Source: Candidatus Doudnabacteria bacterium (GTDB lineage Bacteria > Patescibacteriota > Doudnabacteria > UBA920). From it: DNA of 64,000 nucleotides. Both the position numbers and the translations under genes were made by a program. Below the pieces are notes generated by a model. It saw only the letters and a list, made by a program, of their open reading frames with translations. It searched no databases and was not told where the DNA came from. The stretch covers positions 840,717 to 904,716 of the forward strand of contig CAVYGQ010000001.1 of the NCBI GenBank assembly GCA_963768175.1, written 5' to 3'. This document shows positions 1 through 64,000 of the stretch, one piece after another. Position 1 is the stretch's first letter. Each line of letters starts with the position of its first letter.

Positions 1-665
1 CTAGGTCTTTAGAGGATTTGTTAAAATAGGTTTCGCTGGCGGCTTCTACGCCATAGGCGTTTCTGCCATAGGGAATTTCATTTAAGTATAGCTGGAGGAT
101 TTGGCTTTTGGAAAAGTGCGCGTCTATGGCAATAGCTAAAATTACTTCGCGGATTTTTCTGTCTATAGATTTGTTGTCGGTTAAAATGGCATTTTTGACA
201 AACTGTTGGGTAATGGTGCTGCCGCCTTGGGCTTTGCGGCCGCTTAAGATATCGGTTAAAATGGCTCTGGCAGTGCCGGTTAAGGATACGCCACCTTCTT
301 TATAAAAACTTTTGTCTTCAATGGCAATGGTCGCTTCTTGGGCCAGGGGTGGAATTTGGTCCAAAGTAACGAGCGTGCGTTTGTATTCGCCGTGGATTTC
401 GTAAAGCAGGCTGCCGTCGCGTGCGTAAATTTTGGTGGACTGGGGAACGTTGCGGTCAAGCAGTTTATTCGGGTCGGGCAGATCTTTGGAATAATACAAA
501 AACATTACTGCAATCAGCACCACCCCCAGCGCCACCAGGCGGAAAGCCCAGGTGAAAAACCTTTTCCAGCCCGATTTAAAGCCGGAACTTTTTTTTATTT
601 TGCTTGGTTTCGGGAATTTCCCCGAAGTGCTGGGTTTGGGGGGTTGGTAGGAATATACACGCATG
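1..665 (-). CDS. Class A penicillin-binding protein, N-terminal transglycosylase (GT51) domain; runs off the window start (partial)
   Basis: Minus-strand translation from ATG at 663-665 gives MRVYSYQPP, then a TM segment, then EDKSFYKEGGVS and GGSTITQQF, which are GT51 motifs. The plus-strand ORFs 108-305 and 338-673 in the track are antisense artifacts. Confidence 0.75.
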
Positions 666-738
666 GTGTATAAATTATAGCTGTTTTTAAGGTTAAAGAA
701 AAATGCTATAATAAGAAGAAGAAATTAAGGTTACGCAA

Positions 739-1941
739 ATGGGCATCATTACGGATAGAAAAAGGATTGATGAAATATTAAACCGGGGCATAGTGGTTGA
801 GGTTTTGCCGTCCAAGGAAGAATTTGTAAAAAAATTACAGTCCGGTGAGCGCCTAAAAATTTATATCGGGGCCGACCCCACCTCAAACTCCTTGCATCTT
901 AGCCACGCGAAAAATTATATGCTCCTCGAGGAGCTGCGTCAGCTTGGGCACCAGGTGACAATTTTGTTTGGGGATTTTACCGCCCAAATAGGCGACCCCA
1001 CGGGTAAAAGCGCCGCGCGGCCCTTGCTTTCCGAAAAGGAAATAAAAAACAATGTTAAAGGCTGGCTGGCACAAATTAAATCGTTAATGGATTTTAAAAG
1101 TAAACAAAATCCTCCAAAAATTGCTTATAACGGCAAATGGCTTTCCAAATTAAGTTTAAAAGATGTAATCAAGCTGGCTGCGAATTTTACGGTTCAACAA
1201 ATGATAGAACGAGACATGTTTGAAAAGCGCTGGGACAGCAATGTTCCGATTTATTTGCACGAGTTTATTTATCCGTTAATGCAGGGTTATGACAGCGTCG
1301 CTTTGGATACGGATGTGGAGATGTGCGGTACGGATCAGACGTTTAATGCGCTCGCCGGGCGGCTGCTATTAAAAAGGTTGAAGGACAAAGAAAAGTTTGT
1401 GTTGATTGTTAATTTAATGGCTAACCCGAAAACCGGCCAGCTTATGTCCAAGAGCCAAGGTACCGGAGTATTTTTATCTTCTCCGCCGAATGAAATGTAT
1501 GGCGCCATTATGGCCCAACCGGATGAGATGATTGAAGTGTTATTTATTAATTGTACCAGAACCCCTTTGGCCGAAAAAAATATAGTTTTAGGGTTGGGGC
1601 CGAGGGACGCCAAGGCCAAAGTCGCGTTTGAGATTGTAAAAAAGTTTTATGGCGAGAAAAGGGCCGTTTTAGCCCAGGAGGCGTTCGTGTCCCAGTTTAG
1701 CAAAGGCGAGCTGCCCAAAGAAATTCCGACAAAAAAAATTAACCCAGGTTCTTATCAGATTTCGCAACTTATTGTTATGGTTGGTTTGGCAGCAAGCCGA
1801 TCTGAAGCCAGACGACTTATGGAGCAGGGAGGCGTTCAATTGTCCGGCCAAGTTGAAAAATTTGATGATACTTTACTGGTCAAAGGCGGTGACAATTTAC
1901 TGTTACAGGTAGGAAAAAGAAAATTTATCAGGATTATCTGA
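739..1941 (+). CDS. tyrS: Tyrosyl-tRNA synthetase
   Basis: HLSH (HIGH-like) and KMSKS-like (LMSKSQG) motifs, a C-terminal S4 domain and 400 aa length. Confidence 0.88.
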   Translation: MGIITDRKRIDEILNRGIVVEVLPSKEEFVKKLQSGERLKIYIGADPTSNSLHLSHAKNYMLLEELRQLGHQVTILFGDFTAQIGDPTGKSAARPLLSEKEIKNNVKGWLAQIKSLMDFKSKQNPPKIAYNGKWLSKLSLKDVIKLAANFTVQQMIERDMFEKRWDSNVPIYLHEFIYPLMQGYDSVALDTDVEMCGTDQTFNALAGRLLLKRLKDKEKFVLIVNLMANPKTGQLMSKSQGTGVFLSSPPNEMYGAIMAQPDEMIEVLFINCTRTPLAEKNIVLGLGPRDAKAKVAFEIVKKFYGEKRAVLAQEAFVSQFSKGELPKEIPTKKINPGSYQISQLIVMVGLAASRSEARRLMEQGGVQLSGQVEKFDDTLLVKGGDNLLLQVGKRKFIRII

Positions 1942-1942
1942 A

Positions 1943-1978
1943 GCAAAACCCCTCCAGTTTGGAGGGGTTTTGCTTTAC
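1943..1978. terminator. Rho-independent terminator hairpin after tyrS
   Basis: aaaacccctccagtttggaggggtttt: GC stem flanked by A and T runs. Confidence 0.7.
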
Positions 1979-2319
1979 GTGTTATATTCTGGCGTAGTCC
2001 GCAGTTTTACAGAGTATCGCCTGGAACTTCACCGTCTTTATCTTCATCCTTGTCGTCATCTAAAGGGGTGGCAACTACGCCGCCATCGGTTAAAGTGTCG
2101 TCTTCGTCGTCAAAAAACATATTATTTTACCCCGCGCCAATTAAGTAAAGTATTGAATTTAACCAATGCAATTTTTTTAATTGGTGATCACCATTTTCCC
2201 AAAAATTAGTAAGGGAATTGGTGCGGGGTGAACTTAATGCTTAAAGCCTTAACTTTTTTGGCTTGCCGCAATTATACCAAGGGGCTTATGGCATTGCAAA
2301 CCCAGTTGTGCACAGCCGC

Positions 2320-2817
2320 TTACAAGCTATTGCGCAGGCTTTTTATAAAATAATGCCCGGCACATAGGGCGATAGCCAGAGCGTCCGCCGCGTCGTCGGG
2401 CCTAGGGGCTGATTTTAATTTAAAAGTCTTTTGGATGATATATTGCACTTGTTTTTTTTCCGCTTTGCCGTAACCGCAAATAAAACTTTTTACTTGTAGC
2501 GGAGTAAATTCCAGAATCGGGAGATTTAGCGTCTGGCAAATTAGCAGCACTACTCCCCTGGCTTGCGAAACGGTCATTACGGTTTTTTGGTTGGTGGTAA
2601 AAAAAAGCTTTTCCACACCTACGGCGTCCGGTTTATATTTTTTTATCAGCTTTTTTAAATCATCAGCCAAAATTTTTAACCGCTTGGCATCGCCCAAAGT
2701 TTTTTTTGTTGTAATAACCCCAAAATCAACCAAAGTAAAATCATTGGATTTTTTTGAGGACTGGATTATTCCAAATCCGGTGGTGGCGGTTCCGGGGTCA
2801 ATTCCGAGTATGGTCAT
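2320..2817 (-). CDS. ruvC: Holliday junction resolvase RuvC
   Basis: MTILGIDPGTATTGFGII N-terminus and 165 aa, matching RuvC. Confidence 0.88.
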   Translation of the reverse strand: MTILGIDPGTATTGFGIIQSSKKSNDFTLVDFGVITTKKTLGDAKRLKILADDLKKLIKKYKPDAVGVEKLFFTTNQKTVMTVSQARGVVLLICQTLNLPILEFTPLQVKSFICGYGKAEKKQVQYIIQKTFKLKSAPRPDDAADALAIALCAGHYFIKSLRNSL

Positions 2818-2884
2818 GTTAACATATTATCATTTTAGCATTCTAACAATTGAAAAATGTTAGTATGTTAAAATGTTTAAATGA

Positions 2885-3601
2885 TCAGAGGTTTGCTGAC
2901 GTGTGCACCGCTATTACGTCTTCGTCATTTTCCAGCTCCTGAAACAGCGCGTCAACTTTCAGTTTTTGCTCTTCGGTTAGGTCCGTGCCTTGGGAGCTTT
3001 CTTTAATAATCTCCGCTTGGGCGATTTTGGCGCCGGCCTTTTCCAGGACTTGTTTGATTTTGTTCAAATCCGTGGGCTTGGTGTAAACTTCCAAACCTTC
3101 TTCTGACTCGCGTACATCATCGGCCCCCGCATCTATAGCCGCCAATTCAATATCAGATATTTCTGCATCGCGTTCTACCAAAATTTGTCCCTTGGTGGAA
3201 AATTGCCACGCCACGCTCCCTTGTGCCCCTAAGTTGCCGCTGTGTTTGGAGAACACATGTTTGATGTCATTGGTTGTCCTGTTGGGATTATCGGTTGCCG
3301 CTTCCACCAAAAATGCCGTGCCAAATGGCCCGTAGCCTTCATAAACCACTTCTTTTACTGCGCCGGCCCCTTCGCCAAGCGCGTTTTTGATTGCCCTGTC
3401 TATATTATCATTCGGCATGCCTTGTGCTTTGGCGGAATCCACGACGCTCTTTAATTTAAAATTCGCTTCTGGGTTTCCACCCCCGCCTTCCTTAACGGCA
3501 ATGGAAATTTTTTTGGAAAATTTGGAAAACAGCAGTCCTTTTTTTTGGTCAAGGGCTCCCTTAGTTCTTTTGATTTGCGACCATTTACTGTGACCGGACA
3601 T
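2885..3601 (-). CDS. yebC: YebC/PmpR family DNA-binding regulatory protein
   Basis: MSGHSKWSQIKRTKGALDQKKG... conserved N-terminus, 238 aa. Confidence 0.85.
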   Translation of the reverse strand: MSGHSKWSQIKRTKGALDQKKGLLFSKFSKKISIAVKEGGGGNPEANFKLKSVVDSAKAQGMPNDNIDRAIKNALGEGAGAVKEVVYEGYGPFGTAFLVEAATDNPNRTTNDIKHVFSKHSGNLGAQGSVAWQFSTKGQILVERDAEISDIELAAIDAGADDVRESEEGLEVYTKPTDLNKIKQVLEKAGAKIAQAEIIKESSQGTDLTEEQKLKVDALFQELENDEDVIAVHTSANL

Positions 3602-3612
3602 AAATAAGTAAT

Positions 3613-3666
3613 GTAGCGCGCCGATTTATCGGCAACTTGAGACAGCCCATAAATGGGCATGCTACG
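3613..3666. repeat. Compound palindromic intergenic repeat (copy 1 of 2; second copy at 55585-55637)
   Basis: GTAGCGCGCCGATTTATCGGCA...AGCCCATAAATGGGCA(T/C)GCTAC. Two inner palindromes, GCCGATTTATCGGC and GCCCATAAATGGGC, sit inside a GTAGCG/CGCTAC outer stem. Both copies carry identical 22-nt and 16-nt blocks. Confidence 0.8.
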
Positions 3667-3672
3667 CTGAGA

Positions 3673-4458
3673 TTATTTAAATGACACTAATACCGTAAAT
3701 TCTCCTTTAATGGAAGGTTTTTCTTTTAAAACATCAGAAACCTGCATCGGCGTACCGCGGATAAACTCTTCGTGCATTTTGGTGATTTCGCGGGCAATGA
3801 CGATTTGCGATGACGGAAAGGCATTGGTAATATAGTTTAAGGTTTTTAAAATCCGTTCCGGGGATTCATAAAAAATTGCTGTGGCTTCGGCATCGGCCGC
3901 GCTCTGCAGCGCCGAAACGGTTTTTGCCGCGGTTTTTTGTAAAAAACCCAAAAACATAAATTTATCGGTCGGCAAACCGGAGGCTGAAAGCGCGGCAATG
4001 GCGGCATTGGCTCCCGGGATCGGGACAACGGCCACATTTTCTTTTATGCACTCGCGCACCAAGCGAAAACCAGGATCGGAAATCCCGGGTGTGCCCGCAT
4101 CGGTAATTAAACAGCCGTCTTGTTTGGCCAGCCGGCGCGCCAGCTCTTTTACAATTTGTTGTTCGTTAAATTCCGCGAACTGAATAATTGGTTTCGCTGA
4201 AATTGCGAGGAGTGCATCCCGCCCCGACTCGCCGTCTTCGGCGAGGCGGGCCGACGAAGCAATCCCGTCTTTGTTTGAGATTGCCGCGCCCTCAGATGCA
4301 TTCGGGCTCGCAATTTCTAGACGTTCAATGTATTGCAGCAGCCTCCTGCTATATCCTGGATTTTCCGCAATAACAAAACTGCACGATTTTAAAGTTTCAA
4401 TCGCGCGCAGGGTTATGTCCCCCAGATTTCCTATTGGAGTCGCAACGATATACAACAT
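3673..4458 (-). CDS. rsmI: 16S rRNA (cytidine1402-2'-O)-methyltransferase RsmI, with an in-frame insertion of about 40 aa
   Basis: MLYIVATPIGNLGDITLRAIETL and ITDAGTPGISDPG motifs. An extra block, LEIASPNASEGAAISNKDGIASSARLAEDGESGRDALLAISAKP, is encoded by a GC-rich palindrome at 4205-4311. Confidence 0.8.
   Translation of the reverse strand: MLYIVATPIGNLGDITLRAIETLKSCSFVIAENPGYSRRLLQYIERLEIASPNASEGAAISNKDGIASSARLAEDGESGRDALLAISAKPIIQFAEFNEQQIVKELARRLAKQDGCLITDAGTPGISDPGFRLVRECIKENVAVVPIPGANAAIAALSASGLPTDKFMFLGFLQKTAAKTVSALQSAADAEATAIFYESPERILKTLNYITNAFPSSQIVIAREITKMHEEFIRGTPMQVSDVLKEKPSIKGEFTVLVSFK
4205..4311. repeat. GC-rich palindromic element inserted in frame in rsmI
   Basis: Arms gcgaggagtgcatc and gatgcattcgggctcgc are imperfect inverted repeats. 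The element contains nested hairpins ccgcc...ggcgg and ctcgccgtcttcggcgag and has higher GC than the flanking sequence. Confidence 0.65.
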
Positions 4459-4487
4459 TAGAATTTTAAATTTAAAATTTTATATCC

Positions 4488-4766
4488 CTACCAGTTTTTA
4501 TCCGGCGCTTCCAAACCAAAAGCCGCTTCTATAAAATCGTATTCCGCCTTAAGCTTGTCGCGGTATTCTTCCAGTTCGTTTTTTTGCTCGCCTTCGGCCT
4601 CGTACCATTCGTCATAGGAATTTTTTAATTCGTCATCAATCTCCTGCAGTCTCGCGTAGGCTTCGGCTTCTCCCTGCGGGCCCTGCTCCGCCCATTCCTC
4701 GTAGCTCATGCCGAGCGTCTTTTTGTATTTATCATCGTATAGGCTTTGTATGTCTTCTTGGTCCAT
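4488..4766 (-). CDS. Hypothetical acidic protein (92 aa)
   Basis: An ORF rich in E, D and Y with no recognisable domain. Confidence 0.4.
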   Translation of the reverse strand: MDQEDIQSLYDDKYKKTLGMSYEEWAEQGPQGEAEAYARLQEIDDELKNSYDEWYEAEGEQKNELEEYRDKLKAEYDFIEAAFGLEAPDKNW

Positions 4767-4924
4767 AGAAAGTTATATGATACGGATATACGGATTAAAT
4801 ACTGATGATACGGATAATACAGATATCCATCAAGACGTTGCCTGACAGAATCCGTATTATCAGTTTCATCCGCATGTATCAGTATATCAGTATCTCCAAT
4901 TAGTTATTATCTCTACCTATTTTA

Positions 4925-4992
4925 CTCTAAATCTCCAAAAAAGAAAAACCCTCTATGTATTGCCAAGGCCGTCGGGCCTGTTTGGCAATAGA
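4925..4992 (-). terminator. Rho-independent terminator for the dipeptidase operon
   Basis: The long inverted repeat ccctctatgtattgccaa...ttggcaatagaggg is followed on the minus strand by a T run. Confidence 0.6.
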
Positions 4993-5212
4993 GGGTCTTT
5001 CCGAAAAGTCAAAAGAAGCTTTTTGTAAGCCGAAAGATTTACCTTGCGGCCCATCGCCTTATAAATAAAGGCGATATACATCCTGACGAATCAGGATTGG
5101 TTAAAAAACTTTTAGTTGTTTTTTATTTTGGTTTCTTCTGATGAAGAACTAACTTTTCTATACTAAGTATAGCAAATTTTTAGGCAGTTGTCTAGGGCCC
5201 TGACCCGGCATT

Positions 5213-6199
5213 TTATAGCCTGCTAACTATTTTTGCCACGTTTCCATACATAATGCCGTAAATTTCATCATCCGTTAGTCCTGCTATTTCCGAGAGCTGT
5301 TCCGCAATAACCGACAGTTTTCCAATCTCATCAAACTCTTCAAAGAGATGTTGGGCGTCAAGCCCGCCGAAATCGGTCCCGATTGCCGAATATTCTGTTG
5401 AACCGGTTATATCACCGGCTTGTTTGTATGTTTCTATATAATTTTTGAAAGTTGGGAAAAAAGGATTTGCTGGCGTGAACCCGACCACTCCGCCGCGCTT
5501 GGCGATTTCTTTAAGTAATTCGGGAGTGATTAACCGCTGTTTTTCCGAACCCAGGCCGGTGTGGGTGGTGACAATTTTATTATAGTTTCGTACGCGCTCC
5601 AAAATATCGGCAGTAGTTTTGTGGTTGGCATGGGCGGTGTCTATTATCATTTTCAGCTCAACAAGCCGGTCAATTACTTTTTTTCCAAGGTCGGTCAAGC
5701 CCCTGTTTGGATCGCCTGACGAACCTCCGCCAAGCAGGTTGTCGTGGGAGTAGATTGGCCCAACTGACCTGACGCCGCGCGCATACAATTCGTCAGCTAT
5801 ATCGGGCGCAGTAACAATATCCCCGCCTTCTAAATGCAGGATGATTTGTTCTTGGCTGTAAGGCTGATTTTGCAAGCGTAAGTCTTGCGGTCGTGTAAGT
5901 ACTTTAAAGTCTTCGGTTGATTGGTAGTAATCGATCAACCTATTATATTCGTTGCGCACGCCTGCCAATACAACTTCATTTCCGGTTAAGGCGGCTTGTT
6001 TTATCTCCGTATTTGCCCGGCGGTAGATGGTGGCAAAATGCAAGTCTAGCAGTCTTAAGCCTTCGCGCGGCAATTGTTTGCCTCGTTCTTTGGCATGGGC
6101 AAGTTCGGGGTTGTTTAAAATTTGGCACAGCCAGGGATTGAGCCGGTCTTGGTGGAAATCCGCAGCGCGAAAATTTTTACCTTCCTTGGTGTTTAACAT
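5213..6199 (-). CDS. Membrane dipeptidase, peptidase M19 (renal dipeptidase) family
   Basis: An M19-like region (GLTDLGKKVIDRLVELKMIIDTAHA) and a 328 aa length. Confidence 0.6.
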   Translation of the reverse strand: MLNTKEGKNFRAADFHQDRLNPWLCQILNNPELAHAKERGKQLPREGLRLLDLHFATIYRRANTEIKQAALTGNEVVLAGVRNEYNRLIDYYQSTEDFKVLTRPQDLRLQNQPYSQEQIILHLEGGDIVTAPDIADELYARGVRSVGPIYSHDNLLGGGSSGDPNRGLTDLGKKVIDRLVELKMIIDTAHANHKTTADILERVRNYNKIVTTHTGLGSEKQRLITPELLKEIAKRGGVVGFTPANPFFPTFKNYIETYKQAGDITGSTEYSAIGTDFGGLDAQHLFEEFDEIGKLSVIAEQLSEIAGLTDDEIYGIMYGNVAKIVSRL

Positions 6200-6202
6200 A
6201 AG

Positions 6203-7141
6203 CTATTTGCGGTTAAGGGATCTATAGAAACCTAAAAATAGATTATTTAAATTTTGGCCTTGGAATTTGGCGCTGGCAGTCGCCACGCTTGCCGCGCTAA
6301 AACCCGGGTGTACATCTACTTCTATGAGAAAAAGCTTGTTGCCTTTAATTAGAATATTGGATTGGGAAAAAGTGCGGCAACCAAGCGCTTGGTGGGCGAT
6401 TTTGCTAATCTGTTTGACTTTTTTGATAATTTTGGGATTTAAGTGTGCCGGGAATTCTTTTAAAATCGCAGCCTTTCCATCTTTGATTTTTTTGGAAAGT
6501 AGGTCGCCGAGGACGCCGACCGGATCAAAAATTTTTGGTTCCCGGTTTCCAACAACAAGGCATGTTATTTCATAAGTCTTATTTATGTACTGTTCGGCAA
6601 TCATAGCCGAAACAGTGCCAATGTGCTTGTTGACTATTTTAATGCAGTTTTTTTGGCTTTTTGCAATAAACAATCCTCGGCTGTCAGTGCCGGCAACGTC
6701 TTTAATAATACATGGATAACCAATTCTGCTGACAGCTTTTAGTATAGTAGCCCTGGAATTTGTCCATAAGACTTTATCAATAAAAATGTCTTTTGCTACA
6801 GGTAAATGGCATTGCCGGAAAAAGGTTTTGGATAAAAATTTATTGGTTCCCAGAAAGGTTGCCAACGGCCCGGAGCCAAAGTACGGGATATTATAAAGTT
6901 CCAAAAAAGATTCTATGTCCGCTTCATTGCCCCGGCCATAAGCATTTTTTAAGACCACGCCGACTTGTTTGCGTTTAAAATCCTTTAATAATTCATCTGC
7001 CCCGGTGCGGCCGAAGTCATAAGCCTTAATCCGGAAATTTTTTAACTCGCGCTTCAAATCCAAAAGCTGTCTTTGATTTGCTTGAGCTTGCCCGGGATTG
7101 CCGTAAATAACGACGCCTAATTTTATAAGTTTGTTTTTCAT
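6203..7141 (-). CDS. ATP-grasp ligase, D-Ala-D-Ala ligase-like paralog
   Basis: An ATP-grasp fold with similarity to the Ddl C-terminal region. The ATGA overlap with the upstream 487-aa ORF indicates translational coupling. Confidence 0.6.
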   Translation of the reverse strand: MKNKLIKLGVVIYGNPGQAQANQRQLLDLKRELKNFRIKAYDFGRTGADELLKDFKRKQVGVVLKNAYGRGNEADIESFLELYNIPYFGSGPLATFLGTNKFLSKTFFRQCHLPVAKDIFIDKVLWTNSRATILKAVSRIGYPCIIKDVAGTDSRGLFIAKSQKNCIKIVNKHIGTVSAMIAEQYINKTYEITCLVVGNREPKIFDPVGVLGDLLSKKIKDGKAAILKEFPAHLNPKIIKKVKQISKIAHQALGCRTFSQSNILIKGNKLFLIEVDVHPGFSAASVATASAKFQGQNLNNLFLGFYRSLNRK

Positions 7142-8601
7142 AAATTGTTAAAGGTAATGCTGGCTAAATCGTTGAAATTTATGGTTTTCTCGAGTTTTTT
7201 TGCGGGCGGGATATATTTGGACGAGATATAGTCGTAAATATCGGCGGCGCCGGTTTTAAAGAAGTCGCCATATTTCATACTCACCGCCGCTTCAAGATAC
7301 TTTGGACTTAAAGGCCCGTCACAAAATATATCATGCGCGTATAAAGCCTTAAGCTGTCCGTCAAAGCGCCTGAAAAAAAGCGCCATACCGGCAACCAGCC
7401 CGGAGGTGTCAATGTTTTTAATAAGCGGGATTTCTTCCATAAAGGCGGAATGTTCAAGCGTTTTTAGCCATGCATTTTTAAACAGGCTTAAATAAATTGC
7501 GGACCCGTAGCCGGTTAGCGGACGCACGCCGGAGTAAAAATTTAACATTGAAAAAATCGAAAACAGGCTCGGGTAAATTTCTTTTTCCGCTAGCTTCTCC
7601 ATTATAGAACCCTTGTCCATATGGATTTTAAGATGTTCAAATCTGCTGTCGGCGGGAATCAGATATTCTCCTTGAAGGTACATGCGTAAAGAACGAGGCT
7701 GCCCGGGGTACTTTCTCCAGAAAAAGTGGGTGCCCTTTCCTTCTCTTTCCCGCCAGGTGATTATAATTCCTCGAAAGTTTTCCAGTATTTGATCCCGGAA
7801 AGGCTTATCAAAATAAGCGGCGGTTATAAAATTGTCTTCTTTTAACAGTTCAAGCAGACATTGGGTAGTAAGTTCTTCCTGGGTTATATAGAGCAAGTCC
7901 GGCAAAGTGGGGCGGGAGGCCTCGGGAAACAACAGTGGCCAGGTTTCTTTCACAATGACGGTAATTTGGTCGGCGTAGTCTTTGCATCTGTCAAAATTGA
8001 TTGATGAAATAAAGGTGTTAAAATCTTGTAAGAACTTTTGTTCTCCTTTAGTGAATTCATGCCATTGGTGGCTGATTTTAAGTCTGGCGACAAAATCAAA
8101 ATCTCTTTTTGTAATATAATAAGAGCAATGTTCCCGTTCGGCTACGCTAAAAAGGGGAACGTGCTTTCCATGCAGACAAAAGCCGCTTTTCCCGAAATAA
8201 TTATTGGGGGGCACATCGCCGCTGGAGACGACGATGGTGGCGTCCGCTTTTTCCTTTTGGAAAAATTTATTGACGCTGCTTATAACGTTGGCAGACAATA
8301 AAAACGGGTGGTTTAGTATCTGGTGATGGTCGGCAATATTGAAAGCAAGGGAATTTGCGAAGTTAATTTTTAATTTTTCTTTTGCATTGCCGCCGAACAA
8401 CCCTTCAAATTTACGGGTGATTTTATTTTTTAGCAGCTCCTGCCGTTTAAGGTGTAGAGCCGGAGTTTTAAAATTATATAGCCCGTCCGAAAACTCCCTG
8501 ATGCTTAATGGCATTTCAAAATATTCCCGGTAAAGCGGCGCATAACGGGTAATTTGGGAGATTATTTGGTCGCGCTCTTTTAAAATTTTAGCTATTTCCA
8601 T
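7138..8601 (-). CDS. Hypothetical protein of 487 aa with no recognised domain
   Basis: A long uninterrupted ORF, coupled to the ATP-grasp gene by a 4-nt overlap. Confidence 0.5.
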   Translation of the reverse strand: MEIAKILKERDQIISQITRYAPLYREYFEMPLSIREFSDGLYNFKTPALHLKRQELLKNKITRKFEGLFGGNAKEKLKINFANSLAFNIADHHQILNHPFLLSANVISSVNKFFQKEKADATIVVSSGDVPPNNYFGKSGFCLHGKHVPLFSVAEREHCSYYITKRDFDFVARLKISHQWHEFTKGEQKFLQDFNTFISSINFDRCKDYADQITVIVKETWPLLFPEASRPTLPDLLYITQEELTTQCLLELLKEDNFITAAYFDKPFRDQILENFRGIIITWREREGKGTHFFWRKYPGQPRSLRMYLQGEYLIPADSRFEHLKIHMDKGSIMEKLAEKEIYPSLFSIFSMLNFYSGVRPLTGYGSAIYLSLFKNAWLKTLEHSAFMEEIPLIKNIDTSGLVAGMALFFRRFDGQLKALYAHDIFCDGPLSPKYLEAAVSMKYGDFFKTGAADIYDYISSKYIPPAKKLEKTINFNDLASITFNNL

Positions 8602-8681
8602 AGGTATTTAAACTTTACTCCAATTCAAAAAATCCCGCCAGAATACGGTAAAATGCCAAAATTGTGTTTTAAAGTAATATT

Positions 8682-9434
8682 TTATTTTGTTTCCGCCTTA
8701 TCCCACATATACCAAAACCATTTACGATAGCTGTCGGCCAAATCCTTACTGTGCAAAATAAAGAATACAACATTATCAGAAAGCCTAAATAGTTCCAGGC
8801 CGGTGTAGGTAACTACATAGTCGCCAAAGACATGAAAAATGGAATTTGTGGAATATTCTTTTGGCAGAAAACGATATTTTAAAAGTCCCGGCCAGGTTTT
8901 GGCAAAATCTGGCGCCTGGGTTTTGATTTCATGATCAAATAATTGGTGAAATTTAATTTTTTTCCTGGCGGCTTCTTTAAAAAACGCCTGCCTGCTGGCT
9001 TCCAGTTTCGGTTCAAACCAGCCGCCTTTGGCCCCTACAACAAAATTTTCCTCACCAACGCGCAAAACATCCCGCCAAAGATTTTTTTGCCCTTCCAAGC
9101 CCCGATAAATATAGGCTTCTTCCGGGGCAATGCGACGGGTGAATTTCTTTTTTAAATCAGGAAGTATTTTTCCTAGGCTGGTTTGTTTTTCCGCCAGTAA
9201 TTCCGTCAGCTTGTCTGGGTCAACTGCATTGTAGAGATTTTCCGAAGATGAAAAAATCTCAAAGACTAAGCCTTTGTCTATAAGCCGGGCAATGGCATCA
9301 TAGGCATTGCGGCGGTGAATTTTGGCACTAACAGCTATCTTGCTAATACCCGCTTCCCCTGTTTCCACAAGGGATTCGTAAATTTTGGCTTCATTTGGCG
9401 AAAGCCCTAAGCTTAGGAATAAATCTTGGTTCAT
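8682..9434 (-). CDS. TrmB-family transcriptional regulator (paralog 1)
   Basis: N-terminal wHTH (LGLSPNEAKIYESLVETGEAGISKIAVSAKIHRRNAYDAIARLIDKGLV) with a TrmB-like C-terminal domain. Confidence 0.8.
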   Translation of the reverse strand: MNQDLFLSLGLSPNEAKIYESLVETGEAGISKIAVSAKIHRRNAYDAIARLIDKGLVFEIFSSSENLYNAVDPDKLTELLAEKQTSLGKILPDLKKKFTRRIAPEEAYIYRGLEGQKNLWRDVLRVGEENFVVGAKGGWFEPKLEASRQAFFKEAARKKIKFHQLFDHEIKTQAPDFAKTWPGLLKYRFLPKEYSTNSIFHVFGDYVVTYTGLELFRLSDNVVFFILHSKDLADSYRKWFWYMWDKAETK

Positions 9435-9569
9435 ATAATGTGGTGATGATTGCTACCATGTGGCGCTATTGGCCACTCAATATAGATAATATATGCTTAT
9501 CTGTCAACCGTCAACCCCGCCGCTCGCGAGCGGCGGGTCAAGAAACGGCTCTGATAGAAGGAGGAATAC

Positions 9570-9894
9570 AATGCTTGATCAAGAGTTGAAGAGTTCTGCG
9601 ATTGCCCAAAACCCTCTCTTGGAACCGATGCTCGGGCGGAGTTCGTATACCTGCACGATTTTCGTGATTGATCTCCTTGGGGGGAAATCGGATAACTTTA
9701 GGATTTCAGACGAAGTTCTGGAGCAAATTCGAAAGAGGGTGGAGGGGGCGGAGGATGCGACCTACTACATCATCCACTTCATCCCCAGAGACTTTGAAGT
9801 TAGTAGTCTTGAGGACTTGCCTGAGTCCGAGAAAAAGAAGGTTCGCGAAGCGCTTAACCAAGCACCCTTTCCTGTTTGTATCGTTTGGGTTTAG
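9570..9894 (+). CDS. Hypothetical protein of 108 aa in a GC-rich island
   Basis: An SD (gaaggagga) lies 6 nt upstream of the ATG. GC content is far above the flanking sequence. Confidence 0.5.
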
Positions 9895-9967
9895 GCTAAC
9901 TATCGTGTGAGGTCGCTAGTACGAGCGAAGCTTGGGCGAGCTAGTGGGAGATTAAGAAAGGGGTAAT

Positions 9968-10552
9968 ATGAAAGCGGTACTGTTTTTGGCCATTTGTCTC
10001 ACCATCCCCGCTTCGGCCCAGGACTGGCAGACGCGGGACAGCCTGCACGTGCAGGCGGACGTCAGCAAAAATTGGTTCGTCTCCGGCTGGTCGGTGACCA
10101 ACCTGCGGACCGAAACCCCCAACAACACCAACCTGTTCGCAGGCGCAGGCTACCGCGGCAAAAACTGGTGGCTGGAGGCCATAGTACAGCACCAGTGGAA
10201 CACTAAGGCTAACCAGTGGATGCTGGACTTCCGGTTCAACAAGCAGACCGAACGGTGGCGCTTGTATGCCGAGGTCTCGCCTTTTCTGATCAAGAAGGCC
10301 TTCTACGAGTACGTTATTGTAGAACGGCGGACTTGGAAAGGCTTCTCGTTCGGCGCGGAGACCGAGAACACGCACCAGATTGGGCCGGACATGATCGCAA
10401 TAGGCCCTAGGGTTAGTCGCAAGCTCGGCCGGTTTGCTGGCTTTGATGCATCGGCCGCTATTGCGGTTCGGCTTAGCCCTGTCGGTGGGCATACTGAACC
10501 GCGGTTGTCCCTGACGTTCAACCGCCGGCTTTATTTGAGAGACCGCAAGTAG
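9968..10552 (+). CDS. Secreted protein with a signal peptide, possibly beta-barrel-like; GC-rich
   Basis: N-terminus MKAVLFLAICLTIPASAQD, followed by alternating hydrophobic/polar beta-like segments rich in W, Y and R. An SD (aagggg) is present. GC is about 60% against about 42% for the host. Confidence 0.5.
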   Translation: MKAVLFLAICLTIPASAQDWQTRDSLHVQADVSKNWFVSGWSVTNLRTETPNNTNLFAGAGYRGKNWWLEAIVQHQWNTKANQWMLDFRFNKQTERWRLYAEVSPFLIKKAFYEYVIVERRTWKGFSFGAETENTHQIGPDMIAIGPRVSRKLGRFAGFDASAAIAVRLSPVGGHTEPRLSLTFNRRLYLRDRK

Positions 10553-10622
10553 CGCGCGGTCTCTCTTTTTTATTTGTTTTTATGCTATAATAAGCAGTAT
10601 ATTATTAAAACAAAAAATTACT

Positions 10623-11357
10623 ATGCAAGATAAGTTTGGCGGAAAAGAACCAAAGTATTACGATATTTTTACTGGTTTGTTTGTGGCAATATTGCTGATT
10701 TCAGAAATTACCTCTACAAAAATTGTGTCTTTGGGGTTTATCCAAACAGCAGGCGCCGCGGTGCTGTTCCCTATCTCTTACATTTTTAGCGATATTTTAA
10801 CCGAAGTTTACGGCTACGCCAGAGCCAGGCGCGTCATGTGGATCGGCTTTGCGTCTTTGGTATTGCTTTCAGCAATCTTAATTATTGTCCAGTATCTGCC
10901 GCCGGCGCCCTCCTGGCACAACCAGGCCGCTTACGACGTGATTTTGGGTGTTGTGCCCAGAATTTCCTTTGCCAGCGTGATAGCTTATTGGGCCGGCGGT
11001 TTTGCCAACGATTTAGTCTTGGCCAAAATGAAGCTTTTGACCAAGGGCAAATATTTGTGGACGCGCACCGTGGGCTCCACCGTGGTTGGCCAGGCCGTGG
11101 ACACTTTTTTGTTCCTTAGCATCGCGTTTTATGGTACCTTGCCCAACGCGGTTATTTTACAAATTATCTTCAGCTTTTATTTGTTTAAGTGCGGTTATGA
11201 AGTCGTAGCCACCCCGATTACTTATTTTGTGGTCAATAAATTAAAAAAGGCCGAAGGCCTGGATGTGTTTGATTACCATACCAATTTCAACCCTTTCAAG
11301 TTCAAGGTTGAAAATTCGGTAGACCAAGGGGCATCCTTGGACCCGGAACAATCTTAG
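10623..11357 (+). CDS. yhhQ: Queuosine precursor transporter (YhhQ/DUF165 family)
   Basis: A multi-TM protein carrying the SDILTEVYGYARARRV motif typical of DUF165/Vut transporters. Confidence 0.7.
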   Translation: MQDKFGGKEPKYYDIFTGLFVAILLISEITSTKIVSLGFIQTAGAAVLFPISYIFSDILTEVYGYARARRVMWIGFASLVLLSAILIIVQYLPPAPSWHNQAAYDVILGVVPRISFASVIAYWAGGFANDLVLAKMKLLTKGKYLWTRTVGSTVVGQAVDTFLFLSIAFYGTLPNAVILQIIFSFYLFKCGYEVVATPITYFVVNKLKKAEGLDVFDYHTNFNPFKFKVENSVDQGASLDPEQS

Positions 11358-11375
11358 ACCAAGGATGCCCCTTGG
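11324..11375. terminator. Perfect 17-bp inverted repeat (CCAAGGGGCATCCTTGG / CCAAGGATGCCCCTTGG) between convergent genes
   Basis: Seen directly in the sequence. A related copy lies at 57743-57781 after rnhB. Confidence 0.7.
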
Positions 11376-11377
11376 TA

Positions 11378-12154
11378 CTATTGGTGTTTCAAAAACGGTT
11401 TTAATATTGGCGCGTATAAATCTTTTTTCGGCGGAATAACCAATTTGTGATATAAATCCTTTTTGGTAAACTTAACAAATTTCGCCCCTCTTAGCACCAC
11501 CACCGGCGTTTGCTCGCCGCCTTCGCCCATTATCAGCGCTCCCAAGTCCGCCAGCGTGTCCACCAAATTGCGCTGGGTGTATTTTAATTTGCGTTTAAAA
11601 ATATCTTTTTGTCCGCGGTAATCAAACAGTGGCTTTAACCCCCAAAAGCCGATGCTTACCCCTTGCGTTCCCCATCTTAGCGGCGTGGTGCGGCTGTCCA
11701 CGGCCACGGCCGCCAGTTTTTTTGTGCCAAATTTTGTTTGGTATCTTTTGACAATTTGTTTAAGTAATAAATTAACATTCTTCGGCCAAAGAATAAAATA
11801 ACCATTGCCGTTGCTTTCATCTATGCCGGCCGAAGGTATAAGCGTGTAGTCTTTAATGGTCAAAATAATTTCCGAATCGCCAATCATGTAAGCCGGCAAG
11901 CTAAAATCGGCTTCTTTTTTTACAAGCTGGTGTTTTTGGTTGTAGCGTGCCGATTTATCCGCCGTCGCTGAAGCTTTGGCGGACAAGTCGGCCTTCTCGA
12001 TTTTCACGCATCTGCCCTGATGAATCGCCAAAATCTTGGAAGCAATCAACAAAACATCGCCTTCTTTAAGCTTAGGCAGGCGTTTGTCCAGCTCTTGCAA
12101 AATGTCGTCCTTTGGCGGCAGGAACTTGCGGGTTTTTATGGGAATGAATTGCAT
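11378..12154 (-). CDS. CofE-like (F420-0:gamma-glutamyl ligase family) protein
   Basis: IPSAGIDESN and LLIASKILAIHQG regions resemble the F420_ligase domain. The family assignment is tentative. Confidence 0.45.
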   Translation of the reverse strand: MQFIPIKTRKFLPPKDDILQELDKRLPKLKEGDVLLIASKILAIHQGRCVKIEKADLSAKASATADKSARYNQKHQLVKKEADFSLPAYMIGDSEIILTIKDYTLIPSAGIDESNGNGYFILWPKNVNLLLKQIVKRYQTKFGTKKLAAVAVDSRTTPLRWGTQGVSIGFWGLKPLFDYRGQKDIFKRKLKYTQRNLVDTLADLGALIMGEGGEQTPVVVLRGAKFVKFTKKDLYHKLVIPPKKDLYAPILKPFLKHQ

Positions 12155-12254
12155 AGAAGTAGTGTATCAAAAAAAATAACCCCTGGTAAGGAGGGTTTGA
12201 CAAGATAAAGAGAACCATATAAAATGTTAATACTTAGTATTAATTTAAGTTATT

Positions 12255-12518
12255 ATGAGAAATACTTCCTTAGTCACCATATCTTTGCCGCCGGCCATGG
12301 TCAGGGAATCCGATAGTAGGGCAAAAAGCAGGCAGATGACCCGGTCGGAACTTGTCCGTGCGGCCTTGCGCGAGTATTTGGAGCGCTACGGCGCCAAAAG
12401 AATCGCCTGGGAAGAACAGGACACCCTGAAAGCCATTCGGTCCTATGGGCGGGCAAAAAAACAGGGAAAACTAAAAATTTTAAGGTCCGGCGATTTAGCA
12501 AAATGGGCAAGAGAATAA
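12255..12518 (+). CDS. Ribbon-helix-helix (CopG-like) antitoxin
   Basis: An 87-aa protein with an RHH-like region (SRQMTRSELVRAALREYLERY) lying directly upstream of a RelE/ParE-like gene. Confidence 0.6.
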   Translation: MRNTSLVTISLPPAMVRESDSRAKSRQMTRSELVRAALREYLERYGAKRIAWEEQDTLKAIRSYGRAKKQGKLKILRSGDLAKWARE

Positions 12519-12522
12519 TCAA

Positions 12523-12789
12523 ATGAAAATCGCCAAAATCAATTATACCCCCTATTTCAAAAGGGCTTATAAAAGGTTGCCTTCGGAAATTAAAACGATT
12601 TTTTCGGAAAGAGAAAAAATGTTCCGTGAAAATTGTTTTGACCCGAAGCTCAAAACGCATAAGCTTTCAGGAAGGTTGGCGGGTTGTTGGTCGTTTTCCC
12701 TTGATTATTCTTACCGGGTCCTGTTTGTGTTTGTTAGTGGTGGCGGAGCGGACTTTTTAAACGTCGGCGATCATTCTATATATCAATAA
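12523..12789 (+). CDS. RelE/ParE-family type II toxin
   Basis: An 88-aa protein with the HKLSGRLAGCWSFSLDYSYRVLF signature, placed 4 nt after the antitoxin. Confidence 0.65.
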   Translation: MKIAKINYTPYFKRAYKRLPSEIKTIFSEREKMFRENCFDPKLKTHKLSGRLAGCWSFSLDYSYRVLFVFVSGGGADFLNVGDHSIYQ

Positions 12790-12795
12790 TTTTAT

Positions 12796-12872
12796 GGGCT
12801 AGTAGCTCAGCTGGTTAGAGCACGTCTCTTATAAGGACGGGGTCGATGGTCCGAATCCATCCTAGCCCACCA
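12796..12872 (+). tRNA. tRNA-Ile (anticodon TAT)
   Basis: Cloverleaf with acceptor GGGCTAG/CTAGCCC, anticodon loop CTTATAA, a GATGG/CCATC T-arm and an encoded CCA. Confidence 0.6.
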
Positions 12873-12901
12873 TTGGGACTATATTATTAAATTGTAGAAA
12901 A

Positions 12902-13132
12902 ATGGCAAATAAACCAAAGCCGCTCGCAAAATGCACTAGGTGTGGAAAAAGTACAACAGACGTGCGTTTGGTGAACCAGAGATGCCCAATTGTTTATAAA
13001 AAGGGTGGTAGATGTAAGGGTGTATATAGAAGTTTTATAATGCCTGGAGATTGGAAAAAATGCCCAGATTGTTTAGGAGAGAATAGTGAATGTGAGACTT
13101 GCCACGGGGCAGGTTGGCTTTCAACCAGATAA
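12902..13132 (+). CDS. Small zinc-ribbon protein (8 Cys, 76 aa)
   Basis: Paired CxxC motifs (CTRCG, CPDC, CETC). Confidence 0.5.
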   Translation: MANKPKPLAKCTRCGKSTTDVRLVNQRCPIVYKKGGRCKGVYRSFIMPGDWKKCPDCLGENSECETCHGAGWLSTR

Positions 13133-13159
13133 ATAGTAGAGCATCTTGGTACGTTTAAA

Positions 13160-13192
13160 AAAACTCCGGCAGTTGCCGGGGTTTTTTCTTTT
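13160..13192 (+). terminator. Rho-independent terminator
   Basis: Hairpin ccggcagttgccgg followed by ggttttttctttt. Confidence 0.7.
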
Positions 13193-13219
13193 CACTAAGC
13201 ACTTAGCACTAATCACTAA
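13193..13219. repeat. Heptamer tandem repeat (CACTAAG/CACTTAG)n, the reverse complement of (GTGCTTA)n at 61898-61936
   Basis: cactaagcacttagcactaatcactaa lies immediately 3' of gyrA. Confidence 0.7.
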
Positions 13220-13220
13220 T

Positions 13221-15686
13221 TTAAATTATCGTCGCACTCGCCACTTTATCTCCCTCATCCAGCCTCATTACCCTTACGCCTTGGGTGGCGCGGCCTAATG
13301 TGGAAACTTTGTTCAGTGGCGTGCGGATGGTTTGGCCGGATTTGGAAATTATGACCAAGTCGTGCTCTTCACTGTTGTTTAAAATATGCATGCTGACAAT
13401 TTTCCCGGTCTTGGGCGTAACTTTTACGGTTTTAATGCCGCTGCCGCCGCGCTTTTGCACTTTATAATACGACGCTTCGGTTTTTTTACCCAAACCGTTT
13501 TCCGTAACCACCAGAACTTCCAGAGTTTTTACATCCACGCTTTTGCGGATAATATCCATGCTGATAATCTTGTCGTCTTTTTTCAGGCGCATGCCGGTAA
13601 CGCCGCTGGCGTTTCGGCCCATGGCCCGGACGTCCTTCTCGCTAAAGCGGATGGCTTGGCCGTTTTCCGTGGACAGCATAATTTGGTCTTCGCCACTGGA
13701 GGTTTCCACCCACTTTAATTCATCGGCGCCTTTTAGGGAAATAGCTATCATGCCGCTGCGCCGTACTTTACTGAATTCGTCGCGGCTGGTTTTTTTAATC
13801 AGTCCGTTTTTGGTGGCCATAACCAGGAATTTGGCGTTGTCTTTTTTGGAAAAAGTAAGCACGGCTTGCGAAGTCTCGCCGCTTTGCAGCTGCAGGAAAT
13901 TCACCAAAGCCTGGCCTTTGGAAACGCGCGTGCCCTCGGGTAGCTCGTAAACTTTGGTCTGGAATACCCGTCCTTTGTTGGTGAAAAAGAGAATATCGTC
14001 GTGGGTATTGGAAGAAATAAGCTTTTCCACCACGTCTTCTTCTTTTAAGGTTTGGCCGATCACGCCTTTGCCGCCGCGGCTTTGGGTTTTGTAGGTGTCC
14101 GGCGCCAGGCGCTTGACATAGCCGGATTTGGTAATGGTAATAATTACGTTACTTTCCGGAATCAGATCTTCGGCAGAGAAGCTTCCAATGGCATTTTTTA
14201 TTACTTGCGTCCGGCGTTCGTCGCCAAAGCGAGACTTCATATCTTCCACCTCACTTCTAATAATTCCCAAAATTTTCTTCTTGGATTGCAAAATACCTTC
14301 CAATTCTTCTATTAAATTCTTTTTTTCTTTTAATTCGTCGTCAATTTTTTTACGCTCCAGGCCGGCCAAAGTTTGCAGGCGCATTTCCAAAATCGCGTCC
14401 GCCTGGATGTCCGTGAGCTTGAATTTTTTGATTAAATTGACTTTGGCTTCTTCCTTGGTGGGTGATTTTTTGATGGTGTTTATAACCTCATCAATACGGT
14501 CCAGGGCTTTTTTTAAGCCTTCCAGAATGTGGGCGCGTTCTTTGGCCTTTTTGAGTTCAAATTCCGTGCGTTTGCGCACCACAATTTCGCGGTGCTGCAA
14601 ATATTTTTCCAGGACAGTTTTTAAATTCAGGACATGGGGCTCAATGCCGTCTACCAAAGCCAGCATGTTCATGTGGAAAGATTCCTGGAGTTGGGTGTAG
14701 GAAAACAGCTGGTTTAAAATTTTGTTGGGCAACCCGTCTTTTTTTATGTCTATGACAATGCGCACGCCGTCTTTGTCGCTTTCGTCGCGTACGTCGCGGA
14801 TGCCTTCTATTTTTTTATCGCGGACCAGTTCGGCAATTTTTTCAAGTAAGGTGGCTTTGTTCACGCGGTAAGGAATCTCGTGGACCAAAATTTGGTAAGC
14901 GCCGGATTTGCTTTCTGTAATTTCCGTTTTGGCGCGCATCACAATACTGCCTTTGCCCGTGGCATAGGCGTTCTTAATGGCCGCGATGTCGTAAATTATG
15001 CCGCCGGTGGGGAAGTCCGGTCCCTTAACAAATTCCATTAGGTCTTCGGTAGTGGCTTCCGGGTCGTCAATTAGTTTAACAATGGCATCGCAAATTTCGC
15101 CTAAGTTGTGGGGCGGGATGTCTGTGGCCATGCCTACGGCAATGCCGAGCGTACCGTTAAGCAACAGATTAGGCAGTTTGCCCGGCAAGACCACTGGCTC
15201 TTTGCGTGTGGCGTCATAGTTGTCGCGCCAGTCCACGGTTTCTTTATCCAAGTCTACCAACAATTCTTCGGCCAAAGCGGACATGCGGGCTTCGGTGTAA
15301 CGCATGGCCGCGGCGCCGTCGCCGTCCATGGAGCCAAAGTTCCCCTGTCCGTCTATTAGCGGATAGCGCATGGCAAACAGCTGGGCCATATGGACCATGG
15401 AGTCGTAAACCGCAATATCGCCGTGGGGATGGTACTTGCCCAACACGTCTCCGACTACGGCCGCGGATTTGCGGAATTTGACGTTGTGGCGCAGTCCCAG
15501 TTCGTGCATCACGTATAAAATGCGCCTGTGCACGGGCTTTAAGCCGTCGCGGACATCCGGCAGGGCGCGGCTGACAATTACGCTCATGGCGTAATCCAAA
15601 TACGATTCCTGCATTTCCGTCTGGATGTCGCGCTGCTTGATTTCCCCGATGTCGGTGCTAAGTTCTGCTTTGGAATCTTTAGGCAT
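13221..15686 (-). CDS. gyrA: DNA gyrase subunit A
   Basis: [27 protein letters not shown] motif with C-terminal beta-pinwheel repeats. The start is refined to the ATG at 15684-15686; the track start at 15701 is a TTG. Confidence 0.93.
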
Positions 15687-15692
15687 AAAGGT

Positions 15693-15770
15693 AATGAACA
15701 AAAATTAAAAAAATGACACAAATGAGCAAAAATGAACTGTGGTAATTTCCGTCATTTTTATTATTTTTTA
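15693..15770. repeat. AT-rich repeat AATGA(A)CAAAAATTAAAAAAATGACA with an inverted TGTCATTTTTATT arm (copy 1 of 4)
   Basis: Other copies are at 19073-19165, 42272-42368 and 54402-54440. Confidence 0.75.
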
Positions 15771-15967
15771 TTGTAGCTCTCTTTTATATTATGAATCCCT
15801 TGGCCAATGGTTTGGAACAACGACATATTTTTGGCCACGTTCTTCTGGAACCTTGTGCTTACAACCCAAACCAAAATTAAAATTACCACAACAGTAACTG
15901 AAACAATCCACATTATCTTAATTTTCGTGTGTTGGGGCTGGTTTTGGATTTTTTGAATTATATTCAT
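15761..15967 (-). CDS. Small membrane protein (68 aa), hypothetical
   Basis: A single TM helix. The call is weak. Confidence 0.3.
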   Translation of the reverse strand: MNIIQKIQNQPQHTKIKIMWIVSVTVVVILILVWVVSTRFQKNVAKNMSLFQTIGQGIHNIKESYNKK

Positions 15968-16056
15968 AATTTTCTACTAAATACTAAAATGGGCTAAATA
16001 CGAAACTTTGGATATCCGTTGTTTAGTATTTTGCTCCTTTTCGTATTTAGTAGAGG

Positions 16057-16683
16057 TTATCTTAATGGTTCCAAAACAACCACTTTTGTCCCCTCTTCCG
16101 GCAAATCTTTTTTCTTGAGCGTCAGTTTGTCCATTTCTTCCTTTTTCCCGCCCATTTCTTTGATAAACTTGTCCAAAGACTCCAAATCCAAAATTAACTC
16201 TTTGGTTTTATAATGGCTGGGGATGACAATTTTCGGCTCAACTTCGTTAATGACTTTGCCGGCGGCTGATGCCGAAAGCACCGTGTTGCCGCCGACGGGC
16301 AGAATTAAAATATCTATATCGCCCAGCTCTTCCAGCTCGTTTTCCGTTAAATTAAATTCTTTAATGTGGGTAAGGTTCAGTATACGGATGTCCTCGCTCT
16401 CAATTAAAAAGATCGTAATGTATTTGTTTTCCTGCTTTAAGGGTATCCCGGTGACCGTTACGCCTTTTATGTCGTATTCGCCGGGATCGGTAATGTCAAA
16501 ATGCCCGCCGGAAATGCCGGAGACAGCCGAGTAAAGTTTGCTGTTTTTTTGGGCCAAAATTAAAATATCAGCCGCTCCCCTTGGCGGAGTCAGGCCGGAG
16601 TCTTTATTAAACGGGTCGGTTATAATGGTGGCTAATTTGGTGCTGATTTTAAACGAAGATAAACCAAAATACTGGATTTGCAT
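16057..16683 (-). CDS. Metallo-beta-lactamase-fold hydrolase (UPF0173-like)
   Basis: MQIQYFGLSSFKI start, an HxHxDH-like core and ILILPVGG / PSHY motifs. The start is taken at the internal Met (16683); the upstream extension is Cys-rich and junk-like. Confidence 0.6.
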   Translation of the reverse strand: MQIQYFGLSSFKISTKLATIITDPFNKDSGLTPPRGAADILILAQKNSKLYSAVSGISGGHFDITDPGEYDIKGVTVTGIPLKQENKYITIFLIESEDIRILNLTHIKEFNLTENELEELGDIDILILPVGGNTVLSASAAGKVINEVEPKIVIPSHYKTKELILDLESLDKFIKEMGGKKEEMDKLTLKKKDLPEEGTKVVVLEPLR

Positions 16684-16802
16684 ATAATGAATTGTATCAT
16701 TTTTTAGGCAAAAAGAAAAGGGCAAAATAAGGCAAAAACAGTCTTGACTTTTAAGAAAATTTGCCATATTCTTAACTGTTGGAGAATTGTTGAGGAGGCA
16801 CT

Positions 16803-17084
16803 ATGTACCTTGAAGTAGGGTTATTTGGCTTCGTTATCATAAAGGAGGGACCCTCTTCTTTTGCAGATATCGAAGTCGAGCTCGTGAGGCAAGAGCTGGT
16901 TGGTCGGGGGGTGATTTTTGACCTCACCGGCCAGCAGGCCGACCCGAGCGAGGTCAAGAAGATTGCCATGGCGCTGCGCGTGCCGTGGATTGTCGTCGGG
17001 AGTGGTGCCGACGGCCTGGAAGGCCACACTGCCCAGACCGTTGAGCAGGCGGAGGACCAGCTCATGAGAGGGTATGGGAGCTGA
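16803..17084 (+). CDS. Hypothetical 93-aa protein in a GC-rich islet
   Basis: A GGAGG SD lies 6 nt upstream. GC content is far above the flanks. No domain is recognised. Confidence 0.45.
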   Translation: MYLEVGLFGFVIIKEGPSSFADIEVELVRQELVGRGVIFDLTGQQADPSEVKKIAMALRVPWIVVGSGADGLEGHTAQTVEQAEDQLMRGYGS

Positions 17085-17131
17085 GACTTTCTCGACGGGG
17101 GTTGGTTGTGCTGTGCGCCGGCCAACCCCTT

Positions 17132-17159
17132 GATTTATATCTTAAAACTGCTATAATCT
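17132..17159 (+). promoter_or_regulatory. Sigma70-like promoter (TTGATT, 16 nt spacer, TGcTATAAT extended -10) upstream of rpsA
   Basis: Assigned by sequence pattern only. Confidence 0.4.
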
Positions 17160-17361
17160 TAATACTTATTTGGCGCAAAGCGCTACATTAAATAAAATCA
17201 TTGACCCCCAAATAAGTTTTATTTAAGCGCTTTTTAACAATTAACCAAATGCAATAAGGTTTGTAATTGGACAACGATTAGCCGTTGTTTTATTTTTGCT
17301 CCGACGGCAATTTTGTTTAATGTTACTTAATTTTATCTAATTTTGGTCAATTATAATTATT

Positions 17362-18588
17362 ATGTCAGAAGAAAAACAGCAAAATGTAATTCCGGCGGCC
17401 GCGGCTACGGCCCAAACCATGGGCGACTTGCTCGGTAGTGGGATTGAAATTAAAGTTTTAAAACAGGGTGATATGGTGGAAGGCACCCTGATTTCCGTAG
17501 GCAAGAACGAAGTCTACGTGGACTTGGAAGGCTATGGCGTAGGCGTAGTGCGCGGGCGCGAACTTTACGACGACGAAGCCACCCTTAGTGCGCTCAAACC
17601 CGGCGACAAAATTTTTGTTTCCGTGGTAGAGCCGGAAAATAAGGAAGGCATTTCGGAACTGTCTTTGCGTCAGGCCGGCCAAGAGCGGGTTTGGCAGACG
17701 CTTAAAGAAAAAATGGAAAACAAGGAAGTTTTGCGCACCAAAATTTTGGAAGCCAATAAGGGTGGGCTGATGGTGGAAATCAACAACGTTATGGGTTTTT
17801 TGCCGGTCTCCCAGCTGTCGCTTGAGCATTATCCGCGCGTGGAAGACGGCGATAAAAACCGGATTTTAGGCGTCCTGCAAAGTTACATTGGCCAGTTGTT
17901 TGACGTGCAGATTATTACTGCTGACTCCGCCGAGGAAAAATTAATCGTCAGCGAAAAAGCCGTATTTGAAAAAGAGATGGAAAATCGCCTGGGCCAGCTG
18001 AAAATCGGCATGGTGGTGGAAGGCGCGGTTACCGGCGTGGTGGATTTCGGCGCTTTTGTGAAGTTTGGCGAAATGGAAGGGCTGGTCCATATAAGTGAGC
18101 TTGCCTGGCAGAGAATCGAAAATCCTAAAGATATTGTAAAAGTCGGGCAAAAAGTAACGGCTAAAATTATTTCCATAGATAAGGGCCGCGTCTCTTTGTC
18201 CATTAAGCAGCTGCAGGAAGACCCGTGGCTGGAAGCGGTAAAGAAATATCAAATCGGCCAGACCGTAAAAGGCAAGGTTGCCAAAATTATGCCCTTTGGC
18301 GTGTTTGTGGAGCTGGATAAAGATATCCAAGGGTTAGCCCATGTTATGGAATTGTCCCACGAAGCCGTAAAAAATCCGGAAGATATTTTAAAGCCTGGCG
18401 AAGAAAAGGAATTTAAAATTATTTCCATTGAACCGGCCGAGCATCGTTTGGGACTTTCTTTAAAAGCTTTGCAGGAAGCGCCCAAGAAGATTGCAGAGCC
18501 GCTGGTTGAAACTCCGCCAGTCGCAGATTCAAAACAGCAAGAAGAACCGGAGAAAGAAAACGAAGTCGTCCCGGAAGAAGCTAAGTAA
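17362..18588 (+). CDS. rpsA: 30S ribosomal protein S1 (four S1 domains)
   Basis: Repeated S1 domains (GDMVEGTLISVGKNEVYVDLEGYGVGVV and similar), 408 aa. Confidence 0.88.
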   Translation: MSEEKQQNVIPAAAATAQTMGDLLGSGIEIKVLKQGDMVEGTLISVGKNEVYVDLEGYGVGVVRGRELYDDEATLSALKPGDKIFVSVVEPENKEGISELSLRQAGQERVWQTLKEKMENKEVLRTKILEANKGGLMVEINNVMGFLPVSQLSLEHYPRVEDGDKNRILGVLQSYIGQLFDVQIITADSAEEKLIVSEKAVFEKEMENRLGQLKIGMVVEGAVTGVVDFGAFVKFGEMEGLVHISELAWQRIENPKDIVKVGQKVTAKIISIDKGRVSLSIKQLQEDPWLEAVKKYQIGQTVKGKVAKIMPFGVFVELDKDIQGLAHVMELSHEAVKNPEDILKPGEEKEFKIISIEPAEHRLGLSLKALQEAPKKIAEPLVETPPVADSKQQEEPEKENEVVPEEAK

Positions 18589-18600
18589 GTCTGTGAATTT

Positions 18601-18636
18601 AAAAACCCCGCTTCTCGCGAGAAGCGGGGTTTTCCA
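18601..18636. terminator. Rho-independent terminator after rpsA
   Basis: aaaaaccccgcttctcgcgagaagcggggtttt. Confidence 0.75.
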
Positions 18637-18648
18637 TATCAGGATAAA

Positions 18649-18891
18649 TTACATTCCGGCCGGTTTGTTCGGCATCATAGGAGACGATGACGAACACGAT
18701 TTACAGTTGGCTTTGTGGGTGAATAACTCGTAAAGAGCGCCGAGGCCTACGAGCACATAAACAATTCTGGCAAGCGTTTCGCCAAGGTAAGTTACGACAT
18801 TAACACCAAACAATCCGACTATCAGCCAGACCAGCCCTCCAATTATAACCAGTATCCAGGCAATCATGTGTAGAGCTTTCATGTTGTTCAC
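18649..18891 (-). CDS. DUF378 family membrane protein
   Basis: MKALHMIAWILVIIGGLVWLIVGLFG...ARIVYVLVGLGALY, which is the DUF378 signature. Confidence 0.7.
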   Translation of the reverse strand: MNNMKALHMIAWILVIIGGLVWLIVGLFGVNVVTYLGETLARIVYVLVGLGALYELFTHKANCKSCSSSSPMMPNKPAGM

Positions 18892-19072
18892 CCCCTTTTT
18901 ATCCGTCTTTGGAGATTTGGTTCAAAGGACGGAGCTTTTGTTTCTTTAAGTTTTAATTTCCGCAAAGACCTGCGCGGATAACCCTTTAATGCCCCGATAC
19001 AGCCAAGGCTAAGAGTCACCTCTAGTATACTGTTTAAGCCAGAAATTGCAAATCGGTTATCCCCCAGAGAGG

Positions 19073-19165
19073 AAATGACAAAAATGAACAAAAATTAAAA
19101 AATGACAAAAGTTATTGCAGTAGTATTTTTGTCATTTTTATTATTTATTTAATTTTTGTCATTAT
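19073..19165. repeat. AT-rich TGACAAAAAT repeat element (copy 2)
   Basis: aaatgacaaaaatgaacaaaaattaaaaaatgacaaaag...tttttgtcatttttatt. Confidence 0.75.
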
Positions 19166-19169
19166 CCCC

Positions 19170-20558
19170 TTACCATCCGAACATTTTTCCGACCTCTTCC
19201 GACGTTTCACGGCGCCGGGCGATTTTAATTTCCCCGTTTTGGGCAATTAGCTTGGCCGGGGAAGACAGCAGGCAGTGGTGCGAGGCCAGGGAGTCTTGGT
19301 AGGCTCCGGTATCTAAAAATGCGATAAACAGTTCGTCTACATCTCCAAGGCGCGGAAGCAGTATATAGCCGCCGCCGGAGGTGTATTTGTCGTCGCTGTC
19401 GCAGGAACTGCCGGCCAGCCAGACCTTCTCGAGTTTTTTGGTTGTCATATTGTTGACCGGAATTACGTGCCATTTTTGGTGGATGGCCCAAGTATCAATT
19501 AAGTCATTCATAAAGCTGCCATCTATAACGTACCATTTGTTGTTGCCTTTATTGGTCACGGTTTTTTCGGCCAAGATTTTGTAAATGGTAATTTGCGCCG
19601 GCGCCGCAACATACCTGCCCCATTCGGCAATTAGATTGGGATGTCGTATGCCCAGTTTTTCGCTGTGGTTTTTTGCCGTTTTTACTAAGGCATGAATTAA
19701 ACTTTTGGCCGAGTAAAAATGTTTTTTCTTTTCGTAAGGCACGCCCGCCCCGCCGCCAATATCCAAAGTATCCAGTCCCGGATTTTTTTCCTTCAGCTTG
19801 GCGTAAAGTTCCAGCGCGCGCTTAAGCGGTTTGGCCATGCCGTCAATTTTTTCTATCTGGCTGGAAATGTGGTAGTGCAAAACCGAGAGGTTGCGGACTT
19901 TCCCCAAATCCAAAAGTTCTTTTTCCGTAAAGCCGTAACGGTTAAATTTTTTATCCCAATGGCTGTTGACTTTAAGGTCTAAATTTACGCGCACGCCCAT
20001 CTCGCCTTTGAATTTGGACATGTGTTCCAGTTCCACATAATCTTCTATAATCGGGATAACAATTAACCCTTTGGCTTTTAGCTCGTCAATTAATTCAATA
20101 TATTTGGGGGTCTTGGGGCCGTTACAAATAACGCGGATTTTGGAATTAAATTTATCCTGCTCTATCATCCTTTTAACTAAAAACAGCTCATTAGCGCTTG
20201 CTACGTCCAGGTTGGCGCCTTCGGCTACCGCCGGCAAAACAATTTCCTTGTTTTGGTTGACCTTCATGGCGTAGTGGTAGTAAAATTTGCCGCGGTAGCC
20301 CAATACTTTAATGTAGGCGTTAAAGGTTTCAATAAGGTCGCGCACGCGGCTTTCAATAACGGTGGGAAAAACAATTTCCGTTGCCGTGCCGTATTTTTTT
20401 ACAATATCAAAAATATTGTATTGGAAGTTCCCCTCCCTTACAATCAACTCGCCGTCCGGAGAAATGTCGAACATCTGGGTGTTGTATTCTTCAATGCCCA
20501 AACGCCAGAATTTTTTAGAGTCATTCTTTTTTTTCTTTGCTCGAGCTGTTGGGGTCAT
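19170..20558 (-). CDS. speA: Biosynthetic arginine decarboxylase-like PLP (fold III) enzyme
   Basis: SpeA-like N-terminus (YNTQMFDISPDGELIVREG) and an alanine-racemase-fold decarboxylase core. The start is taken at the ATG at 20556-20558; the track start is a GTG at 20597. Confidence 0.7.
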   Translation of the reverse strand: MTPTARAKKKKNDSKKFWRLGIEEYNTQMFDISPDGELIVREGNFQYNIFDIVKKYGTATEIVFPTVIESRVRDLIETFNAYIKVLGYRGKFYYHYAMKVNQNKEIVLPAVAEGANLDVASANELFLVKRMIEQDKFNSKIRVICNGPKTPKYIELIDELKAKGLIVIPIIEDYVELEHMSKFKGEMGVRVNLDLKVNSHWDKKFNRYGFTEKELLDLGKVRNLSVLHYHISSQIEKIDGMAKPLKRALELYAKLKEKNPGLDTLDIGGGAGVPYEKKKHFYSAKSLIHALVKTAKNHSEKLGIRHPNLIAEWGRYVAAPAQITIYKILAEKTVTNKGNNKWYVIDGSFMNDLIDTWAIHQKWHVIPVNNMTTKKLEKVWLAGSSCDSDDKYTSGGGYILLPRLGDVDELFIAFLDTGAYQDSLASHHCLLSSPAKLIAQNGEIKIARRRETSEEVGKMFGW

Positions 20559-20577
20559 ACGTGCGATTAGGTTGGAA

Positions 20578-20680
20578 GAGGACTGTCCTCTGGCCACAAT
20601 TAATATCGTTTAATAAATAATAGCTTGGTATTTATAGATCATTTTCTAAAATTATCAGTCTCTGCCAGAGGACAGTCCTC
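20578..20680. promoter_or_regulatory. Pair of near-identical 13-bp palindromes (GAGGACTGTCCTC and GAGGACAGTCCTC) about 90 bp apart, upstream of speA
   Basis: Seen directly at 20578-20590 and 20668-20680. Confidence 0.5.
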
Positions 20681-20688
20681 GTCATCAA

Positions 20689-21867
20689 TTATTGGTTAAT
20701 GTGTACTACCTTGGCCACCGGGAAGCCATTAAAGTCGGTGGCCGAGGCTAAAGTATAGGCGCCAATGTTTTCCGCGTAAAGCAAATCGTCAATCTGTAAA
20801 TCCTCCGGCAGTTCGTCTGCCAAGGAAATCGTATCAAACGCATCGCAGGTCGGACCGAAAGTTGCGCAAACTTTCAAATCGCCGTCCTTAAAAGAATGAA
20901 GCGGGTAATGCTGGTGGTCGTAAACCTGGCCGGAGAAAGTATGGTACACGCCGTCATCTAGATAATAACAGGTCTTGCCATCACGGATAGATTTGCCGAT
21001 AATTTTGGTAATCAAAGTGCAGGCCGTGGCAACCATAAATCGTCCGGGTTCGGCAATAACTTGAATATTGTCTTTTCCAAACAAGCGCTTTATTTCCGAA
21101 TTCAGTTTTTTGGCAAGTATGGTAAAAGATTTGGCGTCAGAGTCGTATTTTACCGGAAAGCCGCCGCCGATGTCCAAAACCTTTTTTCTCTTTTTCTCTT
21201 TGTCTAGAAAACCGATTTCAAACCCGCGCAGTTGCGCTTCTTTAAAAATTGAAGAGCAGATTTGCAAGGCTTGAATGTAATTGTCAAAATTATTGCATTG
21301 GCTGCCGACGTGGAAACTGATGCCTTCCACGCCTAGACCTAAATTAATGGCTTCCGCAATCAAATCCACCGCTTCGCCCGGATGCGCGCCGAATTTGGAA
21401 GACAGCTCTACCATGCTTCCGGTATTGGGGACGCGTATTCTTAATATTAAACCGACATCGGGGGCATGCTGTTTGATTTTTTTCAGCTCCTCTATGTTGT
21501 CAAAGGTTACCAAAATTTTATAAGGGTTAAGTTTGGTCAAAACTTTAGCCGGCTTAATGGTATTGGCATAGATTATTTTGTCCCAAATAAAATCCTGTCG
21601 CTCTTTTTCCGGCCAGTCTTCAATGTGCTTATAAACCAATTTGAATTCAAAAATGGAGGCCACGTCAAAGCTTGAGCCCATATTGAACATGGTCTTGATA
21701 ATCTCCGGATTGGAGTTGGCTTTAACTGCGAAATATAGTTGCACGTCCGGCAGTTTTTCTCTAAATTCTTTAAAATTTTGCTTTAAGATTTCGTGGTCAA
21801 CCACGAACAACGGGGTACCATTTTTAGCTGCCAATTCTAGCAAAAGTTTTTTGCGTTCTTGGGTCAT
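20689..21867 (-). CDS. Fold-III PLP decarboxylase (ornithine/lysine/carboxy(nor)spermidine decarboxylase family)
   Basis: A lysine in YFAVKAN for the PLP Schiff base, a GGGFPV motif and 392 aa. Confidence 0.7.
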   Translation of the reverse strand: MTQERKKLLLELAAKNGTPLFVVDHEILKQNFKEFREKLPDVQLYFAVKANSNPEIIKTMFNMGSSFDVASIFEFKLVYKHIEDWPEKERQDFIWDKIIYANTIKPAKVLTKLNPYKILVTFDNIEELKKIKQHAPDVGLILRIRVPNTGSMVELSSKFGAHPGEAVDLIAEAINLGLGVEGISFHVGSQCNNFDNYIQALQICSSIFKEAQLRGFEIGFLDKEKKRKKVLDIGGGFPVKYDSDAKSFTILAKKLNSEIKRLFGKDNIQVIAEPGRFMVATACTLITKIIGKSIRDGKTCYYLDDGVYHTFSGQVYDHQHYPLHSFKDGDLKVCATFGPTCDAFDTISLADELPEDLQIDDLLYAENIGAYTLASATDFNGFPVAKVVHINQ

Positions 21868-21904
21868 TAGAAAGTTAATAACACTTTTAATTATTCACGC
21901 TTTC

Positions 21905-22459
21905 TTAGAGTATCTGATGATTTTTTGACAAACTTAAACCATGCGATAACAACCAGGCCTCAACCTCTTTAGCTATTTTTTCGCTCATCCAATAACCCCT
22001 GGAAAGAGCAGCAATATCGGTTTTGGTAAGATCTTCAATAGTTTGAATGTTTGATCGTTTTGCCGTGGTATAAAAAGAGTTCGTGGCTCTAGTTCTTGAA
22101 AGCTTAATTATTGTCACTGGTTGTTTTAACAATTCTTGCTTAATATGTATCTCATTTTCTGCTATACGTTCTGCTTCCTTGTCTAATAAAGGTTTAAGTT
22201 TCCTAATCTCCGGATTAGTTTTTTCGTTTCGAGAAAGATCGCGAATAGGTTTTTCAATTTCAGCCATGGTTTCAGCTGTAATTGGATCTTCCACTTGGTT
22301 TATTCTTCTCTCTATTTCTTCGGAGCGGCGTTGAGTATTTTCAGGATTCACGAAATACCCTTTCTTATTATCATTCCCGCGAAAGCGGAAATTAGATTCC
22401 CGATCAGCTTTGGAATGACATAATGATAATAAATTATGGAATAAACCTAAAATTCTCAA
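21905..22459 (-). CDS. Hypothetical protein whose C-terminus resembles an RNA polymerase alpha-CTD-like HhH domain
   Basis: The C-terminal segment NIQTIEDLTKTDIAALSRGYWMSEKIAKEVEAWLLSHGLSL resembles an alpha-CTD. Confidence 0.4.
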   Translation of the reverse strand: MRILGLFHNLLSLCHSKADRESNFRFRGNDNKKGYFVNPENTQRRSEEIERRINQVEDPITAETMAEIEKPIRDLSRNEKTNPEIRKLKPLLDKEAERIAENEIHIKQELLKQPVTIIKLSRTRATNSFYTTAKRSNIQTIEDLTKTDIAALSRGYWMSEKIAKEVEAWLLSHGLSLSKNHQIL

Positions 22460-23924
22460 ACTGCCAAACGTCCGCGGCCGGTTTGCTGGCCGGGTTTTCT
22501 TTGAAGTAGATTTTACGATTCTTTAGGGGCGTCCAGTCAGACGGCGTGGAAATAAAGTCGCCGAGATAAGGTTTTGCAATATCCAGCACAAAATCGTGCG
22601 GCAAGTCGTCAGGCAGGCAAATACCTTTTTTCGGATTTTCAAACATCCATAGTACGGCGGCAATTACGCCTAGCGCGACCTGTAAAGTGGTGGCATTTTG
22701 GCCAGGTGCCAGCCTCCGGGCTTCCTGTATGCTTAAATCGCTCCCTGTCCACCAAGAATTATACCGATGCCCCATCAGTAGCGCGCCTAAAATGTCCGCC
22801 CCGGAAGTAATCTCATCTTCCAAAATTCTTATCTTGGACTGCATTTCGTAATTCCTGCCGCGAAGTTCGCATAAAGAAGATAGTGTTTCGTGGCACGGCA
22901 TATACGCGTAATGCACTGTCGGGCGGTAAACTGCCCTATCTCCATCCCAAACTGTTAACCTGTCGGATAACCCAAATGCTTCGCCGTGGCGAATGACCAT
23001 GCCCACAATTTCTTCGTTGGGAATCCATGACCTTACCCAGGTATTAATTCCCATTTGGGAGAGCATAATCTGATTTTTTGGCCCGTAAGGCGGAATATTA
23101 GCCAAGTCCGGTAGCCTTTGTTCGTGTGTGCCCCAACCCATCTCGGCCGGCGCGGTTCCTTCTTCCCGCAAGCCTTCCACGCTCCAGGTTCCTACAAATT
23201 CATCAACTTCTTTTGGGCGATTGGTAATTTGCGTGTCGCGCTCGCTGCAGTGGATTACTTTGATTCCCAATTTTTGTCCGAGCAAATTGAATTTGAGGTT
23301 TTTAATATAATTTTCCAGTTCTTCCCTGTCTTTGCCAGCCACTTTTTTATCTGCGATTGTTTTATTGCCGATATCAATCAATCCTTGTTTGACAAAATGG
23401 GAGATCAAACCGGGGTTTGCGCCATGGTCCACGACTGCCGTAGTGGCGTCTTTCCAGTCTTTGGACATGTCGTGCAGTTTCATTTGGCGCCAGTAAAGCG
23501 ATTTTTCAAATGGGCTGTCAGTAAATAATCCCTTAATGGAATCCCAGATTTCAACCGAAGTATTTACATACAAAACATTATGGTCGTGGCACCAGCCGAT
23601 AATATCATTAGCACCAATATTCCATGCCAAATCTATAATCAGGCCGCCCTTGTCTGTGTATTTGGCCAACTCCGGGCCTAGGTTTTCCGGCGTAATCCTG
23701 TTGCGTACAAATTTGATGCCCTTGTCCGTGAATTTTTTTAAAGCCGCTGCTTTGTCTTCAAAATCCATTACCGTGACGTTTTTTGGGTCAACCTCAATTT
23801 TTTCCAGCAGAATCGGCAGGGTGCACTGCGACACCGCGCCATAACCGATAATCAAAATTTTGCGGTCAAACTTTTTTTTTCCGCCGGAGGCGGATCCGCC
23901 TTTAGCGGACATACGTTTTTCCAT
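22434..23924 (-). CDS. hss: Homospermidine synthase / saccharopine-dehydrogenase-family enzyme
   Basis: NAD-binding N-terminus (ILIIGYGAVSQCTLPILLEK) and 496 aa. An in-frame AKGGSASGG cassette sits near the N-terminus. Confidence 0.55.
   Translation of the reverse strand: MEKRMSAKGGSASGGKKKFDRKILIIGYGAVSQCTLPILLEKIEVDPKNVTVMDFEDKAAALKKFTDKGIKFVRNRITPENLGPELAKYTDKGGLIIDLAWNIGANDIIGWCHDHNVLYVNTSVEIWDSIKGLFTDSPFEKSLYWRQMKLHDMSKDWKDATTAVVDHGANPGLISHFVKQGLIDIGNKTIADKKVAGKDREELENYIKNLKFNLLGQKLGIKVIHCSERDTQITNRPKEVDEFVGTWSVEGLREEGTAPAEMGWGTHEQRLPDLANIPPYGPKNQIMLSQMGINTWVRSWIPNEEIVGMVIRHGEAFGLSDRLTVWDGDRAVYRPTVHYAYMPCHETLSSLCELRGRNYEMQSKIRILEDEITSGADILGALLMGHRYNSWWTGSDLSIQEARRLAPGQNATTLQVALGVIAAVLWMFENPKKGICLPDDLPHDFVLDIAKPYLGDFISTPSDWTPLKNRKIYFKENPASKPAADVWQFENFRFIP
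23880..23903. repeat. 24-nt palindromic cassette AAAGGCGGATCCGCCTCCGGCGGA (in minus orientation) in frame in hss
   Basis: Identical 24-mers occur at 44773-44796 (murA) and 53990-54013 (murF). Each encodes KGGSASGG. Confidence 0.85.
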
Positions 23925-24167
23925 ATTAAACTTAGATTTAGGGGTAAAAAATAAAAAGACAAACCCTTTTTGAGAATTTGCCTATAATGAACTAAGCCAT
24001 TGGATTGACTTGCAGGTTTCAGATGCGTTAGCCGTGCGAATGTCTTTTCTGTTCACCTCTCTATAAAATATTAAATATTACACCTAATTTAACATCTGCA
24101 GCCGGGTTTGTCAAATCTTGATTTAAAAGCCGATTTCAAGTAAAATAAAAAAGCTATTTACTGATTT

Positions 24168-24244
24168 GGCGCAGTGGTGAAGTAGTCCAACACGGCGGTC
24201 TGCAAAACCGCTATCCATGGGTGCAAATCCCATCTGCGCCTCCA
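24168..24244 (+). tRNA. tRNA-Cys (anticodon GCA)
   Basis: Acceptor GGCGCAG/CTGCGCC, anticodon arm GCGGT-CTGCAAA-ACCGC, CCA encoded. Confidence 0.7.
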
Positions 24245-24247
24245 CTT

Positions 24248-24359
24248 CTTCGCTAAAGCTACGAAGTGCGAGCAACTTAGTTGGTATGCTCATTTTAATA
24301 GTTAACTGTAAATTTTAGAAGCGAAGAAGTGCCCTACGTAGCCTTGGCGAAGTAGGGCA
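24248..24359. repeat. Inverted repeat CTTCTTCGC/GCGAAGAAG plus hairpin GCCCTAC-GTAGCCTTGGCGAAG-TAGGGC (conserved-loop REP-like motif)
   Basis: Loop motif CGTAGC(C/T)TT(G/A)GCGAAG occurs 5 times in the window: at 24248, 24338, 35448, 51493 and 61948. Confidence 0.7.
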
Positions 24360-24388
24360 GAAAACGGCTATATTCGGTGTCCTTATGT

Positions 24389-24473
24389 GCCCGGGTGGCG
24401 TAATTGGCAGCCGCGCTTGACTTAAGATCAAGTGCCGAAAGGCGTGCGGGTTCGAGTCCCGCCCTGGGCACCA
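24389..24473 (+). tRNA. tRNA-Leu (anticodon TAA)
   Basis: Anticodon arm CTTGA-CTTAAGA-TCAAG, a long variable arm, CCA encoded. Confidence 0.8.
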
Positions 24474-24518
24474 CGAACAAATTAAAACCCTCCCTGTGCA
24501 GGGAGGGTTTTATGGTTA

Positions 24519-25205
24519 TTATTGCGCGATTGTCGCCAATTCCCGGTCAGATTGTTGGGTAATGGCGCTGGCCCTGGCTATTTCTGTCCTTTCCATGTTG
24601 GAGAAGTTTTCAAGCTCTTGGAGCTGGGCAAACATTTTTTTGGAGCCGACTTTCCAGTTATAGCTATAAGGCTGGACATAAACGCCATCCATTTTATCCA
24701 AGGTCCAACCATTATAACGGGTTGCCAACACGCTGCTCATATCATCAATCCACTCGCTATAGTTATTATATTTTTTTAGGTATTCCTGACCTCCGATGCC
24801 GCTGCAGTTATAGTAATAACTGTGAGCACACATGTTGCTTTCCACAAAACTTATAGCTACAACGGTTTTCCAGTTATCGTGACTGAGTAGTTGGCTGGCA
24901 AAACCTTGGAGAGGCGAATTATTATCTTGCAGGAAAGCCTGCAAGTTAACCGTTAAAGGGTCTGTAGTCTGGATATCGTTTAAAGTTATGGAATTTTGGC
25001 TGATATTTTGTTTTGGAGCGGAACCAAGCAAACTTGGGTCCGAGATGTTGATTTCAAAAACTTGAGCTGTTGATTGCCCTGAAGCCTGTAGCGCGGCGGC
25101 TGATGCTAACTGCGGTTGTAACAACGGGGTTAGCAAGACCAAAGCAATAATGCCGACAAAAGAGCTTTGATCTATGGCAGACTTGAGAGTTAAAAGAGCT
25201 TTCAT
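24519..25205 (-). CDS. Secreted hypothetical protein with a signal peptide (228 aa)
   Basis: N-terminal hydrophobic signal, then a Gln/Ser-rich linker, then a Cys-containing globular domain. Confidence 0.5.
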   Translation of the reverse strand: MKALLTLKSAIDQSSFVGIIALVLLTPLLQPQLASAAALQASGQSTAQVFEINISDPSLLGSAPKQNISQNSITLNDIQTTDPLTVNLQAFLQDNNSPLQGFASQLLSHDNWKTVVAISFVESNMCAHSYYYNCSGIGGQEYLKKYNNYSEWIDDMSSVLATRYNGWTLDKMDGVYVQPYSYNWKVGSKKMFAQLQELENFSNMERTEIARASAITQQSDRELATIAQ

Positions 25206-25616
25206 TCTTTAAATCAAACTCCTTTCTCCCCTGTCCCGATTCGCCATCTGGCGGACTATCGAGAAAGTACATTATGTTAAAGTGCGACTGTTGGACCCGT
25301 TCCTGTCCGCCAGTTGGCGGATTAAGGAACGTCAGCCGTCCCGCCAAAGCCTAGAAGGCCTTTTTGGGATACACGCTTACTTTTACCCTGTTAAATGCCG
25401 TTTTACGGCTTCTGCCTAAAAGGAAGAAATTTAACTGGGTAAACAAAAAAGTGCTAAAAAGCACCTTTACTATTTAATTATACTCTTTAAGGAGACCTTT
25501 TTCAAGGTCTTTTAGCCATTTTATCGCTCAAATAAGACAAAAAACATTATATTACTGGCAAAATAGGCAATAAAAAACCCCTTGTTTAAAAGAGATTTTT
25601 TATAAAAATTTTAGTT

Positions 25617-26510
25617 TTAAGGCCTGGTCGCCTTGCAATATTTATAAACCTGATAGCCGTAAACGGTAACTAAAGGGGTCCAAACAAGCGAAAAAATATT
25701 GCCTATCCACGAAAGATTATTATATTTTATGCCTGTTAGTGAGCCAAAAATTGCTAAAATAATCATCAAACCAATATAAATGCCAAAAGTTATAATACCA
25801 ACATAAAACAGCTTGCCAAAAATTTGGCTGATTCTTCCTTTTACGTAATATTTGCTTCTTTTTAGCGCGGCGGTGTTGTTTAGGCCTTCTTCTATGACTA
25901 TATATGGCGACTGGCTGAACCATAAAGCAAAAATTATGCCCGGTATTATAAATAAAATCATCCCTCCTAATACCGCCAAGCCGTTAAGCAGGCCGGTAAA
26001 AAAGAATGGGTTTATTTTAGGGCGAGACCTTTTAAAAGACTCTTTCCAGCCAATACCTTCCGTTTGGTCTTTTATGGCGTATAGCTGTGCCACGGTCGCC
26101 CAAACATAAAGATAAATAAAGAAGATAACGGCGATCGCGGCTAAAATTATTCCAACAATGGCCAAGACCTGGATACTGCCGGGGCTTTGTTTAAGAAGTC
26201 CTCCCGTGATGGCGGCTATTAGGGCTCCCAAAAGTATAAATAGCAAGTAACATGTTGCGGGTATTAATATAATAGTGATTAAGGTTTTAAAACGGTTTTT
26301 GTAAATTGCCCAAGACTCCTTTAGGATTTGTTTGGATTTGGGGAGTTCGGCGGCAACCGGCAAGGGTGCGCCGGAAGTCATACCGGCAAAAGCCTGTTCC
26401 ACATCTTGCGCTCGCCAGCCCTTAGCAAGCAAGGCCGTGGTAATTTCTTCTTTATTTTTGCCGGTTTGCGTTTGTTGTTTTATATAATCCAAGAGTTGTT
26501 GGGTAACCAT
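25617..26510 (-). CDS. Polytopic membrane protein, hypothetical
   Basis: A soluble N-terminal domain of about 60 aa followed by about 6 TM helices. Confidence 0.5.
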   Translation of the reverse strand: MVTQQLLDYIKQQTQTGKNKEEITTALLAKGWRAQDVEQAFAGMTSGAPLPVAAELPKSKQILKESWAIYKNRFKTLITIILIPATCYLLFILLGALIAAITGGLLKQSPGSIQVLAIVGIILAAIAVIFFIYLYVWATVAQLYAIKDQTEGIGWKESFKRSRPKINPFFFTGLLNGLAVLGGMILFIIPGIIFALWFSQSPYIVIEEGLNNTAALKRSKYYVKGRISQIFGKLFYVGIITFGIYIGLMIILAIFGSLTGIKYNNLSWIGNIFSLVWTPLVTVYGYQVYKYCKATRP

Positions 26511-26621
26511 AGGTTTTTGTTTGATTATTTATTCTACTTATAGTTTAACCTAGAATCTAATAAACGCAAATTTAAAAGTCTGATGCTAACAAAAAACACC
26601 ATCTTACAATGATGTCTTTTG

Positions 26622-26695
26622 TGGAGCGGCTAACGGGAATCGGACCCGTCCCCCAACCTTGGCAAGGTCGCGTACTACCACTATACTATAGCCGC
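26622..26695 (-). tRNA. tRNA-Gly (anticodon GCC)
   Basis: The reverse complement folds as GCGGCTA..CGACC-TTGCCAA-GGTTG..TAGCCGC-T-CCA. Confidence 0.8.
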
Positions 26696-26720
26696 GTAAA
26701 ATTATTATATCAGATTTTTT

Positions 26721-26796
26721 TGGTGCCGGGCCCCAGAGTTCGAACTGGGCACGCCTGCCTCTTCAGGGCAGCGCTCTACCGATGAGCTAGCCCGGC
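26721..26796 (-). tRNA. tRNA-Phe (anticodon GAA)
   Basis: The reverse complement is GCCGGGCTAGCTCA...CTGCC-CTGAAGA-GGCAG...CCGGCACCA. Confidence 0.85.
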
Positions 26797-26938
26797 GTAA
26801 TAAATTTGTACTGTTTCTTAACTCGTCGTCTAACTCCTCGCTCGAGACACTCGCCTCGCTTTAACGTTCGTGGTTGCTTGAGGCCGTTCTACGGCCGAAA
26901 CCACGAGCGAGCTTTGACGTTAGTCAAAACGAGTTGAG

Positions 26939-27014
26939 TGGTGGGCAATGTAGGGATTGAACCTACGACCCCTTCCGTGTAAAGGAAGTGCTCTACCACT
27001 GAGCTAATTGCCCC
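26939..27014 (-). tRNA. tRNA-Val (anticodon TAC)
   Basis: The reverse complement is GGGGCAATTAGCTCAGTGGTAGAGC..CTTCC-TTTACAC-GGAAG..CCCACCA. Confidence 0.85.
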
Positions 27015-27061
27015 TTAAGTTTGAATATTGTATCAAGATTCGGCCGTTTTGGCAAGAGAAC

Positions 27062-27364
27062 TTAAATAAATTTTGGCCCCAACCTTAAGATATTTTCAAA
27101 ATTGTCTTCCGGAGCTATTTTGTTTTTCTTTTTTTGGCCGCACTTTTGGCATTGGTGGACTAAAATGTAATCGCCGGATTTTATTTCTACAGCTACGGGC
27201 TTCATCATCCCCCCACAGGCTTCGGCGCGATCCCCCGGATTAACATCTATATGTTTGCTCCACAGGCAATTCGGGCAGTGGTTGGTATAACCCGTGCCTT
27301 TTATCTTTGCGCCGCAATGCTCGCAGACAAAATCTTCAATTGTCCTGGTGAATTTTTTGGACAT
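27062..27364 (-). CDS. RNHCP domain zinc-binding protein
   Basis: CEHCG...TNHCPNCL...CQKCG motifs. Confidence 0.65.
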   Translation of the reverse strand: MSKKFTRTIEDFVCEHCGAKIKGTGYTNHCPNCLWSKHIDVNPGDRAEACGGMMKPVAVEIKSGDYILVHQCQKCGQKKKNKIAPEDNFENILRLGPKFI

Positions 27365-27496
27365 AATAGGCTAATTATAGCTTAAAATAAATCAAGGGGC
27401 ACGTCATCAATCCTTTCGGACGAATCAGTGTCCCCTTGGGTTGTTTTGGCCTTTTAGCGGTTCCTCCTCGTGCCGCTTTTAAGCCGGTGGTGTTGT

Positions 27497-28132
27497 TCAG
27501 GCCGTTGGGAACAAGTAGGCCAAGATCTCATCGTGGGTAGCTTGGCCAATCTTCCCTGCCGACAGGTATAGTCCTAGCAGTTCTGATATCCGCCAAGCTA
27601 CGTAGCCTTTATAGTTCGCATTGGCGAGCTCGGCCATGCCGCCCTGCTCCCGGTCCACGAGCATGAAGATACCCGCGACATGGAGACGTTCGGCTTCTAA
27701 CACCTTAATGGACGCCAGTTTGGAATCCGCTTTGGTGATCAGGTCATCGAAGAGAGCCACGCGCTGGCCAGGCTGGTAAGCGCCGTCAATGTTGGCGCCA
27801 GAGCCGTGTGTCTTCATCTCTCGTGGAGTGATCATTGGTATCGTGGTAAAACTGGAGATTAGCGTAACCAGCGGAGTGGCGGCGGTCGGTACGTCGGCAA
27901 CCAAGTCACAGGTCACGCCTTCCATCATTTCTGTTAGGAGCCATGCGGTGTCCACCAGCAGCGTTGGAAACGAGCGGAGCAGGCGGAAGTTCAGGTAGAA
28001 TGGTGAGAGCGGGGCGTCGGGGTTTTTTTCGTGTAACTTGAGACGAAACCCTTTGCCTTGAGGCGACCTGGACTTGTCCAGGAAGATGCCGGCGTCAAAC
28101 CACGCCAGCGCGAGAGTTTCTTTGTCGATCAT
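27497..28132 (-). CDS. pyrE: Orotate phosphoribosyltransferase, second copy, GC-rich (xenolog)
   Basis: PRTase motif VALFDDLITKADS and FRLKLHEKNPDAPLSPFYLNFR. The start is taken at the internal MIDKE, because the upstream part overlaps pyrF. Confidence 0.7.
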   Translation of the reverse strand: MIDKETLALAWFDAGIFLDKSRSPQGKGFRLKLHEKNPDAPLSPFYLNFRLLRSFPTLLVDTAWLLTEMMEGVTCDLVADVPTAATPLVTLISSFTTIPMITPREMKTHGSGANIDGAYQPGQRVALFDDLITKADSKLASIKVLEAERLHVAGIFMLVDREQGGMAELANANYKGYVAWRISELLGLYLSAGKIGQATHDEILAYLFPTA

Positions 28133-28136
28133 GGTG

Positions 28137-28937
28137 TTAGTCCTGGCAGGCCTCGATGATGTTGTCGATGATGAGCTCCACCGCCGCCAGAGGATCCTGG
28201 GCGGCAGTAATGTCGCGGCCAACTACAATGCCGTTAGCGCCGCCGCTGATGGAGTTTCCTGGCGTTGCCACTGCCTTCTGCTCTTGCTTTGCGGAGCCAG
28301 GCAGTCGGACGCCAGGGGTGTAAATCAGGAAGTCCGGCCCGCAGGCTTCGCGGATAGCGGCGACTTCCAAAGGTGAGGCGATGACACCGTCGCAGCCGCA
28401 TTCCTGGGCCAGCTTGGCGTATCGAACAACGAGCTTGAGCCGATATGGCTCCTCGACCCCTTCTGGTTTCAGGCCAAGATCCACCAGGTCTTCCTCGCCG
28501 AGGGTGGTCAAGAGAGTTACGGCCAGCAGGAGAGGCTTGCGTTGCAGGTCGAGCTTAGCGGCGGTGGTGTCGATGGCTTCGCGGGCGGCTTTCATAGCCG
28601 CCTTGCCGGCAAAGGCGTGCATGTTGAACATAAGCGGTCGGAGACGGGTCAGGGCTGTTGCCGCGCCCTTGACCGTATTGCCTATATCGGCGAGTTTGCA
28701 GTCCATGAAGTCGGTGCCGACAAGCTCGCCAAACAGGTCCCGCAGGTCCTCGAGCGCCGTAAGCGCATCATCGTAGTCGGCGGTCACCAGAGTGGTAAAC
28801 ACCGAAAGTATGAACTCAAAGCCGATCTTGAACCCGCGCACCTTGCCTTTCAGCATGGTGACGAGCCCTGTGGCTTTGATCACATTGTCTACATCCAAGG
28901 CCACGATAATCCGTGACCCCGCGTCTTTTCGAGTCAT
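28137..28937 (-). CDS. pyrF: Orotidine 5'-phosphate decarboxylase, second copy, GC-rich (xenolog)
   Basis: IIVALDV start and the DxKxxDIxNT motif (MDCKLADIGNTV). Confidence 0.75.
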   Translation of the reverse strand: MTRKDAGSRIIVALDVDNVIKATGLVTMLKGKVRGFKIGFEFILSVFTTLVTADYDDALTALEDLRDLFGELVGTDFMDCKLADIGNTVKGAATALTRLRPLMFNMHAFAGKAAMKAAREAIDTTAAKLDLQRKPLLLAVTLLTTLGEEDLVDLGLKPEGVEEPYRLKLVVRYAKLAQECGCDGVIASPLEVAAIREACGPDFLIYTPGVRLPGSAKQEQKAVATPGNSISGGANGIVVGRDITAAQDPLAAVELIIDNIIEACQD

Positions 28938-29113
28938 TGTCTAGTCCTTTCACGTGAAATGAAAAGAAGACCCCACTATACAGCTAATTGGGCCTCCTTT
29001 TGCTTGTGGACGGAGTATACCAAAAGGAAAGCTTAAAATCAAGGCTTTTTTAATGGTGAATTTTCCAAAAATTTGATATGATAAAAGCAGCCCAAAATTA
29101 AAAATTATCAAAA

Positions 29114-30004
29114 ATGAGCTCCGCATCCAAGGTAACCTTAGTGTCCCCGAATTTTTCCGATATCTTTACCCCAAATATTGAAATTGGCCAGTTTCCGGAC
29201 GGTGACAGCCACGTGCGCATCCCATTGATTGCGGAGTGCAAAGATGCCGATGTAGTGGTTTTTCACAGGCTTTACCCCAACCAGAACAGCTTACTGGTGA
29301 GCCTGCTTTTTATTTTGGACTCATTAAAAGAAGTTGGAGCAAAACATATAAGCGTGGTAGCGCCGTATTTGCCGTATTCCCGCCAGGATAAAAAAAAGCT
29401 CAACGGCGAAGTGGCAAGCGCGTACGTGGTTTGCAACATGCTTGCCCGGGCCGGCTGCGGCAAGCTGGTGGCGTTTGACTGCCATTTTTTAAATAATGAA
29501 GGTCCGGCGGAGTTTAACGGTTTGAAAATTCAAAACATATCCATGGGCAAGGCTTTGGTGGAGTACGCCAAGACAGCCGCGTTTTTGGGCGAGGACTGCG
29601 AGGTGATTTCGCCGGATATGGGCGCAAACTATTTGGTTAAAGACCTTGGGGGCAAGTCTTATAAAAAATCCAGGAAAGAATATGACGGTGAAAAAATTAA
29701 TTATCGCGACGTGGAAACCATGGACGGCGACTTTGACGTTAAGGGGAAAAACGTCTTGCTTTTGGACGATATGATAAGCACTGGCGCCACCATGCTCCGG
29801 GCTTTGGAAAAATTAACGGCTAGTGGAGCAAAGAAAATCTGCTGCGCCGCCACCCATGGGTTGTTCTTATACAATTGCGTGGATAAAATCAAAAAGTTTA
29901 CGGATTGTGTTTATTCCACGGATACGATTATTAACGACAACGCCAAAGTTTCCATCAAAGAAAAGTTGGCGGACATTGGTAGCAACCAGCCGACGTTATT
30001 TTAA
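29114..30004 (+). CDS. prs: Ribose-phosphate pyrophosphokinase (PRPP synthetase)
   Basis: FPDGDSHVRI and VLLLDDMISTGATM motifs. Confidence 0.88.
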   Translation: MSSASKVTLVSPNFSDIFTPNIEIGQFPDGDSHVRIPLIAECKDADVVVFHRLYPNQNSLLVSLLFILDSLKEVGAKHISVVAPYLPYSRQDKKKLNGEVASAYVVCNMLARAGCGKLVAFDCHFLNNEGPAEFNGLKIQNISMGKALVEYAKTAAFLGEDCEVISPDMGANYLVKDLGGKSYKKSRKEYDGEKINYRDVETMDGDFDVKGKNVLLLDDMISTGATMLRALEKLTASGAKKICCAATHGLFLYNCVDKIKKFTDCVYSTDTIINDNAKVSIKEKLADIGSNQPTLF

Positions 30005-30020
30005 ACCTATCGGCCAAATT

Positions 30021-30647
30021 ATGGAAAATATTCTGGATATCTTAAAAAAATCCGGGGCGATACTAGACGGCCATTTTGTTTTGACGTCCGGCAAGCACGC
30101 CAACGCTTATTTGAATAAAGACGCGCTTTATCCGCACATTCAAGATACCTCGGATGTCTGCAGGATGTTTGCCGAAAAAGTAAAAAATTTGGATATTGAT
30201 ACGGTTGTCGGCCCGGCTTTGGGGGGAATTATCCTTTCCACTTGGACGGCGCATCACCTTTCTAAATTTAAGGGCAAAGAGGTATTTGGCGTTTATACGC
30301 AAAAAGCCGCTGACGGCAGCATGCAATTTGCCAGGGGCTACGATAAATTTGTTGCCGGTAAAAAGGTTTTGGTGGTTGAGGACTTAACTTCTACCGGCGG
30401 GAGCGCGAAAAAAGTCGTGGATGCCGTAAAGGCCATTGGCGGCATGGTGGTTGGGGTTTGCGTTATGGTTAACCGCAATCCCAAAGAGGTGACCGCGGAT
30501 TATTTTGGCGTGCCGTTTTTTCCGCTCGGTACTTTTGAAGTTGAGGCTCATGAGCAAGTCGATTGTCCCATGTGCAAAGCCGGTGTACCGATAAATACAG
30601 AAGTCGGGCATGGGAAAGAGTATTTGGAAGCTAAAGGGTTGTTATAA
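30021..30647 (+). CDS. pyrE: Orotate phosphoribosyltransferase (native-composition copy)
   Basis: PRTase motif VLVVEDLTSTGGS. The start at 30021 (MENILDIL) is the first ATG in frame after the prs stop. Confidence 0.75.
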   Translation: MENILDILKKSGAILDGHFVLTSGKHANAYLNKDALYPHIQDTSDVCRMFAEKVKNLDIDTVVGPALGGIILSTWTAHHLSKFKGKEVFGVYTQKAADGSMQFARGYDKFVAGKKVLVVEDLTSTGGSAKKVVDAVKAIGGMVVGVCVMVNRNPKEVTADYFGVPFFPLGTFEVEAHEQVDCPMCKAGVPINTEVGHGKEYLEAKGLL

Positions 30648-30659
30648 TTTTGCAACTTT

Positions 30660-31358
30660 ATGCTGACGGAAACAAAAGTTATCTTATCGGCCGATGGTTA
30701 CGATAAAGAGGGATTGCTTGGACTTGTGGAAAAAATCGGCAAGAAAGTTTATTGTGTGAAAATCCATAATTTGTATGACCGGTATGGGCCGCAAATTGTA
30801 AATGATTTGCGCAGAGCAGGGGCGCGAAAAGTTTGGGTGGACGTAAAATTACACGATATCCCCAATACGGTTAAATTGAGGGCGCGAGCCTTAGCCGAAT
30901 CCGGCTGTGAGATTATTACGGTGCACGCTTCGGGCGGTATGGAGATGATGCGGGCGGCCAAAGAAGGTTTTAATAAAGGCAAGGTTTTTGCCGTAACAGC
31001 GCTGACCTCCCTGAACAACGAGGCTATTAAGATTATTTATGGCGCCCAAGATGCCAAAGAATTGGTCATGCGTTTGGCGCTTTTGGTTAAAATGTCGGGG
31101 GTGGACGGTTTGGTATGTTCTCCGCAAGAAGTCCCGGCATTGCGCGCAGTTCCCGATTATAATGATTTAGAGCTGGTTGTACCGGGCATCCGCTCGGCAG
31201 GGGTCGGTGTGGATGACCAAAAGCGTTTTGATACCCCTTCAAATGCCTTAAGAGCCGGAGCGAATTTTTTAGTAATCGGCAGGCAAATAACTAAAGCCCC
31301 CAATCCGGTGGAGGCCGTAGATGCGTTGGAGTCTGAAATTGCGCAAGCCGTAAAATAA
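30660..31358 (+). CDS. pyrF: Orotidine 5'-phosphate decarboxylase (native copy)
   Basis: DVKLHDIPNTV (DxKxxDIPNT) and LVCSP motifs. Confidence 0.8.
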   Translation: MLTETKVILSADGYDKEGLLGLVEKIGKKVYCVKIHNLYDRYGPQIVNDLRRAGARKVWVDVKLHDIPNTVKLRARALAESGCEIITVHASGGMEMMRAAKEGFNKGKVFAVTALTSLNNEAIKIIYGAQDAKELVMRLALLVKMSGVDGLVCSPQEVPALRAVPDYNDLELVVPGIRSAGVGVDDQKRFDTPSNALRAGANFLVIGRQITKAPNPVEAVDALESEIAQAVK

Positions 31359-31364
31359 TGGTAA

Positions 31365-32435
31365 ATGTATAAATTATTTAGGCCGTTAATCTTTAAAGCT
31401 TCGTCCGATCCCGAAGACATACACAGGGTGGTGATGGGGCTTTTGCATATGGTTGGCAGCATTAGTCCACTTGGCTGGGCGGAGCGGCGGGTTTTTGATT
31501 TTGCCGACAAAAGGCTGGCACAAAACCTTTTTGGTTTGAATTTTAAAAATCCGGTCGGTCTGGCTGGAGGTTTTGATAAGCATGGGGAAGCCATTTTAGG
31601 CTTGGCCAATGTAGGTTTTGGGTTTTTGGAAATCGGCACGGTCACACGTTTTGGTCAGCCGGGCAACCCCAGGCCGCGCATTTTTAGATTACAAAAAGAT
31701 GAAGCCTTAATTAACCGTATGGGTTTTAACAACGAAGGCGCGGATTTTTTGGCAAGCAAATTGTCAAAAACAAAAAAATTAACAATTCCGCTGGGCATTA
31801 ATTTGGGTAAGTCTAAAGTTACCGAACTGGCCAATGCGGCGGAAGATTATTTGTATTCCTTTTCCAAACTTTACGATTATGGCGATTATTTTGTGGTTAA
31901 TATTAGCTCGCCCAATACCTCGGGGCTGCGGCAGTTGCACGAAAAAAGTTTTTTGGTTGATATTTTGTCGGGTTTGAACGGTTACAGATTAAGGCAGCCG
32001 GTAATAAAACCGGTCTTGGTAAAAACCGTTGTGGACTTGTCTTTGGAGGCAATTGACGAGGCATTGGAAGTTTGCAAAAACCAAAATGTTGACGGTATAA
32101 TTATTAGCAACACTTCAATTGGTAGGGATGGCTTCAAAATTAAAACCGATGAAACAGGAGGTTTAAGCGGCAAGCCGATAAGACAGAAATCTACTGATTA
32201 TATAAAATATATTCATCGGCAGGCTCCAGGCCTTCCAATTGTAGGTGTTGGTGGAATTTTTAGTGCGGAAGATGCTTACGAAAAAATTAAAGCGGGAGCA
32301 TCGCTTGCCCAAATTTATACCGGATTGATTTACGAAGGCCCGGGAGTGGTAAAAAAAATAAACCAGGGTTTGGTAAAATTGCTTGAGCGCGACGGGTTTA
32401 AAAATATTGGTGAAGCGGTTGGGAAAGGAAACTAA
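31365..32435 (+). CDS. pyrD: Dihydroorotate dehydrogenase (quinone), class 2
   Basis: N-terminal extension, GLAGGFDKHGEA, NRMGFNNEG and GVGGI motifs. Confidence 0.88.
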   Translation: MYKLFRPLIFKASSDPEDIHRVVMGLLHMVGSISPLGWAERRVFDFADKRLAQNLFGLNFKNPVGLAGGFDKHGEAILGLANVGFGFLEIGTVTRFGQPGNPRPRIFRLQKDEALINRMGFNNEGADFLASKLSKTKKLTIPLGINLGKSKVTELANAAEDYLYSFSKLYDYGDYFVVNISSPNTSGLRQLHEKSFLVDILSGLNGYRLRQPVIKPVLVKTVVDLSLEAIDEALEVCKNQNVDGIIISNTSIGRDGFKIKTDETGGLSGKPIRQKSTDYIKYIHRQAPGLPIVGVGGIFSAEDAYEKIKAGASLAQIYTGLIYEGPGVVKKINQGLVKLLERDGFKNIGEAVGKGN

Positions 32436-32440
32436 AGGAC

Positions 32441-32548
32441 GACGTCATTCCGAGCGCCTGCAATATCGCGCGAGGAATCTCTTATTGGCAGTTCGTTATT
32501 TAAGAGATCCTTCACCCTTCGGATGCACTCGGGGTTCAGGATGACGCC
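32441..32548. repeat. Palindromic element of the GGCGTCATYCTGA...TCAGGATGACGCC family (copy A, intergenic, degenerate left end)
   Basis: It shares the GAGATCCTTCACCCTTCGGATGCACTCGGGGTTCAGGATGACGCC right half with copies at 43990, 54177 and 57344. Confidence 0.8.
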
Positions 32549-32618
32549 GCTAATTTGGATGTTTGAGCCTTGAAAAATGTCAGTACTTGGGGTATAATCT
32601 ATAGGCAAATTTGATAAT

Positions 32619-32705
32619 GCCCAGGTGGTGGAACTGGTATACACGTAGGCTTGAGGTGCTTATGGGAGCAATCCCGTGCGGGTTCGAGTCCCGCCCTGGG
32701 CACCA
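32619..32705 (+). tRNA. tRNA-Leu (anticodon GAG)
   Basis: Anticodon arm TAGGC-TTGAGGT-GCTTA and a long variable arm. The 3' half is identical to that of tRNA-Leu(TAA). Confidence 0.75.
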
Positions 32706-32852
32706 GACAGGAAAAGTCAAAGAGTTTCGGTTCGCCTCGCTTCGCTCGGCGACTAATTTGTATTCAATTTTGGGGGTAAAAACGAATTCGCGATTTCGCA
32801 TTTTGGGAGAAGAAAATTTTTTAATCATCTGGAAAAAGGAAAAAACTTGAAT

Positions 32853-33239
32853 ATGAATTTTCCAAGCAGAATATTCCATAGGGTCGTTGCAATGCTGTAT
32901 GTGTTCGGCGTTGTTCTCCTTACATCCAGAGTACTTATCGGGTTTGAGCCGAGCTTGATACCGAGAATAGTTGATGTGATTATTTTAATTGGCGCTCTTT
33001 ATGGAGGAATTGGTTATCTAAAGTTCTGGAAAAATATTGATTTTCCAAGAACAATCACAAAGGTACTCTACGCCATTATCACTTTTCATCTTCTTGGATC
33101 TGTTATTATACATGCTTTTGTTATCGCCATTCCCAACAATAAAATCTTAGATATATTTCCTGTCTGGTATAGTTATATTATGGCTCCGATAATGGCTTTA
33201 TTTGCTTACTATAGCTGGAATGTGAGATTTAAAAAATGA
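32853..33239 (+). CDS. Hypothetical membrane protein (4 TM)
   Basis: The hydrophobic profile only. Confidence 0.4.
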   Translation: MNFPSRIFHRVVAMLYVFGVVLLTSRVLIGFEPSLIPRIVDVIILIGALYGGIGYLKFWKNIDFPRTITKVLYAIITFHLLGSVIIHAFVIAIPNNKILDIFPVWYSYIMAPIMALFAYYSWNVRFKK

Positions 33240-33360
33240 TCATAATTTGCCGCCAAAGAAAAACTTGAAATTGTTATCGGCGCGGCTCCGCCGCCTTTCC
33301 GGATTTTCGCGGGGGGGGATTTTCCGGGAAAATGCGTTCGGACTAATTCAAGAATACTGC

Positions 33361-33476
33361 ACCAATTTAAAATTTCAAATATCAAATTACAAATTTCAAA
33401 CGAATGTCCAATGACAGAATTTTGGAATTTAATAATTAGGATTTTATTTGACATTTGAAATTGGAAATTTGGAATT
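33361..33476. repeat. AT-rich direct repeats AAATTTCAAA / GAAATTGGAAATTTGGAATT upstream of the FMN reductase gene
   Basis: Seen directly. Similar AT repeat tracts lie at 35090-35205 and 42858-43000. Confidence 0.5.
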
Positions 33477-34058
33477 ATGCTCAATATCCCCGTAATTTTA
33501 GGTTCGGTGCGCGAGGGCCGCAAGAGCGAGGCGCCAGCTAAATATATAGTGGAAAAAATCAAAACCGCCGGATACCAAACCCAGCTGGTTGATTTTAAAG
33601 AGCTGCCTTTGCCGTTTTATGACGCTAAGGCTGTGCCGGTGGTATATTTTAAATCGCAATATCCCAATGCCAATGCCCAAAAGTGGAGCCAGATTGCCCG
33701 GGCGGCGGACGCTTTTGTTATTGTTTCTCCGGAATACAATCACGGTTACTCGGCGGTTTTAAAAAATGCGCTGGATTGGGGCTATTTGGAGTTTGAGAAA
33801 AAACCGTTTGGTTTGGTCGGGGTTTCTAATGGAACGGTCGGAGGGGCGCGGATGATTGAAAGCCTGCGTCTGGTGGTTGCGAATTTTGGTGCGGTGACTA
33901 CGCAGGAAACCATTATGATCGGCCCGGTACAAAGCTACTTTGCCGATGACGGGGAAATGATAAATCCCGAACTGGACAAAAGAATCGACGGCCTGCTAAA
34001 AAGTTTAACCTGGTGGGCCGAGGCTTTGAAAGATCACAGATACGCAGATAAAAAATAA
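33477..34058 (+). CDS. NAD(P)H-dependent FMN reductase family protein
   Basis: The FVIVSPEYNHGYSAVLKNALDW motif. Confidence 0.75.
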   Translation: MLNIPVILGSVREGRKSEAPAKYIVEKIKTAGYQTQLVDFKELPLPFYDAKAVPVVYFKSQYPNANAQKWSQIARAADAFVIVSPEYNHGYSAVLKNALDWGYLEFEKKPFGLVGVSNGTVGGARMIESLRLVVANFGAVTTQETIMIGPVQSYFADDGEMINPELDKRIDGLLKSLTWWAEALKDHRYADKK

Positions 34059-34068
34059 TAACACAGAT

Positions 34069-34100
34069 TTAAAAACACCTGGCAATCCAGGTGTTTTATT
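34069..34100. terminator. Rho-independent terminator
   Basis: aaaaacacctggcaatccaggtgttttatt. Confidence 0.75.
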
Positions 34101-34134
34101 AGTCTAATTTGCCCCCTATCTGTGTATTTGTGAT

Positions 34135-35085
34135 CTAAACCACTTTCCACTTCCCTTGCTCATCTTTCATCAGCTTTCCGGCTACGGAAAATCCGGCCGC
34201 TAGTTTATGCCCGCCGCCGCCAAAAATATGGGCGATTTTGGAAACATCTATATTTTTAAAAGTATCCGAGCGCAGGCTTCCCTTTATTACCCCGCCGTCC
34301 TGGCGCAAAAACATGGCGAACTTGGCTTCGGGCATGGTATTTAAGGTCTCGGTAAACCCTTCAAAGGCGGCCTGCGGCAAACTTGTGAATTCCGCCAAAT
34401 CTTTTTCCGTCATTACGGAATAAATGATCTTATTTTTTTTGTCGTAGTAGGAATTTTCCATAGCTTTGCCCCAGGCTTTTAAAATTTGAGGCGATTTGTT
34501 TTTGTAGGTTTCCCGGATAATTTTATGGCTCTGCGCGCCTTTGCGCAAAAGCAGTCCGGCGGTTTTTAGTGTGGAGCTTTGGGTGTTTGAGTGCATAAAA
34601 CCACCCGTGTCGGTAATAATTCCTGTGAGCAGACAAGTGGCAATGTCTTTGGTAATTGGCCAGTTATTAAAGTTAAAAAAGTCATAAACCAGTTCCGCCA
34701 CCGAAGATTTTTTTGCATCCACCACATTGACATGGCCAAAGCCCGTATTGTCGGGATGGTGGTCTATATTTAATATTGGGATATCCAATTCCATAATTTT
34801 TGGGCTGCCACAGCGGGTTTTTTCCGAGCAGCCAAAAGTAATCACAAGATCAAAGTTATTATTTTCAATATCATCGACAATTTTTTCCGCACCGGGCAAG
34901 AAGCTTAAATTCGGCGGCACTCCTTTTTTAACGGCGTAAGTTACCTGCTTGCCCATTTTTTCCAGTTGTTGCCCCATAGCCAAAAGCGCGCCCCCGTCAT
35001 CGCCGTCCATGCGCTCGTGCATGGTTAGGATAATACGCTTTGATTGATCAATTAAGTTTTTTGCTTTTGTAAATTCTTGCTCCAT
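34135..35085 (-). CDS. nrnA: DHH-family phosphoesterase (NrnA-like oligoribonuclease/pAp phosphatase)
   Basis: DHH (NIDHHPDN) and GGGH motifs; DHHA1 C-terminus. Confidence 0.8.
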   Translation of the reverse strand: MEQEFTKAKNLIDQSKRIILTMHERMDGDDGGALLAMGQQLEKMGKQVTYAVKKGVPPNLSFLPGAEKIVDDIENNNFDLVITFGCSEKTRCGSPKIMELDIPILNIDHHPDNTGFGHVNVVDAKKSSVAELVYDFFNFNNWPITKDIATCLLTGIITDTGGFMHSNTQSSTLKTAGLLLRKGAQSHKIIRETYKNKSPQILKAWGKAMENSYYDKKNKIIYSVMTEKDLAEFTSLPQAAFEGFTETLNTMPEAKFAMFLRQDGGVIKGSLRSDTFKNIDVSKIAHIFGGGGHKLAAGFSVAGKLMKDEQGKWKVV

Positions 35086-35205
35086 AATACCGTTAATGCA
35101 AAATTTTCAATTTTTAATTTTCAGTTTTCAAACAATTTTTAATTATCCAATTTTAAAATTAAGTTATTGAAAATTGTTTAGAAATTAGAAATTGAGAATT
35201 ATAAA

Positions 35206-35691
35206 TTATTTTTCCTCGTGTATTTTACGTATAACTTCGTCTATATGCTGCACATATCTCGGGCTAGTGTCTAGATGGAAGCTTATTCGGGGAATGACTT
35301 TGGTGGCAAAGTGCTTGTTAACTTCGCCCTGGAGGTCGTAAATGTTTTTTCCCAAAAATGTTAAGATTTTATAGTCCAAAGATAGAGCAGTCTGAGATTT
35401 TTTATCAGCCTGCGACAAACTTTTTTTCCCTCTCCCTTCTTGCCCGCCGTAGCCTTGGCGAAGGCGGGTGGGAGAGGGTGCCCCAAGCCCGTCTTGGGGC
35501 GGGTGAGGGTCTGGGTTAAAAATAGAAATCCAAATTTTGGCGTACTTCATATCTTTGCTGGTTTCCACTTTGGTTATGGTCACCAGGCCTTTTTGCCAAT
35601 CCAAAAATTTATGCAAAACCGGCCCCAATTCGTGCTGGATTAAGGAGTTTACCTTAGCTATGCGGTTGGTGTCTTTTTTTACCGGCTTCAT
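35206..35691 (-). CDS. rbfA: Ribosome-binding factor A with an in-frame insertion of about 40 aa
   Basis: RIAKVNSLIQHELGPVL and the C-terminal KH-like part match RbfA. The middle segment NPDPHPPQDGLGAPSPTRLRQGYGGQEGRGKK is encoded by a GC-rich hairpin element. Confidence 0.75.
   Translation of the reverse strand: MKPVKKDTNRIAKVNSLIQHELGPVLHKFLDWQKGLVTITKVETSKDMKYAKIWISIFNPDPHPPQDGLGAPSPTRLRQGYGGQEGRGKKSLSQADKKSQTALSLDYKILTFLGKNIYDLQGEVNKHFATKVIPRISFHLDTSPRYVQHIDEVIRKIHEEK
35427..35516. repeat. REP-like hairpin element in frame in rbfA (conserved loop GTAGCCTTGGCGAAG)
   Basis: cccgcc-GTAGCCTTGGCGAAG-gcggg, the flanking cctctccc/gggagagg stem and a second hairpin gccccaag...cttggggc. Confidence 0.7.
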
Positions 35692-35750
35692 AAATTTAAG
35701 TTAGCTGAGTATTGTATATCTTTTATTGCCTTTTAGCAAGAGTGTAAAGT

Positions 35751-36482
35751 TTATATGGTATTCCAAAAATGGTTGAGAATTATGCTTACGGTTTCATATA
35801 TATCGGCGCTTTCAACCACCAGCCCCAGCGAGCTGTCCCCTTCCTGGGTAATAAAAGCCACTTTTCCGTTATAGGCAAACATTTCATTTTTAAACGGAAA
35901 ATTTTGGGCTGGTATTAACTTGGTTTGCCTTAAAGCGAATTTGTCTTTTGATTGTAAATCTTGATAAAAGGGAATATCAGGGGCGATTATTTTTACAAAA
36001 TTTCCTTTTTTTACCCTTCTTTCCACGTATTCTTCGCCCCAATAGTCTCGGATTTTTTCATCAGGCAGTTTTGTGGAAAGTACCTCTATATAGTTGGCAT
36101 GCTTGGATAAAATATCTTCATAAATTTCCTTAATGCCCTCAAGCCCTTGATATATCCTGACTGATGGTTTTTTGCCGGCATGGCTCTGGATAGCCAAAAG
36201 CTGTCCCATGATGTTATCTAAGGCATTCTCTTTTTGTTTAATCAATGGAAAAATATTCTGTGGGTCTTCCACGATGTATATTTTGCGTTTGCCTTTCAAA
36301 ATAGTTTTAATCAATCCTTTTTCTTTTAAGCTGTCTACGAGTTCATAAACCGTGGCGCGTTTTAATTTGGCATTATTAACCAGTTCCTGCATAGTCGCGG
36401 GACCGGTTTGCAGGCCGGCCAAGTAAAGAGCGGACTCTTTTTCGCTTAGTCCGATTTTTTGCAGGTTTTGTTCTAAATTCAT
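35751..36482 (-). CDS. TrmB-family transcriptional regulator (paralog 2)
   Basis: wHTH LGLSEKESALYLAGLQTGPATMQELVNNAKLKRATVYELVDSLKEKGLI. Confidence 0.8.
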   Translation of the reverse strand: MNLEQNLQKIGLSEKESALYLAGLQTGPATMQELVNNAKLKRATVYELVDSLKEKGLIKTILKGKRKIYIVEDPQNIFPLIKQKENALDNIMGQLLAIQSHAGKKPSVRIYQGLEGIKEIYEDILSKHANYIEVLSTKLPDEKIRDYWGEEYVERRVKKGNFVKIIAPDIPFYQDLQSKDKFALRQTKLIPAQNFPFKNEMFAYNGKVAFITQEGDSSLGLVVESADIYETVSIILNHFWNTI

Positions 36483-36631
36483 AAAGTATCGGTAAAACCG
36501 ACGATATTTTAATTACAATATAACCTTATTTTAAAGGATATTTTTAATATTGTCAATAATATATATCAAGATTATTGATATATTTAACAAATTAGTGTAT
36601 AGTGTTTGGTCAACCTTAAGGAGGGTTGGGT

Positions 36632-37277
36632 TATGAGAATATTAGTCGTTGACGACGAGCCCATCAATTTGCTCGCCGCGCAGCAGACTTTGGTTGGGCA
36701 CGAGTTAGTGCTCGTTGACGGTTACGATAAGGCAACGGTACTTTTGGAGCCGGCCGCATACGAAGAAGAGATCACAAAACTCCAGGGAGGGGAAGGCCAC
36801 CGCATTAGCTACCGGCAAGTGCAAGAGATGTTACGCAAGTCTACCAAAGTGTTTGATGCCGTCTTAACTGACCTGCTCATGCCCCCAGGCAAGAGGGGGC
36901 AATCACCGCGGTCTCGCGAAACGTTCCAGAACCTCCCATTTCCTTCGGGGGTGATGCTCGCCCTGCACGCGATCCGGCAAGGCGCAAAGTATGTCGCTGT
37001 GTTCACAAGCGGGATCAACCATCACCACAATCCCGCGGTCTGGATGATGGAGCCGCTCAGGTGGGGCTGGAACGCTACGCCGCAGAAGTTCTTGGTCAAC
37101 GGAGCCATTTTGGGATTCTTTGATGAGTGCGATGGCGGTCGCGTCCCTGTAGATGGCACTGTGTGTCAGGAATGCAATGGCAAAGGTTGCCTAACATATT
37201 GTCATGAAACTGGCAAGCTTTTTGCCAAGAACTGGGGAAGGGTTCTTGAGGAGCTCATCAAGCACCACAACAGCTAG
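36632..37277 (+). CDS. Orphan REC (receiver)-domain protein with a Cys-rich C-terminus; GC-rich
   Basis: MRILVVDDEP..DAVLTDLLMP..VAVFTS gives REC beta1, beta3 and beta4 signatures, and CQECNGKGCLTYCH follows at the C-terminus. A strong SD (aaggaggg) is present. GC is about 58%. Confidence 0.65.
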
Positions 37278-37396
37278 GGAGTTTCGTACCGGACGCGAAT
37301 GCACTTTTTGCGCCCGGTTTTCTTTTGGCCAAAAATAAACCCCCTTATGGGGGTTCGGCGTTATCTCAGCGTCGCTATCAGCGATTGATCAGCGGT

Positions 37397-39331
37397 TTAT
37401 AACGTCTTCTGTTTTATCTTTTCCTCAAAACTCTCCAAGACATCCCCGACTAAAATTTTAATCGGGGTTTTTATTTTCATGCCGAATTCTTCGCCGGAGT
37501 TTACCGACTTAGATATAACTTTGCTTTGCTGGAGCTCCTCAATTTCTCCGCGGCCTAGCTCGGTATCGGCTCGCCAAACGTTAATGTGGCTGGTCTTTTT
37601 TAACAAGCCTTCTTCCACGCGGCCGCCAACAATCATTTGGCCTTTTTCCGTCATAAAAATTGCTAGAACTTTAGCCTTGCCTAAAACGTGTTTTTCCAGC
37701 TCAGGCGTAAACATCTTTATAACCGCCGAAGTAATATCTTCCAAAAGTTCGTAAATGACGTCGTAGGTATCTATAATAACCTTTTTTTGCTTGGCTAAAT
37801 TAATGGCTTTGGGGTTTACTTTGGTGCGAAAGCCGACAATTACGGCTTTGGAGCTGCCGGCGAGCAAAACATCGGACTCGTTAATTTCCCCCACGCCTTC
37901 GCTTAAGATGTTAATTTTAACCTCATCATTTTTTAATTTGGCCACGCTCTGTTTAATGGCTTCCAGCGAGCCGGCTACGTCGGTTTTTAAAATCAAATTT
38001 AAAGTTTTATTTTCCAAATTCCCCACAATGGCTTGTTTGCTGGAAAGTTTGTGGCTGTGGTTTTTGCGCTGGACCAAAACGGCAATAGCCTTGGCTTCGT
38101 CCAAAGTCGCGGTGGTCTGCAAAATGTCGCCGGCCTGCGGAACTTCCGAAAGCCCGGAAATTTGCGCGGCCGTGGAAGGCGTGGCTTCTTTAAGCTTGCG
38201 GCCGGTCTCGTCTTCCAGGCTCCTGACCCTGCCAAACGCGGCGCCCGCGGCAAAAATATCGCCAACCCTTAGCGTGCCGTTTTGCACCATAACCGTGGCC
38301 GTGGCCCCTTTGCCCTGGGTGATTTTGCTTTCTATAATTGTGCCCACCATTTTGCCGTGCGGGTTGGCGCGCAAATTTTCCATTTCCGCCGTCAGTAAAA
38401 TCATTTCTAAAAGCTGGTCTATGCCCTTGTTTTGTTTGGCGGAAATTTCGCAGGCAATGACCTTGCCTCCCCATTCTTCGGTAAGCACCCCTTGACCGGC
38501 CAGCTCTTGCTTAACCCTGGTAACGTTGGCTTCGGGCTTATCTATTTTGTTTATGGCCACAATCATGGGCGTGTTGGTGAATTTGGCGCGATTGATGACT
38601 TCCAAAGTCTGCGGCCTGACGCCGTCGTCCGCTGCCACAACCAACACGATAATGTCCGTTACGTTGGCACCGCGCGAACGCATCTCAGAAAAAGCTTCGT
38701 GGCCAGGAGTGTCCAAAAAAGTTATCCATTTGTCGTTTTTCTTTACTTTGTAGGCGCCAATATGCTGGGTAATGCCGCCGCTTTCGCCTTCGGCCACTTT
38801 GGTTTTACGGATGGTATCCAAGAGTGTGGTTTTGCCGTGGTCAACGTGTCCCATAATGGCAACTATGGGCGGGCGCGGTTTTAGGTTTTCTTCTTTTTCA
38901 GCTTTTAAGACTTCGTTTAAAAACCCTAAGCCGTATTCCGCTACGCTCTGGTCAGCTTCTGTCTCTACCTCAAAACCTAAATCCTGGGCCACAATGCTGG
39001 CGGTATCAAAATCTATTTCCTCGTTAATGGAAGCCATGACCCCGTTGTTTATCAGCACGGTAATAACTTTGGTTACCGGCAATTTTAACAGTAAGGCAAA
39101 ATCGCGGACTTTAATGAACGAAGGCAATTTAACTTTTATTGGCGTAATAGGAAGGCTGGTCGAAGATCCTGAGCGATTAGTCGAGGGACCAAAAGCTTCC
39201 AGCAGTTTTCGCGCTACGTAATTGTCTACCTTGTTGGCTTTGGGCGAAATGAAATAGCCTTTCTCCTTGGCCTTAAGGCGAACGTCTTGTATGGACATAT
39301 TCAGTTGTGAGGAGAGAGATGAGAGGTTCAT
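37397..39331 (-). CDS. infB: Translation initiation factor IF-2
   Basis: G-domain [15 protein letters not shown] and DTPGHEAF motifs, 644 aa. Confidence 0.93.
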
Positions 39332-39417
39332 GTTTTATTCCTCTCCTTTTTAAGGAGAGGCTAGGTGAGGTTATTTTGCGTTTAACTTATTGATTATACT
39401 CATAAATCTTAATAAAA

Positions 39418-40174
39418 TCAAGACATTTTAGCGCTTGGACTTGCGTCCCAAATTGTCTCAAACAACTTAATTTCTCCAGCCACGATATCCGGGCTTTCAA
39501 TAATTACCGTTACCAATTCTTTTTTGGAACTGAAGATTGCCACTTTATTTCCGTAAATTAGTTTTGAACTGTTATATAAATGGTTTTCCGGCAAATATTT
39601 TACTTCCCTTAGAAGTTCGGCGTGATTGGCTGTTAAAAAAGATTCCGGCATCTGGGATTTAAAATATAAAGCTTTAAAGTTTATACGTTTTTTCAATCTG
39701 GTTGGGATATAGTAGTTTAAATCCCAGATCCTCGCCGATGACTTTATGGATTTCGCTAATTGAGCCAATGTGCCTGACGGTGGAATTGAAAGTTTTGAGG
39801 GAATCCTCCGAGGCAATAAAGTATCCTTCTTTGCCTTCGTAGTAAGTAATCTGCGGTTTCAGATCTGGTTTTTGCGCCAGACTGTTTAATTGCGGCAAGA
39901 TACTTTTTAAGTCGTCTAATTCTTTTTCTGTTTTAGATGCCAAAATATGCGGCGGTGTGGCCACAAATTTTAACCCGCTCCGCATTTTAAAACTGCCCAT
40001 TAAACCCTTTTTCTCCAAAGCCTGGAAAATTACATAAGCCGAAGTTCGTTTTAGTTGCGCTTCCAGCGCCAATTCCGACATCCCCGCCTCACCAAGTTTA
40101 AGCGATGCCAAATACAAAGCCACTTCGCCGTCTTCCAGCCCTAATTCTTTAAGAGTTTGTTTAATGTCTTGCAT
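39418..40174 (-). pseudogene. TrmB-family regulator (paralog 3), frameshifted into two overlapping ORFs
   Basis: ORF 39674-40174 carries the N-terminal wHTH (LGLEDGEVALYLASLKLGEAGMSELA). ORF 39418-39816, in another frame, carries the TrmB C-terminal region (KVAIFSS..VTVIIESPDIVAGEIKLFETIW), which is homologous to paralog 2. Confidence 0.6.
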
Positions 40175-40432
40175 ATTAAATACAAATAAATTGATGCCTG
40201 AGCTTGTCGAAGGCTCAATTTATTTGTCCCTTCGACTTTGCTCAGGGGACAAATAAATTTAAATTTGACGTTTTTTACGTCAACAGTATATCAAATCTAA
40301 TAAAAATAAGCAAATAAAGGCAAAATATATAATAAATTATGCCACAATTATTGACGTTATGTCAATTTTGATGTATTGTTATCGGTCAAAACAAAAACAC
40401 CTGACGAGGTTAACAACGCAAAGGAGGTAGTT

Positions 40433-40876
40433 ATGAATATTTTGGTTGTAGAAGACGATCCGAAGCATATGAAGGAGGCTGTTGAGGTCATTCAAGCCGC
40501 CGGACACGAAGTGATACAGGCAACTGATATGTATAGAGCCAGGGAGTATCTCTACGATGACCGCCCCGACGGAGTAATTACTGACCTTTTTATTCCGGAT
40601 GGTGCGGGAGGAGTAAATGAAGATGCGGATCAGCCGCGAGGCCTAGGAATTGTCTTAATGGCGCAGCAGGAAGGCATTCCTTGCATCATCTGCACCGCAG
40701 GATATCACCACGGATCCAAGTACAACTGGATCTGCGGACTCGGGCGGAGGTTGCACTGGCCACCGATGGTAGATCAGCTTCAGGATCGGCACAACTACGA
40801 GGTGGAAAGCCAGTCGAAAGACTGGCAAGAAGCGCTCGACACCCTGGTCAAGATCATAGTGGCCAAGGGATATTAA
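40433..40876 (+). CDS. Orphan REC-domain protein, paralog of 36632-37277; GC-rich
   Basis: MNILVVEDDP..DGVITDLFIP..CIICTAGYHHG. A strong SD (aaaggaggt) is present. It is divergent from TrmB paralog 3. Confidence 0.65.
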   Translation: MNILVVEDDPKHMKEAVEVIQAAGHEVIQATDMYRAREYLYDDRPDGVITDLFIPDGAGGVNEDADQPRGLGIVLMAQQEGIPCIICTAGYHHGSKYNWICGLGRRLHWPPMVDQLQDRHNYEVESQSKDWQEALDTLVKIIVAKGY

Positions 40877-40962
40877 CAGCCAATGTGTTCAAAAACCGGC
40901 GGTTGTTCGGCGTTAGGAGGCGCGCGAACTACTGACCGGTTTTGTTTTGGCAGAATTGTTTA

Positions 40963-40994
40963 CTTGCTAAACTCACGGCCGTGAGTTTAGCAAG
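40963..40994. terminator. Perfect palindrome CTTGCTAAACTCACGGCCGTGAGTTTAGCAAG (a family member is at 60009-60040)
   Basis: A 14-bp stem lying between convergent genes. Confidence 0.65.
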
Positions 40995-40995
40995 T

Positions 40996-41322
40996 TTAGG
41001 TATTTGCTCTGGCCAAAGTCGCAAATTGCAAAAAGTATTTATTTAAACCTTCCGGGTTTTGCGGTTTATCGGATAGCTCCAGGCAGGCGTTTTCCCGCAG
41101 GCGGCATAGCTCTTTTAGTCTTGGCCCGCGCCAACGGGGATCGTTTATGGTTAAATCCGTCAATTCAAGCATTCTATCAAAGGCTTTTTGGAAATAAGCG
41201 GGCTGGTTTTTTTGTTTCCATCTTAAAGCCCGTCCGAACTCACTGCCTATGTTGCCAAGCTGTTCTTCAAGCGACATTTTTTGCCATTTTTGTTTTATCT
41301 CAGGACCATGGATGTATCCCAT
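40996..41322 (-). CDS. Hypothetical protein (108 aa)
   Basis: An ORF with no recognised domain. Confidence 0.4.
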   Translation of the reverse strand: MGYIHGPEIKQKWQKMSLEEQLGNIGSEFGRALRWKQKNQPAYFQKAFDRMLELTDLTINDPRWRGPRLKELCRLRENACLELSDKPQNPEGLNKYFLQFATLARANT

Positions 41323-41423
41323 AAATTTATTTTAGGTTATCTGCGTTCTAGATCCCGGATATTTTTTGTGGCTTGTGATAATCATCAGCACAAAAAATTC
41401 CGGGATGGAACACTAAGGGGTAT

Positions 41424-42266
41424 TTAGAATGTACGGTTTTTTCCCACAATCATCTTCAGCCTCTGAGGGATTATTTCCACGGTGCTGGGGAATTTGGCAA
41501 CAACGCGGCCGAGCATGGTCAAATTGGTGCCGCGCGGCTCCAAAAATTCAATTTTTTTGCATTTAATGACTGTGGTATTGGGCACCTTTTCCAGACAGCC
41601 TTCTGAAATAATGTTGCGGTATTTTAAAACCTGCATTTTATTAAGGTGCTCCATTATGAGCAGATCTAAATTGCCGTCCGTGGGGTTGGCGATTTTTTCG
41701 CTTTGGCAGGAAGTGGAACGGATGTTGGCCACCAGTCCGCCGAGCCCGTTTATGGTCACGTTGTAAGAATCATCCACCCGGATGGTAAAGCCTTTTGCCT
41801 CCGAAGAAAGCAGCTTCAGGCTTTGCCACAAAGAGGCGGTTTTGATGTTGTGGGACATTACGCCAAATTCCAGAAAGCTGATAAAATAATTGCCGGAAAT
41901 TTTGGCCAGGTCAATTTTTTCTATGCGCCTGGCGGCAATGGTTTTTACGCCCAAAAAGACGTTTTCAATGCCTAAAATTTTTGCCAAATTTGAATTTTCA
42001 TCAAACGGGATAAAACCCAAAGTAAAATCCCGCCCCTTAAGCGCCGCCAGCATTAAGTTAAAGGTATCGTCACTGCCGCAGGCCACCAAAGTATTGGTGC
42101 CTCTTTGGCTGGCCGTATCCACCAAATCCTGCACGCTGCGCAAGGGAGTTACCCTTGAAGCCTCGCCGGAAACTTTAAATTCGGCCAAAAGCCCGGAAAG
42201 CTCGGTCTGGAGCTTCTCAAATTTTTCCATGGGCAAATTGTGCTGGTCGAGGATATAGTAGTGCAC
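41424..42266 (-). CDS. Diacylglycerol-kinase catalytic-domain lipid kinase (YegS-like)
   Basis: The VACGSDDTFNLMLAAL region resembles the GGDGT motif. The start is a GTG. Confidence 0.6.
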   Translation of the reverse strand: MHYYILDQHNLPMEKFEKLQTELSGLLAEFKVSGEASRVTPLRSVQDLVDTASQRGTNTLVACGSDDTFNLMLAALKGRDFTLGFIPFDENSNLAKILGIENVFLGVKTIAARRIEKIDLAKISGNYFISFLEFGVMSHNIKTASLWQSLKLLSSEAKGFTIRVDDSYNVTINGLGGLVANIRSTSCQSEKIANPTDGNLDLLIMEHLNKMQVLKYRNIISEGCLEKVPNTTVIKCKKIEFLEPRGTNLTMLGRVVAKFPSTVEIIPQRLKMIVGKNRTF

Positions 42267-42271
42267 AAAAG

Positions 42272-42368
42272 AAATGACAAAAATTAAAAAAATAATAAAA
42301 ATGACAAAAATAAATGGGCCTATAATTTTTGCTCATTTATGCCAATTTTGTCATTTTTGCTCATTACC
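42272..42368. repeat. AT-rich TGACAAAAAT repeat element (copy 3)
   Basis: aaatgacaaaaattaaaaaaataataaaaatgacaaaaat...ttttgtcatttttgctcatt. Confidence 0.75.
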
Positions 42369-42369
42369 T

Positions 42370-42788
42370 TTACTCTTCTGGTTCAATAAGGGGTTCGGCT
42401 TTTTCCACGGGAGTTTTCTTGCCGCTGCCCCCGCTTACTCCGTTGCCGCCCATAACGCACTTGCCGGAAAATTGGGCACCGTCTTCCACCCTAAAAACCG
42501 TGCAGACAATATCCCCTAAAACTTTTGCCGTACTCTGTAATATCAAATGCCCGGATATTTTTAAGTTACCCTGTATTTCCCCGCCGACCACGGCATTGCC
42601 CGCCAAAATGTCTGCCGCAATTTTGGCCCCGGGACAACAAATACGCTCTGGCTAGTTTTGACTTTGCCGCTTACCTGGCCTTCTATTTTTATGTTGCCTT
42701 CGCTGTTTAAATCTCCTTGAATTTTAACGCTGGGGCCGACTACGGTTTCGGCCGGGCTGTTTAGGTTCTCGTCTAAGGTTTTGTCCAT
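42370..42788 (-). pseudogene. Bactofilin (DUF583), split by a 1-nt frameshift in a ggccccggg run
   Basis: The N-terminal ORF (42561-42788) ends ...KVKTSQSVFVVPGPKL. The C-terminal ORF (42370-42606) continues in another frame with ...PGAKIAADILAGNAVVGGEIQGNLKISG. Joined, they give a canonical bactofilin. Confidence 0.6.
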
Positions 42789-42857
42789 AAATGTCTTTTT
42801 CCGCCGGGTTTCCCGGCTTAATTAATGGTTGGGTCCGGTATTTGTTTAGGTTTTAAT

Positions 42858-43000
42858 ATAAATTTGAAGCATTAAATCCGAAATTCGAAACAAATTCTAA
42901 TATCTAAATTGTAAATTCAAAATCCTGGATGTGCCCGTTTAAATATTAAGTATTTGAATTTGTGAATTGTTTCGGATTTCGATATTAGGATTTCAAATTT
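42858..43000. repeat. Large imperfect AT-rich palindrome (AAATCCGAAATTCGAAACAAATTC ... GAATTGTTTCGGATTTCGA)
   Basis: Seen directly. It is intergenic and overlaps the 3' end of the DUF4446 gene. Confidence 0.5.
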
Positions 43001-43455
43001 GCCTTTTCTACTGCCTGTTGCTCTTCATCGGTCAGTTTAATCTCACATTTCCCCTGGTCTATTTTTTTGGTGTAAATCCTGTTTTGCTCGCGTCCATACA
43101 TGGAGGTAATAATTATTCCGGTATTGTGTTCATCCAATAAAGCCAAAGAAAAACTAAAATTCCCGCCGCCATCGTTAAACGGATTAAAACGTACAAGCCC
43201 CACTTTCTGAACGGCAAAAGTAACCTTAGTTTTTAGTTCATTTAATTCCTGCATCAAAGCCGTTTCCTGCTCCCGGCTGTTCTGTAATTCTTGCTTTAAG
43301 GAGTAAATCACACTTTCTAAACTTAGAGCTTTTCCACCCGCGAAAAAAGCCTTTTTTAGCTTATTAATAGAAATTATTTGCCAGGTGCAGTATCCGGCTA
43401 AAATCAGGGCCAAGCCGGCCAAAATTAAGGTGATTGTAGGTAGCTGTGTTATCAT
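42985..43455 (-). CDS. DUF4446 family protein
   Basis: N-terminal TM helix and GLVRFNPFNDGGGNFSFSLALLDEHNTGIIITSMYGRE. Confidence 0.7.
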   Translation of the reverse strand: MITQLPTITLILAGLALILAGYCTWQIISINKLKKAFFAGGKALSLESVIYSLKQELQNSREQETALMQELNELKTKVTFAVQKVGLVRFNPFNDGGGNFSFSLALLDEHNTGIIITSMYGREQNRIYTKKIDQGKCEIKLTDEEQQAVEKANLKS

Positions 43456-43989
43456 ATCTAAGCTATTGTAGCACTAGTTATGGCTTGCGTTCAAATGATA
43501 AATTGTATCATTATCCTTTATCTTTTATCCTTGACAACCTTCGCTTGGTAAAGGATAATGGATAAAAGATTAAAGATAAATTTATTATGTCCAAAAAGCA
43601 CAAAAGAAGCGATTACCAAATACCCCAGCAAGCCGGTATTTCCCATGCCGCGGAATACCGCATTATTAAGTTTGATTTGGTAAAAGTGGTAATTTTAAAC
43701 CTTGTTTATTTAGCGGTTATTTTGTCGTTGTATTTTGGCAACCAGCATACGCATTTTTTGGATAACTGGTTTGCGAAACTTCTCCATTTCTAGTTTATCT
43801 TTGAACAACGGGCATCATTGGTCTTAGAAATATTTCAATCCAATGGTGCCCGTTGTTACCTTTTGTTATAGACGCCCCATAATGGGCGGGTTTTGTCATA
43901 TATGATATAAAGTGGATAATTTTGGTTGACCAAAGGGCAAAAATTTGCTAAAATTGTAATACATATATCACATACGATAGTTTCCCTTT

Positions 43990-44075
43990 GGCGTCATCCT
44001 GAGCGTAGCGAAGGATCTCATTAAAGAAAGAGATTCTTCACCCTTCGGATGCTACTTCAGGTTCAGAATGACGCC
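43990..44075. repeat. Palindromic element GGCGTCATCCTGAGC...TTCAGAATGACGCC (copy B, intergenic, upstream of murA)
   Basis: Terminal inverted repeats plus an internal palindrome, GAAGGATCTC..GAGATTCTTC. Confidence 0.8.
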
Positions 44076-44094
44076 TTAGGAAAGAAAATATTAT

Positions 44095-45648
44095 ATGCAA
44101 AACCTTATAAAGGATCAGCAGAAAATCGGCCAGTTTATAGCCGAAGTCCGTGAGCTTAAAGGCTTTACCCAAAGCCAGTTTGCCAAAAGCTTAAAAACCA
44201 GCCAGTCAGCCGTAGCCAGGATGGAAAGCGGCCAGCAAAACTTAACTACAGAGATGCTGGCTAAGATTAGCGCAGTTTTGAACCATGAAATTATTACGTT
44301 GGCCGACAAGTCGGTAAATTTTAAAATAGAAGGCGGGCGGAAACTTTCGGGAAGGGTCGCGGTTAATACTTCCAAGAATGCCGCGGTGGCGCTGTTGTGC
44401 GCTTCTTTGCTTAATGAAGGTAAAACTATTTTTAAGAATGTGCCTAAAATAGAGGAAGTCTACCGGGTAATTGAAGTTTTGGTCAGTCTTGGCGTCTCGG
44501 TAAAATGGCAGGGCGCGGATGTGGAAATTTTGCCGGGCAAAAAAATTACCATAAATAAAATAGACAAAGAAGCCGCGGTTAAAACCAGAAGCGTTCTTAT
44601 GCTGCTTGGGCCTTTGGCTCATATTCTTCCCGCTTTTAACCTGCCTTTGGCCGGCGGCTGCAAACTGGGCGAACGGACCGTGAGGCCGCATTTGTTTGCT
44701 TTGGAAAAGCTTGGAGTTAAAATTCAGACCCATCATGACCATTACGCCGTAAGCTCGGCTAAAGCTCCCGCCAAAGGCGGATCCGCCTCCGGCGGAAAAA
44801 CCGCGGAGGTAGTGCTTTACGAAATGGGTGACACAGTGACGGAAAACACGCTTATGGCCGCGGCAAAAATAAACGGCGTGACCACCATCAAGCTGGCCTC
44901 TTCCAATTACATGGTGCAGGATTTATGTCATTTTTTGCAAAGTTTGGGCGTAAAAATTGAAGGCGTGGGTACCTCCACCTTAAAAGTGCATGGCAAACCG
45001 CACATTAACCAGCGTGTGGTCTTTTATTTAAGCGAAGACCCCATAGAAGCCATGCTGTTTTTGTCTTTGGCTGTCACCACAAATTCTTCCATAACCGTTG
45101 AGCGCTGCCCCATAGACTTTTTGGAGCTGGAACTGTTGAAATTGGAAAAGATGGGGTTTAAGTACCGGATTATTAAGCGTTATAAAAGCCATAACGGTAT
45201 TACCAATTTGGCAGATATTAAGACTTTCCCGTCTAAATTAATCGCGCTGGAAGAAAAAATCCACCCGTTGACGTCCTCGGCCGGAATTAATATAGATAAC
45301 CTGCCGTTTTTTGTGCCCATTGCCACCCAGGCCAAAGGCACCACGCTGATTCACGACTGGGTTTACGAAAATCGCGCTATTTACTATTTGGAATTAAATA
45401 AGCTGCGGGCCAATATAATTTTGGCCGACGCCCACCGCGTTTACATAGACGGCCCGACCGAACTTAAAGCAGGCGAAGTCATTTGTCCCCCTGCCCTGCG
45501 CCCGGCCGCGATAATTCTAATTGCGATGTTAGCCGCCAAAGGCACCTCTATTCTCCGCAACGTTTATTCCATAAACCGCGGCTATGAGAATTTGGTGCAG
45601 CGATTACAGAAGCTCGGAGCCAAGATCGAAATGATACATGGCATGTAA
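44095..45648 (+). CDS. murA: UDP-N-acetylglucosamine 1-carboxyvinyltransferase fused to an N-terminal XRE-type HTH domain
   Basis: Residues 1-65 form an HTH_3 domain (IGQFIAEVRELKGFTQSQFAKSLKTSQSAVARMESGQQNL). The MurA core follows (KLSGRVAVNTSKNAA...). An in-frame AKGGSASGG cassette is also present. Confidence 0.85.
   Translation: MQNLIKDQQKIGQFIAEVRELKGFTQSQFAKSLKTSQSAVARMESGQQNLTTEMLAKISAVLNHEIITLADKSVNFKIEGGRKLSGRVAVNTSKNAAVALLCASLLNEGKTIFKNVPKIEEVYRVIEVLVSLGVSVKWQGADVEILPGKKITINKIDKEAAVKTRSVLMLLGPLAHILPAFNLPLAGGCKLGERTVRPHLFALEKLGVKIQTHHDHYAVSSAKAPAKGGSASGGKTAEVVLYEMGDTVTENTLMAAAKINGVTTIKLASSNYMVQDLCHFLQSLGVKIEGVGTSTLKVHGKPHINQRVVFYLSEDPIEAMLFLSLAVTTNSSITVERCPIDFLELELLKLEKMGFKYRIIKRYKSHNGITNLADIKTFPSKLIALEEKIHPLTSSAGINIDNLPFFVPIATQAKGTTLIHDWVYENRAIYYLELNKLRANIILADAHRVYIDGPTELKAGEVICPPALRPAAIILIAMLAAKGTSILRNVYSINRGYENLVQRLQKLGAKIEMIHGM
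44773..44796. repeat. 24-nt palindromic cassette AAAGGCGGATCCGCCTCCGGCGGA in frame in murA
   Basis: Identical to the copies in hss and murF. Confidence 0.85.
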
Positions 45649-45713
45649 ATTTAAGCCCAGGCAAATTGGCAGGGCTTTTTTGTTTTGTGCTAAAATAAAG
45701 ATATAAAAGCGCC

Positions 45714-48209
45714 ATGGCGGAAACAAACAACAATTTGGGTTTATCATCAGCCGAAGCCGCTAGCAGATTAAGGCAGTACGGCTATAACGAAATTGCGGAA
45801 AGCAAAAGGCTATCCGGGCTTTTGGCTTTTTTGTTAAGGTTCCGCAATCCGCTGGTGCTGATTTTGGTCTTTGCGGCTACGATATCAGCTGTAACCGGGG
45901 ATCCCGTCAGTGCGCTGATTATCATCAGTATTGTACTGCTGTCCGTTATCTTAGATTTTTTTAATACCTACAAATCCCAAAAAGCCGCGGAAGAGCTGAT
46001 AGAAAAAGTGGAAATTACAGCCGAGGTATTGAGAGGCGGCATAGTGACTCCCCTGCCGCTGCGCTTGATTGTGCCCGGAGACGTGGTGGAACTTGAGGCC
46101 GGAGACGTAATTCCCGCAGACGGCAAAATTTTAAGCGCCAAAGATTTATTTTTGAACGAATCTTCGCTAACCGGCGAATCTTTTCCCGCGGAAAAGCAGG
46201 AAGGCTTGCCTATTTTTTTGGGAACCAACGTGGTTACCGGCACTGGCCGGATGCTGGTGGAAGTTACGGGTAAAAAAACCAAGTTCAGCAAAATCGCGGA
46301 AAGTCTGGAAGCGCCGGAAAGGCCTACGGATTTTGACCGCAGCATAAAAGATTTTAGCTACTTAATTATGAAGATAACTTTTGTCTTGGTTATCTTTATT
46401 TTTTTGGTTAACGCCATACTCAAAGGCAGCACTTATATTTTGGAGTTGTTTTTGTTTGCCGCGGCCTTGGCCGTGGGCTTGACGCCGGAGCTTTTGCCCA
46501 TGATTATTACGCTTAATTTATCCAAGGGCTCTTTGGCCATGTCCAAGCACGGCGTAATTGTAAAAAAACTATCGGCCATCCAAAACTTTGGCGCTATGGA
46601 TGTATTGTGCACCGATAAAACCGGCACGTTGACGGAAGACAGGATTGAACTGGTCAAGTACGTGGACGCCGAGGGCAAGCCGGATGAAAACATTTTTAAG
46701 TACGCTTACCTTTCCAGCAGTTTCCGCAGCGGCTTTAAGAATCCGCTGGATGTGGCTGTAAAAAATTTCAAGATGTTTGATATTGGCGGCAAATCCGCCT
46801 TCGCTGAAGCTTCGGCGGATGACTCGCTATCAAATATATTAATGGGAGTCAAAAAAATAGACGAAATCCCCTTTGATTACCGGCGCAAGCGCGATTCCAT
46901 TATCGTGAAAACTTCTCAAGGCTATGAGCTTATTTCCAAAGGCGCGCCTGAAGAAATGTTTGAGACCTGCAGTTTTTATAGCCAGATGGGTAAAAAACTC
47001 ACCCCTACTATAGCCAAAAAATTGGAAAAAGAATATCAGGCTTTAAGTGCCGACGGCTTTAGGGTTTTGGCTGTGGCCTGCAAGACGCTTCCGGAAAAAA
47101 CGGCATACGAAAAAGAAGACGAAAGGGATTTGGTTATATTGGGCTTTATTGCTTTTTTGGATCCGCCCAAAAAGAGCGTGACCGAAACCCTGCGGACTTT
47201 GGAAAATTATGGCATCGCCATAAAAGTTATTACCGGCGATAACGAAATTATTACCAAAAAAATCGCTCAGGAAATTAATTTGCCCGTTTTGGGCAGTTTG
47301 ACCGGGGCAGAGATAGAAAAATTGACCGATCGGCAGCTAGCAATAGATGCGGAGAAAACTACAGTTTTTGCGCGCGTTACGCCGGAACAAAAAAAGCGCA
47401 TTATTTTGGCTTTGCAAAAAAATAAACACGTAGTCGGGTTTATGGGCGATGGTATAAATGACGCGCCGTCGCTTAAGACCGCGGACGTGGGCATTTCGGT
47501 TAACAACGCGGTGGACGTGGCCAAGGAATCGGCCGATTTAATTTTATTGCACAAGAGTTTAAAGGAGCTGGCTTTAGGCGTTATCCAGGGCCGCAAAACT
47601 TTTGCCAATACTTTAAAGTATTTAATGATGGGTTTGAGCTCAAATTTCGGCAATATGTTTTCCATGGCCGGAGCATCCATGTTTTTTCCGTTTTTGCCCA
47701 TGCTGCCGGCCCAGATTTTGCTAAATAATCTGCTGTATGACGGCTCGCAGTTTGTCATTCCGCTGGACAATGTGGATGAGCAGGACATTGCCAGGCCACG
47801 GCAAATGAAGATCCATTTTTTGCGCAGATTTATGGTGGTTTTTGGCATTTTAAGTTCGGTGTTTGATTTTGTGACGTTTTTAGTGTTAACTTTTGTCTTC
47901 CATTATACCAACCACTACTTCCAGACCGGCTGGTTTATTACCTCTTTTGCCACGCAAATTTTAGTGGTATTTGTTATCCGCACCAAGCAGGTGCCGTTTT
48001 TCAAAAGCAAGCCGGCTAAGTCCTTAGTTATTTCCGTGTTTAGTTTTTTGGCTTTAGCCCTGCTTTTGGCCTTAGGCCCGATAAAAAATATCTTCGGCTT
48101 TGCCCCGCTTTCGCTGGCCATGGTTTTAAGCGCTTTCCTTATTACCCTGCTCTATTTAATCTGTATTGAGTTCGCCAAAAGCAAATTTTACCAATATGTT
48201 TCGGAATAA
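45714..48209 (+). CDS. Cation-transporting P-type ATPase (MgtA-like)
   Basis: DKTGTLT, TGDN and GDGINDAPSL motifs, 831 aa. Confidence 0.8.
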   Translation: MAETNNNLGLSSAEAASRLRQYGYNEIAESKRLSGLLAFLLRFRNPLVLILVFAATISAVTGDPVSALIIISIVLLSVILDFFNTYKSQKAAEELIEKVEITAEVLRGGIVTPLPLRLIVPGDVVELEAGDVIPADGKILSAKDLFLNESSLTGESFPAEKQEGLPIFLGTNVVTGTGRMLVEVTGKKTKFSKIAESLEAPERPTDFDRSIKDFSYLIMKITFVLVIFIFLVNAILKGSTYILELFLFAAALAVGLTPELLPMIITLNLSKGSLAMSKHGVIVKKLSAIQNFGAMDVLCTDKTGTLTEDRIELVKYVDAEGKPDENIFKYAYLSSSFRSGFKNPLDVAVKNFKMFDIGGKSAFAEASADDSLSNILMGVKKIDEIPFDYRRKRDSIIVKTSQGYELISKGAPEEMFETCSFYSQMGKKLTPTIAKKLEKEYQALSADGFRVLAVACKTLPEKTAYEKEDERDLVILGFIAFLDPPKKSVTETLRTLENYGIAIKVITGDNEIITKKIAQEINLPVLGSLTGAEIEKLTDRQLAIDAEKTTVFARVTPEQKKRIILALQKNKHVVGFMGDGINDAPSLKTADVGISVNNAVDVAKESADLILLHKSLKELALGVIQGRKTFANTLKYLMMGLSSNFGNMFSMAGASMFFPFLPMLPAQILLNNLLYDGSQFVIPLDNVDEQDIARPRQMKIHFLRRFMVVFGILSSVFDFVTFLVLTFVFHYTNHYFQTGWFITSFATQILVVFVIRTKQVPFFKSKPAKSLVISVFSFLALALLLALGPIKNIFGFAPLSLAMVLSAFLITLLYLICIEFAKSKFYQYVSE

Positions 48210-48284
48210 ACTTTAACTCATTCTCTAGTGCTTATTCGTGCGAATTAGCACTCGCTCGATAAAAAACAAGCCCTGCGATGAGGC

Positions 48285-48524
48285 TTATTTTTTTATCAGT
48301 TTTAACTTTTTTATCCGTGGCCACTTTTTTATTTCCGCCTCGCGCTTAAGCGCCTTGCCCCAGCTCTTGAATTTTTCATGGTAAACAATTTTTCCGCCGC
48401 CGTGGGCGATTACATATTTGGAACCTTTACCGGAATTGTGTTTTTGCTCCCGCTTTTTTAAATCCTTGGCGCTGCCGGAATATAGCGTGCCGTCTTTGCA
48501 TTTTAGGATGTAGAAATAGAACAT
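48285..48524 (-). CDS. GIY-YIG nuclease-family small protein (UPF0213-like)
   Basis: FYFYILKCKDGTLYSGSAKDLKKREQKH. Confidence 0.65.
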   Translation of the reverse strand: MFYFYILKCKDGTLYSGSAKDLKKREQKHNSGKGSKYVIAHGGGKIVYHEKFKSWGKALKREAEIKKWPRIKKLKLIKK

Positions 48525-48570
48525 GTCTTTACTTAAGTTCGGATTATAGCTAAAATTATAGAGATTTACT

Positions 48571-48602
48571 GGGCCTATAGTAAAGTGGTATTACGCGGCA
48601 TT
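48571..48602 (+). other. tRNA-like 5'-half fragment (a diverged duplicate of the tRNA-Ala 5' half)
   Basis: gggcctatagtaaagtggtattacgcggcatt compared with the intact gggcctatggtccagtggtaagacacggcatt. Confidence 0.5.
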
Positions 48603-48639
48603 TTCACCCCGTCACTAAATTGCATACAATACAAATGCT

Positions 48640-48713
48640 GGGCCTATGGTCCAGTGGTAAGACACGGCATTCGCATTGCCGGGACGCGAGTTCGATTCTC
48701 GCTAGGTCCACCA
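48640..48713 (+). tRNA. tRNA-Ala (anticodon CGC)
   Basis: G3:U70 pair, anticodon arm CGGCA-TTCGCAT-TGCCG, CCA encoded. Confidence 0.75.
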
Positions 48714-48743
48714 GCGTTTAGTGACGGGGCGAGTTGCTGAGGC

Positions 48744-48771
48744 GGGAGTTCGATTCTCCCTGGGTCCACCA
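48744..48771 (+). other. tRNA-like 3'-half fragment (T-arm, acceptor and CCA)
   Basis: gggagttcgattctccctgggtccacca. The inverted repeat ccccgtcactaaa/tttagtgacgggg brackets the intact tRNA. Confidence 0.5.
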
Positions 48772-48944
48772 TTTGACTTCGTTTCAGCAAGTTGAAACTT
48801 CGCTTATGGTTTTCGACCATATTACCGACGAATGTTTATACTTAGATAAAGTCGAATGTCTTGAGCGAGCGAAGCGAGTCGAAAGGCACTCACTCTCGTG
48901 GCCTTCGGCCAAATAATTCCCCCGATAAGGGGTTTTATCGTCTT

Positions 48945-49415
48945 ATGTTAAAAATTGAAATAATCGCTTTAGGAAAATTCAAGGAAAAGGCTTACAGGGA
49001 TCTGGAAGCCGAGTTTTTAAAGCGCTTGTCCCCCTTTGCCAAAATTAAAGTTATTGAACTGCCGGAAATCGGTTACGGCAAGAACCAGGATTTGGGAAAA
49101 ATTAAACAGCAGGAAGCGGAAAAAATAGTTAAACAATTGCCGGACGGCGGGGTAATAATTTTGCTGGAAGAAAAGGGAACATTGCGCAATTCCAAGGATT
49201 TTGCCGGTTTTTTAGAGCGGGTTGGCGGCTTGGGCAAAAAATTGGTTTTTGTCATCGGCAGCGGTATTGGTCTGCACGAATCAATCCGCCAATACAGCAA
49301 CTACACCATTTCCCTGTCCCCTCTTACTTTCCCGCACAATATGGCCAGGATCATTCTTGAGGAGCAGATATACAGAGCGTGTACCATTTTGTCCGGGAAA
49401 GACTATCATAAGTAG
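48945..49415 (+). CDS. rlmH: 23S rRNA (pseudouridine1915-N3)-methyltransferase RlmH
   Basis: The SPOUT fold (MLKIEIIALGKFKEKAY...VFVIGSGIGL). Confidence 0.75.
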   Translation: MLKIEIIALGKFKEKAYRDLEAEFLKRLSPFAKIKVIELPEIGYGKNQDLGKIKQQEAEKIVKQLPDGGVIILLEEKGTLRNSKDFAGFLERVGGLGKKLVFVIGSGIGLHESIRQYSNYTISLSPLTFPHNMARIILEEQIYRACTILSGKDYHK

Positions 49416-49509
49416 ATTTAAGATTAAAGATTTAGGTTTTAAGACTTCCCTCACCCGAGGGATTTTTTGAATCCGCGGCGATCAATGCCAAAAATATCCA
49501 AAGTAAAAG

Positions 49510-50772
49510 TTAAGTCTGGTCAAGAGTGTAAAAGTAGTGGTCAAATTGCATCAAAATTAGAAAAGTTACAAAAATAGTAACAAGAAGTAAGCTATAAGTA
49601 GTAAGTTTTTGTTTTAAAAGTTTATAAAGGTGTGAGAAAAATATCCAAACCAAAATTAACATTGCCGGGATGCCCATTTCCGCGGCGGCGATAATAAAAT
49701 AGTTGTGCGGCGGTTGTTTGTCCCACGGGGCTAGTGTTTTACCAGAGATGGTGTCCATCTCAAGCAGGCTCTCCCCTAGCCCAACTCCAAAAATTGGATT
49801 TTTTACTGCCATTTTTATGCCGGTAACATCGTAAAATTTTCTTGCTATAGTGGATTGGTCGAAAAAGGTCGCTCGGGTAATGAGAAAAGGCTTAAAAAGA
49901 ATAAACGAGGCTATAAGCGAAGCAACAAGAATAATTATGGCTGACGCTATCCTTCGAATGCCGGTCTCGGTATGATGCCAAAGAAGAAAACCAAAGAAAA
50001 TAACCAATCCGGCGGCTAGAGCAAGGAATGCTCCACGTGAAAAGGTAACTGTAAGCCCAAGAATATCAATGAATAGCAGAATTGAGTATAAAACCCTAGA
50101 TTTTTTAGTAATTAGGTTGGTTAATAAGTAAATAGTAATTAGAATCCCCGCCACCAGGAAGGCAGAAAATGGGTTTGGGTGAGGAAAGGTGCCATATCCG
50201 CGTATATAGGCTGTTCCACCTGAAACAATTTTTGCCACCCCAAGGATGCTTGGAGCCAAATGCGACTCCCCTAGTTTGTAAAGTCCGATTGAAGATTGCT
50301 TGGCAAATTGAATTAGAGCAAGGATGGATTCCAAGCCACAGAGCCAGGCAAAAAGCTTTAAAAACAAGTTTTTTATGGCATTTTGCTCAAATAGTAAGCT
50401 AAATGTTCCATATGCAACAATTAATTCTAGCCATTTTATCAATAAATAAGCATTAAGCCTTATATTTAAGCTAAAATGTATAAAAAATATAACAAAAATG
50501 GCTAAAATAAGCCATTTTAACGATTTTGCCACGTGGTAGAAATTTACACCACGTGGTGGAAAAACGGTCAAAGCAGTAAAAAATATCAATATGTCGCTTA
50601 AATATAAGGAAAAAGAAGTAAAATCCGAATAATCGCCGATTAAATAAGCTTCTTTTGTCAGAAAAACATGGCGGACAGGGAAAAAGATGCTAAAAATCGC
50701 TAAAATAAACAGCAAAACGAGGATTTTGTAATAATTTTGACTATTTTTAAGATTTATGATATAATTATGCAT
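49510..50772 (-). CDS. O-antigen ligase/polymerase-like polytopic membrane protein
   Basis: More than 10 TM helices and a Wzy_C-like loop region (TFSRGAFLALAAGLVIF). The start is uncertain. Confidence 0.5.
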   Translation of the reverse strand: MHNYIINLKNSQNYYKILVLLFILAIFSIFFPVRHVFLTKEAYLIGDYSDFTSFSLYLSDILIFFTALTVFPPRGVNFYHVAKSLKWLILAIFVIFFIHFSLNIRLNAYLLIKWLELIVAYGTFSLLFEQNAIKNLFLKLFAWLCGLESILALIQFAKQSSIGLYKLGESHLAPSILGVAKIVSGGTAYIRGYGTFPHPNPFSAFLVAGILITIYLLTNLITKKSRVLYSILLFIDILGLTVTFSRGAFLALAAGLVIFFGFLLWHHTETGIRRIASAIIILVASLIASFILFKPFLITRATFFDQSTIARKFYDVTGIKMAVKNPIFGVGLGESLLEMDTISGKTLAPWDKQPPHNYFIIAAAEMGIPAMLILVWIFFSHLYKLLKQKLTTYSLLLVTIFVTFLILMQFDHYFYTLDQT

Positions 50773-50888
50773 AATAAATAATTTTGCCAGGACAATGGTG
50801 CCCATTGTAAAATACGCTTATCTCTTTAACCATTCTAGCACAGCGGGTTTTTGTGTTATAATTTTTGAGTCCTGATGCTAAATTTTAT

Positions 50889-50963
50889 CTCCTCGTAGCT
50901 CAACGGATAGAGCAGCGGCGTCCTAAGCCGTTGATGTTGGTTCAATTCCAGCCGAGGAGACCA
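50889..50963 (+). tRNA. tRNA-Arg (anticodon CCT)
   Basis: Acceptor CTCCTCG/CGAGGAG, anticodon arm GCGGC-GTCCTAA-GCCGT, CCA encoded. Confidence 0.7.
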
Positions 50964-50988
50964 AAATAATCTATGTTATAATAAAACC

Positions 50989-51357
50989 ATGATTGACCCG
51001 GATTTAAAAAGCCAATTAGATCAAGTTAACGCAAATCTGATTGTTATCAAAAATCGAAAGAGTGGGGGAGTCTGGCGTGCTTTTTTTAACGGCGTGTTTG
51101 GGGCCCTTGGTTATGTGGTCGGTTTGGCAATCGTTGTACTCATTTTGGGCTGGTTTTTGCAAAAAAACGGCTTGCTGGGTGCATTTGAGACGCAGCTAAA
51201 GAATTTTACAGACTTAATTGACTCCGCTAAAAATTTAATTCCCAGCAATCAAAGCACCTCAACCTCAAAGACCATCCAACAGAACGGGGGAACGCCAACT
51301 ATGGTAACCTTGCCGAACGGCCAGCAAATAAAGGTAAATTTGCCTCAGGGGTACTGA
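50989..51357 (+). CDS. Hypothetical small membrane protein
   Basis: One TM helix and a Ser/Thr-rich tail. Confidence 0.4.
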   Translation: MIDPDLKSQLDQVNANLIVIKNRKSGGVWRAFFNGVFGALGYVVGLAIVVLILGWFLQKNGLLGAFETQLKNFTDLIDSAKNLIPSNQSTSTSKTIQQNGGTPTMVTLPNGQQIKVNLPQGY

Positions 51358-51424
51358 CCCCGTTAGAAGTCCAGCATATATCTTTTTAGCGGGTACTTTT
51401 AAGGTGTCCGACTTCTAACGGGGT
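51356..51424. repeat. Inverted repeat GACCCCGTTAGAAGTC ... GACTTCTAACGGGGT (paired family member at 51868-51969)
   Basis: Seen directly. Confidence 0.7.
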
Positions 51425-51485
51425 TGATAAAATAAGCTAAATCTAATAAAATATCTAAGCAACATTTTGTTGATCGTTTAAGGTT

Positions 51486-51515
51486 TGCCCTACGTAGCCT
51501 TGGCGAAGTAAGGGC
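51486..51515. repeat. REP-like hairpin GCCCTAC-GTAGCCTTGGCGAAGTA-AGGGC abutting the tRNA-Ala(GGC) 5' end
   Basis: The same loop motif as at 24338 and 35448. Confidence 0.7.
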
Positions 51516-51585
51516 CTGTAGTATAATGGTAATACGGATCCATGGCATGGATTAGTCGGGGGTCCGATTCCCCCCAGGTCCACCA
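51512..51585 (+). tRNA. tRNA-Ala (anticodon GGC)
   Basis: G3:U70 pair, anticodon arm GATCC-ATGGCAT-GGATT, CCA encoded. Confidence 0.75.
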
Positions 51586-51727
51586 CTCGACTCGCTTTGA
51601 CTAAAAGTCAAAGCTCGCTCGTGGCCTTCGGCCAAATCGAAGCGAGTTGACTGTCCCGAACGAAGTTGAGGGGCAAAAGTAACTCTCGTTGCGAGGGTTA
51701 TTTTTGTAAGGTATAATTAACCAGATT

Positions 51728-51801
51728 CGGGATGTAGTATACCGGTAGTACACACGCTTCGGGTGCGTGGAGACTGGGTTCGATTCCCAGCATCCCGACC
51801 A
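51728..51801 (+). tRNA. tRNA-Pro (anticodon CGG)
   Basis: Acceptor CGGGATG/CATCCCG, anticodon arm CACGC-TTCGGGT-GCGTG, CCA encoded. Confidence 0.8.
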
Positions 51802-51949
51802 GAGATAAAGCCCCAGTAAAATCTGGGGTTTTATCTTAGGTAAAGCAATGGTATGATATAGGTATGAACCCCGTTAGAAATTTATTCTTTCGGGAAACTT
51901 AGAGTAAATTGTTGAACATATCAAATATCTATTGTTTTATTGTTATTCC

Positions 51950-52783
51950 ATGGCTATTTCTAACGGGGTGAATAAGCAGGTTGTTATAAACAATCTTTTG
52001 ATTAGTTACAGCGAGGTACAAAGCGGCGGCGCTCAAACGCTGTTGTTTTTGCATGGCTGGCGGAGCCAAAAGGAAGTTTGGCTGCCGGTAATCCAAAAGT
52101 TGTCGGTCATAAACAGTCAGTTATCAATTTACGCAATAGATTTGCCTGGATTTGGCGGGTCGCAAGCTCCAACCACCCCGCCCCGTCAGACGGGCCACCC
52201 CTCCTTAAATAAGGAGGGGAATACTGCAGGATGGACGGTGGGGGATTATGTGAATATTGTTGCGGAATTTATTGGGAAATTAGAATTAAAAAATGTCATC
52301 GTTGTTGGCCATTCTTTTGGCGGCAGGGTGGCTATAAAATTAGCTTCGGTAAATCCGAAATTGGTAAATAAAGTGGTGTTGGTGGATAGCGCTGGATTTG
52401 CTATGGAAGCATCAAAGAAAAAATTGGCGGCCTTAGCCGCAAAAATTGTTAAACCGGTTTTTAAGCCCAAAGTCATGCAGGGACTACGCAAAAAAATTTA
52501 TCAGACAATCGGCGCGGAAGATTACGTAGCCATCCCGGAACTGCAAAAAACTTTTGTGAACGTTACGAACGAGGATTTGTCGGATGACATGAAAAAAATA
52601 CAGGCACCTACTCTTATAATTTTCGGGGAAAACGATAAAGAAACGCCGGCAACTTACGGCGAGTTAATGAAGTTTTTAATCCCAAAATCCAAATGCTTAA
52701 TTTTGAAAGGCACTGGGCACTTTAGTTTTTTGGAAAGGCCGGAGGAATTTGTAAAAATATTAAGTGATTTTATTCTATCTTAA
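51950..52783 (+). CDS. Alpha/beta-hydrolase-fold protein with an in-frame hairpin insertion
   Basis: LLFLHGW and GHSFGG nucleophile-elbow motifs. The start is taken at the ATG at 51950. The extra segment APTTPPRQTGHPSLNKEGNTAGW is encoded by hairpins at 52180-52219. Confidence 0.7.
   Translation: MAISNGVNKQVVINNLLISYSEVQSGGAQTLLFLHGWRSQKEVWLPVIQKLSVINSQLSIYAIDLPGFGGSQAPTTPPRQTGHPSLNKEGNTAGWTVGDYVNIVAEFIGKLELKNVIVVGHSFGGRVAIKLASVNPKLVNKVVLVDSAGFAMEASKKKLAALAAKIVKPVFKPKVMQGLRKKIYQTIGAEDYVAIPELQKTFVNVTNEDLSDDMKKIQAPTLIIFGENDKETPATYGELMKFLIPKSKCLILKGTGHFSFLERPEEFVKILSDFILS
52198..52219. repeat. Hairpin CCCCTCCTTAAATAAGGAGGGG inside the alpha/beta hydrolase gene (family members at 59294-59320 and 59361-59385)
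   Basis: A perfect 9-bp stem with a 4-nt loop. The similar hairpins are CCTCCCCTTAGAATAAGGGGAGG and ACCCCCTCTTATGAATAAGAGGGGGT. Confidence 0.65.
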
Positions 52784-52819
52784 CTATCTCTAATTCGCGC
52801 GAATAGGAGAACACTTAAA

Positions 52820-54403
52820 ATGGACTTGTTTGTTCCAAAATTTATCCAATACCAATTATACCTGCTCCAGCTGGAAAATTATGAGCTGGGAAGGTATTGG
52901 AAATTGCTTATAAAAAAGGGAGTTTTCCCTAAAAAAAGCCAACCTTTGCGCAAAGAGCTGGTCTGGACCGCTAAAGCTCGGGCGTTAATGCTTATGGCTG
53001 TGGCCCTGCATGGTTTGGTGGTCGTTTTGGTTGGGCTTATGGTTTTAACTTTAAAGCCGGGCATAGATAACTTTTTTACCACAATAATTTTGGCGGTATT
53101 AATTTTGTTGCCGTTTTATTTTGTTTTTTTCAGTCTGGCTTTGTTAATCCTTAAGCCTTTGGACACTCTGGTAAAACAAAGCCTTGTGGCTAAAGCCAAA
53201 ACCAAGCTGGCTGGATTGCCTGATGTCAAGATAATCGGCGTTGCCGGCAGTTACGGCAAAACTACAATGAAGGAAGTGTTGAGGGCAGTGCTAAGTGCTA
53301 AGTTCAAAGTGCTAAGTACGCCGGAGAGCATAAACACGCCGGTGGGGATTGCCAGATGGATTATAAATAAAATAACGGACGAAACCCAAATTCTGATTGT
53401 AGAAATGGGGGAGCATTATGAGAAAGACGTTAAAGAAATTTGCGATATAGCAAAACCCGACATCGCGGTGGTTACCGGCATTAACGAATCCCACTTGGAG
53501 CGGATGAAAAAAATGGATACGGTTATTGCCACAATTTTTGAAATCGTGAGTAACGCCCAGCCCGGCGCGGCTATTGTGCTAAACGGCGATGATCGCAGGG
53601 TTATGGAGAATTATAAAAAATTTGTCTGGCCAGACCATCGGCTGGAATTTTTTACAAAAAATCCCGGCAGTGAAAAGTGTAAAGTGAAAAGTGCAAAGTT
53701 TAACACAGACAAGCTGTGTTGGAATTTAGAGATTGATGATCTTGGCTCGGTAGAACTGGATTTACTTGGGGAATACGCGTTGGGCGACGTTGACGCGGCC
53801 GTGAAAATTGCCAAAAGTTTGGGTATGAGCAATGAGCAAATTATCGCGGGGATCAAAAATATCAAGCCCGTGGAGCACAGGCTCCAGCCGATAAAGTCTG
53901 CCACGAATGTTTTGGTAATAGACGACAGTTACAACGGCAATTCCGACGGAGTAGTGGAAGCCATAAAAGTTTTGTCGCGCTTTTCCGCCAAAGGCGGATC
54001 CGCCTCCGGCGGAGAAGGCCGCCGGAAGATTTATATCACTCCCGGGCTGGTGGAAATAGGCAAAAGTTCCGCCGATATTCATCGCAGTATTGGCAAACAG
54101 CTGGCGGACGTTGCGGATGTGGTTATTTTGATAAAAAATAGCGCGACGGGGTTTATTGAAGAGGGAATCCTCTTAGGGCGTCATTCTGACCCTGAGCGGA
54201 GCGAAGGGGAAGAATCTCAAACTAAGGATAAAGAGATCCTTCGTCCCTCGGATGCACTCGGGGCTCAGGATGACGCCGCTGGTAAGAGACCAAGAATTAT
54301 CTGGTTTAATTCCGCCTTGGAAGCGTACGCGGGGCTAAAAGACATTTTAAAACCCGGGGATGTAATTTTGTTTCAGAACGATTGGGGAGACCAGTATTTG
54401 TAA
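52820..54403 (+). CDS. murF: UDP-N-acetylmuramoyl-tripeptide--D-alanyl-D-alanine ligase with an N-terminal TM extension and two in-frame repeat insertions
   Basis: Mur ligase ATP-binding motif GVAGSYGKTTMKE. Two in-frame inserts are present: the KGGSASGG cassette at 53990 and a palindromic element of about 100 nt at 54177-54277. Confidence 0.85.
   Translation: MDLFVPKFIQYQLYLLQLENYELGRYWKLLIKKGVFPKKSQPLRKELVWTAKARALMLMAVALHGLVVVLVGLMVLTLKPGIDNFFTTIILAVLILLPFYFVFFSLALLILKPLDTLVKQSLVAKAKTKLAGLPDVKIIGVAGSYGKTTMKEVLRAVLSAKFKVLSTPESINTPVGIARWIINKITDETQILIVEMGEHYEKDVKEICDIAKPDIAVVTGINESHLERMKKMDTVIATIFEIVSNAQPGAAIVLNGDDRRVMENYKKFVWPDHRLEFFTKNPGSEKCKVKSAKFNTDKLCWNLEIDDLGSVELDLLGEYALGDVDAAVKIAKSLGMSNEQIIAGIKNIKPVEHRLQPIKSATNVLVIDDSYNGNSDGVVEAIKVLSRFSAKGGSASGGEGRRKIYITPGLVEIGKSSADIHRSIGKQLADVADVVILIKNSATGFIEEGILLGRHSDPERSEGEESQTKDKEILRPSDALGAQDDAAGKRPRIIWFNSALEAYAGLKDILKPGDVILFQNDWGDQYL
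53990..54013. repeat. 24-nt palindromic cassette AAAGGCGGATCCGCCTCCGGCGGA in frame in murF
   Basis: Identical to the copies in hss and murA. Confidence 0.85.
54177..54277. repeat. Palindromic element GGCGTCATTCTGA...CTCAGGATGACGCC (copy C), inserted in frame near the murF C-terminus
   Basis: It encodes GRHSDPERSEGEESQTKDKEILRPSDALGAQDDAA and keeps the reading frame. Confidence 0.85.
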
Positions 54404-54440
54404 TGACAAAAATTAAAAAAATGACATAATTGACAAAAAT
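54402..54440. repeat. AT-rich TGACAAAAAT repeat (copy 4, short) between murF and alr
   Basis: taatgacaaaaattaaaaaaatgacataattgacaaaaatt. Confidence 0.7.
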
Positions 54441-54442
54441 TC

Positions 54443-55588
54443 ATGGGGACAATCGGAAAAATTTTTAATAAGATAGTATCACCAAAAATTAACTATCAAC
54501 CGCTTATAGAAGTGAGGATTTTTAAAGATGCCTTGCTGCATAATTTACACGTTTTCCAAGAAAAATATCCGAGCCTTGAGTTTGCCCCAGTGATAAAAAG
54601 CAACGCTTACGGACACGGTATGGTACAGGTGGCAAAAATTTTTGACAGCAAACCCAAAGCTTTTTTTATGGTGGACTCATTTTATGAGGCTTTGGTGTTA
54701 AGGCGCGCCGGAATTAAATCTAAAATTTTAATGCTGGGTTTTAACCGGATTGAGCAATTGATTAACCCCAAATTAAAAAATTGTTCCTCGGCGATTATTG
54801 ATTTCTCCACTTTGCAGGAAGTGGTGGCAAAATTAAAAAAGCCGGCGATCTTTCATCTCAAGATTGATACGGGTATGCACCGGCAGGGACTGTGGGGGGA
54901 AGAAGTAAATAAGGCAATTGCGTTAATCAAGTCTAACCCAAACTTTAATTTGGAGGGCTTATGCAGCCATTTGGCGGATGCCGACGGGGCTGGGCAGGAT
55001 TTTACCAAACAGCAGATTAGACTGTGGAATCAAGTCGTGGAAAAATTCAAACAAAACTTTCCCTCCATTAAATATTTCCATTTAGCCAATACCGCCGGGA
55101 CTTTTTATACCAACGAAATTACGGCCAACGTGGCGCGCATCGGCATCGGGCTGTATGGGTTAAATAATTCACAGTTTGAAAAGTTGGACTTAAAACCGGC
55201 TTTGGAAATGGCCTCTATTGTCACTTCCGTAAAAACTATTCCGGCTGGGGAGAAAATCGGTTACAATATAACTTATGAGGCGCCGAAAGAAACAAAAATC
55301 GCCACCGTACCGGCGGGATTCAACGAAGGCGTGGACCGCAGGCTTTCAAATAAAGGATTTTACCAAATTAAGGGGCAAAACTGTCCTTTGCGGGGCAAGG
55401 TGAGCATGAACATAAGCAGCGTGGAAGTAACCAGTGTCCCTGGAGTTAAAGTGGGGGATGAGGTGGTAATTATAAGCCGAAATCCGAGCGATAAAAATTC
55501 GGTGGAAAATATTGCCAAAATGTGCGACACGGTACATTACGAAATTCTGGTTCATATACCTTCTATATTAAGAAGAATAATAGTGTAG
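54443..55588 (+). CDS. alr: Alanine racemase
   Basis: PLP-lysine motif VIKSNAYGHG, 381 aa. Confidence 0.88.
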   Translation: MGTIGKIFNKIVSPKINYQPLIEVRIFKDALLHNLHVFQEKYPSLEFAPVIKSNAYGHGMVQVAKIFDSKPKAFFMVDSFYEALVLRRAGIKSKILMLGFNRIEQLINPKLKNCSSAIIDFSTLQEVVAKLKKPAIFHLKIDTGMHRQGLWGEEVNKAIALIKSNPNFNLEGLCSHLADADGAGQDFTKQQIRLWNQVVEKFKQNFPSIKYFHLANTAGTFYTNEITANVARIGIGLYGLNNSQFEKLDLKPALEMASIVTSVKTIPAGEKIGYNITYEAPKETKIATVPAGFNEGVDRRLSNKGFYQIKGQNCPLRGKVSMNISSVEVTSVPGVKVGDEVVIISRNPSDKNSVENIAKMCDTVHYEILVHIPSILRRIIV

Positions 55589-55637
55589 CGCGCCGATTTA
55601 TCGGCATCCTAAGATAGCCCATAAATGGGCACGCTAC
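55585..55637. repeat. Compound palindromic intergenic repeat (copy 2 of 2)
   Basis: GTAGCGCGCCGATTTATCGGCA...AGCCCATAAATGGGCACGCTAC. Confidence 0.8.
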
Positions 55638-55653
55638 AGATGGAAAAAATTTT

Positions 55654-56853
55654 ATGAAAAAAAACATTGGCGTATTTTTTGGCTCGGGCTCTACAGAACA
55701 CGATATTTCGATAATTACGGCCCAGCTGATTATTGCCGGGCTAAAAGGTTTGGAATACCCGGTAACCCCCGTCTATATTACCAAGCAGGGCAAATGGATG
55801 CTCGGGGAAGAGCTGGGGAACTTGAAATTTTTTATTGACCCGAGTAAAAAAGTTGAAGACGAAAAAAAATATTACGAATATTATTTGGATATGCAAGAGT
55901 TGGTGGGGAAGATGGTGTTTAAGCGTAAGGGATTTTTGGGCAAATCTATTGTCATCGATGTGGCTTTTCCGGCCTTACACGGCGCTTTCGGCGAAGACGG
56001 AACCATTCAGGGGGTGTTCGAGATGCTCGGTGTGCCTTACGTGGGCTGCGGCGTGCCGGCCTCGGCCATTGCCATGGACAAGGCTCTGACCAAGATAATT
56101 ATGAAGGACGCGGGCGTGCCGACCACTAAATTTGCTTTTTTCTATAAACAGGATTGGGAAAATAGCAAGCCGCAAATTATAAATCAAATTAATCAGCTCA
56201 AGTGGCCGGTGTTTGTAAAACCGGTACATTTGGGCTCTTCCATCGGCATCGGCAAAGTAAAGGCGGGGGATATTAAAGATTTGGAAAATAAGATTGAAGT
56301 TGCGCTACATTATGACGAAAAAGTTTTGGTGGAAGAAAGCGTGGAAAATTTAATGGATGTGACATGCTGTATAATCGGCAACAACCAGCTGCGCGCCTCG
56401 TTGCTTCAGGAGTCGGTGTTTAGCAGCGAACTGTTTGATTTTGAAAACAAGTATATTTCCGGCGGCGGCAGCCAGACCGGCAAAGCCGTCAATAATTTGA
56501 TTATTCCCGCCAGACTGGACGAGGCCACCACCAAAGCAATTCAGGATTGCGCCATAAAAGTTTATAAAGCTTTGGGCTGTTTTGGCATCGCCAGGGTGGA
56601 TTTTTTATACAACAAGCAAACCAAAGAATTTTTTGCCAATGAAGTTAATCCTTTACCGGGTACGCTTTATCACCATTTGTGGAAAGCCAGCGGTTTGGAA
56701 TTAGGCCAACTTTTGCAGCAGCTGATAAAATTTGCGGAAGAAAAATACGAACAAAAACGCGAAATTACTTTTACCTTTGAATCTAGCGTGTTAAAACAGT
56801 TAAGTAGCGTTAAGTTAAAATCAAAAAAGTTAGATAGTGGTGTTTCATCATAA
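55654..56853 (+). CDS. ddl: D-alanine--D-alanine ligase (canonical copy, with a C-terminal extension)
   Basis: N-terminal Dala_Dala_lig_N (IGVFFGSGSTEHDISIITA) plus an ATP-grasp C-terminal domain. Confidence 0.88.
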   Translation: MKKNIGVFFGSGSTEHDISIITAQLIIAGLKGLEYPVTPVYITKQGKWMLGEELGNLKFFIDPSKKVEDEKKYYEYYLDMQELVGKMVFKRKGFLGKSIVIDVAFPALHGAFGEDGTIQGVFEMLGVPYVGCGVPASAIAMDKALTKIIMKDAGVPTTKFAFFYKQDWENSKPQIINQINQLKWPVFVKPVHLGSSIGIGKVKAGDIKDLENKIEVALHYDEKVLVEESVENLMDVTCCIIGNNQLRASLLQESVFSSELFDFENKYISGGGSQTGKAVNNLIIPARLDEATTKAIQDCAIKVYKALGCFGIARVDFLYNKQTKEFFANEVNPLPGTLYHHLWKASGLELGQLLQQLIKFAEEKYEQKREITFTFESSVLKQLSSVKLKSKKLDSGVSS

Positions 56854-57010
56854 TAATGACGATTTTATGAGGAAATATGATTTGCCCCGCCAGACAAGGG
56901 TATTTTGTCTTGTTTCATTTAAGCTAGTTGGCAATAAACTTAGTAATAAGCCGGTAATTTTGTCTGACGGGGTGAAACCCTCCCACTACGTGGTGGGTTT
57001 GATATAAAAC

Positions 57011-57739
57011 ATGACTTTTAGATACGAAAACCAAAAGTACAAACAAGGCTATAGCCATGTTATCGGCTGTGATGAAGTGGGTAAGGGCAGTTTGGCCGGG
57101 CCGGTGGTCGCGGTGGCAATAATATTGGATTTAAGATGTAAGATTAAAGATTTAAGCGAAGTCAGGGATAGTAAAATGTTGTCTCAAGAACAGAGGGAAA
57201 AACTTCAACCATTGATAAAGCAACATTGCCTGGCTTGGGGGATAGGCGTAGTCGATGAAAAAACTATAGACAAAATAAATATTCACCGCGCAACCTTGGC
57301 CGCGATGAAACTGGCTGTGGGAAATTTGTTGGCCTCTTTCTCCGGCGTCATTCTGAGGCCAAAGTGCTACTCCGAGGCTGAAGAATCTCAAACCGGGAAG
57401 AGATCCTTCGCCCGCACTGATAACTCCAGGGAACGGGCCCAGGATGACGCCGCTAAAGGAGTTTTGGTAGCCATAGACGGCAAGTTTATTATCCCCGATT
57501 TGAATTTGGAACAGGAAGCCGTAGTAGGAGGCGACAATAAAATTCTTTCCGTTGCTGCTGCCTCCATTGTTGCCAAAGTTTACCGCGATGATTTGATGCG
57601 CAAGCTTCATCGTCAATATCCGGTTTACAATTTTGCCCGGCACAAAGGCTACGGCACTTTGTTTCATCGAACAATGATTAAACAAAATGGTCTGTCGCCA
57701 ATACATCGCAGAAGTTTTTGCAAAAACCTATCAATTTAA
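57011..57739 (+). CDS. rnhB: Ribonuclease HII with an in-frame palindromic element insertion
   Basis: DEVGKGSLAGPVVAVA (DEVGRG motif). It is 242 aa against about 200 typical. The insert at 57344-57452 encodes VILRPKCYSEAEESQTGKRSFARTDNSRERAQDDAA. Confidence 0.85.
   Translation: MTFRYENQKYKQGYSHVIGCDEVGKGSLAGPVVAVAIILDLRCKIKDLSEVRDSKMLSQEQREKLQPLIKQHCLAWGIGVVDEKTIDKINIHRATLAAMKLAVGNLLASFSGVILRPKCYSEAEESQTGKRSFARTDNSRERAQDDAAKGVLVAIDGKFIIPDLNLEQEAVVGGDNKILSVAAASIVAKVYRDDLMRKLHRQYPVYNFARHKGYGTLFHRTMIKQNGLSPIHRRSFCKNLSI
57344..57452. repeat. Palindromic element GGCGTCATTCTGA...CCCAGGATGACGCC (copy D), in frame in rnhB
   Basis: Terminal inverted repeats shared with copies A, B and C. Confidence 0.85.
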
Positions 57740-57742
57740 TCC

Positions 57743-57781
57743 ACAAGGGGCATCCTTGTGCTGCACAAGGATGCCCCTTGT
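57743..57781. terminator. Inverted repeat CACAAGGGGCATCCTTGTG / CACAAGGATGCCCCTTGTA 3' of rnhB (related to 11324-11375)
   Basis: Seen directly. Confidence 0.7.
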
Positions 57782-57844
57782 ATTGATTGGAAGCCGCTGA
57801 CAAACAGCGGTTTTTGTTTTATAATAAGCTAAGTAGCCACTTAT

Positions 57845-57936
<92 letters not shown>

Positions 57937-57963
57937 AATTAGAAAAATTAGATTAAAATTTTT

Positions 57964-59286
57964 ATGAAAAAATATTACGGTGAGCAAACGCAAAAAGCCA
58001 TCAGAAATTTTCCTTTCCACGTTTACCGCGTGCACAGCGAATTTATTATGGCTCTGGCCATGATAAAGCGCTCTGCCGCTATTGCCAATTGCGAAGCGGG
58101 TAATTTTAGCCAGAGCATTAAAGGCGCGATTGTAAAAGCTTGTGATGAAATTTTAGCCGGCAAAATGCTCGACCAGTTCCCGTTAAGGGCCCTGCAGGGC
58201 GGAGCAGGCACTTCCATTAATATGAACGTGAATGAGGTAGTAGCTGCCCGGGCCACGGAAATATTGGAAAAGCAGGGCAAGAAAATCGTGGTTCATCCGA
58301 ACGATCATGTAAATTGCAGTATGTCTACAAATGACGCTAACCCCTCGGCCATTAAAATCGCCTCCATTTTTTTAGCCCGTGACTTGCAAAAGACCACGGC
58401 AATTTTGGCTAACGCCTTGGAAGCCAAAGCCAGGGCGTATAAAAACATTATTAAGCTTGGGCGCACTCATTTGCAGGACGCAGTGCCAACAACTCTGGGC
58501 GCGGTCTTTGCTTCTTATGCTGGCATTGTCCGTTGGCATCAGGAAAAAATAAACCGGGTTATCTCCTATATGCAGGAGCTAAATTTAGGAGGCACGGTTT
58601 TGGGTAATAGCATTAATGCCAGTCCAAAATATATTAAAGTAGTATATCGTGAGCTAAATAAACTTACTAAACAGAATTTTCACCCGGCAAAAAATTTAAT
58701 GTCCCAGACTTCCAGCCAGACCGACTTTTTGGCCATTTCTCAGGCAGTTACGGCCCTGTGCGTGGATTTATCCAAAATAGCCAATGATTTAAGGCTACTC
58801 TCCAGTGGGCCGCGCGGCGGCATCGGCGAAATTACCTTGTTGGAACTGCAAAAAGGCTCTTCTATTATGCCCGGAAAAGTGAACCCGGTATTGCCGGAAA
58901 CCGTAAACCAACTTTATTTTTTAATTTCTGGTAACAATTTAACCATTGAACATGCCGCCGCCGCCGCGCAATTTGAACTGGGCGTGATGTTTCCGATTAT
59001 CGCCGACCGCTTGCTTCAAAGCTTAAAATTGACTTCAGAAGTGATTGAACAGTTTGTGAAGGTATGCATTAATAAGATTAAAGCCAATCCTAAGCGTTGC
59101 AAGGAGCTTTTAGAAAAATCCACGGCTTACGCCACGCTATTTAGCCCCAAACTTGGTTACGACGCCACGGCAGAGCTTGTCAAAGAATCGGTTAAAAGCG
59201 GCAAAACTATCCGCGAACTGGTTTTGGGGAAAAAGCTAATGGCTAACAAAGAGTTTGAGGCGGTGGTGAAATCTTTTAGACCGTAA
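57964..59286 (+). CDS. Aspartate ammonia-lyase / class II fumarase family enzyme
   Basis: GSSIMPGKVNP signature, 440 aa. Confidence 0.75.
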   Translation: MKKYYGEQTQKAIRNFPFHVYRVHSEFIMALAMIKRSAAIANCEAGNFSQSIKGAIVKACDEILAGKMLDQFPLRALQGGAGTSINMNVNEVVAARATEILEKQGKKIVVHPNDHVNCSMSTNDANPSAIKIASIFLARDLQKTTAILANALEAKARAYKNIIKLGRTHLQDAVPTTLGAVFASYAGIVRWHQEKINRVISYMQELNLGGTVLGNSINASPKYIKVVYRELNKLTKQNFHPAKNLMSQTSSQTDFLAISQAVTALCVDLSKIANDLRLLSSGPRGGIGEITLLELQKGSSIMPGKVNPVLPETVNQLYFLISGNNLTIEHAAAAAQFELGVMFPIIADRLLQSLKLTSEVIEQFVKVCINKIKANPKRCKELLEKSTAYATLFSPKLGYDATAELVKESVKSGKTIRELVLGKKLMANKEFEAVVKSFRP

Positions 59287-59399
59287 TTTCAGGCCCCTCC
59301 CCTTAGAATAAGGGGAGGCAGGGAGGGGATATTATTCGAGGATAAATATCATCCTCTAACCCCCTCTTATGAATAAGAGGGGGTAACTCGTATCTATTT

Positions 59400-60044
59400 A
59401 TGTACATAGACCTCTCCCACATTTTTAATAACAACATGCCAGTTTACCCCGGCGATCCAGAGCCGGAGCTGGTTAAAATTGCCTCTGTGGGAAAAGACGG
59501 TTTTGCAAACCACCAGCTTAAAACCACCATGCATGTGGGCACGCATATGGATGCGCCGGCGCATATGATTCAAGATGGAAAATATTTGTCCGATTATCCG
59601 GCGGGGAAATTTTTTGGTCGTGGTGTTATAATCGACGCCCGTGGAAAGCCGTTGGCCGATGCCAATTTGTTGGCAAGTCACGAAATCCAGGCCGGCGATA
59701 TAGTAATAGTTAATTTTGGATGGGCACAAAATTTTGGCAGGGATGAATATTATAAAAAATATCCCGAACTGACCGAAGCTTTTGCAAAAAAATTAATTGA
59801 TCTTGGCGTTTCCATCGTGGGCACGGATACCCCAAGTCCGGATCGCCCGCCTTACAATGCCCATAAAATTTTACTTTCACATGATATCTTAATTATCGAA
59901 AACCTTACAAACCTGGAAGCCCTTATCGGCAAAACAAACTTTGAAATTATTGCTCTCCCAGCTAAATTTGCAGCCGAGGCCGCGCCTTGCAGAGTTGTGG
60001 TAAAGCTACTTGCTAAAACCGCGGCCGCGGTTTTAGCAAGTTAA
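59400..60044 (+). CDS. Cyclase-family protein (kynurenine formamidase-like)
   Basis: HVGTHMDAPAH motif. The C-terminal 12 aa are encoded by a palindromic repeat. Confidence 0.7.
   Translation: MYIDLSHIFNNNMPVYPGDPEPELVKIASVGKDGFANHQLKTTMHVGTHMDAPAHMIQDGKYLSDYPAGKFFGRGVIIDARGKPLADANLLASHEIQAGDIVIVNFGWAQNFGRDEYYKKYPELTEAFAKKLIDLGVSIVGTDTPSPDRPPYNAHKILLSHDILIIENLTNLEALIGKTNFEIIALPAKFAAEAAPCRVVVKLLAKTAAAVLAS
60009..60040. repeat. Perfect palindrome CTTGCTAAAACCGCGGCCGCGGTTTTAGCAAG overlapping the cyclase gene 3' end
   Basis: A family member of the palindrome at 40963-40994. Confidence 0.7.
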
Positions 60045-60072
60045 TCTAATCTTTGCAACTTTTTAATTCCAA

Positions 60073-61164
60073 ATGAATAAGAAGATCCTCATTTTTTATA
60101 CTTCTGTAGGTCTGGGGCATAAAAGCATTGCCGAGAATATCGGTTTTTATTTGGAACAGGCCGGTTACGAGGTTAAACTCACCGATATTGGCAAAGTGCA
60201 AAAGGGGAAGTTTGAACATATTGTGGTCGGTGTCCACCAATTTATCAACCGCAATCTCCCATTTGTCTGGGGCTGGCTATATCGGTGGGGGTATTATCCG
60301 ACTTTGCCATTTCGAACCTTTATTGCCGGGTTTAATTATAAATCGGCCAAAAATTATATAGATGAGTTTAAGCCCGATCTGATTATTAGCACTCAAACCA
60401 CCGCCTCGGCCGTGGTTGCTTACTTAAAAAAGCAAAAATTATACAATGGCAAGTTTGGCATAGCGTTTTCGGATTTCCATTTGCACAAGTATTGGCTATA
60501 CCATCAAGCCGATTTTTATTTGGCCAACACCGAGGAGCAAAAAAAGCAAATGGTAGAGCTTGGCACATCAGAAAATATAATTTATGTCTGCGGCATTACC
60601 CTAAAACCGCAAATAAAGATTGCTCTATTATCAGTAAAACAAAAACTTGGCATCCAGCCTACAGAAAAGGTGGTTTTGGTCGGCACCGGATCTTTGGGCT
60701 TGGGTTTTAAGGAAAAAGATTTGGAAGAACTGTCAAAATTGCAGAGCACAAAAATAATTTTTGTCTGTGGGAAGAACGCGGAGCTTTATCAAAAAATTAA
60801 AAAATTAAATTATCCAAATATTTTACCCTTAGGTTTTTATCAGCCCATGGACGAGCTTTACGCCATTGCCGATATTTTTGTGGGCAAGCCCGGGGGCTTG
60901 AGCACGGCGGAATCTTTAAGGTGGGATTTGCCTTTGGCGGTTTGTTACACTTTGCCCGGACAGGAAGAAGAAAACCTTAAATATTTAAATAAACGCAAGT
61001 TGGTTATTGCAAAACCAAAGCATCTTATTTCGGCGGTCAGCGGGGAACTTGAGACCGGAGAGTTTAGAGAATCGTTAAAACACAATCCCGAGAAACTTAA
61101 AATGTTTCAGGAAGGCGAGGCGCCGGTTTTGGCTGTAAAAACAGTTTTAGAGGGTTCTATTTGA
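60073..61164 (+). CDS. Diacylglycerol glycosyltransferase (MGDG synthase/UgtP-like, GT28)
   Basis: ILIFYTSVGLGHKSIAENI N-terminal MGDG_synth signature. Confidence 0.65.
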   Translation: MNKKILIFYTSVGLGHKSIAENIGFYLEQAGYEVKLTDIGKVQKGKFEHIVVGVHQFINRNLPFVWGWLYRWGYYPTLPFRTFIAGFNYKSAKNYIDEFKPDLIISTQTTASAVVAYLKKQKLYNGKFGIAFSDFHLHKYWLYHQADFYLANTEEQKKQMVELGTSENIIYVCGITLKPQIKIALLSVKQKLGIQPTEKVVLVGTGSLGLGFKEKDLEELSKLQSTKIIFVCGKNAELYQKIKKLNYPNILPLGFYQPMDELYAIADIFVGKPGGLSTAESLRWDLPLAVCYTLPGQEEENLKYLNKRKLVIAKPKHLISAVSGELETGEFRESLKHNPEKLKMFQEGEAPVLAVKTVLEGSI

Positions 61165-61303
61165 AGAGTGTTGCACGGGGGTTTGGCATACATCTTAAAG
61201 TTTGATTGGCCGGGTTTGACGTAATTTTAGTGATAGTTTATTATGAAGGTAATCAGAGGGAAAAGTTTGACAAGATTTTGAAAATTATATTAAGCAAAAA
61301 TTT

Positions 61304-61900
61304 ATGGCAAAGAAAGAAAAAACATCGTTTTTTGGCAAGATAATGGGGGGAAACGTTACAGAGGACACGGTTGTGACGCAGCCTGTTTCACAAACGCAGG
61401 AAGAAGATCTGGCTGAAGAACTCGCGCCGGATGATGACAATATAGTGGAGGAACGGGAAATGGTCATAGAGGAAGACTTGGTAGAGCCAGCTGTGCCGGC
61501 AGAGAAGGCCGCGGGGCAACAGGAGGCAGGTCAAGCCAAAGAAGGCAACGAGGAATGGCTTAACGACTTTGAGGGCCAGCTGAACATAGATATGTATCAG
61601 ACCAAGGACAATGTTATTATTAAGTCCACCATTGCCGGAGTCCGCCCCGAAGACATAGATATTACCGTGGCTAACGATATGGTAACCATAAGGGGCGCGC
61701 GCAAAAAAGACGAGAATATCCCGCAGGACGATTATTTTTACCAGGAATGCTACTGGGGCAATTTTTCCCGCTCGGTCATTATTCCCGTGGACATTGAAAG
61801 CGAAAGCATTGAAGCCGACCTAAAAGATGGTATTCTGACAGTGATTATACCAAAGGCGGCTAAGGCGAAGACAAAGAAAGTAAAAGTAAAAGGTTTATAG
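61304..61900 (+). CDS. Hsp20/alpha-crystallin family small heat shock protein
   Basis: ACD with GILTVIIPK. The N-terminus is acidic. Confidence 0.75.
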   Translation: MAKKEKTSFFGKIMGGNVTEDTVVTQPVSQTQEEDLAEELAPDDDNIVEEREMVIEEDLVEPAVPAEKAAGQQEAGQAKEGNEEWLNDFEGQLNIDMYQTKDNVIIKSTIAGVRPEDIDITVANDMVTIRGARKKDENIPQDDYFYQECYWGNFSRSVIIPVDIESESIEADLKDGILTVIIPKAAKAKTKKVKVKGL

Positions 61901-61936
61901 TGCTTAGTGCTTAGTGCTTAGTGCTTAGTGCTTAGA
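61898..61936. repeat. Tandem heptamer (GTGCTTA)x5 immediately after the hsp20 stop
   Basis: tagtgcttagtgcttagtgcttagtgcttagtgcttag. It carries TAG stops in all three frames. Confidence 0.85.
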
Positions 61937-61947
61937 GAGTAGTGAAT

Positions 61948-61971
61948 CCGCCTTCGCTAAAGCTACGGCGG
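61948..61971. repeat. REP-like hairpin CCGCC-TTCGCTAAAGCTAC-GGCGG (loop motif in reverse orientation)
   Basis: The loop is the reverse complement of CGTAGCYTTRGCGAA. Confidence 0.65.
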
Positions 61972-61989
61972 ACAAGTAGGATAAAACAC

Positions 61990-62235
61990 ATGAAAATTGT
62001 CAGAAATATTTATCAATACACCGCGGTATTTGAACCTGACAAAAAACGGGGCGGATTTACCGTGACCATTCCTTTTTTGCCAGGGTGTATTTCCGAAGGC
62101 GATACTTTTGAACAAGCTACCTTAAACATTCAGGAAGCCGCTGAGCTTTATCTTGAAGTAATGAAAAAGAAGAGAACAAAAATCTTGCGGGAAGAAAAAG
62201 GCGTGGTTGTGGCGCCCATTCAAGTTAGAGCTTAA
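61990..62235 (+). CDS. hicB: HicB-family antitoxin
   Basis: YTAVFEPDKKRGGFTVTIPFLPGCISEGDTFEQATLNIQEAAELYLE. Confidence 0.75.
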   Translation: MKIVRNIYQYTAVFEPDKKRGGFTVTIPFLPGCISEGDTFEQATLNIQEAAELYLEVMKKKRTKILREEKGVVVAPIQVRA

Positions 62236-62236
62236 T

Positions 62237-62455
62237 ATGCCAAAATTACCCGTTCTTACACCCAGAGTGGTTTGCAAGGCTTTGGAAAGAGCGGGTTTTG
62301 TTTTGGTTCGGCAAAAAGGCAGCCATAAAATGTATTTAAAAGATAGTTTAGGAGTAACCGTCCCGTATCACAACAAGGATTTAAAACCAAAAACTCTAAA
62401 ACACATTATTCAGGCATCCGGAATGGACTTGGTTGAGTTTATGGATTTGCTGTAA
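62237..62455 (+). CDS. hicA: HicA-family toxin
   Basis: MPKLPVLTPRVVCKALERAGFVLVRQKGSHKMY. Confidence 0.75.
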   Translation: MPKLPVLTPRVVCKALERAGFVLVRQKGSHKMYLKDSLGVTVPYHNKDLKPKTLKHIIQASGMDLVEFMDLL

Positions 62456-62619
62456 AAGTTATTTAACAATTCCGCTCCCAAAAGGCGCGGGATTTTGAAT
62501 ACAAAAAGAAAAGGCAAGTCGCGACGGCCTGCCTTCAATACTGGAGAGATGTCGCTCTTCCGGGCGCTTTGCGTTGGTACCCCGCAAAGCGGGTTTGTGA
62601 TGTGACGCCCAATTTCCAT

Positions 62620-62922
62620 TCAGATGGACGGCAAGTCTTTCCTTTTTTGGAACTCTTGATAAGAGATTTTTTCGCCGTTGGGCAAAAGGACGTGGGTTAT
62701 TGGTTGATTCCAAACAAGCTTCCGCCGATGGTCAAAAACAAGATACTCACAACTCAATTTACCAGAGCCTTTGCAAAAGCCGCACGCTTTTGCTACCGTG
62801 TCGCCTGGGTCAACTGGCCCCCAAAGTCCTGTCATACAGCAGTGGTGGCATCCGGTTATTATGAGTTTAGTTTTTATTTTCATTCTACTTATCCCCGAGT
62901 TTTTCAAGAAGGTCAAGGACAC
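62620..62922 (-). CDS. Hypothetical Cys-rich protein (100 aa), GC about 50%
   Basis: CHHCC and CGFCKGSGKLSC motifs. Only an ORF-level call. Confidence 0.35.
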   Translation of the reverse strand: MSLTFLKNSGISRMKIKTKLIITGCHHCCMTGLWGPVDPGDTVAKACGFCKGSGKLSCEYLVFDHRRKLVWNQPITHVLLPNGEKISYQEFQKRKDLPSI

Positions 62923-63130
62923 CCCCGTAAAGCAGGTACCAAACGGAGAAAACCTTCAGCCCAATTGCTCCAAGCATAGCCGCACTGACTAACAACACTT
63001 TGCCGATAGTTCCTCCGAACACTAAGGCAAGAACAACGAGAAACAGAGCGGCGATGAAAAGGGATAGCGAGATTTTTCCGCAAACCCGTTTTTCCCTCTC
63101 AAAACTCAGTTCTTTGTCCGTATCCATCAT
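62885..63130 (-). CDS. Hypothetical small membrane protein (2 TM)
   Basis: The hydrophobic profile only. It is divergent from TrmB paralog 4. Confidence 0.4.
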   Translation of the reverse strand: MMDTDKELSFEREKRVCGKISLSLFIAALFLVVLALVFGGTIGKVLLVSAAMLGAIGLKVFSVWYLLYGGVLDLLEKLGDK

Positions 63131-63285
63131 AGTTTCCTCCTTGGGGATTGAGCTTTATAATCGTCAAAAAATGAAAAATAGTCAATAAAAATCGACTATT
63201 TATTTAGTGGATATAAATTTTATTAGTAAACATTGATTAAATATGTTATATTTTTGTTGTCAGAAAGCAATGACAAATATTGTTT

Positions 63286-64000
63286 ATGGAAGAAGAATTG
63301 CAAAAATTAGGCTTAAGTGAGCACGAAGCCAAAATATATTTGGCGGCTTTGAGTTTGGGTCCTTCATCGGCGGCCCAAATATCGACGCAGACTAGTATAA
63401 AGCGGCCCACTGTTTATTTGGCTTTGGACAGTTTAATTAAGCAAGGATTAGTTTTAGAAAATTTTGCCGGGAAAAAGAGGTTGTTTGAGGCTGAGAAGCC
63501 TCAAAAGTTAGAAAAGCTGACCAAACGAATGAGGCGGCAAGTTATTGATGCGGAAATTTTGTTAGAAAGCGTATTGCCGGGACTAATTAAACTTCCTAAA
63601 CAATACTCACAAGAGCCGAAAGTAAGTTTTTATTCAGGAGAAGAAGGTTTAAAAAATATTGCGCTTGAAATTTCAGCTTGCTCATCTTCCTGGTATGCTT
63701 TTGGCTCCGGCGCAAAAATATTGGAAAAACTTGCAAAATTCAAAAGGATGGACATACTTTACGATTCTTGGGATATACGCAGTAGCCCGAGCAGGCCGAA
63801 AATTTATATAATTACAGACGCAGGAGTTTTTTCTTTGGGAAAAGAATGGGAAAAAAACAAAACTCCCTGGCGGGAAGTAAAGATTTTACCCGGGATCATT
63901 GGTGTCGGCTCCGGACTTATTATTTATGAAGATAAAGTGGCAGTATTGAGTCTTGAAAATAAACCTTTTGTTGCGGTAATTAAGAGCAAAGAGGTTGTGG
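63286..64000 (+). CDS. TrmB-family transcriptional regulator (paralog 4), running off the window end
   Basis: MEEELQKLGLSEHEAKIYLAALSLGPSSAAQISTQTSIKRPTVYLALDSLIKQGLV. It is not in the ORF track because no stop falls within the window. Confidence 0.75.
   Translation, partial: MEEELQKLGLSEHEAKIYLAALSLGPSSAAQISTQTSIKRPTVYLALDSLIKQGLVLENFAGKKRLFEAEKPQKLEKLTKRMRRQVIDAEILLESVLPGLIKLPKQYSQEPKVSFYSGEEGLKNIALEISACSSSWYAFGSGAKILEKLAKFKRMDILYDSWDIRSSPSRPKIYIITDAGVFSLGKEWEKNKTPWREVKILPGIIGVGSGLIIYEDKVAVLSLENKPFVAVIKSKEVV

Follow-up and report, generated by a model that had tools for sequence, protein, structure and literature searches.

Head-to-head dimers of CGTC-tagged REP-like hairpins inside and between genes of a Candidate Phyla Radiation bacterium

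INTRODUCTION

Repeats known from bacterial genomes include MITEs, for example Correia, ERIC and Nezha, and the GTAG-tagged REPs, whose mobilising enzyme is RAYT (REP-associated tyrosine transposase, HUH Y1 type). REPINs are REP doublets that form hairpins and are mobilised by RAYT (Bertels and Rainey 2011, PMC3116915, PMC3337134), and the Rickettsia palindromic elements (RPEs), RPE-1 and others, have been reviewed (PMC10969869). A superfamily of CGTC-tagged REPs was described by Di Nocera, De Gregorio and Rocco (2013, BMC Genomics 14:522, PMC3733652); it includes Neisseria dRS3 as well as RPE-4 and RPE-6 of R. conorii, counts sphingomonads among its known hosts and has no transposase known or linked to it. 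According to the same paper (PMC3733652), these REPs carry a terminal unpaired CGTC (variants TGTC and CCTC), the first positions of their stem are complementary A and T, families 1–4 have a stem of 8–9 bp and a loop of 4–5 nt, and a 3-nt unpaired tail has the consensus CCA. Head-to-head (HH) dimers, in which the tags lie outside, predominate, heterodimers are common and intragenic copies occur; mRNA stabilisation, termination and protein binding have been proposed as roles of REPs (PMC3733652).

Here we analysed a 64-kb stretch of a 949,077-bp contig from a Doudnabacteria genome (hereafter the window), for which a preliminary description had reported four copies of a palindromic element.

RESULTS

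Four copies and a diverged relative in the window

A profile built from 50 related elements was run against the window by nhmmer --max, which gave exactly four full copies (E 1e-16 to 1e-22) and one weak match. The focal copy (54177..54277, + strand, 101 nt, E 1.8e-22) lies in frame in the C-terminal domain of murF (52820..54403, + strand, 527 aa, Pfam Mur_ligase_M and Mur_ligase_C) and encodes the peptide GRHSDPERSEGEESQTKDKEILRPSDALGAQDDAA, and a second genic copy (57344..57451, + strand, 108 nt, peptide GVILRPKCYSEAEESQTGKRSFARTDNSRERAQDDAA) lies in frame in rnhB (57011..57739, + strand, 242 aa), where Pfam RNase_HII was matched in two stretches. Two copies are intergenic: one (32441..32548, + strand) starts 6 nt past the pyrD stop codon and lies 70 nt before a tRNA gene, and the other (43990..44075, − strand, 86 nt) ends 19 nt upstream of the murA start codon, in the opposite orientation with the CCT half first on the + strand. 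All four had been located correctly in the preliminary description, except for the end of the rnhB copy, which is 57451 and not 57452. At the DNA level, the genic and the intergenic copies can be aligned over their full length (E 1e-16 to 1e-22). The weak match is a diverged relative (4201..4316, − strand), in frame inside rsmI (ORF 3673-4458, minus strand), with the base stem TGC/GCA (GAAATTGCGAG...CTCGCAATTTC) and an extra small palindrome nested in one hairpin tip.

The terminal 13-mer GGCGTCATYCTGA was matched 10 times in the window at up to 2 mismatches (1.63 expected; 0/100 shuffles reached 10), and 8 of these 10 matches were the ends of the four copies. The left end of copy 32441..32548 reads GACGTCATTCCGA, with 2 mismatches to the 13-mer, and the right ends of copy 43990..44075 and the rnhB copy read TCAGAATGACGCC and CCAGGATGACGCC, respectively. 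An identical 242-aa RNase HII, insert included, was present on the independent Logan assembly of run ERR10755942, which argues against an assembly artefact. A separate GTAG-tagged family also occurs in the window (3609-3665 and 55581-55637).

Each element consists of two hairpin units

Each element is a head-to-head pair of separate hairpin units of the form CGTC-AT-YCT-GA...GA-RGR-AT, which fall into two types by base stem (ATTCT/AGAAT and ATCCT/AGGAT) and are joined by a short A-rich spacer. The focal copy has, on the sense strand, a TCT-type half followed by a CCT-type half. Its left unit (54179..54216, + strand) consists of the CGTC tag, the base stem ATTCT/AGAAT, G·A/A·G mismatches, the inner stem CCC/GGG and the core TGAGCGGAGCGAA, and folds alone at −13.7 kcal/mol; the A-rich spacer (54217..54234, + strand, CTCAAACTAAGGATAAAGAG) contains a CTC able to pair with GAG; and the right unit (54235..54275, − strand, E 1.9e-13) reads CGTCATCCTGAGCCCCGAGTGCATCCGAGGGACGAAGGATC on the minus strand. 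In copy 32441..32548 the left unit has the base stem TCC/GGA, compensated inside that half, and the right unit CCT/AGG, while one unit of copy 43990..44075 is the minimal 26-nt form CGTCATCCTGAGCGTAGCGAAGGATC. All four copies (4/4) are HH dimers and no solitary half unit was found in the window; solitary half units were found in another organism. The loci of the Candidate Phyla Radiation (CPR) gave 41 dimers, with 47 TCT and 47 CCT units.

Pairing was scored in 50 elements. In all 50, pairing joins the variable base of the left end to the left inner motif and the variable base of the right inner motif to the right end, whereas the two element ends mismatch each other in 40/50. The two-hairpin model was 98.3% paired, with co-variation above every shuffle; in the long-hairpin model 94.4% was paired and one position was unpaired in 46/50 sequences. 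The varying pair of the base stem was U-A in 25 units and C-G in 23. RNAalifold on half units predicted only the 5-bp base stem and missed the inner stems because G·A pairs break the helix, so the inner stems were counted directly: 174/184 (94.6%) of the variable inner-stem pairs were canonical versus 69 ± 2.6% with shuffled partner arms (max 80%, 1000 shuffles). There were 37 distinct inner stems, and both halves of one element shared a stem in 0/14. The unit conserved by evolution is the half-hairpin. Thermodynamics alone does not favour two separate hairpins, since the minimum-energy fold of the murF copy as a full-length single strand is the long hairpin at −52.9 kcal/mol, compared with about −13 to −14 kcal/mol for each half. 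The preliminary description had read the elements as terminal inverted repeats around an inner palindrome; the shared 13-mer ends are there, but the anatomy is that of a head-to-head REP hairpin dimer with co-variation within each half.

The loci had been collected by a pattern requiring both termini, so that part of the constancy of the ends among loci comes from this choice. No target-site duplication accompanies insertion: a flank match of 1 nt was seen in 15 of 110 elements, one of 2 nt in 3 and one of 3 nt in 1, which does not go beyond chance. Scans against Rfam at gathering thresholds gave tRNAs only and no match to the elements, and a permissive scan of the murF copy gave only chance matches to miRNA-like hairpins. 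Hammerhead and box C/D-like motifs around CUGA...GA were considered and dropped; spacing and conserved bases do not fit, and no Rfam match was obtained.

Comparison with the CGTC-tagged REP families

In the four window copies, every unit begins with CGTC-AT (8/8). Variants of the tag were TGTC, in the TGC-type element of the closest relative, and GAAATTGC, in the diverged rsmI copy. The AT...AT at the stem start is nearly invariant, alignment columns 7-53 (A-U) being paired in 50/50 and columns 8-52 (U-A) in 48/50. Stems of 8–9 bp with loops of 4–5 nt, as in the CGTC families, were not found: closest to these dimensions are the minimal 26-nt units, ATYCTGAGC-GAA-GCGAAGRAT, two G·A pairs included, and most units are 33–48 nt long, with two stem segments split by tandem G·A mismatches and tips of 6 nt or larger. 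The 3-nt CTC after the stem is complementary to the GAG of the partner unit and was paired in 92.7% of cells.

Inserts in MurF, RNase HII and RsmI

The murF and rnhB copies keep the reading frame, contain no stop codon and add 35 aa to MurF (about 455-490) and 37 aa to RNase HII (112-148). Both peptides are hydrophilic (GRAVY, mean hydropathy, −1.59 for MurF and −1.26 for RNase HII), in line with the hydrophilic addition of about 35 aa claimed before. The RNase HII insert lies between the helix 83-109 and the strand with the DG motif of the catalytic Asp, about 7 residues before this strand. AlphaFold gave pLDDT <50 for MurF residues 461-487 and 46–57 across the RNase HII insert; in the models they form low-confidence coil flanked by well-predicted secondary-structure elements, which agrees with the suggested placement in surface loops. 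The homologues in the PDB are without the MurF, RNase HII and RsmI segments, for instance RsmI residues 46-91, which have no counterpart in PDB 3kwp.

About half of 120 MurF orthologues are without an insert at this site and the rest carry different repeat families; in other CPR bacteria the same loop of RNase HII is likewise occupied by repeats of different families, and several orthologues are without any. In the closest relative (MurF 75% identical, syntenic locus), murF holds the same family and rnhB holds a TGC-type element four codons away from the site in the window. These orthologue comparisons show that the inserts are present or absent, or of differing family, at the same loop of orthologous genes, and that they are lineage-specific. 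An ancestral segment, the alternative named in the preliminary description, is at odds with the orthologues of other bacteria and the solved structures. Judging from the intact open reading frames, translation of the genic copies probably gives MurF, RNase HII and RsmI a disordered, hydrophilic extra loop of about 35 aa. The junction peptides expected from such translation are ...GILLGRHSDPER..., ...AQDDAAGK... and ...SFSGVILRPK...

Copies beyond the window

At least 105 loci share these termini and inner motifs; they come from Saccharibacteria, Doudnabacteria, other Patescibacteria, Terriglobia (Acidobacteriota), Sphingomonas and Hymenobacter. The repeat family has many further copies in related CPR genomes, and many CPR genomes contain it. 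About a quarter of the CPR copies are intragenic. In the CPR loci, with the window and the closest relative included, 13/13 genic copies are in frame and open, and no examined genic copy breaks its gene; hosts were confirmed by Pfam for 8/13 (TatD, MnmA, CarA, Lgt, glycosyltransferase, YchF, M24 peptidase and LeuRS) and the host genes are functionally unrelated. Genes that had seemed broken were really adjacent genes, or genes ending in the element's own TGA; in four relatives the gene ends ...ASS* on that TGA. The A-rich sense orientation prevails in genes (11 vs 2), which fits a constraint on the encoded peptide. Compensatory changes preserve hairpin pairing, genic copies included. Copies within one genome are more alike than orthologous copies, which could reflect recent activity or gene conversion between immobile copies. 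No phage carriage was seen, with 0 matches in 2.9 million viral contigs.

Search for a mobilising enzyme

Nothing similar to Y1/RAYT was found in the 64-kb window or the 105 loci, in what was a weak test. A crude test of about 0.8 Mb of loci showed no transposase-like ORF next to copies, and no IS with these 13-nt ends was seen in the collected loci. Small GIY-YIG nuclease genes adjoin elements in two distant genomes (L107 and L071); the nuclease was rejected as a partner after a metagenome scan for relatives, which gave 46 loci with units nearby in only 2.

DISCUSSION

The elements are, in our judgement, probably non-autonomous selfish head-to-head heterodimers of CGTC-tagged REP-type units, of the dRS3/RPE-4/RPE-6 class and with a REPIN-like build. 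Copies would spread through a hairpin of single-stranded DNA, which an enzyme acting in trans would recognise. In a genome of roughly 1 Mb with little spacer DNA, genic copies would persist only if they are in frame, stop-free and in a tolerant surface loop, and those surviving would then be translated as a disordered hydrophilic loop. We also entertain, as a rather unlikely extension, that CGTC-type hairpin dimers are now active in CPR and that a small set of essential-gene loops is entered by them, or has one of them exchanged for another, again and again; if true, this would imply a preference for site or structure and not only survivorship.

A conventional MITE, that is, an IS deletion derivative whose 13-nt terminal inverted repeats are recognised by a DDE transposase that makes a target-site duplication, would typically have the 80–110 nt size seen here, and different phyla share the conserved, inverted terminal 13-mers. 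We nevertheless hold this origin to be decidedly unlikely: target-site duplication did not exceed chance in the 110 elements, the ends systematically mismatch each other and each co-varies with the inner motif of its own half, solitary half units exist, the crude survey of about 0.8 Mb of loci showed no transposase-like ORF beside copies, and none of the 2.9 million viral contigs gave a match. That the elements are instead a DNA or RNA structure beneficial to the host (an mRNA-stabilising hairpin, a terminator or a protein-binding site), the coding copies being by-products or translation regulators of cell-wall genes, would explain why compensatory changes keep the pairing even in genic copies, and it would suit both the position of copy 32441..32548 directly past the pyrD stop codon and the roles proposed for REPs (PMC3733652). 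However, no U/T run follows the hairpins, no Rfam family matches, positions are not conserved between relatives, where families replace one another at the same site, and the host genes have unrelated functions, which makes such a benefit improbable.

Removal of the elements after transcription or translation, as intervening sequences of intron or intein type, would give host proteins without the extra loop, and two observations could be read this way, namely the RNase HII insert about 7 residues before the catalytic-Asp strand and the inserts of several lineages at the same sites, like those of homing elements. We rejected this reading, which we consider very improbable, because no gene-breaking copy was found; all genic copies are in frame and stop-free (13/13 in CPR and 3/3 in the window), which removal would not require, Rfam matched neither a ribozyme nor an intron, no protein domain is encoded in the elements, and the 11:2 bias towards the A-rich sense fits a peptide constraint. 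It is hardly credible that the segments are ancestral fast-evolving linkers of CPR proteins that resemble the intergenic repeats by chance. CPR orthologues do have hypervariable loops at both sites, but genic and intergenic copies align full length at the DNA level (E 1e-16 to 1e-22), and most orthologues and all solved homologues are without the segments.

Selfish CGTC-tagged hairpin dimers in these genomes would extend the CGTC-tagged REP and RPE phenomenon to the CPR and Acidobacteriota, a new lineage for a known phenomenon. In these genomes of roughly 1 Mb, a sizeable share of the copies lies inside core enzymes (MurF, MurA, RNase HII, RsmI, MnmA, LeuRS, YchF and others). The family matters for the annotation and modelling of CPR proteins, in which much "lineage-specific insertion" may be repeat-encoded, and for the question of how proteins gain new loops. 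Since CPR genomes have only about a thousand genes, the enzyme behind the movement of CGTC REPs and Rickettsia RPEs could be identified by comparing those that contain the family with those that do not.

Compared with known systems, the elements resemble MITEs in being small, with inverted ends and occasional in-frame gene fusions, and differ from them in that no target-site duplication is made, no parent IS was seen in the loci and the ends belong to separate hairpins. They share with REPINs two inverted imperfect palindromes around a spacer, the possibility of one long hairpin, the non-autonomous state and the similarity of copies within a genome; however, the tag is CGTC, not GTAG, and the elements are often in frame in genes, whereas REPINs are extragenic. 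RPEs are alike as palindromes of about 100–150 bp that keep the frame of the unrelated housekeeping genes they occupy in a reduced genome and encode a fold-compatible peptide, although in a different phylum. The preliminary description had likened the family to RPEs and other MITE-like selfish repeats: the tolerated in-frame inserts bear out the former likeness, and a MITE in the strict sense is unlikely given that no target-site duplication is made. The link to RPE-4 and RPE-6 is taken from the literature, through their CGTC classification (PMC3733652); because CGTC REPs include these two, the analogy may reflect one superfamily and not only resemblance. No such family was known to the preliminary description, and none from this lineage is found in the searchable literature, but the class itself is known, as CGTC-tagged REPs. 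Unlike its described members, the elements have stems longer than 8–9 bp, which conserved tandem G·A/A·G mismatches break at one or two places, hairpin tips that are variable or hold nested modules instead of 4–5-nt loops, and a CTC tail able to pair across the spacer instead of CCA, and their hosts include Patescibacteria and Acidobacteriota, which are absent from the five phyla listed in PMC3733652. Like them, they have an unpaired CGTC tag, a stem starting with A then T, a short tail, a mostly HH and often heterodimeric arrangement and genic copies, and they were matched in Sphingomonas loci, sphingomonads being known hosts there. By these sequence characters the elements appear to match the CGTC-tagged REP superfamily while falling outside its four described families.

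Copies of the element in the window and their spread

All four stretches of the ~100-nt palindromic family reported in a preliminary description read as described, at 32441–32548 (copy 1, after pyrD), 43990–44075 (copy 2, before murA), 54177–54277 (copy 3, in murF) and 57344–57451 (copy 4, in rnhB), and only the last end had to be moved, from 57452 to 57451. Identities of pyrD and murA were backed by Pfam. By allowing up to two mismatches, the terminal 13-mer was matched 10 times in the window (1.63 expected; 10 was reached in none of 100 shuffles), and the ends of the four copies accounted for eight of these matches; the left end of copy 1 differs from the others at two positions, and the right end of copy 2 bears A in place of G. 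Full-length alignment of the copies gave 47 invariant columns, each copy had a better fold than shuffled versions of itself (z = −2.9 to −6.8), and G+C was 49–58% in the elements versus 44% in the window. With all filters off, a profile of 50 related elements retrieved from the window exactly these four full copies (E = 1e-16 to 1e-22) and one weak match at about 4231–4323. Around that match lies a diverged fifth relative, at 4201–4316, in frame in rsmI; RsmI residues 46–91 have no counterpart in PDB 3kwp. The rnhB copy is not confined to a single assembly: a public sequencing run, assembled independently, encodes an identical RNase HII with the insert.

A comparative scan of one genome per species, in which both termini were required, gave at least 105 loci, and those listed came from Saccharibacteria, Doudnabacteria, other Patescibacteria, Terriglobia/Acidobacteriota, several Sphingomonas species and Hymenobacter. 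In Sphingomonas (L003, L004 and about 30 other loci), the 100-nt element was very uniform, with identical 13-nt ends, perfectly paired terminal hairpins (ATCCTGAACTCGTTTCAGGAT), a long central stem and no G·A mismatches. The Hymenobacter actinosclerus version of the element (L028:2465–2651), which has an extended palindrome, scored 106 bits on one strand and 101 bits on the other against Rfam RF04119, the precursor of plant MIR1858 (E = 1.7e-18; gathering threshold 137), so that this Rfam family may have been built on a bacterial-type palindromic repeat. Around a GIY-YIG gene in a 1.28-Mb metagenome contig (Ga0207422_1000009, L145:1605–2997), four solitary half units (TGTCATCCTGAGGAGACTATTGTCGACGAAGGATATCAAAC...) lay all in direct orientation, an arrangement not seen in the loci of the candidate phyla radiation (CPR).

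Each half of the element is a hairpin of its own

Where the original description has terminal inverted repeats and an inner palindrome, co-variation resolved each half as a separate hairpin. In CPR and acidobacterial copies the half unit reads CGTC-AT-YCT-GA-[variable stem-loop]-GA-RGR-AT-CTC. Among the loci listed, the variable pyrimidine of the left end paired with the left inner motif, and that of the right inner motif with the right end, in 50 of 50 elements each, whereas left and right ends were mismatched with each other in 40 of 50. In the listed CPR loci, TCT-type and CCT-type units were equally frequent, at exactly 47 each, consistent with every element having one of either type. The variable inner stems, 37 different ones in total, showed canonical pairs at 174 of 184 positions (94.6%), compared with 69 ± 2.6% (maximum 80%) in 1000 shuffles of partner arms, and the two halves never had a common stem in the 14 elements for which both were parsed. 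RNAalifold output gave U-A 25 times and C-G 23 times at the single variable pair of the base stem. Over the full-element alignment, the two-hairpin model was 98.3% paired, and its co-variation exceeded that of all 500 shuffles. The single long hairpin was 94.4% paired; one of its positions failed to pair in 46 of the 50 sequences, and its co-variation showed no excess over shuffles. Each stem is broken by conserved tandem G·A/A·G mismatches (CTGA-G...C-GA-AG). Half units also stand alone, as in the metagenome contig above. Copy 1 has a TCC/GGA base stem in its left unit (CGTCATTCCGAGCG...CGCGAGGAATC), compensated inside that half and not by the opposite end; the Neisseria repeat dRS3, CGTCATTCCCGC-GCAG-GCGGGAATCC, would be very close to this unit. 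On energy, the murF copy as one full-length strand favours the long hairpin (−52.9 kcal/mol, versus about −13 to −14 kcal/mol for each half). Either fold can physically form, and co-variation indicates that the halves are what evolution conserves.

Copies inside genes keep the reading frame

The murF copy (ORF 52820–54403; Pfam Mur_ligase_M and Mur_ligase_C, best PDB matches MurF) and the rnhB copy (ORF 57011–57739, RNase HII) are indeed in frame and open, adding 35 and 37 hydrophilic residues (mean hydropathy, GRAVY, −1.59 and −1.26), respectively. That these inserts are lineage-specific was borne out by solved homologues and many CPR orthologues lacking them. Thermotoga maritima RNase HII aligns on either side of query residues 112–148, with its own residues 100 and 101 directly adjacent at that point; T. 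maritima MurF lacks the 35-aa segment as well as a second segment of 11 aa. The RNase HII site is hypervariable among 40 CPR orthologues, some of which carry the window's family (as GVILRP...EESQ...AQDD), others GVIPSE...GRDD or CHCE...PRND, and several an empty site. About half of 120 MurF orthologues were insert-free, and the remainder bore the window's family or other repeat-encoded peptides.

In the closest relative (MurF 75% identical; gene order identical between the hydrolase and lyase genes), murF holds the window's family at the identical site, with a different hairpin tip in one half and a compensated inner stem in the other (GCCGT/ACGGC versus GTCCC/GGGGC). In the rnhB of this relative, a TGC-type element (TGTCATTGCGAGG...CCTCGCAATGACA) lies four codons from the window's site, indicating that the rnhB loop was struck independently.

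AlphaFold models (mean pLDDT 86.6 for RNase HII and 85.2 for MurF) placed the RNase HII insert at pLDDT 46–57 between helix 83–109 and strand 151–156, and the MurF insert between helix 445–456 and strand 492–496, with pLDDT below 50 at residues 461–487. These predictions support the proposal that the inserts are tolerated in loops. Long helices, with hydrophobic stretches, were predicted for about 130 N-terminal residues of MurF, in place of the usual N-terminal domain.

In the listed CPR loci, the window and the closest relative together, 13 gene-internal copies were counted, all in frame and open, and no gene-breaking copy was found; apparent ones turned out to be neighbouring genes or genes ending on the element's own TGA. 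Host proteins of eight copies were assigned by Pfam (TatD, MnmA, CarA, Lgt, glycosyltransferase, YchF, M24 peptidase and LeuRS). Inspection of sequences added a second genome with a copy at the identical MnmA site, copies at one common site of a Wzy-type ligase in two genomes, and a helicase copy in one genome. The A-rich spacer lay on the sense strand in 11 genic copies versus 2 in the opposite orientation. Four genes of CPR relatives (L020, L031, L050, L097) end in ...ASS*, because the element starts at the 3′ terminus of each and provides the stop through its CCTGA (GCG TCA TCC TGA).

Other repeat families in the window

A second family, CCGCCAAAGGCGGATCCGCCTCCGGCGG, with two small GC hairpins, occurs at 53984–54016 (murF), 44768–44800 (murA) and 23876–23908 (5′ end of a saccharopine-dehydrogenase ORF), and contributes an in-frame AKGGSASGG to both MurF and MurA. 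Its 10-aa insert in MurF (modelled pLDDT below 50) was found in 4 of 120 orthologues, each time at the identical site. In MurA (44095–45648), the EPSP-synthase fold is preceded by a fused HTH_3 (XRE-type) domain at the N terminus. GTAG-tagged REP-like inverted dimers (TGTAGCGCGCCGATTTATCGGC ... GCCCATAAATGGGCATGCTAC) at 3609–3665, 55581–55637 and 11941–11962 have two hairpins differing by compensatory changes (CCGAT/ATCGG versus CCCAT/ATGGG); rsmI is followed directly on its 3′ side by one of the dimers, and another lies over the alr stop codon. The GTAG and CGTC classes thus coexist in this genome. Two small GC-rich palindromic families (46793–46827, 11957–11991 and 61946–61980; 35441–35468, 24330–24357 and 51486–51513) include one copy within a P-type ATPase ORF (45714–48209), one within rbfA (35206–35691; the Pfam match covers half of the domain model) and two directly upstream of tRNA genes. 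An A-rich intergenic motif (AATGACAAAAATTAAAAAAATGACA...), which may be a promoter or operator-like site, occurs in both orientations at 15698–15731, 19078–19111, 42268–42319 and 54406–54439, one copy lying between murF and alr.

Origin and proposed mobility of the element

Two readings of the genic copies are contradicted by the sequences: an ancestral linker, by the full-length DNA similarity of genic to intergenic copies, and an intervening sequence removed from the product, by the kept frame and the absence of stop codons in all genic copies. A conventional MITE is unlikely, given that co-variation is confined to the halves and that no target-site duplication was observed (flanks matched at 2 nt in 3 of 110 elements); the sole flank signal was a pyrimidine before the element (94 of 110) and a purine after it (89 of 110). 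Intergenic copies may serve the host as an RNA or DNA structure, but they lack conserved positions and a terminator-like T run, and a single site can be taken over by one family from another.

Hairpins whose mismatches are conserved, dimers in inverted arrangement and the lack of duplication are the signature of elements handled as single-stranded DNA, the known case being GTAG REPs/REPINs with their RAYT transposases (PMC3116915, PMC3337134). The hairpin would be recognised by a trans-acting enzyme along the same general route, and purifying selection would then spare, among genic insertions, the frame-keeping ones in tolerant loops. A crude Y1/RAYT search of the window and 105 of the loci, with approximate query seeds, revealed no mobilising enzyme. 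Copies inside the window are more alike than they are to the orthologous murF copy of the closest relative, a likeness that would fit either recent activity or gene conversion.

Relation to CGTC-tagged REPs

CGTC-tagged REPs, defined by Di Nocera and colleagues, have an unpaired CGTC (or TGTC/CCTC) tag, 8–9-bp stems beginning with A and T, 4–5-nt loops and a 3-nt tail; they mostly form head-to-head dimers with tags outside, often heterodimers, have copies within genes and, in contrast to GTAG REPs, no dedicated transposase (PMC3733652). They were reported in Proteobacteria (mainly alpha, sphingomonads included), Chlorobi, Bacteroidetes, Spirochaetes and Thermotogae, and Neisseria dRS3 and Rickettsia conorii RPE-4/RPE-6 were equated with CGTC families (PMC3733652). 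The window elements share the tag, the A/T start, the head-to-head and heterodimeric arrangement and the intragenic copies, but differ from families 1–4 in stem and loop dimensions, and were therefore filed as a further family of the CGTC superfamily. Patescibacteria are mentioned as hosts neither in that paper, nor in a 2025 REP survey (PMC12306157), nor in the texts reached by full-text literature searches, in agreement with the earlier remark that no such family was known from this lineage. The suggested behaviour like Rickettsia palindromic elements (RPEs) also held, in-frame copies being tolerated in predicted loops, and may go beyond resemblance to membership of one superfamily. With their very small size, CPR genomes could reveal the machinery that mobilises CGTC REPs and RPEs. 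The window's family is not a new kind of element; it belongs, as a somewhat unusual member, to a class already known, and extends that class to a new lineage.

Follow-up and report, generated by a model that had tools for sequence, protein, structure and literature searches.

A near-identical 30-bp sequence lies in frame in three unrelated enzyme genes of the window (the whole 64,000-nt stretch of a Candidatus Doudnabacteria contig analyzed here) and recurs in many phyla of uncultured bacteria. It is probably a selfish, non-autonomous palindromic insertion element, similar to repetitive palindromes of the REP and RPE type and mobilized in trans. The unit has the form (TCCGCC-NNN-GGCGGA)x2, two abutting 15-nt hairpins, each with a 6-bp stem and a 3-nt loop. 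The copies in the window and their host genes are as follows.

22434-23912, minus strand: homospermidine-synthase-like gene (Hss; long ORF 22434-23924), Pfam Sacchrp_dh_NADP and Sacchrp_dh_C
23880-23909, minus strand: copy 1, next to the start codon (ATG 23912-23910) of the homospermidine-synthase-like gene and following it without a gap
44095-45648, plus strand: murA, Pfam HTH_3 (N-terminal HTH) and EPSP_synthase fold
44767-44796, plus strand: copy 2, in murA
52820-54403, plus strand: murF, Pfam Mur_ligase_M and Mur_ligase_C
53981-53983, plus strand: 5' flank of copy 3, TTT, a Phe codon kept in all MurF orthologs
53984-54013, plus strand: copy 3, in murF, TCCGCC-AAA-GGCGGA / TCCGCC-TCC-GGCGGA

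The original prediction was built on a 24-mer, AAAGGCGGATCCGCCTCCGGCGGA, which is present exactly at 23880-23903 (minus strand), 44773-44796 (plus strand) and 53990-54013 (plus strand). These are three copies where none is expected, with no match in 100 dinucleotide-preserving shuffles; no further copy with up to three mismatches was found in the window. Each 24-mer lies inside a long ORF and is read in frame as KGGSASGG, as had been claimed, and the identities given for the three hosts are supported by Pfam domains. Alignment of the three copies extended the similarity beyond the 24-mer to ~33 nt. The true inserted unit is 30 nt, with the 24-mer only its core; the proposed cassette was therefore correct as an exact sequence common to three genes but not in its length. 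All three copies have AAA and TCC as their loops. Copy 3 encodes SAKGGSASGG (MurF aa 389-398), situated between the conserved ...VLSRF and (E/x)(G/N)RRK. The first base of copy 2 is mutated (CCCGCC for TCCGCC), and it encodes PAKGGSASGG. Copy 1 has a single stem mutation, TCCGCT, that leaves a G-T wobble, and encodes SAKGGSASGG followed by KKKFDRKILIIGYG. This copy had been placed at codon 7 of its gene, but in the gene call of the source contig (protein P0241) translation starts at ATG 23912-23910 and the element follows that codon directly.

In the window, the unit TCCGCC-AAA-GGCGGA-TCCGCC-TCC-GGCGGA is a near-palindrome centered on GGA/TCC. The palindromic core of the original prediction, GGCGGATCCGCC, is indeed a perfect palindrome; the conserved structure, however, consists of two separate 6-bp hairpins. 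Folded as single-stranded DNA, the unit forms the two hairpins (-12 to -13 kcal/mol, z ~ -3.5), and folded as RNA, it forms one long hairpin (-19 to -22 kcal/mol). The consensus of 125 GTDB instances, among the matches listed, is TTYT-CCGCC-RRA-GGCGGA-TCCGCC-TYY-GGCGG-ARAA. The loci also contain seven variant double hairpins that retain this geometry with different stems and compensatory stem changes, including CCCTCC/GGAGGG, TCAGCC/GGCTGA, TCACCC/GGGTGA, CCAACC/GGTTGG and CTCGCC/GGCGAG; the number expected by chance is ~0.1 by our own estimate, made without a shuffle control. Several of these stems could not form one long hairpin, in support of two independent ones. We infer that hairpin structure is the conserved feature of the element and that compensatory changes keep each hairpin. 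The dimer occurs at 120 or more loci of the metagenome collection, where the 45-nt trimer has no match, so that the 30-nt dimer is a discrete unit and not a slice of an array; a hairpin array of variable length was rejected for the same reason. Isolated single hairpin units are also present in the loci. A known RNA family was likewise rejected, since the Rfam scan returned only 12 tRNAs and no family at the element.

Orthologs lacking the cassette were compared at all three genes and revealed a clean absence of 30 nt in MurF, MurA and Hss. In a 60-sequence MurF alignment, the window protein has ten additional residues, SAKGGSASGG. In the DNA of its closest ortholog (P0002; 75% identity) the site is empty, CGT TTT/AAA AAC (the slash marks the insertion point), and the window reads CGC TTT(30 nt)GAA GGC; the same clean 30-nt presence and absence at MurF is seen between P0002 and P0008. 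Near-isogenic P0003 and P0004 differ by a clean 30 nt at a second MurF site (TAT/GAG versus TTT(30)AAG). For MurA, 40 orthologs (P0121-P0160, 80-90% identical) read SSAKL/KPAE and the window SSAKA(PAKGGSASGG)KTAE, and for Hss, orthologs start with MKKKF... or MTKAKF... and the window protein with M(SAKGGSASGG)KKKF. The MurA and Hss sites are also empty in a relative ~90% identical in protein, and ~42 kb from close relatives (~90% identical in protein), in synteny with parts of the window, yielded no copy. Overall, the relatives with empty sites at MurF, MurA and the homospermidine-synthase-like gene are 75-90% identical to the window in protein. The original prediction had proposed a search for short target-site duplications around the copies; none was found, as no base is duplicated between filled and empty sites in either P0002 and the window or P0003 and P0004, and in the latter pair the insert has T as its first and A as its last base, so that its boundaries can be set without ambiguity. 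Collectively, these comparisons of filled and empty sites show, at the level of sequence, that the element enters DNA as a discrete 30-bp (+10 aa) unit without target-site duplication. The claim of a DNA insertion, as opposed to convergent protein evolution, was borne out by the absence of exactly 30 nt from these orthologs and by the identity of the insert codons.

The three bases on each side of the element have the consensus TTY/RAA; empty sites have them too, and they are therefore assigned to the target. T at -3 was found in 53 of 68 coding and 37 of 45 non-coding copies; the counts for A at +3 are 61/68 coding and 37/45 non-coding. A further tally gave T at -3 in 86% of copies and A at +3 in 79%. 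The flanks are thus conserved alike in coding and non-coding copies and, because both are conserved together, the context is symmetric (T-run/A-run) rather than one-sided. The TTT at 53981-53983 is part of this preferred context and lies outside the insert. Gene starts of the form ATG/AAA qualify as a target and have been hit repeatedly, with ATG in front of copy 1 of the window and of 8 of the 123 metagenome copies. An intrinsic terminator was considered and rejected, as a T-run upstream and an A-run downstream on both strands have the wrong polarity.

Among the matches listed, 82 of the 127 copies from GTDB loci and the window lie within ORFs of at least 150 aa, and 69 of these 82 are in the SAxGGSAxGG frame. 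The corresponding values for metagenome contigs, again among the matches listed, are 93/123 and 76/93. The remaining frames (FRQRRIRLRRK and FPPEADPPLAE) are rare in long ORFs. A null model, obtained by counting in-frame TTYRAA hexamers in long ORFs, predicts 46% for the SAxGGSAxGG frame against ~83% observed (p ~1.5e-12); target preference as the sole cause of the frame bias was rejected on this basis. The selection of frame suggests translation of the insert, with purifying selection removing copies in disruptive frames. Persisting genic copies are shown to encode overwhelmingly Ser-Ala-x-Gly-Gly-Ser-Ala-x-Gly-Gly, a flexible linker, in surface loops or at N-termini. An AlphaFold2 model of the window MurF has a mean pLDDT of 86.6 and places residues 389-398 in a loop that joins helix 375-386 to strand 403-407; pLDDT falls below 50 at 393-397. 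The MurF insert is accordingly modeled as a low-confidence, disordered loop within an otherwise confident fold, in agreement with the expectation that a Gly/Ser peptide would be structurally benign.

The copies in P0004, P0008 (two copies), P0011, P0050 and P0060, which came from protein searches, all read TCC GCC nnn GGC GGA TCC GCC (or GCT) nnn GGC GGA. The codons of conserved Ser, Arg, Phe, Thr and Asn residues in the flanks show free synonymous variation, and this combination of invariant insert codons with variable flanking synonymous sites indicates conservation in the DNA and not in the protein. MurF of other lineages has two recurrent insertion hot spots, at ~aa 280 and ~aa 388. Every carrier is a singleton in a neighbor-joining tree built from 70 MurF sequences, both at site 1 (the window, P0008, P0050 and P0060) and at site 2 (P0004, P0008, P0011 and P0015), and a parsimony count of changes gave at least four at each of the two sites. 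MurA P0167 (75% identical) has its own copy at the site used in the window, and Hss P0280 has a degenerate copy at the corresponding site. On these sequence comparisons, repeated insertion at the same permissive codons is shown for the element in separate lineages, with at least four independent events per MurF site. Recurrent occupancy of one site could also arise from a single ancient insertion followed by many precise losses, from gene conversion or from horizontal transfer. Copies are more alike within a genome than between genomes, and their loops tend to be genome-specific: 34% of within-genome pairs have identical loops, compared to 4.8% of between-genome pairs; both MurF copies of P0008 have GGA and TCC, and a third copy on the same contig has AAA and TTT. 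The same-site and loop patterns fit repeated insertion from a resident master copy at a small number of permissive sites, and a single ancient insertion fits them poorly.

A search of GTDB species representatives with the stems fixed and the loops free returned at least 120 loci, and all of those listed are from MAGs, mostly of Patescibacteria. The other labels are Omnitrophota, Kiritimatiellae, Verrucomicrobia, Lentisphaerae, Planctomycetes, Ignavibacteria, Bacteroidota, Chloroflexota, Margulisiibacteriota, Firestonebacteria, Auribacterota, Desulfotomaculaceae and other groups, and the carrier contigs include ones of 0.7-1.6 Mb. The metagenome collection has at least 120 contigs or loci with the element. 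Two matches were found in IMG/VR viral contigs, none in PLSDB plasmids or in 5,426 E. coli genomes, and only a chance-level 86% match in INPHARED phages; a phage or plasmid vector was rejected on these results. A Pfam scan of the 60 window ORFs identified housekeeping genes and no transposase, HUH or recombinase domain. Clustering of ORFs over 124 loci gave no recurrent neighbor, only housekeeping families each present in six loci or fewer, and no IS turned up either in the window or around the loci. A parent element with single hairpins at its ends was also sought, but no single unit in the loci flanks a candidate gene. No published description of the DNA core, the peptides or related hairpin-repeat peptides was found in the literature.

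Other hairpin repeats accompany the element. In Kiritimatiellae and Verrucomicrobia, non-coding copies are interspersed with other GC-rich hairpin repeats in mosaic clusters that recall BIMEs. The window has several other hairpin families, some of them genic (in the MurF C-terminal loop, which gathers other hairpin elements, RbfA and a P-type ATPase); one shares the TCCGCC/GGCGGA stem, and the repeat D11 (3609-3665) carries GTAGC...GCTAC. Other cross-phylum GC-rich hairpin families occur in the same genes.

A selfish element moved in trans would require an enzyme that recognizes the hairpin or cruciform. The symmetric flanks would favor an enzyme of two-fold symmetry that acts on duplex or cruciform DNA, and a HUH/RAYT-type single-strand transposase would be less likely. 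Spread across phyla of co-occurring uncultured bacteria would then reflect horizontal spread of the mobilizing machinery, and the 10-aa insert would be tolerated rather than useful. Two results count against a mobile element, namely the lack of a linked mobilizing gene among the window ORFs and the neighbors of the copies, and the lack of both the duplication and the one-sided target of known DDE/HUH mechanisms. In addition, it would be unusual for a REP- or MITE-like element to have a 30-mer near-identical between phyla, and its conservation could instead mean a conserved host function. The double hairpin or cruciform might then be a host-beneficial cis element, bound or processed by a conserved factor and kept by selection, with its genic position secondary; it could act, for example, as a signal in RNA stability or translation pausing, as a nucleoid or replication-pause site, or in methylation or restriction around GGATCC. 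The maintenance of the hairpins by compensatory changes, the very stable RNA folds and the frequent position right after start codons agree with such a role, as does the near-identity across phyla. We nevertheless consider it unlikely, given that presence and absence vary among close relatives and sister sequences, that the host genes are housekeeping genes unrelated to each other and share no pathway, that non-coding copies sit in mosaic hairpin-repeat clusters like junk-DNA arrays, and that no Rfam family matches. Moreover, a site required by the host would not be absent from the same genes in most relatives. The recombination or restriction-modification site raised in the original prediction found no support here.

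The missing duplication and transposase could be explained in another way, by a conserved repair pathway that writes the 30-mer into breaks at T-run/A-run junctions from a fixed template, either a captured small hairpin DNA (retron-like msDNA, or a plasmid or phage fragment) or RNA-templated synthesis. Such a scar would have a fixed length, as seen in the abundance of the dimer and absence of the trimer, and the TTY/RAA junction is symmetric and blunt-looking. However, no template locus or reverse transcriptase was identified, viral contigs gave only two matches and plasmids none, and the genome-specific loops, which a genome-specific template would also produce, fit resident copies or a master. 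Templated repair is thus an improbable source, rated a little below a cis element. Protein convergence toward a Gly/Ser linker, or an artifact of assembly or of adapters, was suspected because the peptide resembles engineered GGS linkers, the core holds a BamHI site as cloning linkers do, and the 12-mer is found in the literature only in primer sequences of cloning papers. Both are regarded as refuted. Convergence on the protein does not account for copies that are all codon-identical next to varying synonymous sites, nor for non-coding copies with the same flanks; conservation of the peptide with different codons, which would have spoken for it, was not seen. An artifact is at odds with copies in hundreds of contigs drawn from numerous projects and assemblies, some of them 0.7-1.6 Mb long, and with variable loops, genome-specific variants, site specificity and a strong frame bias. 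A selfish insertion element mobilized in trans therefore remains the preferred reading.

A more far-reaching version of this reading is put forward only tentatively. The element might be the smallest known discrete mobile DNA, two hairpins distributed over at least 10 phyla of subsurface and sediment communities by horizontally shared, structure-specific machinery that cuts at symmetric T-run/A-run junctions without target duplication and writes Gly/Ser/Ala linkers into the surface loops and N-termini of essential proteins. The other hairpin families of the same genes could then be further substrates of this machinery. If the preferred reading of a selfish element is correct, a 30-bp sequence without coding capacity has repeatedly entered essential genes across much of the uncultured bacterial tree, its hosts including MurA, MurF, IF-2-type GTPases, tRNA synthetases and glycosyltransferases, and this would point to a new insertion mechanism with a symmetric AT target, no duplication and a substrate defined by hairpins. 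For annotation and phylogenomics, the inserts lengthen CPR proteins, yield spurious "low-complexity" regions and shift start-codon calls. They also offer a natural experiment on where proteins tolerate linker insertions, and because presence and absence differ among close relatives, the copies are useful as strain-level markers in metagenomes.

Several known systems resemble the element in part. Rickettsia palindromic elements (RPEs) were reportedly described by Ogata and colleagues in Science in 2000. They are palindromic repeats in frame in housekeeping genes, where they are tolerated and have been read as selfish DNA (PMC3733652). The present element shares with them an in-frame palindrome in unrelated functional housekeeping genes, a tolerated peptide and orthologs without the insertion. 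It is set apart by length and hosts, as RPE-1-type elements are ~100-150 bp (30-50 aa) and confined to Rickettsia, compared to 30 bp (10 aa) and many phyla here; its sequence appears to be different and, unlike RPEs, it hits identical codons repeatedly. REP, REPIN and BIME sequences are 20-40 nt GC-rich hairpins, arranged in inverted dimers and thought to be mobilized in trans by RAYTs (Di Nocera et al. 2013, PMC3733652), and REP dimers are sometimes intragenic, encoding 20-30 aa (PMC3733652). Common to both are a short GC-rich, multi-copy imperfect palindrome (30 nt, 3 copies/64 kb here) and mosaic intergenic clusters for the non-coding copies. In contrast to REPs, the element consensus has no GTAG or CGTC tag, its two hairpins abut without a spacer, and its copies are mostly genic (82/127 and 93/123 in ORFs of at least 150 aa, among the matches listed). 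A RAYT would have a Y1/HUH domain, and none was found in the 60 window ORFs, nor any recurrent neighbor in the 124 loci. To our knowledge, REP families are lineage-specific, whereas the present sequence is common to many phyla.

The cyanobacterial MITE Nezha inserts in frame. Coxiella QMITEs are likewise bacterial MITEs that insert in frame (PMC5896051). MITEs and the present element are both non-autonomous, based on inverted repeats and able to extend ORFs, but MITEs are 70-300+ bp with IS-derived TIRs and a target-site duplication; the element is shorter and makes no duplication, and no candidate parent IS was found in the window or around the loci. IS200/IS605 (HUH) elements and PATEs have hairpins at both ends and insert without duplication 3' of a particular tetra- or pentanucleotide on one strand only; the hairpins and the missing duplication of the present element would fit such a mechanism, but its flanks are conserved together on both sides. 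Yeast mitochondrial GC clusters and the coding palindromes of Methanocaldococcus are likewise GC-rich inserts. Coding palindromes are also known from Nematomorpha mitochondria (PMC6649704). These organelle and archaeal palindromes are similar in being GC-rich hairpin inserts in AT-rich coding sequence that is still translated, and differ in hosts and sequences, in being much longer or lineage-restricted and in having no 30-bp double-hairpin unit. The class, palindromic selfish DNA tolerated in coding sequence, is therefore known, and the element itself appears to be undescribed; what is unusual about it is its minimal size, its symmetric duplication-free insertion, the reuse of the same codons and its conservation across phyla.

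Isolated 15-nt units, TCCGCC-NNN-GGCGGA, each corresponding to one hairpin of the 30-nt element, were found in loci from GTDB MAGs carrying that element (among others, L010 at position 4339, L087 at 6366, L117 at 611 and L005 at 542), at a frequency far above chance by our own estimate. Some of these units lie in frame and read SAKGG, so monomers may insert as well. The TCCGCC/GGCGGA stem is also common to repeat family D5 of the window (ATCCGCC-TTCGCTGAAGCTTC-GGCGGAT), one copy of which reads KSAFAEASADD within a P-type ATPase. The features of the window considered here are as follows.

11957-11991, 46793-46827 and 61946-61980: repeat family D5 (second copy within P-type ATPase ORF 45714-48209)
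54197-54280: second inverted-repeat insertion in murF (aa 460-487)
32502-32551 and 44028-44077: other copies of repeat family D6
52820-53215: N-terminal extension of MurF
44095-44300: N-terminal domain of murA
35441-35468: hairpin insertion in the RbfA-like ORF (35206-35691, minus strand)
24330 and 51486: other copies of repeat family D12, adjoining tRNA genes
15686-15759, 19065-19163, 42264-42372 and 54393-54445: A-rich intergenic repeats
61904-61935: (TGCTTAG)n, a short tandem array of a heptamer, downstream of an Hsp20 gene
13193-13219: inverted copy of the heptamer repeat, ~48 kb away
3609-3665 and 55581-55637: 57-nt intergenic repeat

The second insertion in murF is GC-rich and unrelated to the 30-nt element; it contains ...HSDPERSEGEES...KEILRPSDALGAQDD..., and its 3' arm belongs to family D6. 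The C-terminal loop in which it resides is disordered in the AlphaFold2 model and, across orthologs, holds a large variety of hairpin-derived peptides. At its other end, MurF has an extension of ~130 aa preceding the Mur ligase domains, which is predicted to form long helices and is kept in Patescibacteria homologues. In murA, an XRE-type helix-turn-helix domain (PF01381) is fused to the N-terminus, and this HTH plus EPSP_synthase-fold architecture is common to all of the best 120 MurA homologues. The insertion in the RbfA-like protein is a GC-rich hairpin (...PSPTRLRQGYGGQEGRG...) of family D12; the Pfam match of this protein is confined to positions 1-53 of the 105-position RBFA profile, which make up its N-terminal half.

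The A-rich intergenic repeats have a 9-nt periodicity and TGACAAAAAT cores, frequently occur as inverted pairs, and may represent promoter or operator motifs. The 57-nt repeat encloses two hairpins between its GTAGC...GCTAC ends and resembles the GTAG-tagged REP class, whereas the 30-nt element does not. Non-coding copies of the 30-nt element in Kiritimatiellae and Verrucomicrobia MAGs (L006 at 4588 and 6409, L054 at 7326, L003 at 4485 and L029 at 676) form part of more extensive mosaics that are themselves conserved, cataggaatttt[30 nt]acaatccg..., and that adjoin other widespread GC-rich hairpin repeats in a BIME-like organization.

Follow-up and report, generated by a model that had tools for sequence, protein, structure and literature searches.

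The rnhB gene in this stretch of a Candidatus Doudnabacteria contig encodes an RNase HII of 242 aa, and the questions raised by the locus were what the additional segment of this protein is, how it came to lie there and what it means for the enzyme. The whole 64,000-nt stretch of DNA that was analysed is referred to here as the window. An earlier note on this DNA had described the RNase HII as lengthened to 242 aa by an in-frame element in a loop of the otherwise intact enzyme. The size and identity of the protein were borne out by the uninterrupted frame of the ORF and by a match to the Pfam family RNase_HII (PF01351, E=3.8e-33), and the loop element by its repeat copies and a structure alignment. 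The features of the locus are listed in Table 1.

Table 1. Features of the rnhB element, its host gene and the other copies in the window
Feature	Position in window	Strand	Basis
rnhB, RNase HII ORF hosting the element	57011..57739	+	ORF list, Pfam, PDB matches
rnhB catalytic codons	D21/E22 57071-57076; D156 57476-57478; D175 57533-57535	+	coordinates verified
Whole inserted element, 108 nt, 36 codons, residues 112-147 GVILRPKCYSEAEESQTGKRSFARTDNSRERAQDDA	57344..57451	+	end motifs, structures, codon alignment
Left unit, 'T.A type'	57344..57389	+	sequence and within-unit covariation
Left unit parts: GG-CGTC tag, 5-bp stem ATTCT/AGAAT, tandem G.A, stem 2 GGCC/GGCT, 15-nt loop, CTC tail			
Spacer between units, 10 nt, AAACCGGGAA	57390..57399		sequence
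Right unit, 'C.G type'	57400..57451	-	sequence and DNA fold
Right unit parts (minus strand): GG-CGTC tag, stem ATCCT/AGGAT, stem 2 GCCCG/CGGGC, 19-nt loop, CTC tail			
Left flank, pyrimidine-rich, CTCTTTCTCC	57334..57343		inverted repeat and flank composition over 57 copies
Right flank, purine-rich, GCTAAAGGAG	57452..57461		inverted repeat and flank composition over 57 copies
In-frame copy inside the Mur-ligase ORF 52820-54403, peptide ...RHSDPERSEGEESQTKDKEILRPSDALGAQDDA...	54177..54277	+	
Intergenic copy, starting 6 nt past the pyrD stop codon, upstream of a tRNA gene	32441..32548	+	
Intergenic copy, opposite polarity, 20 nt upstream of the HTH-MurA-like ORF 44095-45648	43990..44075	-	

An intact RNase HII with an extended loop

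The Pfam match to the 242-aa protein was obtained in two separate stretches, because approximately 38 residues of the query had no counterpart in solved structures. The PDB matches were 3o3g, 2etj and 7uwe. Residues 8-111 of the query corresponded to residues 4-101 of the chain of Thermotoga maritima RNase HII (3o3g/2etj) and residues 150-237 to residues 100-185, with the ~38 residues in between lacking an equivalent in the T. maritima enzyme. The insert itself, for whose placement the earlier note had proposed a comparison with a Thermotoga structure, occupies residues 112-147. The quoted peptide indeed lay where the note had put it, between DEVGKG (residues 21-26) and GVLVAIDGKFIIPD. As for its extent, the start at position 57344 was correct, whereas the end at 57452, giving 109 nt, was not; the element ends at 57451 and consists of 108 nt.

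The sequence on both sides of the insert proved to be intact and the frame continuous, as had been claimed. The four catalytic residues D21, E22, D156 and D175, which correspond to D18, E19, D107 and D124 of T. maritima RNase HII, were all present, and their columns were invariant in an alignment of 50 sequences. When the insert was removed, the protein measured 206 aa with a loop of 15 residues, both normal for the orthologues without insert, which had 204-216 aa and loops of 12-19 residues. The occurrence of the extra segment in RNase HII of distant lineages would have spoken against a lineage-specific insertion. The segment was looked for and was absent from the enzymes of T. maritima, Escherichia coli and Staphylococcus aureus, as well as from many CPR orthologues and a syntenic Doudnabacteria orthologue, so this objection does not apply.

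Misassembly can arise from repeats, and the extended gene might be an assembly artefact or a decaying pseudogene. We consider this hardly credible, as the ORF and the catalytic tetrad were intact, the 242-aa protein was found unchanged in a separate, independent Logan assembly, the same insertion recurred in four further metagenome contigs that came from different samples, and the synteny around rnhB was conserved.

An AlphaFold2 model built from 50 sequences (mean pLDDT 86.7, pTM 0.83) predicted an RNase HII core with pLDDT of 90 or higher, and the residues outside the insert are accordingly modelled with confidence as an RNase H2 fold carrying the D-E-D-D catalytic residues. In Foldseek comparison the target-normalised TM-score was 0.92 to E. 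coli RNase HII (7uwe_C) and 0.77 to T. maritima RNase H2 (3o3g_A). The insert was modelled as a low-confidence coil (block-mean pLDDT 49-62) between the helix 83-109 and the strand 151-156, and the 36 residues are predicted to be disordered. The end of the insert is 8 residues from the catalytic D156. As D156 is located at the C-terminal end of the strand and the insert at its N-terminal end, the insert side of the strand is probably distal from the active site. The site in rnhB, the one host gene for which this was assessed, was therefore fold-compatible in the sense used for the Rickettsia palindromic elements (RPE), being a coil loop beside an intact core, and the insertion would seem to be neutral for the enzyme.

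A dispersed inverted dimer of CGTC-tagged units

The 15-nt end motif GGCGTCATTCTGAGG of the element was counted in the 64,000-nt window with 100 shuffled sequences as control. It was found eight times, as four inverted pairs, when compared with an expectation of 0.97, and none of the 100 shuffles reached eight. The four copies delimited by these pairs had a common architecture consisting of GGCGTCATYCTGAG, a variable part, GAAGRATCTC, a spacer, GAGATYCTTC, a second variable part and CTCAGRATGACGCC. The rnhB copy is thus a member of a repeat family that is present in intergenic DNA and in a second protein gene of the same window. The neighbours of the four copies were pyrD, a tRNA gene, MurA, Mur ligase and rnhB. 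A solo end near position 7950 was judged to be a chance match. The window gave only tRNA matches at the gathering thresholds of Rfam, with the best match in 57250-57550 at E of 0.76 or higher, and a self-splicing intron or a curated RNA family was rejected by the lack of any covariance-model match.

Alignment of the family revealed that the tag columns were invariant in 85 units and that both ends read GG-CGTC-AT. Each unit consisted of a 5-bp stem (ATYCT/AGRAT), a tandem G.A and then 2-5 covarying base pairs, with loops mostly of 6-21 nt. The pairs 7-32 (A-U) and 8-31 (U-A) were present in 85 of 85 units, and an unpaired 3-nt tail was found, CTC or CCC, against the consensus CCA of the CGTC REPs. 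Every copy found had its tags outside, an orientation imposed by the search pattern. Judged from its sequence, the rnhB element is best described as a heterodimer in HH (tags-outward) arrangement, made up of two stem-loop units that each bear a CGTC tag. The flanks at 57334-57343 and 57452-57461 together lengthened its inverted symmetry, and left flanks were pyrimidine-rich and right flanks purine-rich across 57 copies, which may represent either a degenerate end of the element or a preferred type of target.

The two units can fold separately or pair with each other along the whole element. The sole variable position of the conserved motifs was used to compare pairing within and across the arms. 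The within-unit pair, ATYCT with AGRAT, was Watson-Crick in 54 and 53 of 54 copies for the two units, and the arm-to-arm pairs were so in just 11 and 12 of 54; T.A/C.G heterodimers accounted for 42 of the 54 copies. Stem 2, past the tandem G.A, also covaried, its first pair being GC in 89 units, AT in 21 and GT in 6, and its second pair CG in 49, GC in 39, TA in 9 and TG in 8. Paired cells amounted to 89.8% against 72.3% in shuffles (a level reached in 0 of 500), controls with a slid register gave 26-49%, and the covariation score was 0.42 against 0.15. One of the ten pairs counted in these values was fixed by the extraction rule, and that pair was tested independently in the 54 copies.

The thermodynamic optimum of the rnhB copy was one long hairpin rather than two unit hairpins, with a free energy of the mRNA hairpin of -51.7 kcal/mol (z = -3.2). 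Such a long hairpin is open to any inverted dimer. When DNA parameters were applied, the right unit folded exactly into the structure supported by covariation, and the left unit alone did not give the model structure. The single long hairpin was rejected as the selected structure, since the Y/R positions paired within the units and seldom across the arms. The within-unit covariation implies that selection acts on the units and marks the element as an inverted dimer of two of them. As both units were equally conserved while having their sense on opposite strands, the form under conservation is probably DNA rather than mRNA.

The distribution of the family was investigated by an exact-pattern scan with one genome per species, which gave more than 100 loci among the matches listed. 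Among these matches, the copies in Saccharibacteria, Doudnabacteria and other Patescibacteria had the full architecture, those in Terriglobales/Acidobacteriota and Hymenobacter had the ends and the GAAGGATCT core in common, and those in Sphingomonas had only the ends in common. The head, the 5-bp stem and the tandem G.A were conserved over Patescibacteria, Acidobacteriota and Hymenobacter.

Twelve of the 45 Patescibacteria-type copies at the sampled loci (~27%) were located inside long ORFs. All ten of the in-ORF copies that were tested with Pfam lay in housekeeping genes, namely those of TatD, MnmA (twice), CarA, Lgt, LeuRS, a GT1 glycosyltransferase, YchF, UvrD and an M24 peptidase, and the MnmA insertion occupied the same site in two genomes. 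The in-ORF copies examined were all stop-free in the host frame. The element is thus a dispersed palindromic repeat that occurs in frame in many unrelated protein genes, as is typical of RPE. The idea that it is designed to be coding-compatible was rejected, because the number of open frames per copy was 1.47 of 6 against 1.58 in shuffles. Without an excess of stop-free frames, the in-frame copies look like survivors of selection. Ten of the 12 in-ORF copies were in one orientation, a bias too weak to interpret.

Signs of a mobilising system were looked for as well. No direct repeat abutted the element in 52 of 57 copies, the same as in the shuffled control, so the sampled copies show no target-site duplications. 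No ORF flanked by a pair of units and no transposase was found in ~0.6 Mb of sampled low-GC loci and the window, viral contigs, examined with a phage vector in mind, gave no matches, and no empty-site polymorphism was found, so that direct signs of mobility were lacking. In the literature searched, no relevant account of elements of this kind in CPR/Patescibacteria, or of the motif sequence itself, was found.

History and conservation of the rnhB insertion

The 120 best matches to the RNase HII were used as the homologue set, and all were Patescibacteria RNase HII wherever the source was named. Four metagenomic orthologues, 65-72% identical to the query and with the alr-ddl-rnhB synteny kept, had the element inserted at the identical codon, with orientation and frame unchanged. 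The five orthologous copies measured 108, 108, 87, 96 and 123 nt, all multiples of 3, and one of them held a nested palindrome. All five had the stem-2 variant GGCC (AGCC in one), which occurred in 5 of 102 units family-wide. The common possession of a rare stem-2 variant and the multiple-of-3 lengths indicate one old insertion that was kept in frame. This frame maintenance suggests that the insert is translated and present in both the mRNA and the protein.

It is conceivable that the insert is instead removed before the mature protein is formed, by intron-like or intein-like splicing or by translational bypassing, which would leave the enzyme at its ordinary length. Yeast mitochondria offer a precedent in mobile hairpin elements that the ribosome skips, and the strong mRNA hairpin described above would be in keeping with it. 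The stop-free state of the in-gene copies and the change of the orthologous lengths by multiples of 3 would, however, be needless in a segment that is taken out, Rfam gave no match to an intron or to any other family, and 36 aa is far too small for an intein. We therefore regard removal as very improbable.

The syntenic orthologue of Candidatus Doudnabacteria palsa_1336, whose four neighbouring proteins were 64-76% identical to those of the window, lacked the rnhB insertion and had the Mur-ligase insertion, at the site also occupied in the window. The same rnhB loop contained at least four further types of insert in other orthologues, VIPSECSRVEES...GRDDT, CHCE...RNDK, VIPEFFT... and SANSHELA/...GLHYK. 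The insert types were interleaved on a loop-masked neighbour-joining tree, which is crude and does not settle the number of events; the interleaving identifies the rnhB loop as a hot spot with turnover. The common insertion in four orthologues and the other inserts in the same loop mark the extension as an old, lineage-restricted feature rather than a recent private event.

Codon usage was compared between pairs of orthologues at positions with the same amino acid. The codon was identical at 85% of these positions in the element (184/217) and at 56% in the flanks (736/1318), and the bias had the same direction in 10 of 10 pairs, although the pairs were not independent. Amino-acid identity was 72% in the insert and 69% in the flanks. 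The conserved stretches of the rnhB copies were exactly the family-wide head and stem-1 motifs, and the variable parts decayed and took up nested insertions. The conservation of the motifs exceeded the neutral expectation.

The segment might be a protein-level innovation, namely a lineage-specific RNase HII loop serving for example as an interaction surface, with the likeness to the repeat being secondary. Its maintenance in frame across orthologues 65-72% identical to the query and an amino-acid identity close to that of the flanks would agree with such a role. The same sequence, however, is also found between genes and within unrelated ones, its conservation extends to the codon level, beyond the amino acids, and the insert is predicted to be disordered. 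Moreover, close relatives had wholly different inserts or none, including the syntenic Doudnabacteria orthologue. We thus consider an origin as a protein feature very unlikely.

The reading that we favour, and hold to be probable, is that a selfish non-autonomous CGTC-type REP dimer was inserted once into a permissive loop of rnhB and has since persisted as a passenger that is translated into a disordered loop. The palindromic repeat would have entered rnhB in an ancestor of this Patescibacteria lineage. Insertions that break the frame, add a stop codon or hit structured regions would be purged by selection, and the copies that are open in the host frame and lie in a surface loop would persist. 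The rnhB copy would then be copied into the mRNA of its host gene and translated into a disordered loop of 36 residues between the helix 83-109 and the D156 strand, leaving the RNase H2 fold and the active site intact and contributing nothing to RNase HII. The head and stem motifs would be kept by causes acting on the DNA, such as recognition of the hairpin or homogenisation, and not by the peptide.

Pure neutrality does not account for the conserved synonymous sites in the head and stem motifs. The hairpins of DNA or RNA may be functional at rnhB itself, as a site of protein binding or processing, as a control element for the stability or translation of the mRNA, or as an active substrate of ssDNA transposition or gene conversion. 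The synonymous conservation of the head and stem 1 in five orthologues, consistent over all ten pairs, is the kind of evidence that such a function would leave, as is the Mur-ligase copy, which was 82% identical in nucleotides between the two genomes while the protein was 71% identical. The retention of the head, the 5-bp stem and the tandem G.A in Patescibacteria, Acidobacteriota and Hymenobacter and the equal conservation of opposite-sense units, pointing to DNA and not mRNA, are also in line with it. On the other hand, no associated protein was found in ~0.6 Mb of sampled loci and the window, the variable parts decay and accept nested insertions, and the uneven distribution of CGTC REPs has been published as an argument against a general function (PMC3733652). 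Such a role of the hairpins appears to us rather unlikely. In a comparison meant to tell gene conversion from constraint, the Mur-ligase copy was about as close to its orthologue (82%) as to one paralogue (87%), which fits either process.

The family may also be other than inert. Its invariant CGTC head, together with the tandem G.A and the 5-bp stem, is common to Patescibacteria, Acidobacteriota and Bacteroidota and is kept constant in essential genes even where codon changes would be synonymous, and these parts could form the recognition hairpin of a widely conserved ssDNA machinery, a candidate mobiliser or homogeniser of CGTC REPs and RPEs. We offer this suggestion as a speculative one and doubt that it is correct. 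If it were true, the enzyme would best be sought in the tiny genomes of Patescibacteria, where housekeeping genes hold a quarter of the sampled copies.

Relation to known repeat systems

REPINs are reportedly mobilised by RAYT transposases (Bertels and Rainey 2011; Nunvar et al. 2010). Like them, the present elements are inverted doublets of short REP hairpins that behave as one unit and lack target-site duplications, whereas REPINs have a GTAG tag and a RAYT gene flanked by REPs. Membership in the REPIN/RAYT system was rejected, as the tag here is CGTC and not GTAG and no flanked ORF was found in ~0.6 Mb of sampled DNA.

Classical MITEs are derivatives of DDE-type insertion sequences, and their insertion duplicates the target site. 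The present elements resemble MITEs such as Correia, ERIC and RUP in being short and non-autonomous, with inverted ends and occasional in-frame fusion to ORFs, a behaviour known from bacterial MITEs (PMC10969869). They differ in that 52 of 57 copies had no duplication, which rules out a classical MITE, and in that selection acts on within-unit hairpins beyond the terminal repeats.

The closest likeness in structure is to the REP superfamily with a terminal CGTC, comprising CGTC-1 to CGTC-4, described by Di Nocera, De Gregorio and Rocco (2013, BMC Genomics 14:522; PMC3733652). The stems of these REPs begin with A-T/T-A, each unit has a 3-nt tail, and most of them form inverted HH dimers whose tags lie on the outer side, heterodimers being common; they are at times intragenic, often in replication or repair genes, and no dedicated transposase is known (PMC3733652). 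The superfamily includes CGTC-1 of Sphingomonas wittichii and RPE-4 and RPE-6 of Rickettsia conorii, and the 2013 survey covered five phyla and reported no Patescibacteria families (PMC3733652). The present elements share the CGTC tag, the A-T/T-A first pairs, the inverted HH dimers, heterodimers that differ at one stem position and intragenic copies; they also have a tail of 3 nt, though of another sequence, and no transposase was found with them in the ~0.6 Mb of sampled loci and the window. Moreover, the Sphingomonas matches obtained by the same pattern search were, among the matches listed, textbook CGTC-1 dimers. In contrast, the published stems have 8-9 uninterrupted bp, with loops of 4-5 nt and a CCA tail (PMC3733652, Table 1), and our units, with a 5-bp stem, a tandem G.A, a further 2-5 bp, mostly 6-21-nt loops and a CTC or CCC tail, do not have these dimensions. 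The share of copies inside genes (~27%) is also high here. The element thus works like a CGTC REP dimer, and its stem and loop dimensions, which fail those of CGTC-1 to CGTC-4, set it apart as a distinct variant. This link extends the superfamily to a new phylum and sharpens the question of what mobilises or maintains such elements without a known transposase.

In behaviour, the element is closest to RPE, which later accounts of the Rickettsia work (Ogata et al. 2000 Science 290:347; in PMC10969869 and PMC3184786) describe as palindromic and inserted in frame in housekeeping genes at fold-compatible sites. Both are palindromic repeats of ~100-150 bp in hosts with reduced genomes, reside in many unrelated housekeeping genes, add a peptide segment at fold-compatible positions and have no known transposase, and RPE-4 and RPE-6 are CGTC-tagged as well. 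They belong to different phyla and sequence families, and the retention of RPE in mRNA and protein is reported for Rickettsia, as cited in PMC3733652, whereas here it is suggested by the maintained frame. The colonisation of essential genes by in-frame palindromic repeats has so far been mainly a Rickettsia curiosity. If it holds in Patescibacteria (CPR), it would account for a part of their variation in protein length and for low-complexity loops, and would alert those who annotate genes or predict structures to the repeat origin of such loops.

The present case is RPE-like behaviour by a CGTC-REP-like dimer in Patescibacteria, a phenomenon known in principle. What is new in comparison with RPE is the lineage, the hot-spot loop beside the catalytic strand with several element types, and the conservation at synonymous sites; with at least five insert types next to that strand, the rnhB loop represents a natural experiment in insertional tolerance.

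Small palindromes read in frame

Small palindromes were read in frame within several ORFs of the window. The palindrome CCGCCAAAGGCGGATCCGCCTCCGGCGGA was read as AKGGSASGG in all three of its ORFs, among which were those of the HTH-MurA-like protein and the Mur ligase. The copy in the Mur ligase gene formed a clean insertion of 10 codons, and the Doudnabacteria orthologue lacked this insertion. The ATCCGCCTTCGCTGAAGCTTCGGCGGAC family was also represented in coding sequence, as the copy at 46793 was read in frame as SAFAEASAD within an ORF longer than 800 aa.

Peptides of this kind were found in homologues of RNase HII, the product of rnhB. AKGGSASGG itself was present in some homologues, and the inserts FAKATEGKP and FVKATSDK were related to SAFAEASAD of the ATCCGCCTTCGCTGAAGCTTCGGCGGAC family. 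In the RNase HII of Doudnabacteria palsa_1336 (locus L006, 10001-10651), the syntenic orthologue that does not carry the rnhB element, a perfect hairpin of 20 nt, GCTAATTCGCACGAATTAGC, coded for the 'insert-free' loop SANSHELAHDG. As this peptide type was found again in approximately 12 RNase HII homologues, the sequences suggest that the loop may represent a further mini-palindrome or a footprint.

Positions of the small palindromes, repeats and hairpins in the window
Feature	Positions	Remark
30-nt palindrome CCGCCAAAGGCGGATCCGCCTCCGGCGGA	23881-23912, 44768-44799, 53985-54016	three different long ORFs
Small palindromic family ATCCGCCTTCGCTGAAGCTTCGGCGGAC	11957-11991, 46793-46827, 61946-61980	
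57-nt intergenic repeat	3609-3665, 55581-55637	partial copy at 11941-11962
28-nt palindromic repeat TGCCCTACGTAGCCTTGGCGAAGTAGGG	24330-24357, 35441-35468, 51486-51513	
Related GC-rich hairpins (ACAAGGGGCATCCTTGT...)	57743-57781, 11323-11376, 43804-43857	

Nested insertion and flanks of the rnhB element

A metagenomic rnhB orthologue carrying the element at the same codon (L005, 1952-2626) contained a 32-nt perfect palindrome, GTCCCGCGGAGCGGGATCCCGCTCCGCGGGAC, nested in the element, within the loop of its left unit. The reading frame was maintained, giving the peptide PRSGIPLRG. No target-site duplication was detected at the flanks of 57 element copies, including the rnhB copy in the window (57334-57343 and 57452-57461). 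The 12 nt on the left of the element were rich in pyrimidines, with C or T at position -1 in 50 of the 57 copies, and the 12 nt on the right were rich in purines, with G or A at position +1 in 55 copies. This bias could reflect degenerate ends of the element or a target preference.

Mur-pathway proteins

The ORF at 44095-45648 encoded a MurA-like enzyme of the EPSP_synthase fold with an N-terminal HTH_3 DNA-binding domain, which is an unusual fusion. In the Mur ligase (52820-54403), no Mur ligase N domain was recognisable; its place was taken by a hydrophobic N-terminal extension of approximately 130 residues outside Pfam coverage, which was also kept in the Doudnabacteria orthologue.

Other repeats, hairpins and tRNA genes

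The two copies of the 57-nt repeat shared 89% identity and contained two small hairpins, and one copy was located directly upstream of ddl (start at 55654). The GC-rich ACAAGGGGCATCCTTGT hairpins are probably terminators making up a small family of their own, as the first one immediately followed the rnhB stop codon.

Two of the three TGCCCTACGTAGCCTTGGCGAAGTAGGG copies adjoined tRNA genes. Two long-arm tRNA genes (24389-24470 and 32619-32702) had identical 3' ends of 31 nt, and the intergenic copy of the element at 32441 was closely followed by one of these two genes. An 87-nt tRNA gene was present at 57845-57931, and the corresponding position in the palsa_1336 locus, just downstream of rnhB, was occupied by a LAGLIDADG-type ORF (L006, 10784-11788).
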